A DNA stretch of 36,651 nt from Verrucomicrobiota bacterium (GCA_038209745.1 JBBQXJ010000044.1:1-36651), one strand, 5' to 3'; shown: positions 1 to 36,651, numbered from the stretch's first letter. The notes: generated by a model from the sequence alone, not told the origin. Made by a program: numbers and translations.

Positions 1-138
1 CCGCTCGGTCAGGGAGAAGAAGGAAAGCTCAGAGGGACGAATGGTTTCGGACACGCGTTCTTGGACGAAAATCCCGCCCTGCTTGCTCAATTTCAACGAC
101 TGTTTCTTTTCTGGAAAATCGAGTTTCTGGAAGTCCCC

Positions 139-180
139 TTAAAGCGAACAACGCCCCGGTTAAAGCGAACAACGCCCCGG
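139..180. repeat. Perfect 21-bp tandem duplication (TTAAAGCGAACAACGCCCCGG x2)
   Basis: Identical units at 139-159 and 160-180, just upstream of the integrase remnant. Confidence 0.95.
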
Positions 181-223
181 TTGATGCGATGACTGGAGCA
201 ATTCACGCGGCGTTTCTGGCCGG

Positions 224-602
224 GTGTTCCCTTCGAAGGAGCTGTCGATGGATCCGGAGACGGGGCTGCAGCGGCGGCATCATCTGCACGAGGCGGGGTT
301 CCAGCGGGTGTTGAAGGCGGCGGCTTTGGCGGTGTTGCCGGGTAGGCGGGCGAGCGCGCCTACGTTGCGACACAGTTTTGCGCCGCATCTGCTGGAGGCG
401 GGCCCGGATATCCGGACGCTGCAGGAGCAGCTGGGGCACGAGGATGTGGCGACGACCCAGATGTTGATTCGCTCGCGCCCGCTCGCTCACCCCTGGCGGG
501 GCTTCTCGCTGCGCTCGAATTCCTATTTCGGTTTCTCAAACCGAAATAGTCACGCAGGTCATGGTGAAACCGGGTCCCGGGGTGAAAAGCCCTTTGGACG
601 GG
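224..602 (+). pseudogene. intI: Integron-integrase (IntI-like tyrosine recombinase) C-terminal remnant, interrupted
   Basis: 224-463 translates [20 protein letters not shown]...[34 protein letters not shown], containing the IntI-specific DP..G..RRHH insertion and the RHSF and LGH motifs. 552-602 resumes in another frame as [17 protein letters not shown], matching the IntI tail YTHV....G..V.SPLD. The N-terminal part and the catalytic Tyr are absent. Confidence 0.85.
465..549. mobile_element. ~85-bp structured insertion (MITE/REP-like) within intI
   Basis: Removing 465-549 restores the integrase frame (ATG TTC ACG CAG GTC ATG). The insert holds a perfect 12-bp inverted repeat (CTATTTCGGTTT 523-534 / AAACCGAAATAG 538-549) and a CCCC-TGGC-GGGG hairpin at 490-501. 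Confidence 0.7.
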
Positions 603-758
603 CGACCGCAAGGGATGTGTCCCGGAAAGGTGGGGCGATGGCTTCCACCGGGCCGCCCGGGCGCGAACTCGGCGGACGAATGAAAGACAGGCGGCGGTGG
701 CGTCTTCGGAGCTTTCCGGAGTTGCCAGAGAAGCTTGCTCGACGACTGCCCGACCCCA

Positions 759-787
759 GGCGGCTCGGCGGGAGCCAGCGCCCTACC
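759..787 (-). repeat. REP-like element (GTAG-type on the minus strand), copy 1
   Basis: GGCGGCTCGGCGGGAGCCAGCGCCCTACC, 25/29 identical to 27748-27776; extragenic, just 3' of the beta-CASP gene. Confidence 0.6.
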
Positions 788-802
788 TTTTGGCGGGCGG
801 GC

Positions 803-2179
803 CTACACTTCCATCATCTGGCCGGGATCGGGCACGAGCACCTTGATCTTGGGGTGCTTGGCGCGGATCTGTTCGGCGAACCAGGCTTTGGCGTCTTCGT
901 CGCCATGGCCAAGGATGACGGTGCGGGGACCGACGGTGTCCACGAAGTCGAGGAGTTCCTCCCGGTTGGCGTGGGCGGTGAGGTCGAAGCTGTCGACTTC
1001 GCAGTTCTTGGTCACTTCGCCGGCGGAAGCGCTGAGGACGAAGGTTTCGCCGTGTTTGGCGGCGCGGAGCTTGCCTCCGGGTGAATCGGGATCGGCGTAG
1101 CCGACGAAGTAGATGGCGTGTTTGTCATCGCCGAGCATGCGGGCGGCGAGTTCGTGGGCAGCGGTCTTCTCGGTCATCATGCCGGAGGTGATGACGAAGA
1201 TGCGTCCACCGCCGAGGCGCATGTCCAAGACCTGCTTGGGATTGAGGACGATGAGGTTGTGGGCCTCGGTCAGCTTCATGTTCGAGTGGTTGCGGTTTAC
1301 CCGATGGGCTTCGAGGTCGTAGATCTCGGTGAAAACTCGGCCAAGCCCGCCGATGTAGACGGGCTGCTTCTGGATCTTGCCCTGGCGCATGAGCAGGGCG
1401 AGGAGGGCGAGGATCTCCTGGGTGCGGCCGAGGGCGAAGGTGGGGAGGAGGACGGAGCCGCGGGCTTCGAGGACACGCTGGATGGACGCGGCGAGGCGTT
1501 CGATTTCCTTTTCTCGGGTGAAGCCTTCGGGGGTGGCCCGTGCGCCGCGGGTGGTCTCCATGATGAGGACGTCGGCTTTGACGTCCTCGAACCGGGCGCC
1601 TCTCAGGATGGTCTGGTCGCGGAAATTGACGTCGCCGGTGAAGAACAGCGTTTCCTTTTGGCCGCGCAACATGATGCCGGAGGAGCCGAGGGCGTGGCCG
1701 GCGTCATAGAACTCCAGCGTGGCGGAGGGCAGGCCGATCTGGGTCTTCTGGAAGCCGGACCATTCGATCTCCCGGTTGTATTTGAAACCCTGGAACACGG
1801 GGGCCAGTTCATCGACCTCGGTGTGGGTGAAGAGCGGGTACTCGGCGATGTCCAGCTCTTCCTTCTGGCGCATCATGACGTTGACGGAGTTGTGCAGCAC
1901 CCTCTCCACGAGGAAGTAGCTGAGCTCCGTCATCAGGACGTTGGCCTTGGGGAAGTATTTCAGGGCGACGGGCAGGGAACCCACGTGGTCATGGTGGCAG
2001 TGGGAGATGGCGATGGCCTCGATGTCTTCGCGGGCGATCGTGTCGTAGAGGGGGAGGCTCTCCTTGCCGTCGCGTTTTGGGTGGGTGCCGGCGTCGAGAA
2101 GGATCCGATTGTCTTCGATGTCCACAAACCAGGAAGTGGCGCCGATTTTTGAGTCCGGATTGAGATTGGCGATTCGCAT
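803..2179 (-). CDS. MBL-fold beta-CASP family metallo-hydrolase (RNA-processing nuclease, CPSF73/Ysh1-like)
   Basis: Motifs ILLDAG, SHCHHDH (HxHxDH), [24 protein letters not shown] and LTAHAN. ATG at 2179 is preferred over the ORF start at 2191. Confidence 0.9.
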
Positions 2180-2358
2180 GGTGCTTTTCACTGACCGTCA
2201 CTTAAAAGCGTCGGTAAATTATTTTCTTGGGGAGGTTGAACAAAGTTTCGGCGGGGACGTCCATCATTGTGTGGACGCTCCTTATCGGCCGGGTTTATGG
2301 GTTCCCGGTCGTGGCCGCCGATAAGCGGTTCTGGAGGGTTCGTTTGGTTGTTTGGGTG

Positions 2359-2385
2359 GGCGGGTGTCGCAAGGCACCCGCCTTT
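2359..2385. terminator. GC-rich hairpin downstream of the 2406-3146 gene, possible terminator
   Basis: GGCGGGTGTC-GCAA-GGCACCCGCC; there is no good U-tract on the minus strand. Confidence 0.35.
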
Positions 2386-2405
2386 CGCCGTTTATGGGCA
2401 GGACG

Positions 2406-3146
2406 TTACTTCGGGGCCTTCATCGCTTCCATCATCCGGGCCATCATGAGCGACTGGGGTGAATCATACTTGGTAAAGCCGATGGGAGCCTTGAAAAGGG
2501 AGGCTTCGGGCTTTTTGTCCTGAATCGACTTGAAAAGCATGGTCACGGTGGTGCCTTCGAGGGCGGCCTGGAGCTGGACCGGCTGTTTCTTCTCGTTGAT
2601 CCAGGCGAGAACCTCGGAGGTCGCGCCTTTGTCGTCGGTGATCAGCACCTTCTGTTTGGTGCAGTTCTGCCCGTTGATCTTTTCTTTGCCGATGTCGGTG
2701 ATCGCCAGCTTCGTCTCGACTGCGGAGGGGGCCTTGGCGCCGGGCGGGGTGAATTCCACGTAGGACTTGGCGTTGGGATAGACCATCAGGATGGAGGCCG
2801 AATCCTGACGGGTGACGGAGGCGACCTTGTCGAGGCCGGCGGCCTTCAACTGGGCGAGGACGGAGGCGGGAATGGCCGCGCTGCGGATGGCGCCCAGATC
2901 GATGGTGGAGCAGGTTTGGCCGTCGAGGACCGCGAACTCGACGTCCATGGCGATGGTCTGTTCGCCCTTGATGGAGACTTCGGCCTGCGAGGTGAAGGAG
3001 GACTTGCCGAAGAGCTGCATGATCGCCTTGTCGATCGCCGCATTGGCCTTCGAGTCGCCGAGCTGGGCCCGGGCATCGCCCGTGACGAGCGCGAGGAGGA
3101 GGGCGCAGAGAAGTTTGAGGACTCGATTTGATGCAACCTGAGGCAT
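2406..3146 (-). CDS. Exported protein, DUF4412-like
   Basis: Signal peptide ending ARA-Q; GKEKING.NCTK and C-terminal LFKAPIGFTK motifs typical of this family. TAGTCT lies 6 nt before the ATG, suggesting a leaderless mRNA. Confidence 0.7.
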   Translation of the reverse strand: MPQVASNRVLKLLCALLLALVTGDARAQLGDSKANAAIDKAIMQLFGKSSFTSQAEVSIKGEQTIAMDVEFAVLDGQTCSTIDLGAIRSAAIPASVLAQLKAAGLDKVASVTRQDSASILMVYPNAKSYVEFTPPGAKAPSAVETKLAITDIGKEKINGQNCTKQKVLITDDKGATSEVLAWINEKKQPVQLQAALEGTTVTMLFKSIQDKKPEASLFKAPIGFTKYDSPQSLMMARMMEAMKAPK

Positions 3147-3209
3147 GAAGGGAGACTAGGGCCTGTGGAGAATGGGGGCGAGAGGGAAAACGGGGGAGGT
3201 GAGGCGCTG

Positions 3210-3239
3210 GCGTGGACCGAGCGTGGACCGAGCGTGGAC
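3210..3239. repeat. 11-bp tandem repeat (GCGTGGACCGA x2.7) in a divergent promoter region
   Basis: Units at 3210-3220 and 3221-3231, partial unit at 3232-3239. Confidence 0.9.
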
Positions 3240-3359
3240 GGCCCGCTGGTTTTGGTCCCCGGGAGAGCCCCGGATCTGCAACATCTGCGCGCAGAAACAA
3301 ATTGCTCTTGCTGAATCGGAAAAGCTCCCTCCTATATTCCGCTGAATCTGTCCCGATCA

Positions 3360-5300
3360 ATGACTGAACCCAACGCCGCCAACGGCCCGTCCTGGTCCAT
3401 CCAGGACGCCCGCACCCTCTACAACATCGACCGCTGGGGTGCGAAGTATTTCGACATCAACGAGGCTGGTCACGTCGTCGTCAGTCCCCTGCAGGACAAG
3501 GGCGCCTCGGTGGACATCACGGATGTTATCGAGGAGGCCAAGGCCCGGGGACTGCGGTTCCCGCTGTTGATCCGGTTCCAGGACATTCTCCGCCACCGGG
3601 TCGAGGCGTTGAACACGGCGTTCCGCTCGTCCATCGCGGAGTTCAGCTACCAAGGGCAGTATCGCGGAGTCTTCCCGATCAAGGTGAACCAGCTCCGCGA
3701 GGTCGTGGAGGAGATCCTCGACGCCGGCAAACCGTTCAATTTCGGTCTGGAAGTGGGCTCCAAGCCCGAGCTGTTCGCCGGGATGGCGCTGCAGAGCGAG
3801 CCCGGTTCCCTCATCGTCTGCAACGGCTACAAGGATGCCGCCTTCATCAAGCTCGCCCTCCAGGGGATCAAGCTGGGCAAGAAGGTCATCATGGTCGTGG
3901 AGAAGCTGGAGGAGCTCCGGCAGATCATCACCGTATCCAAACAGGTCGGGGTGGAGCCGATGGTCGGCATCCGCGCGCGGCTGTTGAGCAAAGGCGCGGG
4001 CAAGTGGGCGGAGAGCGGTGGCGAGAACGCCAAGTTCGGACTCAGCACGGCGGAGCTCCTGGCGGCGACGGAGATGCTCCGGGCGGAGAAGCTGGAGCAT
4101 TGCTTCAAGCTGCTGCATTTCCACATCGGCTCCCAAGTGCCGGACATCCTCACGGTGAAGAAGGCCGTGCAGGAGGCGGCGCGTTTCTACGCCAAGCTCT
4201 ACAAGATGGGCTTTCCCATCGAGTTTCTCGATGTGGGCGGCGGGTTGGGGGTGGACTACGACGGGTCCCGCAGCGCGTTCGACAGCTCCACGAACTACTC
4301 CTTGCAGGAGTACACGAACGATATTGTCTATTACGTGGCCGACGTTTGCAACGCGGAGAAGGTGAAGCACCCCGACATCATCAGCGAAAGCGGACGCGCC
4401 ATCGTCGCGCACCACAGCGTGTTGATCGTGGAGGTGTTCGGAGCGATCCACAAATCGCCCGAGACGGCGCAGTTCCAATTCGGTGAAAACGAGCACGCGC
4501 TCGTGAAGGAGTTGTTGGACATCCGGAAGAACATCGCCAAGTGGAACAAGCTGGAGGCCTACCACGACGCCTTGGAGCGCAAGGAGGACGCCCACAACAT
4601 GTTCACGCTGGGTCTGATGGAGCTGCCGGAAAAGGCCAAGATCGAGACGCTCTACTGGGAGATCAGCAAGGCGGTCGTGGACAGCTTCAAGGGCCAGGCC
4701 TACATCCCCGAGGAGATCCGCAAGCTGGAGGACAGCCTGGGCGACCAATACCTCTGCAACTTCTCCGTGTTCCAGTCGCTGCTCGACCATTGGGCGCTGG
4801 GCCAGTTGTTCCCGATCATGCCGATCAGCCGGTTGGACGAAAAGCCGACCTGCGAGGGCACTTTGGCGGACATCACCTGCGACTCCGACGGCGCGATCAA
4901 CAAGTTCATCGACCTGCGCGACGTCCGGGACACGTTGCCGATGCACGCCCTGCGCCAGAACGGCGACGGGCAGGAGCAGTATTTCCTCGGGTTTTTCCTC
5001 ATGGGCGCCTACCAGGACATCATGGGCGATCTCCACAACCTCTTCGGCCGCGTGAACGAAGTCCACGTCTTCCTGGAGCCCGACGAGCCCGCCGGCTACT
5101 ACGTAGAGGAAGTGATCGAAGGCAACACCATCAGCCAATGTCTCGGTGCGGTGCAGTATGACGAGAACGAGCTCAAGCGGCAGATGAAGGCCCAGGTGGA
5201 CGCCGCCATCAAGAGCGACCGGCTCAAGCCGAAGGAGGCCATGAGCCTGCTCGACGACTACGAGCGCGGCCTGAAGGAATACACCTACCTCTCCATCTGA
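3360..5300 (+). CDS. speA: Biosynthetic arginine decarboxylase
   Basis: 646 aa; FPIKVNQ (PLP lysine), GLEVGSKPEL, HFHIGSQ, DVGGGLGVDYDG, ESGRA, DITCDSDG, GAYQDIMGDLHNLFG. Confidence 0.97.
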   Translation: MTEPNAANGPSWSIQDARTLYNIDRWGAKYFDINEAGHVVVSPLQDKGASVDITDVIEEAKARGLRFPLLIRFQDILRHRVEALNTAFRSSIAEFSYQGQYRGVFPIKVNQLREVVEEILDAGKPFNFGLEVGSKPELFAGMALQSEPGSLIVCNGYKDAAFIKLALQGIKLGKKVIMVVEKLEELRQIITVSKQVGVEPMVGIRARLLSKGAGKWAESGGENAKFGLSTAELLAATEMLRAEKLEHCFKLLHFHIGSQVPDILTVKKAVQEAARFYAKLYKMGFPIEFLDVGGGLGVDYDGSRSAFDSSTNYSLQEYTNDIVYYVADVCNAEKVKHPDIISESGRAIVAHHSVLIVEVFGAIHKSPETAQFQFGENEHALVKELLDIRKNIAKWNKLEAYHDALERKEDAHNMFTLGLMELPEKAKIETLYWEISKAVVDSFKGQAYIPEEIRKLEDSLGDQYLCNFSVFQSLLDHWALGQLFPIMPISRLDEKPTCEGTLADITCDSDGAINKFIDLRDVRDTLPMHALRQNGDGQEQYFLGFFLMGAYQDIMGDLHNLFGRVNEVHVFLEPDEPAGYYVEEVIEGNTISQCLGAVQYDENELKRQMKAQVDAAIKSDRLKPKEAMSLLDDYERGLKEYTYLSI

Positions 5301-5391
5301 ACGGCCCGTGGAGATGGGGATGGGCCCGATCGGGTGAAGAATTCGTGATGGTATCGGGAAAACCGTGTCTTCCATCCCCCAACACCGCCGC

Positions 5392-6084
5392 ATGTCGTCC
5401 AACGCCCCCCAGACTGAACTGCTCCGTGCCCTTGGCCGGATGGCTCGGGGGCTCTCGGCTCTCTTCTGGGGCGCGCCGCTCGTGCTGCTGTCCTACGTGC
5501 AGACGGCGCGGACCGATCTGTTCCGCCCTCTTGGCTGGATGTCGATCGTCCCGGCGCTGCTCGCGACGGCCTTGGTCTGGAACGGAATCGCGCAGCTGAA
5601 ACACTACCAGCCCCAGGAGCGGATCTGGATCCGGGCTCTGGACCGCGCCCACTTCTTCGCGTTGGTGAACTTCGGGCTGGTCCCGTTTCTCGCCTACTAC
5701 CGGGACCAAGGAGCGACGCCGTTGAACAGCGCCAGCGTGACGCTCCTCGGCGTGTCCAGTCTTGGCCTTCTCTTCGTGCTGAACCTCGTGCTGCTCCGGT
5801 TGACCGCCATGCTGCCGGACGAAGCGCTCCGGCTGGAGGCCCGGCTCTTCACCCGGTTCAACCGTCTGGTGCTCGTGCTGGTTCCAGGATTGCTCGGGAT
5901 GCTGGCGGTCCTACGGCGGGTGCCGTCGATTCCTCCGGCCGTGGCGGGCATGCTGGCCATCCTCGACCAGCTGAGCACATGGCTCACCCTTTTCTTCGTG
6001 CTGCTTCCTTTGTCGATGACCATGGCGCTGACTTGGAAAGTGAAGGAGACGGTTCTGACGTCCATCATCGAAGAGCGCCGGTAG
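5392..6084 (+). CDS. Hypothetical integral membrane protein (about 6 hydrophobic segments)
   Basis: Alternating hydrophobic stretches and coding-like codon usage; ATG at 5392. Confidence 0.75.
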   Translation: MSSNAPQTELLRALGRMARGLSALFWGAPLVLLSYVQTARTDLFRPLGWMSIVPALLATALVWNGIAQLKHYQPQERIWIRALDRAHFFALVNFGLVPFLAYYRDQGATPLNSASVTLLGVSSLGLLFVLNLVLLRLTAMLPDEALRLEARLFTRFNRLVLVLVPGLLGMLAVLRRVPSIPPAVAGMLAILDQLSTWLTLFFVLLPLSMTMALTWKVKETVLTSIIEERR

Positions 6085-6125
6085 GAGGCGGTTCCGGCTG
6101 GTGGCGATCTTGGAGGAGCTCCGGC

Positions 6126-6231
6126 GCGCAGGATGTGCGCGCGGGTAGTGAGCGGGTGCGCAGCGCTTGCGCGGACCGGACCGTTTCCTGAGCGGAAATC
6201 CCCTCTTTTCAAGGTTGGCACGAACAGTGGT
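6126..6231 (+). promoter_or_regulatory. Candidate sigma54 promoter with two upstream dyad sites
   Basis: TGGCACG-AACA-GTGGT at 6216-6231 has a perfect -24 box and a -12 box with GG instead of GC. GCGCA-N5-TGCGC occurs at 6126-6140 and 6158-6172. Confidence 0.5.
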
Positions 6232-6342
6232 TTAGGATTGTTCGTACCCGTTTCGTCCTGTCGGTGGCCCCGGCATTTATCTGTCGCGCCGGGATCGGAC
6301 AACGGAAAGAAATCAACCAATCCAACGACAGGAGAATCTTCC

Positions 6343-6948
6343 ATGAAACTCAATCAATTGCTGATGGTGGGCGGTATTGCCTCCGCGCTGTTACTGAACG
6401 CCGGCTCGGTCTCGGCGCAGAACAACAACAACGGTGCCAACGGTGGCAACGGTGCCAACGGTGCCAACGGCGGCGGACGCCAGGGCCGTGGCAACTTCGA
6501 TCCTGCGCAGATGCAGAAGATGATGATGGATCGCACCCGCGAGCAGCTCGGGTTCACGGAAGACAAGGAATGGGCGGCCGTCGAGCCCCTCGTCAAGAAG
6601 GTCATGGATGCTCGGCGCGAGGCCTCGATGGGTGGAGGTTTCGGCGGTGGGATGGGTCGGCCGCCCGGCGGTCGCGGCGGTCCGCAGGCCGACCAGGCTG
6701 GCGGGCAGGGAGGCCAGGGTGGAGGGCGTCGTGGCGGCTTCGGCGGTGAACCGAGCCCCGAGGCGGTCGCGCTGCAGAAGGCGATCGACGACAACGCCCC
6801 TGCGGCCGACATCAAGGCGGCCTTGGCCAAGTTCGAGGCCGCCAAGAAGGTCAAGGCTGAAGCTCTGGCCAGCGCCCAGGGCGATTTTCGCAAGGTCCTT
6901 ACGGTGAAGCAGGAAGCGCAGGCGACTCTCGCGGGTCTCCTCAACTGA
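6343..6948 (+). CDS. Exported Gly-rich helical protein, Spy/CpxP/ZraP-like (LTXXQ motif)
   Basis: AGGAGA RBS at 6330-6335; signal peptide ending VSA-Q; NGA/NGG repeats; Met-rich helix followed by LGFT; C-terminal VLTVKQ. Confidence 0.7.
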   Translation: MKLNQLLMVGGIASALLLNAGSVSAQNNNNGANGGNGANGANGGGRQGRGNFDPAQMQKMMMDRTREQLGFTEDKEWAAVEPLVKKVMDARREASMGGGFGGGMGRPPGGRGGPQADQAGGQGGQGGGRRGGFGGEPSPEAVALQKAIDDNAPAADIKAALAKFEAAKKVKAEALASAQGDFRKVLTVKQEAQATLAGLLN

Positions 6949-6978
6949 TCGCCCACAGCCAAGCCAACGACGTTTAAC

Positions 6979-8721
6979 ATGGTTGAAACGCCCGTCCAGG
7001 ATCCGTCCTTGAAACCGCTGCTGGAACGCATGGTTGCGTCCCGGCAGCTGTCTTCCATCGATGCCGAGGCGTTGTTGACCGAGGCCGTTCCGGTGCGGAC
7101 CGAGGAGGACATCCTCCGCTGGCTCGCCCAGGAATACGGCCTCGGTTTCACGTCCCTGGACGACGTGGAGCCCGATCGTCACATCCTCTCGCTCTTCCCC
7201 GCGCGCATCCTGCTGAAGGCGGAGCTTCTCCCCATTCGGCGGGTGGACGGCGCGGTGGAAATCGCGACCAGCCGACTGTTCGCCACCCAGGGTCTTGATG
7301 CGCTCAAGACCCTGACCGGTCTCACGTTGAAGCCGGTTCTCGCCACGGGTGAAGCCATCCAGCGCGAGATGAAGAAGCGGCTCGGCGTCGGTGCCGACAC
7401 CATCGGCACGCTCGACGAGGAGAAGGCCATCCAGATCGTCGACGAGAACGCCGAGGACAACAACCTCGACGCCGGGGAAGAGGACGAGGCGTCCATCATC
7501 CGCTTCGTCAACCAGGTCTTGAAGGACGCCATCGACCTGCGCGCCTCCGACATCCACCTCGAACCGTTCGAGGACGAATTTCGCATCCGGTATCGTATCG
7601 ACGGCGAATTGCAGGAAATCCCGGTGCCGCCGCAGCTGAAGCAGTTCCAGCCGGCGATCGTGTCCCGCGTCAAGATCCTCAGCCATCTGAACATCGCCGA
7701 GAAACGCCTGCCGCAGGACGGTCGCATCAAGGTCCGGATCGACGCGTCCGACGTGGACATCCGCGTCTCCATCATTCCGATGTTGCACGGCGAAGCGGTG
7801 GTCATGCGTCTGCTTCGGCAGAATTCGACCCTGCGCGGATTGGGCGAGATCGGCATGGGCCAGCGCGAGCTGGACTGTTTCCGGCGCGTGCTCCGGATGC
7901 CCCACGGCATCATTCTCGTGACCGGCCCGACCGGCAGCGGCAAGACTTCCACGCTCTACACCGCGCTGAACGAGATCAACGACGCCGTCCGCAAGATCAT
8001 CACCATCGAGGACCCGGTCGAATACCAGCTCAAGGGCGTCAACCAGATCCAGGTCTCCGAAAAGGCGGGACTGACCTTTGCCCGGGGACTGCGCTCCATT
8101 CTCCGGCATGATCCGGACGTGGTGCTCATCGGCGAAATCCGCGACCAGGAGACGGCGCAGATCGCCGTCCAGGCGTCGCTCACCGGTCACCTGGTCTTCT
8201 CCACGCTGCACACCAACGACGCGCCCGGCGCGCTCACCCGCTTGGTGGACATGGGAGTGGAACCCTATCTTGTGGCGTCTTCCTTGGAGGCCGTCCTCGC
8301 CCAGCGTCTCGTTCGTCTGCTCTGCGAACACTGCAAGAAAGCGGACCGTTCCCCGACCGCCGAAGCCTTCAAGGCCAAGCTCGGCATCCCCAAAGAAGCG
8401 ACCCTCTACCACGAGGTCGGTTGTCGCGAATGCCGCAATACCGGCTTCTTTGGCCGTCGTGCCATCTTCGAGTGGATGGACACCGACGAGGAGATCCGGA
8501 AGCTGATCCTCAACAACGCGTCGTCCGACCAGATCCGGGACGCCGCGCGTCGCGGCGGCATGAAGACGTTGGCCGAAGACGGTTGGCGCATCGTCGGCAT
8601 GGGCCTGACCACCGTGGAAGAAGTGCTCAGCGTGACCACCGCGAAGGAAGTCGCACGGGCCTCCGCCGAAGAGAACAACCAGACACCGTCGGCGGCCGCC
8701 ATCGCGGTCAGTCGGACCTGA
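6979..8721 (+). CDS. gspE: Type II secretion ATPase GspE/PulE
   Basis: ASDIHLEP, RLPQDGR, Walker A GPTGSGKTST, TIEDPVEY, LRHDPDVVLIGEIRD, STLHTNDA and two CxxC motifs. Confidence 0.95.
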   Translation: MVETPVQDPSLKPLLERMVASRQLSSIDAEALLTEAVPVRTEEDILRWLAQEYGLGFTSLDDVEPDRHILSLFPARILLKAELLPIRRVDGAVEIATSRLFATQGLDALKTLTGLTLKPVLATGEAIQREMKKRLGVGADTIGTLDEEKAIQIVDENAEDNNLDAGEEDEASIIRFVNQVLKDAIDLRASDIHLEPFEDEFRIRYRIDGELQEIPVPPQLKQFQPAIVSRVKILSHLNIAEKRLPQDGRIKVRIDASDVDIRVSIIPMLHGEAVVMRLLRQNSTLRGLGEIGMGQRELDCFRRVLRMPHGIILVTGPTGSGKTSTLYTALNEINDAVRKIITIEDPVEYQLKGVNQIQVSEKAGLTFARGLRSILRHDPDVVLIGEIRDQETAQIAVQASLTGHLVFSTLHTNDAPGALTRLVDMGVEPYLVASSLEAVLAQRLVRLLCEHCKKADRSPTAEAFKAKLGIPKEATLYHEVGCRECRNTGFFGRRAIFEWMDTDEEIRKLILNNASSDQIRDAARRGGMKTLAEDGWRIVGMGLTTVEEVLSVTTAKEVARASAEENNQTPSAAAIAVSRT

Positions 8722-8726
8722 AGCCG

Positions 8727-9971
8727 ATGCCGACGTATCGATACAAGGCGCTGCGGGCGGACGGCGGTGTGGCTGAGGGCGTTTTGGACGCCGGCGGCCG
8801 TCCGGACGCGCTGAAGCAGGTCGAGCTGCTCGGACTTCGGCCGGTGAACATCGTGGAAGGGGGCCCGGCCAAGAACGGCAAAGCGGCGGCGCCCGGCACC
8901 GTCGGTGCCCTGTCGTTCAAGTTCGAGGCCACCAAGGTCTCCGGCAAGGAGCTGGAGAATTTCACCCGGTTGCTGTCCAGCCTGCTCGCGGCCGGCGTGC
9001 CGTTGAGCCGGGCGCTGGTCATCCTCTACCGGGAAGCTTCGTCGCCCGTCGCGCGGATCAAGTGGAAGGAGATCCACGATCTCGTGGTCGACGGCATGTC
9101 GCTGGCCGACGCGATGGCCAAATCGCCCGACACCTTTCCACGCGTCTACACCGCCATGGTGCAGGCGGGTGAGGCGGGTGGTTTCCTCGACGTGGTGCTC
9201 GGCCAGATCTCCGATTTCCAGACCCGCGAGAAGGACCTGAAGTCGAAGGTCGTCACCGCGATGATCTATCCGTGCATCCTGCTGGTCCTCGCGGTGGTGG
9301 TGCTCACGGTTCTGCTCGTTTTCTTCATCCCGAAATTTCAGACGGTCTTCGACAGCGTGAAGGGTTCTCTGCCCCTCATCACCCAGATGATCATCGGGCT
9401 GAGCCACGCCATCCGGTCCTACGGTCTCTTCATCGGCGCGGCGATCGTCGTCGCCGTCCTGCTTGTCCGGACGTGGTTCTCCTCCGAGAAGGGCCGCCGC
9501 GTCTGGGAAGGCATGATCCTCAAGTCGCCGATCGTCGGAAAGCTCCTGGCCCAGTTCGCCATGGCGCGCTTTTGCCGGATGCTCGGCACCCTGCTCGGAG
9601 CCGGTGTGCCGCTGGTGCAGGGGCTGAACGTCGCCCGCCGTTCCATCGGGAACCAGATCCTCGTCGACGCCGTCACCCAGTCGATCGAGCGCGTGCAGCA
9701 GGGCGGCCGCCTCGGCCAGAGCCTCGCCGAATGCAAGGTGCTCTTCACCGGTTCGGTCATGGAGATGATCTCGGTGGCGGAAGAGAGCGGCCGTCTGGAC
9801 ATCGAGCTCGTCCGCGTGGCCAACGTGACCGAAGGCGATCTCGACCGGCAGTTGAAGACCGCCGTGGCGTTGGCCGAACCGCTCATGCTGTTCCTCATCG
9901 CCGGGTTCATCGGGATCATCTTCATCGGCATGCTGCTGCCGGTGTTCTCGCTCCAGGACTACATCAAATAG
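8727..9971 (+). CDS. gspF: Type II secretion inner-membrane platform protein GspF
   Basis: Starts MPTYRYKAL; LLAAGVPL, AGEAGGFL, AMIYP, VAEESGRL and EPLM motifs; three TM segments. Confidence 0.93.
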   Translation: MPTYRYKALRADGGVAEGVLDAGGRPDALKQVELLGLRPVNIVEGGPAKNGKAAAPGTVGALSFKFEATKVSGKELENFTRLLSSLLAAGVPLSRALVILYREASSPVARIKWKEIHDLVVDGMSLADAMAKSPDTFPRVYTAMVQAGEAGGFLDVVLGQISDFQTREKDLKSKVVTAMIYPCILLVLAVVVLTVLLVFFIPKFQTVFDSVKGSLPLITQMIIGLSHAIRSYGLFIGAAIVVAVLLVRTWFSSEKGRRVWEGMILKSPIVGKLLAQFAMARFCRMLGTLLGAGVPLVQGLNVARRSIGNQILVDAVTQSIERVQQGGRLGQSLAECKVLFTGSVMEMISVAEESGRLDIELVRVANVTEGDLDRQLKTAVALAEPLMLFLIAGFIGIIFIGMLLPVFSLQDYIK

Positions 9972-9983
9972 AAAACAGGATTC

Positions 9984-10433
9984 ATGAAGACCATCGACCT
10001 CCATCCTTCTCTCCGGCGGACCGCGCTGCGCCGGGCCGCGCGCCGCGCCTTCACCCTTGTCGAGATGCTCCTCGTCATCACGATCATCGGCATTCTCGCC
10101 GCGCTCGTGGTGCCGAAGATGATGGGCCGCAGCGAACAGGCCCGCCAAGCCGCCGCCCGCGCCGACATCTCTTCCTCCAAGACCGCTCTCGACGCCTTCG
10201 AGGTGGACAACGGCTACTACCCCAAATCCTTCGCCGACCTGCTCCAGCAGCCGCGCGAAGCCAGGAACTGGCACGGCCCGTATCTTGAAAAGCTCCCGAC
10301 CGATCCGTGGGGCAACACCTATCAATACGCCTATCCCGGCAAACACAACCCGAGCGGCTTCGACCTCTCCTCGCCCGGACCGGATGGCAAGGCGGGCACC
10401 GACGATGACATTGGCAATTGGACAGGCAAGTGA
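9984..10433 (+). CDS. gspG: Major pseudopilin GspG
   Basis: A/FTLVEML N-methylation motif; WHGPYL, DPWGNTYQY and S.GPDG..GTDDDIGNW. Confidence 0.95.
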   Translation: MKTIDLHPSLRRTALRRAARRAFTLVEMLLVITIIGILAALVVPKMMGRSEQARQAAARADISSSKTALDAFEVDNGYYPKSFADLLQQPREARNWHGPYLEKLPTDPWGNTYQYAYPGKHNPSGFDLSSPGPDGKAGTDDDIGNWTGK

Positions 10434-10932
10434 CCGGCGCCGCCGCGCCTTCACCCTGGTCGAGCTGATCCTCGTGCTGGGGTTGATGATGGTGGCCGTG
10501 TCGATGGTCGCTCCGAGGCTCTCCGGATTTGTCCGGGGACAATCGCTCGGGTCGGAGGCCCGACGGTTGGCGGCCGTGATGCACGCCGGACAGGCGCGGG
10601 CCGTTTCGGAAGGCACGCCGATCGTCCTCTGGATCGACGAGAAGACGGGCCGGTACGGGATCGAGATCGAGACGCCGGGAGAAAAGGGCGACGTGAAGGC
10701 GGACCGCTTCACCGCGGACGAGAACGTCCGTCTCGCGGTGGTGCAGGGCCAGAACGGTGCGGGTGCGCCGCCGATGTTCAACAACCTGCCGGCCATCCGG
10801 TTTTGGGCCGACGGTTCGGTCGACGAGAACAGTCCGAAGAAAGTGCAACTGACCACCTCCGGCGGTGGACAACTCTGGCTCATCGAAGCCACCGATCGCA
10901 GACACTATGATATTCGCGACAGCAACGAATGA
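10405..10932 (+). CDS. gspH: Minor pseudopilin, GspH/FimT-like
   Basis: RRRRA/FTLVELILV; IRFWADGS motif; overlaps the end of gspG. Confidence 0.8.
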   Translation: MTLAIGQASDRRRRAFTLVELILVLGLMMVAVSMVAPRLSGFVRGQSLGSEARRLAAVMHAGQARAVSEGTPIVLWIDEKTGRYGIEIETPGEKGDVKADRFTADENVRLAVVQGQNGAGAPPMFNNLPAIRFWADGSVDENSPKKVQLTTSGGGQLWLIEATDRRHYDIRDSNE

Positions 10933-11350
10933 TGACGTCCGGCGCGCCCCTCGGCGCCGGCGCGGACGCTCTACCGGGTTCACCCTGGTGGAGGTCCTGG
11001 CGTCGTTGCTGTTCCTCGCCATCGTCATCCCGGCGGCGGTCGAGGCGATGCGAGTGGCCAGCCTTTCGGGACAGGTGGCCGCCAAGAAAGGCGCCGCCGC
11101 CCGGGTGGCCGACAGCGTGCTCAACGAAAGCATCGTGCTGACGAACTGGGCTGGCGGCACCCGCAGCGGGACCGTCAGCGACGGGGCCATGGACTATCAC
11201 TGGAAGTTGACCAGCAAGGCCTGGCAACAGAACTCCATCACGCTCCTTACGGCCGAAGTGGCCTTCCAGGCCCAGGGCCGCGATTTTTCGGTGAAACTCA
11301 GCACCCTCGCGCTGCCCGAGCAGCCCAGCTCCATCTATCTCAATCCGTGA
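10907..11350 (+). CDS. gspI: Minor pseudopilin, GspI-like
   Basis: G/FTLVEVLASL; size and position in the cluster. Confidence 0.75.
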   Translation: MIFATATNDDVRRAPRRRRGRSTGFTLVEVLASLLFLAIVIPAAVEAMRVASLSGQVAAKKGAAARVADSVLNESIVLTNWAGGTRSGTVSDGAMDYHWKLTSKAWQQNSITLLTAEVAFQAQGRDFSVKLSTLALPEQPSSIYLNP

Positions 11351-12030
11351 AGAGAGCCGTCCACAACCGCGACGCCGCGTTCACCATGATCGAGCTGATC
11401 CTGGCGATCGGGATCTCGGCGATCGTGCTGGTGGCGGTGAACGGCGTCCTCTTCAGCGCGCTGCGTCTGCGCAACACGACGACCGCCGCAGTGGACTCGG
11501 CCGCGCCCATCGACAACGCGACCGCCATTTTGCGGCGCGATCTGCAAAACGTCGTCACGCCAAAGGTCTCCGGTCTGCTCTCCGGCAGCTTCAAGATCGG
11601 CAACGTCATCAGCTCGGGTCTGGCCGGATCCGCCTCCATCGAGATGTGCACCGCCACGGGTTCGTTGAGCGAGACCCAGCCTTGGGGCGACATCCAGCGG
11701 GTGAGCTACTCTCTCCGGAGCGGGACCAGTGGCGGGCAGGATCTCTACCGCAACGTGATCCGCAATCTCCTGACCTACGGAACGCCCGAGGTGGATCCGC
11801 AGCTCCTGCTCGAAGGGGTCCGTTCGATCCAGTTCTCCTGCTACGACGGTTCCCAGTGGACCGAACGCTGGGACACTTCGGACATCTCGTCCCTCAGCAC
11901 CAACCTGCCGGTCGCGATTCGCGTGCGGATCGAACTGGTCGGCCCGCAGTCCGCGGTCTGGCCGGTCGAACTCTTCGTCCCCATCGACTCGCGCTCCCGC
12001 AGCAACGCGGTCGGCGCCATCGGCTACTGA
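11347..12030 (+). CDS. gspJ: Minor pseudopilin, GspJ-like
   Basis: A/FTMIELILAI; LRRDLQN; YDGSQWTERW and LPVAIRVRIEL typical of GspJ; GTGA overlap with gspI. Confidence 0.85.
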   Translation: MKRAVHNRDAAFTMIELILAIGISAIVLVAVNGVLFSALRLRNTTTAAVDSAAPIDNATAILRRDLQNVVTPKVSGLLSGSFKIGNVISSGLAGSASIEMCTATGSLSETQPWGDIQRVSYSLRSGTSGGQDLYRNVIRNLLTYGTPEVDPQLLLEGVRSIQFSCYDGSQWTERWDTSDISSLSTNLPVAIRVRIELVGPQSAVWPVELFVPIDSRSRSNAVGAIGY

Positions 12031-12031
12031 C

Positions 12032-13396
12032 ATGAAACCCGGACTCCAACCGAACCATGACCGGCCCGGGCGCGCGGAACGCGCGTCGGTCCTGATCATC
12101 GTTCTGTGGGTGGCGCTCGGGCTCGTCGGCATCACGCTCTACTTCGCCAGCTCCATGACCCAGGAGCTGCGCGCCTCGGACAATCGCGCGTCGGGCCTCG
12201 TGGCGGACCAGGCCATCGAGGGCGCCGCCCGCTATGTCGACTGGGCGCTGTCGAACTACGCCACCAACGGCGCCATCCCGACCAACCGCCTCTTCGTCTG
12301 CGAGGACATCCCGATCGGCGATGCCCGCGTCTGGATGATCGGCCGGGACGCCGCCCGTCTGGCGACGACCACGGCTTCGACCACCGACGGGCCGGTCTTC
12401 GGACTGGTCGACGAGGCCTCCAAGCTGAACATCAACATGGCCCCGACCAACGCCCTTGCCTGGTTGCCCGGGATGTCGAGCGCCATCGCCGAGGCCATCG
12501 TGGACTGGCGCAGCACCAACGCCGTCATGTCGTTCAACTATGGTTCCGTCGGCTACGAGGCCAAGCACGGGCCCTTTGAAACGGTGGAAGAACTCCGGCT
12601 CGTCTATGGCATGACGACCCGCGTGCTCCTGGGCGACGACGCCAACCACAACGGCATCTTGGACACGAACGAGAAGAGCCTGACCGGCGACCGATCCTCC
12701 AATCCCGGGATGCTCGAATTCACCACCGTCTACAGCCGGGAACCGAATTTCCATGCGAACGGCTCCACCCTGACGAATATCAACACGCGGACGGAGCTGG
12801 AGGGCCTGCTCAAGGCGAAGTTGAGCTCCGGCCGTTCGGACGAGATCCTGCGCAAGCTCGGCTTCACCGCACGGGTTTCGCCCAGCTTCACCAATCTCCT
12901 GTCGTTCTACGTGAAGAGCGGCCTGACCACGGACGATTTCGCCAAGATCTACGGCGACATCGCGGCCACCACGAACGCCTTCGTCTATGGGCGGGTCAAC
13001 ATCAACACCGCTCCGGAGCCCGTCTTGAAGGCGCTATTCATCGCGGCGGACGTGGACGAAAGCACGGCCACGAGCGCCGCGCAGTCCTTGATCAACTATC
13101 GGAAGCTGAATCCCTCGCAGATCTCCACCGTGGCGTGGATGGCCACCGCGCTCGGGACCAGCGACAAGGTCGTGGCGGCGATGGCGCTCCGCGACTGGAT
13201 CACCACGCGCAGCTACCAGTTCACCGCCGACATCGCCGCCGTGGGTCCGAACGGGCGCGGCTATCGGCGCGTGAAGTTCGTCTTCGACGTGGCGGAGGGC
13301 TATCCGAAGATCATCTATCGGCAGGATCTGGGCCGCCTCGGCTGGGCCCTTGGTCCGCGTGTCCGCGAAACGCTCCTCGCGAAGAATTCCCAATGA
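12032..13396 (+). CDS. gspK: Minor pseudopilin GspK
   Basis: RASVLIIVLW leader lacking E5; DEASKLNIN, AIVDWR, FETVEELRLVYGM, RVNINTAP. Confidence 0.9.
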   Translation: MKPGLQPNHDRPGRAERASVLIIVLWVALGLVGITLYFASSMTQELRASDNRASGLVADQAIEGAARYVDWALSNYATNGAIPTNRLFVCEDIPIGDARVWMIGRDAARLATTTASTTDGPVFGLVDEASKLNINMAPTNALAWLPGMSSAIAEAIVDWRSTNAVMSFNYGSVGYEAKHGPFETVEELRLVYGMTTRVLLGDDANHNGILDTNEKSLTGDRSSNPGMLEFTTVYSREPNFHANGSTLTNINTRTELEGLLKAKLSSGRSDEILRKLGFTARVSPSFTNLLSFYVKSGLTTDDFAKIYGDIAATTNAFVYGRVNINTAPEPVLKALFIAADVDESTATSAAQSLINYRKLNPSQISTVAWMATALGTSDKVVAAMALRDWITTRSYQFTADIAAVGPNGRGYRRVKFVFDVAEGYPKIIYRQDLGRLGWALGPRVRETLLAKNSQ

Positions 13397-14844
13397 ACAA
13401 CGTCTTGAAAGTCAAATTCCCCGGGCGCAAGCGGCCCACCAGCGTGCTGGGTCTGGCGGTGGACGGCAGCCGGCTGGAGGGCGTGGTGCTGCGACGCGCC
13501 AACGGATCGCTCGAAGCCCGATGCGCGTTCTCCGTGGCGCTCACGCTCGATCTGTTGACCGCCGCGCCGGAACTCGCCGGCCGCGAGATCCGCAACCAAC
13601 TGGACGCGGCCGGCATCAGGGAGCGCAATTGTGTCGTCACCGTGCCGCTCCGCTGGGCGTTGACCGCCACGGCCGAGCTTCCGGCCCTCTCCGAAGAGGA
13701 TTCGGCCAGCATGCTGGAGATCGAGGCGGAGAAGGGTTTCTCCAGCGACATTGAAACGTTGCGCCGAGCGGAGTCCCGCTGTGCGTTGCCGGGCGGAGGC
13801 TTCCACGTCGTCATGGCAGGCATCGCCAACGGCCAGCTCGCGGCCCTCGAGCGGGTGCTCGCCGCGGCGAAGCTCCGGCCTCTCAGCTTCTCTCTCGGAC
13901 TCGCCGCGCTCCAGCCGCCGGACAACGCCCGGTCCGACGGCGTGCTCGCGCTCAACATCGGGGAAACCCACGTGGGCCTCATGGTCGTCGCCGGACACGG
14001 AGTCGCCGCCCTGCGCGCCCTCGAAGGCGCCGTCGCCACGGAAGGCATTCGCCGCAGCCTCGACCTCGATCTCATCGCCCGTGAGATCCGCATTACCCTC
14101 GGGCAGCTTCCGCCGGGGCTGCGGCAGTCGTTGCGGAAGGTCAGGATCTTTGGTCCGGCCGATCTGGCGCGGGAGCTGGTGGACGAGCTCGGCGCCCGTT
14201 TCCGGGCCTTGGACCTCGAGGCCGAGATCGTCACCGGTTACGCGGCGGACGAGTTCCAGACCCAGCTGCCGGCCACCGCCCCGTTGTCGCCGTCTTTCAG
14301 CGCGGCGGCCCTGGTGCTGACCGGCCGGCGTCCGGCGTTTGAGTTCCTGCCGCCGAAACCCACCGCGTTGCAGCTGTTGGTGAAGCGCTATTCCTCCGGC
14401 AAGCTCCGGACGGCCGGCGGATTGGCGGCGGCATTGGCCGCGGTGGTGGTCGTTCTCTTCCTCGTCCAACAGGTGCAGCTCTCGCTCCTCCGATCCCGTT
14501 GGAGCGCGATTTCCGCCCGGGTGGCCGAACTGGATGGGCTGAACCAGAAGATCAAGAGCTACCGCCCCTGGTTCGACGAGTCGTTCGGGGGACTGAGCGT
14601 TCTGCGCGAACTGACCCTCGCCTTTCCCGAAGACGGCGCGGTGACCGCAAAATCGATCGAGATCCGCGATGGCACTCTGGTCAGCTGCACCGGAACCGCG
14701 CGGGACAACGCGTCGCTGCTCAAGACGCTCAACCAGCTCCGGTCTTCCCAGACCGTGTCCGATCTGAAGGTCGGGCAGATCCGGGGCAAGTCACCCATGC
14801 AGTTCACGTTTGAATTCCACTGGGGTCAGGGAGGTGCCCGATGA
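13393..14844 (+). CDS. GspL-like (PilM/PilN-like) assembly protein
   Basis: Actin-like N-terminus (VLGLAVDG), one TM segment, then a coiled coil and a PilN-like periplasmic domain; ATGA coupling to gspK. Confidence 0.7.
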   Translation: MNNVLKVKFPGRKRPTSVLGLAVDGSRLEGVVLRRANGSLEARCAFSVALTLDLLTAAPELAGREIRNQLDAAGIRERNCVVTVPLRWALTATAELPALSEEDSASMLEIEAEKGFSSDIETLRRAESRCALPGGGFHVVMAGIANGQLAALERVLAAAKLRPLSFSLGLAALQPPDNARSDGVLALNIGETHVGLMVVAGHGVAALRALEGAVATEGIRRSLDLDLIAREIRITLGQLPPGLRQSLRKVRIFGPADLARELVDELGARFRALDLEAEIVTGYAADEFQTQLPATAPLSPSFSAAALVLTGRRPAFEFLPPKPTALQLLVKRYSSGKLRTAGGLAAALAAVVVVLFLVQQVQLSLLRSRWSAISARVAELDGLNQKIKSYRPWFDESFGGLSVLRELTLAFPEDGAVTAKSIEIRDGTLVSCTGTARDNASLLKTLNQLRSSQTVSDLKVGQIRGKSPMQFTFEFHWGQGGAR

Positions 14845-15377
14845 ATCCACAGAAACGCCAACAATTCCTGATCGTCCTCACTGTCGTCGCCGTGGGCATC
14901 TACGCGGCCGACATGATCGTGGTGGAGCCTCTGCTCAAGTGGTGGTCGGCTCGTTCCTCCGCCATCGCCCAGCTCCGCGCGGAGGTGAAGCAAGGCACCA
15001 CCTTGATCGAGCGGGAGGCCGTGATCCGCAGCCGCTGGGACGGCATGAGCACGAACACGCTTCCGGCCAACAGCGCGCAGGCCGAGCAGCAGGTGCTGAG
15101 GGCGGTCGATTCATGGGCCAAGGCAACCGGAACGGAGATCTCCGACATCCTCCCCCAGTGGAAGGACGACTCGGACAACTACTCCACCCTGAACTGTCGC
15201 GTCGAGGCCGGCGGCACTCTCGGAACGCTCGGCCGGTTCCTCTACGAGATCGAACGGTCGCCCATGTCGTTGAAGCTCGATTCCGTCCAGCTGCGGTCCC
15301 GGGACGACACCGGCGGCATGCTCACCCTCAACCTCCAGATCAGCGGGCTCGTGCTCGCCAAGACCCCGAAGCCATGA
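14841..15377 (+). CDS. GspM/PilO-like protein
   Basis: N-terminal TM segment, coiled coil, ferredoxin-like pattern (GTLGTLGRFLYEIE); position in the cluster. Confidence 0.7.
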   Translation: MNPQKRQQFLIVLTVVAVGIYAADMIVVEPLLKWWSARSSAIAQLRAEVKQGTTLIEREAVIRSRWDGMSTNTLPANSAQAEQQVLRAVDSWAKATGTEISDILPQWKDDSDNYSTLNCRVEAGGTLGTLGRFLYEIERSPMSLKLDSVQLRSRDDTGGMLTLNLQISGLVLAKTPKP

Positions 15378-15988
15378 GCCTGAAACGTTTCCTCGCGCTG
15401 CTCCTGCTCGTTCCTTGGGGCGGCCTGTCCGTCCGGGCCCAGGTCAACCCGACGCCCGAACCCGCCGACTACCCGGCCTTTCCGAAGTTCATCTCGGAGC
15501 GCAACATCTTCGATCCCGCGCGCCGACAGCAGACGAGCCGCTCCGCGGATCCGAAACCCGCTCCGAAACCCCGGCCCACCGCGCCGCCGACCTTCTCGCT
15601 CGTGGGAACGATGGACTACGGGAAGGGGGCGTTCGCCTTCTTCGACGGAACCGGTCCCGACTACCGCAAGACCCTCCAGCACGATGGCGAAATCGCCGGC
15701 TACCGGGTGGTGGAGATTCTGCCCGCCGGAGTCACGCTGGTCTCCCAGGACACCAACCAAGTGGCGATGAAGGTGGGCATGCAGATGCAGCAGGACGCCG
15801 ACGACAAATGGGTGCTCTCCGCCCAGAGCGTCCCGATCTTGAGCGCCGCTGCCAGCGAGAAGACCGTGGCCAACCCCTCACAAAAACCCGACGACAACGG
15901 TTCCGGCGGCGCTTCCGCCGGTTCGTCCAACGACCCCAACGACGTGCTCAAGAGACTTATGGAACTACGTGAAAAGGAGATGAAATGA
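15374..15988 (+). CDS. GspC/PilP-like protein
   Basis: N-terminal hydrophobic segment; RNIFDP, FSLVGT and GEIAGYRVVEI resemble a GspC HR domain. Confidence 0.6.
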   Translation: MSLKRFLALLLLVPWGGLSVRAQVNPTPEPADYPAFPKFISERNIFDPARRQQTSRSADPKPAPKPRPTAPPTFSLVGTMDYGKGAFAFFDGTGPDYRKTLQHDGEIAGYRVVEILPAGVTLVSQDTNQVAMKVGMQMQQDADDKWVLSAQSVPILSAAASEKTVANPSQKPDDNGSGGASAGSSNDPNDVLKRLMELREKEMK

Positions 15989-17409
15989 AACCGACCCTCT
16001 CCCGCATTTTGACGGTGATCTGCGCCGCCGGCCTTGCGGCCGCGCCGGTGCGGGGCTGGGCCCTGGCGCCCGCTCCGGAGCCCGAGCCCAAGCCCGTCGA
16101 GGCACCGGTGGTCGACCCCGCCGCGGCCCCCGAGCCCGAACCGGAACCCCGGCCCGAGCCGGAGCCCGCCGCCCCACCGGAAACAAGCCCGGCGGTCAGA
16201 CCCGCCGCGGTTCGCAAGCCCTCGGAGCCGGCTCCGCCCCCGAGCGCGGCCACGGCCGTGGCCGCCGATCCTGCCGACATGGAGGCGACGGCGACGGCGG
16301 GGCCCGACGGCATCCTGCTCAATTTCCGCAACGCCCCGTTGGACATGGTGCTGAGCCACATGAGCGAGGCCGCCGGCTTCGTCATCGTGCTCGACACCCC
16401 CGTCCGCGGGAGCGTCAACGTGATCAGCAGCCATCCCGTCTCCAAGGACGAGGCCGTCGACCTCTTGAACGCCGTGCTGAACAAGAACGGCTATGCGGCC
16501 ATCCGCAATGGACGGACGTTGACCATCGTGGACAAGGCGACGGCCAAGACGCGGAACATCCCGGTCAAGATCGGGAGCAATCCCGCGCTGATTCCCGTCA
16601 ACGACGAGATCGTCACCCAGATCATCCCCATCCGGTTCGTCGAGGCCCAGCAGCTCGTGACCGACCTTTCGGCCTTCGTCTCGCCGCAGGCGACGATCGT
16701 GGCCAACGAAGCCGGCAACTCCGTCGTCGTCACCGACACCCAGGCCAACATCCGGCACTTGGCGGAGATCATCAAAGCCATCGACAGCAGTGCGGAAGGT
16801 GAGACCGAGATTCGCGTCATCTACCTCAAATTCGCGAACCCGAGCGATGTCGTGACCTTGCTCGGCACCGTCTTCCCGAATCAGACCTCGGGGAACAGCC
16901 AGACCCAGTCCCCGTTCCGCTTCGGCGGGCCGGGCGGTTTCGGCGGCTTTGGCCGCGGCGGTGGCGGCAACGGCGGGCGCGGTGGACGCGGCGGCGGTGG
17001 CAACGGAGGCGGGGCGGCCGGCGGTACGACGGACCGCGCGCAGAAGCAGACCCAGGTGGTCGCGGCGGCGGACCTGCGAACCTCGTCAGTGGTGATCACC
17101 GCGGCCAAAGACATGATGCCGCAGATCGAGAGCATGGTCCGGGAACTGGACGTGAGATCCAGCCGCGACCAGTCGGTGCATGTGTTCAAGATGGAGAACG
17201 GCGATCCGCAGCAGGCCCTCCAGATCCTCCAGAACATGTTCCAGAGCACGACCAGCACGCGGGGCAACGCCAATTCGACGACCCAGACCAGCCCGCTCAT
17301 GCAGCGCGAGGTCAACAACGCGAACAGCAGCAGTTCGTCCGTATCCGGGAGCACCAGCGGCAACGCGTTCGGCGGTGCCGGATCCAGAACCGGCGCCGGT
17401 GGCCGGTAG
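15985..17409 (+). CDS. gspD: Secretin N-terminal half (N0, N1, N2 and first half of N3)
   Basis: Signal peptide and Pro/Glu linker; LNFRNAPL (N0), TQIIPIRF (N1), RVIYLKFANP (N2), HVFKMENGDP (start of N3), then an S/T/G tail. No secretin barrel. Confidence 0.85.
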   Translation: MKPTLSRILTVICAAGLAAAPVRGWALAPAPEPEPKPVEAPVVDPAAAPEPEPEPRPEPEPAAPPETSPAVRPAAVRKPSEPAPPPSAATAVAADPADMEATATAGPDGILLNFRNAPLDMVLSHMSEAAGFVIVLDTPVRGSVNVISSHPVSKDEAVDLLNAVLNKNGYAAIRNGRTLTIVDKATAKTRNIPVKIGSNPALIPVNDEIVTQIIPIRFVEAQQLVTDLSAFVSPQATIVANEAGNSVVVTDTQANIRHLAEIIKAIDSSAEGETEIRVIYLKFANPSDVVTLLGTVFPNQTSGNSQTQSPFRFGGPGGFGGFGRGGGGNGGRGGRGGGGNGGGAAGGTTDRAQKQTQVVAAADLRTSSVVITAAKDMMPQIESMVRELDVRSSRDQSVHVFKMENGDPQQALQILQNMFQSTTSTRGNANSTTQTSPLMQREVNNANSSSSSVSGSTSGNAFGGAGSRTGAGGR

Positions 17410-17442
17410 TTTTCAACCCTCCGTTTGATCCGAAAGACATCT

Positions 17443-18660
<1,218 letters not shown>

Positions 18661-18706
18661 CCCTGGATTGTCGGAGGGCGTCCGCCTCCTCGACCCACTT
18701 ATTTCG

Positions 18707-20254
18707 ATGCGCTTCTCACGAAACGGCGGTTGGGTCTACGGGCTCTTGGCTGCGGTCTGGCTCGTGGTCATGGTCTGGCAGCGACAGGAGCACTCCCGCG
18801 TCCGGGAGGAAGCGCGCGCCGTCCTCGTCAACCGGGCCAAGGACATCTCCACGACGCTGGGGATCGTCCTGAGATCCCAGCGGCGCTTCGGAGGAGTCGT
18901 CTCCAAGGAACGCCTGGAAGCTTCGATGACGGAACTCGTCCGCCACGAGAAGGACGAGATCCTCGGCATCGCCCTGCTGAACGCCTCCGGCGAGCTGGTC
19001 GCCTCCACCGGAGAGCTGACCGACATCGCCGGGATGCGGTCCATGGGCACGACCGAAAGCTGGGCCGGGAAGACCGTGACGCTCATCAATCCCGTCGATC
19101 TCGGCACGAACGTCACCTACGACATCGAAGGCACCAATCCCCCGATCGTCCTTTCCCGGCAGGACTTCACCAGCTCGCTCGGGACCAACCGCATGGGGCC
19201 GCCTCCCGGGTTTCGTCCTGGCGGACCGCGCCCCGACCGAGGGGATGGCTCCCCGCGCGAGGGCGACCGGGGCGACCATGGACGGGGGCCGATGCCGCCG
19301 CCGGATGGATCCGACCCGAACATCAATACGAATTGGAGCCGCCAGCGTTTCGGACGGCCGCGATGGATGTCCGAGGAGGAGTTCGTGAAGATCCGCGAGA
19401 AGCAGGGCGTGCACAGCTTTGTCGTGGTGCTTTCGAATCGCGGCGTTCTGGCCGTGGCGCAGAACGATTTCTGGCTGCGTTCGATCATCTGTCTCCTCGC
19501 GACCGTCTCCGTGGCCGGCACCGGTCTCGCCTGGCGCAATCTGGGTCGGTCCTCGGAACTCCAGCTGCGCCTGGTTCGGGCCAGCGAAGTCAATTCCCGC
19601 CTGAAGGAGATGAACCTCGCGGCGGCCGGGTTGGCGCATGAAACCCGGAACCCGCTCAACATCATCCGGGGCATGGCCCAGATGATGTCGAAGGATTCCG
19701 CCGTGTCGAAGGAGCTCCGCGACTGCTCGAAGTCGATCGTGGAGGAGGCCGACAAGGTGACCGCGCAGTTGAACGAGTTCATCAACTACTCGCGGCCGCG
19801 CGACCTCCGCCCGGCGCGCATCGATCTGAAAGCCGCCGCCGGCGAGGTGGTGCGGATGCTCGGCTACGATATGGAGGAGAAGCACGTCGCCTTCGAGGTT
19901 CTCGGTGAACCTCTCGTGGCTGAAGCGGACGAACAGATGTTTCGGCAGCTTCTCTTCAACCTCGTTCTCAACGCGATCCAAGCCGTGGGCGAAAGCGGCA
20001 CCATCCAGATCTTCTGCAAGAAATCCGGTCCGGCCGAAGCCGTTCTGGAAGTCAGGGACGATGGCCCCGGCGTTCTGCCCGAGCACCGGTCCGAGATCTT
20101 CAAACCGTATTTCACCACCCATCAGAAGGGCACGGGACTCGGCCTCGCCGTGGTCTGGCAGATCGTGCAGGCCCATGGTTGGGAGATCGACTGCGAGGCG
20201 AACGAGCCCCGGGGCGCGGTCTTCCGCATCAGCCACTTGAAAGTGGTCGGCTGA
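18707..20254 (+). CDS. Membrane sensor histidine kinase (NtrB/ZraS-like)
   Basis: Two TM segments; H-box LAHETRNPL, N-box NLVLNAIQA, DDGPG, FKPYFTT, GTGLGL. Confidence 0.93.
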   Translation: MRFSRNGGWVYGLLAAVWLVVMVWQRQEHSRVREEARAVLVNRAKDISTTLGIVLRSQRRFGGVVSKERLEASMTELVRHEKDEILGIALLNASGELVASTGELTDIAGMRSMGTTESWAGKTVTLINPVDLGTNVTYDIEGTNPPIVLSRQDFTSSLGTNRMGPPPGFRPGGPRPDRGDGSPREGDRGDHGRGPMPPPDGSDPNINTNWSRQRFGRPRWMSEEEFVKIREKQGVHSFVVVLSNRGVLAVAQNDFWLRSIICLLATVSVAGTGLAWRNLGRSSELQLRLVRASEVNSRLKEMNLAAAGLAHETRNPLNIIRGMAQMMSKDSAVSKELRDCSKSIVEEADKVTAQLNEFINYSRPRDLRPARIDLKAAAGEVVRMLGYDMEEKHVAFEVLGEPLVAEADEQMFRQLLFNLVLNAIQAVGESGTIQIFCKKSGPAEAVLEVRDDGPGVLPEHRSEIFKPYFTTHQKGTGLGLAVVWQIVQAHGWEIDCEANEPRGAVFRISHLKVVG

Positions 20255-20271
20255 TCGATAGCCTGCGCGGC

Positions 20272-21621
<1,350 letters not shown>

Positions 21622-21827
21622 AGCCGAGGCCGCCGATGCTTCGATGTTTCCCCAAGCACGTCCCTCTTCAACCGCTTCGCTCCTTCCTTCATAGAGGCCA
21701 TCGCCTGCGCCCATGATCTCCATGCTGCCGCTCTAACAGCGGCCCTCCGCGTGACGCAGACAGCATGAACGCACGGCAATATATTGGGTCGGTAAAAGCG
21801 TGGGGGACTTGGGAGCGATGCAGGCAC

Positions 21828-22505
21828 TCACGGCGCTTCGTAGATCCGCTTCAATTCGTCGAGCGGCTGGCCGAACCGGTATCCGAGGCTGACGCGCCAC
21901 ATGCGGGCGTAGGTGCGGAGGACGCCGAGTTTGCGGAACCTGCGCTCGGAGGTGACCACCGTGGCCGGCGCAAGGACGAGCCGGCCTTCGCGGCGCAGAC
22001 GGCGGCACAGCTCGAATTCTTCCATCAACACCATCTCCGGCACGCCGCCGATCCGCTCCAGCACATCGCGCCGGACGAAGAAGCCCTGATCGCCGAGGAC
22101 CAGTCCGCCGAGCTTGAGGCGGAACCAGCACTTTGGTCGCGAGCCCCGCATCAGCAGCGTCGGATGCCGGAACACTTTCCAGAAACCGCCGCCGACCACG
22201 CGTGGGTTGGCCAGTGCTTGGTGCAGCGCTTCGACCAGGTGGTCGGGAACCCAGGTGTCGGCGTGGAGAAAGACGATCACTTCACCCGAGGCGGCGGCCG
22301 CGCCGGCCCGGAGTTGGTGGCCGCGACCCGGCATGGTCTCGATCAATCTGGCTCCGGCCTGCGTGGCGATTTCTCGGGTCGCGTCAGTGCTGCCGCCATC
22401 GGCGACAATGGTTTCGTGAAGTCGTGGAAGCGCCCGCAGGCGCCGCAAGGTCTCTGGAAGCTCCACCGCTTCGTTCAGGGTCGGGATGACGATGGAAACC
22501 TTCAT
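21828..22505 (-). CDS. GT2 glycosyltransferase, TIGR04283-like
   Basis: SIVIPTLNE, ADGGSTD, FLHADT, GDQGFFV, LMEEFE, TSERRF. Confidence 0.88.
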   Translation of the reverse strand: MKVSIVIPTLNEAVELPETLRRLRALPRLHETIVADGGSTDATREIATQAGARLIETMPGRGHQLRAGAAAASGEVIVFLHADTWVPDHLVEALHQALANPRVVGGGFWKVFRHPTLLMRGSRPKCWFRLKLGGLVLGDQGFFVRRDVLERIGGVPEMVLMEEFELCRRLRREGRLVLAPATVVTSERRFRKLGVLRTYARMWRVSLGYRFGQPLDELKRIYEAP

Positions 22506-22543
22506 GGCGGGGCCCATTCGATGCGAGCCGGTCCGATGGGCGG

Positions 22544-22945
22544 CTACGGCTCGAAGTGGTTGAACGAATGCGGCAGAAGCCCGGCGACCGTGTGGTGTTG
22601 GACGACGGTCGGCTTGGCGGGATCCACCACATAGACCTCGGCGTCGGGCGCGTATTCCGCGAGCAGTTGCCGACAGGCTCCGCAGGGGGTGACCGCGCCC
22701 TTGGCCGCGACGGCCACGGCGACGAAGTCCTTTTCGCCCTCGGTCAGGGCCTTGAAGAGCGCGACCCGTTCGGCGCAGCAGGTGAGGCCGTAGCTGGCGC
22801 TCTCGACGTTGGCGCCGCCGATGATCCTGCCCTTGGCCGTGAGCAGCGCGGCGCCGACCCGGAACGCGGAGTAGGGCGCGACGGCGAAGGTGCGGGCCTT
22901 GATGGCGGCCCGGACGAGTTGACGCCGTTTATTTGGCGGCGTCAT
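22544..22945 (-). CDS. cdd: Cytidine deaminase (homotetrameric type)
   Basis: PYSAFRVGAAL, NVESASY, CAERVA, PCGACRQ. Confidence 0.95.
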   Translation of the reverse strand: MTPPNKRRQLVRAAIKARTFAVAPYSAFRVGAALLTAKGRIIGGANVESASYGLTCCAERVALFKALTEGEKDFVAVAVAAKGAVTPCGACRQLLAEYAPDAEVYVVDPAKPTVVQHHTVAGLLPHSFNHFEP

Positions 22946-23750
22946 GGAGTCGGGCGAATTCCGCGAGGAACTTCGCGATGGCCGGCGCCTGTTGCGCGGT
23001 GACGTCGAGCACTTCCTGGTGCGAGAGGGTGCCTTTGCCGAGACCGGCGGCGACGTTGGAGATGCACGAGATGCCGGCGACGCGCAGGCCGCATTGCCGG
23101 GCCACGATGGCCTCGGGCACGGTGCTCATGCCCACCGCATCGGCCCCGAGTCTGGCGAAGGCGCGGATCTCGGCGGGCGTCTCGTAGCTGGGACCGGAGA
23201 CGCCGAGATACACGCCGGGTTTGATGACGAGCTTGGCCAGCTTGGCGGCCTGGGTGCTGAGTTTCACCAGAGCGGGATCATAGACCTGGGTGAGATCGAC
23301 GAACTGGGCGCGGCCCGGGGCGGCGACCCCGCGGAGAGGATTGTCGCCCATCAGGTTGATGTGGTCGGTGAGCGCCATCAGCGTTCCCGGTTTGAGCGAG
23401 CGGTTGATGGCGCCGGCCGCGTTGGTCAGGAGGATGGTCTTGATCCCCAGTTCGGCCAGCGCCCGGATGGGATAGGTGATCCGCTCCATCGGCACGCCTT
23501 CGTAGTGGTGGGCGCGGCCTTTGAGCACGACGACGGAGGTGTCGCCAAAGCGTCCGAAGACGACCTTGCCGGCGTGGCCGCTGACGCCGACGGAAGGGAA
23601 TCCAGGGATCTCACGGAAGGGGATTTCCTTGGCCGCTTGGAACTCGCCGAGCGCATGCTGGAAGCCGCTGCCGAGGACCATGGCAAGGGTAGGGCGGAGG
23701 GCGGACTGTTTGCGAAGCTGCGAGGCGGTGTCGCGCGGGTCGAAATTCAC
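22929..23750 (-). CDS. punA: Purine nucleoside phosphorylase (trimeric PNP-I type)
   Basis: LGSG, GHAG, GRAHHYEG, TNAAG, GPSYETPAE, VGMSTVPE, SNVAAG. The GTG start at 23750 is inferred. Confidence 0.92.
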   Translation of the reverse strand: MNFDPRDTASQLRKQSALRPTLAMVLGSGFQHALGEFQAAKEIPFREIPGFPSVGVSGHAGKVVFGRFGDTSVVVLKGRAHHYEGVPMERITYPIRALAELGIKTILLTNAAGAINRSLKPGTLMALTDHINLMGDNPLRGVAAPGRAQFVDLTQVYDPALVKLSTQAAKLAKLVIKPGVYLGVSGPSYETPAEIRAFARLGADAVGMSTVPEAIVARQCGLRVAGISCISNVAAGLGKGTLSHQEVLDVTAQQAPAIAKFLAEFARLHDAAK

Positions 23751-23812
23751 GATGGGTTGACGGCTTGATTTGCTGCCCTGCTCACTTAGGGTCACCGGGC
23801 TTAAACGCAGCT

Positions 23813-24961
23813 ATGGAATTAAACAACGACGAAATCCGCCGTTATTCGCGCCACCTCATTCTCCCTGAGGTCGGGCTCGCCGGACAAAAGAAGATCAAGG
23901 CCACCAAGGTGCTCTGCATCGGAGCCGGAGGGCTCGGCTCGCCCATCGCGATGTATCTCGCGGCGGCCGGTATCGGGAAGATCGGCATCGTCGATTTCGA
24001 CACGGTCGACTTCTCGAATCTCCAGCGCCAGATCATCCACGGCACCTCCGACGTGGGCCGGCCCAAGGCCGAGTCCGCCAAGGAGACCATCGCGGGCATC
24101 AACCCCAACGTGGAGGTGGTCATCCACAACACCCGCATCAGCTCCGAGAACGCCCTCGATCTCGTGGGCCAATACGACATCGTGGTGGACGGCACGGACA
24201 ATTTCCCCACCCGCTACCTGACCAACGACGCCTGCGTGCTGCTGAAGAAGCCCAATGTCTACGGCTCCATTTTCCGGTTCGAGGGCCAGGCCAGCGTCTT
24301 CGCGCCGCATCTCGGCGGACCGTGCTACCGCTGTCTCTACCCCGAGCCGCCGCCACCGGGAATGGTCCCGAGCTGCGCCGAGGGCGGCGTGTTGGGCGTG
24401 CTCCCGGGCATCGTCGGCTGCATCCAGACGACCGAGATCCTCAAGCTGGCGCTCGGCAAGGGCAACTCCCTCATCGGCCGGCTGGTGCTGTTCAACGCGC
24501 TGGACATGAAGTTCCGCGAGCTGAAGCTCCGGCGGGATCCCGCCTGCCCGATCTGCGGGGACAATCCGACGATCAAGGAGCTCATCGACTACGAGATGTT
24601 CTGCGGCATTCTGCCCGAGCCGTTGAACCCGTCCCAGAACCCCGACGAGGTCACCGTCCATGACCTGAAGAAGGCCCTCGACGACCCGAAGCTGGGCATC
24701 AAGGTCATCGACGTGCGCGAGCCCGACGAGCAGCAGATCGCCCGGATCGGCGGCGTGCCGCTCCTCCCGCTCAGCCTCCTGCCCCAGCGGTTCACCGAGC
24801 TGGACGCGAACACGCAGATCTACATCTACTGCAAGAGCGGCATGCGCTCCATGAAGGCGCTCGTCTTCCTGCGCGAGCAGGGCTTCAAGCATGTGAAGAG
24901 CGTCAAGGGCGGCATCGGGGCCTGGTCCGACGAGATCGACCATTCGGTCCCAAAATATTGA
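23813..24961 (+). CDS. moeB: Molybdopterin-synthase adenylyltransferase MoeB with C-terminal rhodanese domain (MoeZ-type)
   Basis: RYSRH, GAGGLG, SNLQRQ, DGTDNF, PCYRC, CPICG; rhodanese segment IDVREP...YCKSGMRS. Confidence 0.93.
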   Translation: MELNNDEIRRYSRHLILPEVGLAGQKKIKATKVLCIGAGGLGSPIAMYLAAAGIGKIGIVDFDTVDFSNLQRQIIHGTSDVGRPKAESAKETIAGINPNVEVVIHNTRISSENALDLVGQYDIVVDGTDNFPTRYLTNDACVLLKKPNVYGSIFRFEGQASVFAPHLGGPCYRCLYPEPPPPGMVPSCAEGGVLGVLPGIVGCIQTTEILKLALGKGNSLIGRLVLFNALDMKFRELKLRRDPACPICGDNPTIKELIDYEMFCGILPEPLNPSQNPDEVTVHDLKKALDDPKLGIKVIDVREPDEQQIARIGGVPLLPLSLLPQRFTELDANTQIYIYCKSGMRSMKALVFLREQGFKHVKSVKGGIGAWSDEIDHSVPKY

Positions 24962-25162
24962 TCGAACGGGGAGCCGACGACGCACCCATCCCCGGTCGTG
25001 CCGCAGATCGCGGATTGTCAGTCGCCAAGGGCCCGACCCTTGGCGACTTTCCCTTTTGCAGGGAAACCGAATCAACAGATGTCGCGAAAATGGGCGAAAA
25101 GAGTGTGCTTTTCGATGAATGAAGGGAGAGCCGCACAACGTCGGATGCGGCGACGGACAACG

Positions 25163-25909
25163 ATGTATAGGCGATCAACGTGCGGACTTTCGGCGGCCTC
25201 GGCGGTGCTTGCAGTGTCGGGTATCTCCGTGTTCTGGCCGTCGGCATCCACGCTGACGGAAGGGACCAAGTGGGAATCGAGCGCCGCATTTGGCTTCACC
25301 GTGACGCAGGGCAACAGCGATACAATCCTCACTTTCCTCAACTTGGTCAGCACCAAGAAGTGGGCGAAAAACGAGGTGACGGCATCCGCTGCGATGACCT
25401 ATGGGCAGAACCAGGGTCGACGCACTTCCGACCACCAGAGATTCTCCCCCAAAACAACCGGTTGGTCTCGGAGAAGGCCTTCGTCTACGGCCGTCTGGAC
25501 GCGCTCCGGGACATCCTCGCCAACGTGGACGACAGCCTTACGTTCTCTCCGGGTGGGGGATATTACTTTTGGAAGGACCCCATCTGGGCTTCGTGCGGAT
25601 GGATCTCGGTCCCGGTTACATCATCGAAAACAAAGGCGGCGATATTTCATACCCCGTCACGCTGCGTGTCGCCGAACGGTTAGAATAAAAGGTCAACGAT
25701 CCCGTGAAGGTTGGCAGTCGCTGGAGGATTTGCCGGTCATCGACAAGTTCTCCATCTGCCGCATCGTCGGCGAGATCGGTTTGGAGACAAAGCGGATGAA
25801 GAGCCTCACGCTCCGCTCCTACACCCGGGATTCCTCCGACAAAAGCGTCGCCGACGGCAGGAAGGAAAACGACCTCATGTTCGTCACCCAAGCGGGCTTC
25901 AAGTTCAGA
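25163..25909 (+). pseudogene. DUF481/YdiY-like outer-membrane beta-barrel pseudogene
   Basis: Family-like segments are spread over three frames (KWESSAAFGFTVTQGNSDT; GGGYYFWK; LGPGYIIE; KENDLMFVTQAGFKF) with frameshifts and a stop. The start position is approximate. Confidence 0.7.
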
Positions 25910-25927
25910 CCCGAAGCGGGTGGAACC

Positions 25928-26851
25928 TCATCCCCAGATCTCGGACGAGCGAAGCTGCTTCAGCAGAAGTTCGTTCAGCGACGTGTCCGAGGCCACGGAG
26001 AAGAAGTGGACGCCGCGACCGGCGCAGAACTCCTTCAGCCGGCGCCGGAAATTCTCCACCGTCTGCTGGTAGGCCTTGAGCCGGAACTTTCCGAACGTCA
26101 CCTCCTGGGAGCCGCCCGTCTCGGAGTCCACCAGGCGCAGATCCCCGAAGCTCGACGGGTCCAGTTCCTCCCGGGCCAGCACCTGGATCGCGTTCACCTG
26201 GAAGCCGCGACTGACCAGCGCGTTCAGACCGTCCTCGTAGCCGGCGGGATCGAGAAAGTCGCTCAGGACAATTGCGACGCCGGAGTGCCGGGCCTCCATC
26301 GCGCCGCGCCGGAGGCAGTCGTTGAAGTTGGCGGTGCCGCCCACCCGGATCCGGGCCAGATGGTTGAAGTATTGCAGGGAGGACTTCTTGCCGCGCATCG
26401 AACGCAGGGCGCCCCGCGCGTTCAGCTCGGCGGTCTGGACGTCGGTGTCTCCGGCTCCGGGAGCGGCCGCCGGAAAGGGAACGACGCTGACACGGTCGAA
26501 GCCGCAGAGCGCGACGTAGCCGATGGCGGCGGCGACCTGGCGGGCAAAGTCGAACTTCGAAGGCTCGCCGAATCCCATCGAATCGCTCGCGTCGAGAAAG
26601 ATCCGGACCGGGAGTTCGCGCTCTTCTTCGTAGAGCTTGAGGAAAAGCCGGTCGAGTCGACCGAAGAGGTTCCAGTCGAGGTAGCGGAGGTCGTCGCCGG
26701 AAACGTAGTTCCGGTAGTCGGCGAACTCGACCGATTGGCCGCGGGCTCGGCTGCGGCGTTCGCCCTTGGCGGAGCTCTTCGCGCGGCGGGCCGCCAACAG
26801 CTGGAACTGTTCAAGCCTCCGCAGCAGGTCCGGGGTCAGCAAGGCACTCAT
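25928..26851 (-). CDS. DUF58 domain protein (VWA-like, MoxR-associated family)
   Basis: GQSVEFADYRNYVSGDDLRYLDWN, LDASDSM, VLSDFL. Confidence 0.92.
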   Translation of the reverse strand: MSALLTPDLLRRLEQFQLLAARRAKSSAKGERRSRARGQSVEFADYRNYVSGDDLRYLDWNLFGRLDRLFLKLYEEERELPVRIFLDASDSMGFGEPSKFDFARQVAAAIGYVALCGFDRVSVVPFPAAAPGAGDTDVQTAELNARGALRSMRGKKSSLQYFNHLARIRVGGTANFNDCLRRGAMEARHSGVAIVLSDFLDPAGYEDGLNALVSRGFQVNAIQVLAREELDPSSFGDLRLVDSETGGSQEVTFGKFRLKAYQQTVENFRRRLKEFCAGRGVHFFSVASDTSLNELLLKQLRSSEIWG

Positions 26852-26999
26852 GGCGTCGGCGAAAAGATGGCGGAACACCCGCCGGAGGCGAGCACAACCT
26901 GCGGCGCCGATGGCGATCACCGTGGATCCCGCTTTCTTGAGCTCGCCGCAATTCTACATTCTCCACCACGACCCGGACGAAACCGATCACCGTCACGCT

Positions 27000-27661
27000 G
27001 GACGGTCCGTTGCTGGAGGCGAGGAACCCCAGGGCGACCGAGTGTCCAGTCGATCGTTACGGGAACCAAACCGCCCAGCCGCAGACGCACGGACAAATTC
27101 GGCGCGTCGATCGGCGTGCGGGTGTTGCCGATGACCTCGGTGCCGACGTCCAGCAGCGCGAGGTTGATCAACTCCGTCGGGCTGAGGTTGAGGTCGAAAG
27201 CCAGTTCGGTGAGCGCCAGATCGGTGCGCAGGCGCAAAGGGACCGAGTGGGTTTCGCCGCCGAAGACGTTGGTTGATCCGACCGCCAGGATGAAGTCGGC
27301 CGTCGTGTCGCGGACGACCACGCTGAAGGTCTTGGTGCCGCCGAGGGGAGGAACACCGTTGTCGGCTGCGACGAGGGTGATCTGGTTCGTGCTCGGGCCC
27401 GTCCCCCTGGAAGCGCCGTTGGTCACGGTGGCGACGGGTGCATTGGAGCCGTGCCTGAACCGCAACGTGTCGGGGAAGTCGCGCAGGTCGGGCACGCCGT
27501 TCGCCAGGAAGTCCGGCAGTCCGTCCCCCCCGCGAATGGTCCGCCTGGACAATGTGGATCATCTCGTGGATCTCCAGCCGGTCGATCAACGGCAGGCGGG
27601 CATTGCCGAGACCGTCGACGTGTTCGAAGGATGCGTTGTAGCCGGTGAACAATCCCAGCAA
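27000..27661 (-). pseudogene. Remnant of a large secreted/adhesin-like protein gene
   Basis: Frameshifted fragments GLFTGYNASFEHVDGLG...IHEMIH and DGLPDFLAN..PD..D.PDTL, then Ig/cadherin-like GPSTNQITLVAADNGVPPL..TFSVVV. No signal peptide or proper start; boundaries approximate. Confidence 0.55.
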
Positions 27662-27747
27662 CGAACTCTTGAAGAGCCAGCGGCCGACCTTGTGCGCGCC
27701 GGGGGCGATGTCGCCAGAGTTGCTGTTCGTTTGGCAGAGAGTTGTCC

Positions 27748-27776
27748 GGCGGCTTGGCCGTCGCCAGCGCCCTACC
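27748..27776 (-). repeat. REP-like element, copy 2
   Basis: GGCGGCTTGGCCGTCGCCAGCGCCCTACC, 25/29 identical to 759-787. Confidence 0.6.
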
Positions 27777-27790
27777 GCACCCCCTTGGAT

Positions 27791-28024
27791 TCAGCCCCTT
27801 TTGCTGCGTCGGCCTCTGCTCCTCACTCCGTTGCAGGAGAGAAGGGTGGACTTGGCGTCGTTGTAGGCCGTCTCCAGCGTGTTCGATTCGTCCGCCAGCG
27901 CCGCCAGCGAAGGCGTCGGCGTGGGGAAATCGGGATTGCCGGTCATGGCTTGCGAGATCGGGCGGCCGAATTGGATCTTGTCGGACACGGACAGGCGGTT
28001 GAGGCGCAGTTTGATCAGGCTCAA
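27791..28024 (-). pseudogene. Truncated 5' fragment of a helical protein of a type often fused to FN3 domains
   Basis: MTGNPDFPTPTPSLAAL motif followed by an amphipathic helix; the sequence stops looking coding-like after about 60 codons. Confidence 0.45.
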
Positions 28025-28171
28025 GATTTTTTCCTCATTGGGTTACCGGGACCGCGCCGGGCGAAGCCCACCGCGGTTTGTTATCGGGAATGCAGTCCAA
28101 TAGCCGGCACGACTTCACGCCATCACCCGGCAAGAATGTCCGGGTGGATCCCACCCGTGTTGGTCTGGACT

Positions 28172-28361
28172 GGAACGATGCAGTGGAAATGAATGGCGAT
28201 CGCGGCCGCCCCGGCTGCCGTCCGGCGCGCCCCGCGCCGGACACGGACGCGTCCTCGGACCCACCCGGCGGTGAATCTTTTCCTGCGCCTCCATTGGATC
28301 GCGAGGGCGCGGTCCAATGCGCCAGGGGCGGGCGCGCTCCCCATCCCCACTGCGTCGTTCC
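28172..28361. mobile_element. 190-bp REPIN/MITE-like element
   Basis: Terminal inverted repeats GGAACGATGCAGTGG (28172-28186) and CCACTGCGTCGTTCC (28347-28361), 14/15 match; internal hairpins at 28220-28242 and 28292-28319. Confidence 0.7.
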
Positions 28362-28462
28362 GTCGGAAATGGCCGGTTGTGCCTCTCACCCGGAGCCGTG
28401 TTGGGGTGGATTGGAACGATGTGAGGCTACTTTCGGGTCGTGTTGAAAAACTCGGAGACAGT

Positions 28463-30922
28463 TTAGGCCTGCCCGGGGCCGATGTAGACGAGAGAAGGGA
28501 GAACCATCACAAGAAACGCGCGTTTGTTCACCCGTTCGACGTAGGCATCCCAACCCTCCTTGCCGTGCAGCAACCCGTAGGGAGTCAGCTTGCCTTTTTC
28601 CTTGGTGTGGTTCACGTCGTGCGTGGTCAGCACATAGTTCACCGCCGCATCCGGGCCACCAACCGAGCGGGGCACGATGTGGTCGATCTCGTATTCGTCC
28701 AGCTTGGTCTCGCAAAGCGGCTGGCCGGTGTAGAGGCAGATGCCGCCTTGGGCTTTGAACAACTCGTAACGCAAACCGGAGGAGCGGGAATCCAAGCCAA
28801 GTTCCGCCGCCTTCTCGCGTGACGTCTTGCGCTCCTTTTCACGGTCATCGAGGAAGCGTTGGTAATTTGCGGCAGCCTCCTTGCCCATGAAGTCCTCTCG
28901 GACGAACTCCAGCACGATGCTGTCGGGAATACCGAAGCCGTCAAACTTGTGGGGATTCTTCTTGTCGCCGAATTGGAGAAACTCCAACCGCTCGGCAAAA
29001 ACGCCAAGCCGATGCCGCACGATGGGGTCGTTGACGGTGCCAAGCAGGTCTCGGATGGCGGCTTCGGAATCCAGCTTGGCGTCCTCGGTGTGCCGGCCCT
29101 TGAGCGCTTCGAGCGTCTGCGAGGGGACGAAGATGTTCTCCCATGAGTCAGGACTGTTGTCGTCCCTCCGCATTTGGAGCAGGAAGTGGAGTTCTGACAA
29201 GAGCAAGCCCCGTTTGCGGCTCTCGGTGTTCTCGGCCTCCGTCGAGCCGGCGAACAAGGCCAGCGGCTTGTCAGGAGCCGAGCCGAGCTTGGCCAGGAGT
29301 TCAGGTTCACGGCTCTTCAACCGTGCATGGAAGGCGGATGGAGCGTTCCCAGAAAGGATGAGTTCCTTGAGGATGCGGAGGGCGACGCGGGAGTAGGCGC
29401 TGCGGCCGGATGCCTTGGGCGCCTTCACTTCCTCGTGTCCGGGCAGAGGCTTCAGGTCCGGCCGGTTCAGCTTCTTCCGGTGGCCCCATTCCGTTTTGGT
29501 GAGGGCGAAGCACTTGGCGACCATGTCGGGCCAGCTCTTGGCGAACTCGCCCGTGGAGCTGACCAGTTTGCCGGCTTTGAGCTCCTGGAGGGCATCGGCG
29601 AAGATGTCCCGGACTTCCTGCGGCAAAAGCTTGCGCTGGCCCTTCTCCGAATCGCCTACGAGCAAGTTTTTGAGCTTCATCAGGAAGGTGACTTCGGTGG
29701 AGAGCAGGGATTCGGGAACCGGCTTCCCTGTCTGCCGGTCTATTCGCACGTCCAACTTGCAGACGTGGAAGCGGGGGATGAGCACGCAGTCGTTGAGGAT
29801 GCGGTTGTCGAACTTGGGAGTCTTCTGTCCGAGAGCGGCCATCCATTCCTCGAAGGTGCCGGTGCGGAGCCCGGCCGCTTTGCGCTGGCTCAAGAACGCC
29901 TCGAACGTGCTTTCGTCCGGCGTTCCACCCGGACCGTCGCAAAGGAACTCGCCGAAGTTTTTGGCGCGAACCGGATAGGTCAGCACCGTCGTCGTGACAG
30001 GATGCGTACAGGTCCATCCTTCGCACTGCCAGCGCGCGAAGGCATCGCCCAGCGCGGGAAGAATTTTGGCGGCCTCATCTCCGAGCTTGATGAGTTCCTT
30101 GCGAACATCCGCGCGGTCGAAACGAACGTTGCGCGTGCTGCCGGCGACGTGGGTCACACGGGTTTCGAGCTTGTCGGGTGCGGCGGGATTCCATAGGCCC
30201 ATCTGGAAGGCGTCATAGTAGCACGGCAGGTGGTGTTCACGAGCGATCGGCTTGCGCTGCGGGTCATGCGTCTCGTCCTCGCTCTGCTTGAAGCCGCGCT
30301 TTAATTTCTTCCACCCTGCTTCGCCTGCCAAATCCTGAGCCTCGTCCTCCTTTGCTTTTACCGGTGCGCGTGCCGTCTCTTTCGCTGCCCAAGGCACCTT
30401 TCCGTAGCCGCGCCTTTGGAGCGCGGAACGGAGCGCTTTGTAAATTTGCCATTCGTGGAGCGAACCCTCGCTTCGCAGCAGGCGGATGCGGAGAAGGCAG
30501 GAGGTGTAGCAGGTGTTGTCGTCGACCTTGGCGAACTCCCGCTCGAGTCGCGGGTCAGCGTTGGCCACCTGTTGCCAGCGGCCTTTCCGTTTGGACCACT
30601 CGGACTCGGGAATCGGTTTGCCGGCCTCATCCACTTTGCCGACCTGGCGTCCGCGCAGCGGCGATAGGCCGGCCGCGGTCCACACCGTCTCCAGCCAGCG
30701 TTCGCGGGCGTGGTGCGCCTCGCGGGTCTTCAGCGCGCGGTATTTGTTGGCGGGCGAACCCGAAGCGGTGGCCGGCCCCCGGCGGGCCAAGTCTGCCGGA
30801 ATCAGGAGCGACTCGACGTGCGGAAACGAATTGTCTGAGGTTCTGCGAACCGCTTCGCCGATAGACCCTTTGCCTAGGTCGAAAGCCCAGATCGTTTCAC
30901 CAAGCAGGGGAATGCTCTCCAT
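28463..30922 (-). CDS. cas9: Divergent Cas9, C-terminally truncated after HNH (possibly a pseudogene)
   Basis: RuvC-I WAFDLGKGSIG (D15), basic bridge helix, LRIRLL...ALQRRGY REC signature, RuvC-II IVLEFVRE, LFKAQGGICLYTG and HNH YEIDHIVPRS...NYVL.....N..K. No RuvC-III, WED or PAM-interacting region. Confidence 0.85.
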   Translation of the reverse strand: MESIPLLGETIWAFDLGKGSIGEAVRRTSDNSFPHVESLLIPADLARRGPATASGSPANKYRALKTREAHHARERWLETVWTAAGLSPLRGRQVGKVDEAGKPIPESEWSKRKGRWQQVANADPRLEREFAKVDDNTCYTSCLLRIRLLRSEGSLHEWQIYKALRSALQRRGYGKVPWAAKETARAPVKAKEDEAQDLAGEAGWKKLKRGFKQSEDETHDPQRKPIAREHHLPCYYDAFQMGLWNPAAPDKLETRVTHVAGSTRNVRFDRADVRKELIKLGDEAAKILPALGDAFARWQCEGWTCTHPVTTTVLTYPVRAKNFGEFLCDGPGGTPDESTFEAFLSQRKAAGLRTGTFEEWMAALGQKTPKFDNRILNDCVLIPRFHVCKLDVRIDRQTGKPVPESLLSTEVTFLMKLKNLLVGDSEKGQRKLLPQEVRDIFADALQELKAGKLVSSTGEFAKSWPDMVAKCFALTKTEWGHRKKLNRPDLKPLPGHEEVKAPKASGRSAYSRVALRILKELILSGNAPSAFHARLKSREPELLAKLGSAPDKPLALFAGSTEAENTESRKRGLLLSELHFLLQMRRDDNSPDSWENIFVPSQTLEALKGRHTEDAKLDSEAAIRDLLGTVNDPIVRHRLGVFAERLEFLQFGDKKNPHKFDGFGIPDSIVLEFVREDFMGKEAAANYQRFLDDREKERKTSREKAAELGLDSRSSGLRYELFKAQGGICLYTGQPLCETKLDEYEIDHIVPRSVGGPDAAVNYVLTTHDVNHTKEKGKLTPYGLLHGKEGWDAYVERVNKRAFLVMVLPSLVYIGPGQA

Positions 30923-31068
30923 TTGATAGGATTAGATGTGCAATGCGCCCACAAATGCAAGGCCCTCGGAAGGCGGACATTAGGCAGAATTCCACGACGG
31001 GGTTTCAAGCCGAGTCACACTCAACGGCTTGGTGAGAAGATTTGAGCAGGAGGGTAGGGAGTATCGCC

Positions 31069-31417
31069 ATGACCTTCAGCTTCTTCGGCAATTGGCACTG
31101 GGTGTTTCCCGCGCACGGGGTGCTCGACGAAAACCTGACGAGCGACAGGCAAGAAATCGTCACTTCACCCCTGATCCCTCCCCCCGTTCGAGGCGGAGAG
31201 GGAAACGCGGTTCGTGTTCACCTCCGGCTGGCTGGTGCAGAACGGCGTGATCCGGCTGCTGGACGTCTGGTCCCTGGGGTTGTTGACCCGGCGACTGGCG
31301 CCTTCGTTCCCGGAAGCGCGTATCGCCCTCCTCCACCGCAATGGCCTCAAAGCCGCCGCCGTAGGGGCCGGCCTGTTCTGGAACTACGCCTGGTATCGCA
31401 TGTGGGTCTTCGCGTAG
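31069..31417 (+). pseudogene. GtrA-family membrane protein remnant, 5'-truncated and interrupted
   Basis: MTFSFFGNWHWVF in one frame and RFVFTS...LKAAAVGAGLFWNYAWYRMWVFA in another; the frame change coincides with a palindromic insert near 31162-31207. Confidence 0.6.
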
Positions 31418-31599
31418 GGGTGTTCTTTTTGCCCGTTCCGGCCGGGAATCGCGCCATGTCGAAAACGGCATGGGAGGTGTGGGGATAAAAATGCGCACTC
31501 ACTACCACGAAACCGTAGTCCGGAAGGGCGGAACGGAAGGTTCCGGCGGTGAGGAGGGAACCGGCGCTTTCGCAACGAGGCCGTTGCCGTCGGTGAACT

Positions 31600-31754
31600 G
31601 GAACGCGGAGCATCGCGCCGCCCGAATGGAACGGAAATGCCCCAAACAGAGCGGATCCAAAACGCCTCACCAGACGGTGGCTCGATTTCGTCACTGGGAA
31701 ACGGCTCCACTCTCCTGCTCCAGCAAGCCCTTGCGGAGCGATGCTCCGCGCTCC
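31600..31754. repeat. REP-doublet (REPIN-like) element
   Basis: GGAACGCGGAGCATCGCGCCGC (31600-31621) and GCGGAGCGATGCTCCGCGCTCC (31733-31754) are inverted copies (20/22), each internally palindromic. Confidence 0.7.
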
Positions 31755-31987
31755 TTCTGCCTCGTTGCGGGCTAAGCTGGATTGCGGGGCCCGGACGGCA
31801 AGGACGACCATTGACGGTTTGACTCCGAGGATCGGCCTGTTTAGTAGATTGGTTCGTCAGCGCAAAGGACCAGGCGATGTCGGTGTCACAATGACGGAAG
31901 CCCGGTCCACAAGACCCCCTCCGGACTCTGCAGGAGCAGGTGCCCCGGCACATCCACGGTTCTTTTTGGGACGGATTTAAAAGTTTC

Positions 31988-32311
31988 ATGAGCGAAAACA
32001 GACTATTTGTGGGCAATCTCTCCTTCCAGACCCTGGAAAACGATCTACAGGACCACTTCAGCCAAGCGGGCGTCGTGTCCTCCGTGAACTTGATGTTCGA
32101 CAAGCTATCCGGCAAATCGCGTGGTTTTGCTTTCATCGAATTCTCCACTGCGCAAGAGGCTGCCAAGGCCGTCGCAATGTTCCAGGGCAAGGAACTCCTA
32201 GGACGCGCCCTCACTGTGAACCTGGCCATGCCTCGGGAAGAGCGTGCTCCCCGAGAAGGGGGCGGCGGAAGGCGTGGCGAACGGGGCGGCGACCGTGAAC
32301 GCCGCTCGTAG
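31988..32311 (+). CDS. RRM-domain RNA-binding protein
   Basis: RNP2 LFVGNL, RNP1 RGFAFIEF, Gly/Arg-rich tail. Confidence 0.95.
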   Translation: MSENRLFVGNLSFQTLENDLQDHFSQAGVVSSVNLMFDKLSGKSRGFAFIEFSTAQEAAKAVAMFQGKELLGRALTVNLAMPREERAPREGGGGRRGERGGDRERRS

Positions 32312-32338
32312 TCCCATAGTCGGGCAGGTAAATTCTCG

Positions 32339-32377
32339 GCGGTCCCTTCTTCGGGGAAGGACCGCTTTTTTGTTTTT
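32339..32377 (+). terminator. Rho-independent terminator
   Basis: GCGGTCC...GGACCGC stem followed by TTTTTTGTTTTT. Confidence 0.85.
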
Positions 32378-32390
32378 GAGGATTAACCGT

Positions 32391-32419
32391 TTGACACTCA
32401 TTTTTACGCTCCGTAGCGT
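32391..32419 (+). promoter_or_regulatory. Sigma70-type promoter
   Basis: TTGACA (32391-32396), 17-nt spacer, TAGCGT (32414-32419), upstream of the ATG at 32437. Confidence 0.7.
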
Positions 32420-32436
32420 CCTTCTTCAGAATCCGT

Positions 32437-32898
32437 ATGTCTGAAAACACGCCGACGCCCGATGGAGGGCTCCCCCCAAAACCCGCAGAAGCGGGCAAGG
32501 TTCAACCCAAGCAGGCCACGGTCCGCATCAGTCTTCCTCCGAAGCCTGCCGGCGGCGCGACGATCCGGCTTCCGACCATGAAGCCGGCGGCGCCAGCACT
32601 CTCGGTGGCGGCCGCTCCCTCGGAGCCTACTGGAGCTCCCGGTGCGCCGAAGCCGCCCACCGGTCCACGTGCGACGACGGCTCCGGTGGTGACCCGTCCA
32701 GGAGCGCCTTCCACGGCGCCTCGACCGATGGCGACCGGGGCGGGGCGTCCGGCGGCACCCGTTGCAGCGCGGGCTTCGGCTACGATCAGCACGACCGACA
32801 AGGTGTTGGCGATCGTCGCCATGGTTGCCGTGGTGGCGGCTGTCGCGGTCATCGCCCTGCTTACTTGGAGCGGCGACGAATTCTTCAAATCTGTTTAA
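32437..32898 (+). CDS. Hypothetical Pro/Ala-rich protein with a C-terminal TM anchor
   Basis: Low-complexity body with repeated TVRI/TIRL motifs and one hydrophobic C-terminal helix; promoter upstream. Confidence 0.75.
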
Positions 32899-32903
32899 GC
32901 ACT

Positions 32904-33239
32904 ATGGCGTCCGATAGCATCTGCATCCTCACTCAGGACAATTTCAAGACCGAGGTTCTCAGCTCGTCCGAGCCGGTCCTCGTGGATTTCTGGGCGGAGT
33001 GGTGCGGTCCCTGCAAGATGATCGCTCCGGTGCTGGACGAGTTGGCCTCCGAATACGAGGGCAAGGTCCGGATCGGCAAGGTGAACATCGACGAGCATTC
33101 GAGTATCGCCATGGAATACGGCGTTCGCGCCATTCCCACGTTGCTCCTGTTCAAAGGGGGCGAAGTCGTGGACCAGATCGTCGGCGCGCGTTCCAAGCGG
33201 GACCTGAAGATCAGCTTGGACCGGGCGATCCAGCCTTGA
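32904..33239 (+). CDS. trxA: Thioredoxin
   Basis: [23 protein letters not shown]. Confidence 0.97.
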
Positions 33240-33260
33240 CGGGCACCCACCCCGACGGCG

Positions 33261-34268
33261 ATGGCGCTGATCGTCCTACCAGACCAGTTTGTTCGCCGAG
33301 CCGAGCTGTTCCATCAGCTCGGTTCATTGCTTTCCGTGGGTCTTCCCGCGATGAGGGCCTTGGAGCAACTGGCAAAGAATCCTCCTTCCCGCAGTTTTAG
33401 AGCGCCGCTCCGCCGGGTCATTTCGCTCATCGACCAAGGGGAATCGTTCACCCGGGCTTTCCAGAAATCGGGGACTTGGCTGACCCACTTCGACTTGGCG
33501 CTGCTCGAAGCCAGCGAGCGGAGCGGCCGGATGGACTCCGCATGCCGGATTCTGGCGGAGTATTACCGGGAGCGAGCCCGGTTGGCCAAGCAGATGATCT
33601 CGGCGATGGCCTACCCAGTGTTTGTGCTCGGATTCGCGCTGTTCATCTTTCCGATCGACCGTTTCACGGGTCTGGTGCTGCGGGGCGAAGTGCTGCCGTT
33701 CCTCCTCCAGAAAGGGGCGATCTTTGGACTGCTCGGCGGGGTTCCTCTGGCGATCATCTGGGCGGTGCAGGGAAAGAGGGGCGAGAAATGGCGGGTCCTG
33801 CTGGATGCCCTGTGTCGACCGATTCCCTTTCTCGGGAAGGCCCGCCACCAGATGGCGTTGGCCCGTCTTTGCACGGCGCTGGAGGCGCTGATCAGCGCAG
33901 GGGTTTCGATCACCGAGGGGTGGAGCTTGGCGGCCGCTGCGAGCGGTTCGCCGCGAATCGTCCGAGAAGTCGGGACTTGGCAGCCGCAATTCGCCATGGG
34001 CCGGACTCCGGCAGAGCTGGTCCAGGAGGCCCGGGTCTTTCCGGAAATGTTCCAGAGCATGTATGCCGGGGGCGAGATCAGCGGACAGCAGGATGACGTG
34101 TTGATCCGTTTGCAGGGCCACTATGCCGAGGAGGGATCGCGGAATCTCCAATTGGTGACCGAGTGGACTCCCCGCTTGGCCTATCTGGCGATCGTGATCT
34201 ATATCGCGTTCCAGATCGTGGGCTTCTATAGCGACTATTTTGCCCGGGTTAGCGCGGTGAGCCAGTGA
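33261..34268 (+). CDS. GspF/PilC-family membrane protein (stand-alone, short form)
   Basis: LLSVGLP, ASERSGRM, AMAYP, ISAGVSI, GGEISGQ; two F-domain repeats. Confidence 0.85.
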   Translation: MALIVLPDQFVRRAELFHQLGSLLSVGLPAMRALEQLAKNPPSRSFRAPLRRVISLIDQGESFTRAFQKSGTWLTHFDLALLEASERSGRMDSACRILAEYYRERARLAKQMISAMAYPVFVLGFALFIFPIDRFTGLVLRGEVLPFLLQKGAIFGLLGGVPLAIIWAVQGKRGEKWRVLLDALCRPIPFLGKARHQMALARLCTALEALISAGVSITEGWSLAAAASGSPRIVREVGTWQPQFAMGRTPAELVQEARVFPEMFQSMYAGGEISGQQDDVLIRLQGHYAEEGSRNLQLVTEWTPRLAYLAIVIYIAFQIVGFYSDYFARVSAVSQ

Positions 34269-34365
34269 GCCGGCTGTTCGGGGTTCACATTCCTGGGAAA
34301 AGCCCTAGCGTCACTCCTTGGTCGGGGCGGAATCCTCCCCTGCCGATAACCCGCTGGGAACCATC

Positions 34366-35799
34366 ATGATGAAACGAGAAACGCTTGGAACGCACCAGAA
34401 GGCCCTGCAGATCAATCTCGATCCGAGCAAATATGGCGCCTTCGCCGAAATCGGCGCCGGACAGGAGGTCACCCGTTGGTTCTTCCGGGTCGGAGCGGCC
34501 TCCGGGACGGTGGCGAAGACGATCTCGGCCTACGACATGACGGTCAGCGACTCGATCTACGGCCATGTGGATCGGTATGTGAGCCAGGAACGGCTCCATA
34601 CGATGATCGACCATGAATATAGTTTGATGGTCGAGCGATTGGCGGCGAAGCGTGGCGACACCACCAAGTTCTTCGTGTTCGCCGACACGGTCGCGGCCAA
34701 GAGCTTCACCCGGAAAGACGACGCCCACGGCTGGCTGGGCATCCGCTTTCAGACCGCACCCGGGTCTGAGGCGTCGCAGATCGTGGTCCACGCTCGGCTC
34801 TGGGATAAGGAGAACATCCAGCAGCAGGAGGCGTTGGGAATCCTCGGCGTGAACCTCATTCACGCGGGCCTCTATTTTCACAACGACATCGACCTGCTCA
34901 TCGAGTCGCTCATCGACAGCCTGTCTCTCGAACGGGTCGAGATCGACATGATGGCGTGCACGGGTCCGGCTTTCGAGGGATTGGACAACCGGCTGCTGTC
35001 CTTGAAGCTCGTCCAGATGGGGCTGACCAACGCCGCGATGTTCCTCGCGAACGGTCAGAACGTCCAACCGGCCGATGCCCTCTACAAGAAGGCCATTCTC
35101 ATCGAACGAGGCAGCTTCCGGCCTATGACCAACACGACCCTGGACATGCTCCACAGCGCCCAGGCGATGTTCGTCCAGGAGCCGCGCGTCCAGGGCGAGG
35201 ACTTCATGACCATCGTCGAGATGACGCAAAAGAACCTCACCACCGAACAGGGCATCGACCATGCCGACTTTCTGGCGCGGGTGGACATGCTGGGAGCGCT
35301 GGGCATGAACGTCCTGATCTCGAATTACGGTGAATACCACCGGCTTGCCGGTTACCTCTTCCGCCACACGAAGAAGATGATCGGCATCGTCATGGGCGTG
35401 CCGAGCCTCAGGGAGATCTTCGACGAGAAGTATTACACCAACTTGGAGGGTGGAATTCTGGAGTCGTTCGGTCGGCTCTTCAAAAACGATCTCAAGATCT
35501 ATGCCTACCCGTTGATGGAGGAGAAGTCGGGATCGTTGATCACGGCGGGCAACCTCCGAGTGTCGCCCCATTTGCGGCACCTTTATTCCTATCTTGTCGA
35601 GAACCGCTACATCGACAGCATCCGCGACTACAACGAGAAGTATCTCGGCATTTTTTCCCGGGACGTGCTGGCCAAGATCCGTGCCGGCGACAAGGAGTGG
35701 GAGGGGATGGTTCCCGGAGCGGTTGCCAGTCTCATCAAGGAGCGCAAGTTGCTTGGCTACCGCGGCGAGCCGGCCAGGGCGCCTTCGGTGGGGCTTTGA
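34366..35799 (+). CDS. Conserved cytoplasmic protein with a nucleotidyltransferase (NadD)-like C-terminal half
   Basis: YGAFAEIGAGQEV, AKTISAYDM, RGSFRPMT and a NadD-like tail (FSRDVLAKIRAG...MVPGAVASLIKERKLLG); no signal peptide. Confidence 0.7.
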   Translation: MMKRETLGTHQKALQINLDPSKYGAFAEIGAGQEVTRWFFRVGAASGTVAKTISAYDMTVSDSIYGHVDRYVSQERLHTMIDHEYSLMVERLAAKRGDTTKFFVFADTVAAKSFTRKDDAHGWLGIRFQTAPGSEASQIVVHARLWDKENIQQQEALGILGVNLIHAGLYFHNDIDLLIESLIDSLSLERVEIDMMACTGPAFEGLDNRLLSLKLVQMGLTNAAMFLANGQNVQPADALYKKAILIERGSFRPMTNTTLDMLHSAQAMFVQEPRVQGEDFMTIVEMTQKNLTTEQGIDHADFLARVDMLGALGMNVLISNYGEYHRLAGYLFRHTKKMIGIVMGVPSLREIFDEKYYTNLEGGILESFGRLFKNDLKIYAYPLMEEKSGSLITAGNLRVSPHLRHLYSYLVENRYIDSIRDYNEKYLGIFSRDVLAKIRAGDKEWEGMVPGAVASLIKERKLLGYRGEPARAPSVGL

Positions 35800-35887
35800 T
35801 CTGGAACAACCAACGCCCCGGAGGGAGAGGGCTTCGTCCGGATGGTTCTTGGTCGCTGCACGGCTGGAACCTAGAAACTCGGTCCGT

Positions 35888-36238
35888 TCAATTCATCCTG
35901 ACATTGTCGCCCACGTAGATCTCGCCGGCCAAGATGTCGGCGGCGGTGAGGTTGTCCTGGCTGAAGCCGCTGACCCTTAGTTCCCCTACTTTTCGGCCGT
36001 CCCGATAGACGTTGAGCTTCTGCCCATTTTCCGGGACCAAGGCTGTCGGGTAGGCGACAACGACGAAGCGGTCCTTCGTGTTGACCGAGCTGATCCGCCC
36101 GATCAGATCGATGCTCGGCGTCACCACCAAGTTCGTGCTGGCTCCGGTCGAAGCGGCGCCGGAGTCGCGGGACGCGGGAGCGGTGGTGCAGCCGGCCAGC
36201 GCGACGCCGGAGAGCAGGACGATCCAGAACGTCTTCAT
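35888..36238 (-). CDS. Hypothetical lipoprotein
   Basis: Lipobox LAG-C after a hydrophobic leader; small beta-rich domain. Confidence 0.8.
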   Translation of the reverse strand: MKTFWIVLLSGVALAGCTTAPASRDSGAASTGASTNLVVTPSIDLIGRISSVNTKDRFVVVAYPTALVPENGQKLNVYRDGRKVGELRVSGFSQDNLTAADILAGEIYVGDNVRMN

Positions 36239-36291
36239 GTCGGCCGAGTAAAGGGGCGTGGAACCGCCGGCGTCAATCCGGGCCCGGGCTT

Positions 36292-36651
36292 TCAGCCGCC
36301 GATGCAGCTCATCGTCCGCTTTGGCTGGATGAACCCGGGCTCGCCGATGTGGTGTTTGGCTTCCTTGCCGAGCACCACGCAGCGGAGGTAGTCGGCCAGA
36401 GCTTCATCCGAAGCACCTTCGCGCAGGCGACCGCGCAGATCGTGTTCGTGCAGGCTGAAAAGACAGGTCCTGATCTGCCCGTCCGCCGTCAGACGGATGC
36501 GGTTGCAGTGACCGCAGAACGGTTCCGTCACCGGCGCGATCAAACCGATTTCTCCCGTGCCCTGGATGAAGCGCCAGCGGCGCGCGGTCTCGGCGGCATG
36601 GGCGGGAGCCACGGATTCAAGCCCGTGAAGCGCCCCGACGCGCTCGAGGAT
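36292..36651 (-). CDS. moaA: GTP 3',8-cyclase MoaA, 3' portion (gene continues beyond the window)
   Basis: FCGHCNRIRLTADGQIRTCLF (C-terminal Fe-S motif) and terminal MSCIGG. Confidence 0.93.
   Translation of the reverse strand: MLERVGALHGLESVAPAHAAETARRWRFIQGTGEIGLIAPVTEPFCGHCNRIRLTADGQIRTCLFSLHEHDLRGRLREGASDEALADYLRCVVLGKEAKHHIGEPGFIQPKRTMSCIGG

Follow-up and report, generated by a model that had tools for sequence, protein, structure and literature searches.

A very probable recently broken cas9 gene fused into a repeat block in a Verrucomicrobiota metagenome-assembled genome

The open reading frame (ORF) at 28463..30922 on the minus strand of the window, that is, of the whole 36,651-nucleotide stretch analyzed here, which is the entire contig C44 of a 140-contig metagenome-assembled genome (MAG; 92% complete) of a Verrucomicrobiota bacterium, is very probably a recently broken, dead cas9 fragment fused into a repeat block, and sister strains elsewhere have the full gene. 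We propose that this ORF is what remains, namely the first two-thirds from the 5' end, of a gene for a type II effector, and that illegitimate recombination disrupted this gene very recently. Codon 802 would have been joined, at a microhomology of 5 nt, to the interior of a non-coding block upstream of the next gene, and translation would run 17 codons into the block and then stop. The fragment would be the dead remnant of a CRISPR-Cas locus under dismantling, the other end of which would survive on contig C12 of the same MAG, the locus having probably been dismantled recently by at least two breaks. Since near-identical bacteria elsewhere carry the whole gene, we regard it as an ordinary dead gene and not as a new short Cas9. 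A false lead is removed: the ORF is neither a natural mini-Cas9 nor an HNH-only effector but a pseudogene at an early stage, from a known family, and no new kind of system is involved.

The ORF comprises 819 codons, starts with ATG, and contains no internal stops. It scores 538.5 bits (cut-off 375, E 5e-161) with NF049971, the NCBIfam model named "type II CRISPR RNA-guided endonuclease Cas9d", the match covering profile positions 1-619 of 986 only, and the Pfam scan detects the HNH_4 domain at residues 729-782 and no RuvC_III domain (PF18541). Based on the NF049971 match and on alignment with full-length relatives, codons 1-801 (28520..30922, minus strand) are a cas9 of the NCBIfam Cas9d family and encode RuvC-I, REC, RuvC-II, HNH, and the start of the linker to RuvC-III. 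The residues D15 (the RuvC-I Asp), E672 (the RuvC-II Glu), H748 (the HNH His), and the asparagines N762 and N771 are all retained, and the corresponding columns are invariant across 26 full-length relatives (alignments A1 and A3). Identification of the ORF as IscB was rejected, as the model NF040563 gives 20.1 bits against a cut-off of 175, and in the HNH region only.

The ORF and its relatives agree through ...WDAYVERVNKR(A), at approximately residue 801 (28520-28517), and no further. In the alignment of 12 sequences, the ORF tracks the relatives to ...GWDAYVERVNKR and then ends in FLVMVLPSLVYIGPGQA, whereas the relatives proceed as ...LRNKKVQLLTREDAPELV... and have about 400 more residues; similarly, the three closest homologues read on past ...YVERVNKR as ...LRNKKVQLLTREDA..., from which the ORF diverges. 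The invariant RuvC-III residues D902 and R904-H905-H906-A-L-D909 (numbering of P0003) have no counterpart in the aligned ORF, nor have the approximately 400 residues, including WED and PI, that the relatives have past the break. The first-pass annotation, which had described an unbroken 819-codon ORF with intact RuvC-I Asp, RuvC-II Glu, and HNH residues, Cas9 similarity ending near 28517, and a 17-residue tail in a window without cas1, cas2, or an array, is correct on all these points: the catalytic residues occupy family-invariant columns, the final 17 residues are FLVMVLPSLVYIGPGQA, and no cas1, cas2, or array was found on searching the window.

Full-length relatives of the ORF are numerous. 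Among 8000 scored candidates from a large protein collection, 441 are homologues at E <= 0.001, which, like the NF049971 score, is well above chance level, and the three closest of the scored candidates (73, 70, and 69% identity) are proteins of 1143-1204 aa, in which PF18541 is present; six full-length relatives reach positions 942-985 of NF049971. Members of this family, which come mostly from Verrucomicrobia MAGs and metagenomes, are 1050-1350 aa long. They resemble the ORF at no more than 73% identity over its residues 1-801 and share with it the N-terminal motif WAFDLGKGSIGEA, REC, RuvC-II, and HNH, but differ from it in possessing about 400 further residues, namely RuvC-III with its RHHALD stretch, WED, and PI. 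The relatives for which flanking DNA was fetched reside in cas9-cas1-cas2-anti-repeat-array loci, whereas the copy in the window stands without all these neighbors. For instance, locus L037 (53% identity) contains cas9 (1332 aa), cas1, cas2, an anti-repeat, and then 45 repeats of 36 nt, cas1 and cas2 being confirmed by Pfam, with a histidine kinase gene as the upstream neighbor of the locus. Arrays downstream of cas9 contain 44 repeats in L038, 64 in L040, and 96 in L041 (a range of 44-96 for these three and L037), and cas1/cas2-like ORFs are found in L039 and L040. Thus the closest homologues are full-length, and ordinary loci are seen in relatives at 53% and 42% identity, which are more distant than the closest homologues; in substance, this is the situation in which, as had been proposed beforehand, the ORF would be a simple pseudogene.

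An intact form of the same gene was found in public sequencing runs. The stretch occurs in 20 of the 24 listed runs, with at least half of the sampled words in 17, and the number of RNA runs on record among the 24 is zero. Four runs (X1, X2, X12, and X14) were compared, all as Logan contigs with k = 31 and not as raw reads, and the differences examined comprise 40 of the 77 differing letters and, for loose ends, 24 of 39. The contigs of X2, X12, and X14 match the ORF down to 28519 and have other letters beyond. Manual translation of these letters on the minus strand, in the frame of the ORF, gives the continuation ...VNKR-V-T-S-L-R-N-K-K-V-Q, and ...LRNKKVQ is the motif that the Cas9 family has at the same point in the relatives. 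The X2 contig is 5136 nt long, of which 2439 nt lie past 28519, and over 28519-31214 (2696 nt) it has approximately 99.1% identity to the window, with 23 letter changes and a single gap. Therefore an intact allele about 99% identical to the broken one exists in three of the four runs compared and is the commoner form there. The 15 coding differences from the intact alleles, taken from the 40 of 77 differences listed, comprise 11 non-synonymous and four synonymous changes, with derived states in both lineages when polarized with the relatives, and in this subset purifying selection leaves no visible trace. The flanks have higher contig depth than cas9 (22.2 versus 14.1 in X2, 11.2 versus 5.8 in X12), and some cells might be without the locus, contig depth being unsuited to such an inference.

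Comparison of the intact allele with the repeat block places the breakpoint at 28519..28523 (minus strand). Down to 28519 the window agrees with the intact allele seen in X2, X12, and X14; it agrees with the block on contigs C12 and C128 from 28523 and also at 28527-28525, and in this comparison of three sequences the junction is a perfect 5-nt microhomology, ACGCG on the minus strand, nested in a match of 9 of 10 letters. Judged from the sequence, this microhomology is a likely signature of illegitimate recombination. The tail at 28463..28519 (minus strand), consisting of the last residue of ...KRA followed by FLVMVLPSLVYIGPGQA and a stop, is encoded by the repeat block. Its DNA recurs at C12:847- and C128:1545-, where it is intergenic at both sites, and in those block copies its reading frame is open for no more than 78 aa, with a TAG inside on C128. 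The tail thus results from read-through into non-coding DNA. The first-pass annotation had suggested that a recent deletion fused cas9 to the tail of another gene; the recent break and the foreign fusion stand, given the intact allele with approximately 99% identity and the microhomology, while the fusion partner is not a gene tail but the interior of the non-coding intergenic block present on C12 and C128.

The block is present in three copies, one in the window and two at C12:652-1212 and C128:1350-1834. According to blastn and alignment, positions 28363..28523 are the distal low-copy part of this repeat block of 487 bp or more, and the sequence from 28527/28523 down to 28164 is repeated with 94% identity to C12:847-1212 and 96% identity to C128:1545-1834. 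The C12 and C128 copies have a further 195 bp in common upstream (from C12:652 and C128:1350), and the window is without these first ~195 bp of the block, which means that it contains the distal part only and that the join lies inside the block and not at an element end. Adjacent to the low-copy part, at 28172..28362, is a palindromic interspersed repeat of about 190 bp (MITE- or REP-like) with terminal inverted repeats, detected by blastn and folding. In the MAG it accounts for 56 blastn HSPs with sharp and common ends, of which 28 have a length of at least 150 nt, and its consensus folds as one long hairpin with a minimum free energy of -154.7 kcal/mol. The leader and 5' end of the next minus-strand gene (27961..28131) are also repeated by blastn, with 94% identity to C12; the copy is at C12:27021-27192, and its start is found at C128:1824-1855. 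On the other side, a short G+C-rich repeat lies upstream of cas9 at 31168..31214 (91% identity to C12:26743-26789), and it is in this repeat, at 31214, that the X2, X12, and X14 contigs break off. A plus-strand ORF at 24998..28192 (1064 aa) was rejected as a gene, as it has no Pfam match and is antisense to real genes, for instance one encoding a DUF58 protein. The Rfam search of 27000-32500 at E <= 1 detected no RNA family and no tracrRNA; a match to snoU82P with 18.4 bits, against a gathering score of 42, was dismissed as due to chance.

An artefact of assembly, that is, a wrong repeat copy joined to a cas9 gene that in truth is whole, might be expected from the location of the join at the edge of a multi-copy repeat, from the frequent occurrence of repeats at contig ends in this MAG of 140 contigs, and from the presence of the intact form in other samples, but a second assembly makes it highly improbable. 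In X1, the run that best covers the stretch, a 395-nt contig spans 28494-28888 with zero differences and enters the repeat at the same junction as in the window; it ends in the repeat, as expected at a branching node, and has no branch at 28519, contrary to what is expected if the intact allele were also present. This contig extends past the junction by only 25-30 letters, which equals the overlap of k-1 at k = 31 and is shorter than the 31 letters required by the bridging rule. With only 5 letters in common at the join (9 of 10 in the wider match), the overlap is too short to cause a de Bruijn mis-join, and the sequence encoding RuvC-III through PI is found nowhere in the MAG. The block segment at 28366-28523 in X1 has only C12-like letters at four sites, and so the contigs do not fix which block copy adjoins cas9, an assignment that comes from the MAG assembly.

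The remaining parts of a CRISPR-Cas locus were sought throughout the MAG. No Cas1 and no Cas2 family matches are present in this genome (92% complete), and no CRISPR array was detected by the k-mer scan, the seven candidate regions of which all turned out on inspection to be tandem or coding repeats. Besides a 210-aa HNH protein on contig C5, there is no second piece matching the Cas9d profile in the MAG, and a tblastn search of it, in which the queries were the last ~400 residues of each of the five closest relatives, gave a best E of 0.25. The tBLASTn screen for the C-terminus, cas1/cas2, and arrays that had been suggested at the outset thus recovered no intact parts; it is a small remnant on C12 that was found. 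A motif search modelled on the repeats of the relatives gave one good site in the MAG, at C12:541. The last eight codons of cas2, PEQVEFWE-stop, are present at C12:361-386 and match PDQVEFWE-stop of the relatives, and they are followed by a hairpin, an anti-repeat at approximately C12:448-480, and a single repeat that ends at C12:560. In L039, L037, and L040, the region with the cas2 end, the anti-repeat, and the first repeat is colinear with the whole of C12:361-560. RNAalifold predicts pairing of the anti-repeat with the repeat, with nine of the 28 predicted pairs kept through changes on both sides. A full copy of the block starts ~90 nt beyond the C12 repeat, at C12:652. Upstream of the remnant, C12:206-360 is a repeat also found on C52, and C12:1-141 is a contig-end repeat with 99-100% identity in eight other contigs; the segment C12:327-360 was not accepted as part of cas2 (E 2-11), as it belongs to the repeat also found on C52, and only the last eight codons were counted. 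The cas9 fragment and the C12 remnant are thus two ends of such a locus within one genome, both located beside a block copy, and the middle, consisting of the 3' third of cas9, cas1, and nearly all of cas2, is absent from the MAG.

These data also bear on whether cas9 could be interrupted by a mobile element at codon 802, with the rest of the gene and cas1 and cas2 lying on unassembled DNA. We consider this very unlikely: the junction is ~195 bp inside the block and not at the end of an element, even though the block does contain a MITE-like element; the contig passes from the block into ordinary genes (DUF58 and others); and the C-terminal piece of Cas9 is not found in the MAG, 92% completeness leaving some room for it elsewhere. 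The start of C12 in a contig-end repeat just upstream of the cas2 remnant would agree with such an interruption, but this remnant is only eight codons long and is preceded by other repeats, so that most of cas2 is gone there.

Returning to the recent break by recombination, both remnants probably derive from one ancestral cas9-cas1-cas2-tracr-array locus that was followed by a copy of the block. The C12 remnant is beside a full block, and the window junction is at block position ~195, and therefore a single deletion in one genome is insufficient; the order and type of the events, deletion or inversion plus deletion, would be a matter of reconstruction. Three routes are possible. The cas9 gene may have recombined with another copy of the block, located upstream of the gene at 28024, by inversion or translocation, followed by a repeat- or IS-associated loss of the middle and a collapse of the array. 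Further, the C12 remnant may be older and separate. Finally, the MAG may combine sequences of two strains, each with a deletion allele of its own. The distance from the break to the cas2 end is roughly estimated as ~2475 nt on the basis of gene lengths in P0002-P0004, L037, and L039; the reach of the X2 contig past the break is close to this rough value and fits a graph branch at a junction of the C12 type.

In Cas9 proteins, part of the RuvC active site comes from RuvC-III, and the domains responsible for binding the guide scaffold and recognizing the PAM are WED and PI. A product lacking all three would therefore be unable to form a complete RuvC fold, to bind the guide scaffold, or to recognize the PAM, and, as the source of guides in the genome amounts to one repeat with no spacers, there would be nothing to guide. 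The fragment has thus probably lost its function. A retained short form, in which a REC-RuvC-I/II-HNH protein has taken on a new role (for instance, nicking by HNH, guide-free nuclease activity, or regulation), appears extremely unlikely. The 801 codons that are still open with intact catalytic residues are by themselves compatible with expression, but the break is very young, given the approximately 99% identity of the intact allele, and so the open frame says nothing on selection. Other short homologues (787-920 aa; P0065, P0081, P0090, P0029, P0025, and P0046) stop at differing alignment columns, which speaks against a conserved short form; the aligned homologues, the closest of which are full-length, thus do not share the end point of the ORF. 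The tail is non-coding repeat sequence, and the known architecture by which Cas9 binds its guide and the PAM is missing from the ORF. The idea of a retained HNH-only or PAM-less protein, offered by the first-pass annotation as its second choice, therefore finds no support, as the ends of the short homologues differ and the intact form is the commoner one in the compared runs.

In favor of retention, a tracrRNA-like remnant and one repeat survive on C12. We would give very little credence to the possibility that an expressed fragment together with the C12 tracrRNA-like gene and the lone repeat could act as a guide-binding or HNH-only protein, for instance as a regulator or as a dominant-negative factor against incoming type II systems; if true, the break would be the first step of an exaptation and not plain decay. 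A published precedent is the full-length phage Cas9 of subtype II-C2, described in PMC12669027 as having an inactivated RuvC and an apparently active HNH. It is similar to the retained short form in that only HNH could be active, but the phage protein is described as RuvC-inactivated and not as truncated, whereas in the ORF a rearrangement has removed one third of the length.

The loss of CRISPR-Cas loci is discussed in the literature, and the dead cas9 fragment described here provides a clean natural example of such a loss in progress, of modest value: near-identical environmental strains have either an intact or a broken cas9, the position of the break is known to the base, at a microhomology within an interspersed repeat block, and the second remnant is found elsewhere in the genome. 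A natural inactivation of cas9 within a population has been described for Mycoplasma gallisepticum after a host shift (PMC11893278). The two cases are alike in that close strains have a functional or an inactivated Cas9 and that the loss is quick within a lineage; they differ in the organism and in the Cas9 subtype, and in the present case the cause of inactivation is a rearrangement into a repeat block, mapped and seen in metagenome contigs only.

As for the subtype, Cas9d and Cas9c2 effectors are described in PMC9755519 as proteins of ~600-1050 aa, and II-D loci in PMC12669027 as having a common cas1-cas2-cas4 module. The ORF and its relatives agree with the published compact type II-D Cas9d (also the subject of PMC11903963 and PMC12339737) in that the NCBIfam model they pass bears the name Cas9d, but differ from it in the length of the family (1050-1350 aa) and in L037, which is without cas4 between cas9 and the array. 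Of the two features by which PMC12669027 defines II-D, a Cas9 in the Cas9d clade would be indicated by the NCBIfam label only, and for the adaptation module L037 has cas1 and cas2 and no cas4 in that interval; the subtype name Cas9d is therefore tentative. The intact Cas9 family, found mostly in Verrucomicrobia and without a close solved structure, may merit attention, the evidence for this coming from the relatives and not from the ORF.

In six genomes of the same genus, the same cas9 was found in none, two of them giving weak matches to the HNH motif (E ~6e-4). Both flanks of the gene can be found in every one of the six, with DNA identities of just 64-85% and in each case on different contigs, and therefore no empty site can be reconstructed. 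The PDB sequence searches gave 47 and 58 matches without a chain of ~750 aa and no close solved structure. The suggestion that the ORF comes from a little-studied lineage thus holds for structures, and not for the family, which is large and has its own NCBIfam model, Cas9d. The PDB matches are Cas9 chains of ~1050-1400 aa or isolated HNH domains, aligned over the region from HNH to RuvC-III only, with a best E of 2.7e-10 for one protein and of 4.7e-23 for the profile of 26 sequences.

Another contig of the same genome carries a remnant of a type II CRISPR locus, namely its distal end (C12, ~361-560; locus L017), where the end of cas2, a hairpin, an anti-repeat, and a lone CRISPR repeat follow one another in an order colinear with the loci of relatives. 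The cas2 portion comprises only the final eight codons (PEQVEFWE-stop), and the anti-repeat and the repeat of this remnant show co-variation. About 90 nt past the remnant lies a full copy of the non-coding repeat block that is fused to the truncated cas9 of the window.

The sequences flanking the broken cas9 also have counterparts elsewhere in the genome. The minus-strand gene that begins at ~28024 has its leader and initial codons (window 27961-28131) repeated with 94-100% identity at 27021-27192 of C12 and at 1824-1855 of a further contig, C128. At 26743-27192 of C12, the short repeat from the upstream side of the window's cas9 (31168-31214) is only ~60 nt from this leader, an arrangement that resembles the flanks in the window minus the segment containing cas9 and the block.

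Assembled contigs from four public sequencing runs, one with the broken cas9 (X1) and three with the intact allele (X2, X12, and X14), were compared with the window. In a C7 run at position 27525, the window and X1 are one base longer than the three runs with the intact allele, and without the extra base the minus-strand frames 26920-27558 and 26996-27790 become a single frame of 290 aa. Thus the gene adjoining cas9 looks frameshifted in the strain of the window, unless a homopolymer error is common to both assemblies. Upstream of cas9, at 31153, all four runs, X1 among them, carry a G-to-A change and an inserted A; the sequence of the window at this position is either a variant private to it or an error of the consensus, and the exact source of the window may not be X1. 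Within cas9 itself (28519-30922), 11 of the 15 listed differences between the allele of the window and that of X2, X12, and X14 change a residue and four are silent, and some of the derived states, at conserved columns, belong to the intact alleles (E676K and V764L). These observations, which concern the listed differences only, suggest relaxed or diversifying evolution of cas9 in the population.

A palindromic interspersed repeat of ~190 bp, sharp-ended and bounded by terminal inverted repeats, lies at window positions 28172-28362, and the genome has at least 27 more full-length copies (56 blastn HSPs, 28 of them of at least 150 nt, with 75-89% identity). It has no match in Rfam, and its consensus folds into a single long hairpin (-154.7 kcal/mol); the element is MITE- or REP-like. 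The repeats at contig ends (window 1-139 and 139-189; C12 1-141) are 99-100% identical to many other contig ends and are probably unassembled multi-copy elements. The repeat at the window start is common to nine other contigs and that at the C12 start to eight, and in the window a 21-nt tandem repeat, also found on contigs C54, C127, and C14, comes after the contig-end repeat.

Finally, the 1064-aa open frame on the plus strand (24998-28192) was rejected as a gene, as it matches no family and lies antisense to real minus-strand genes, for instance, a DUF58 gene at 25928-26920; this frame is an artefact of high G+C content.
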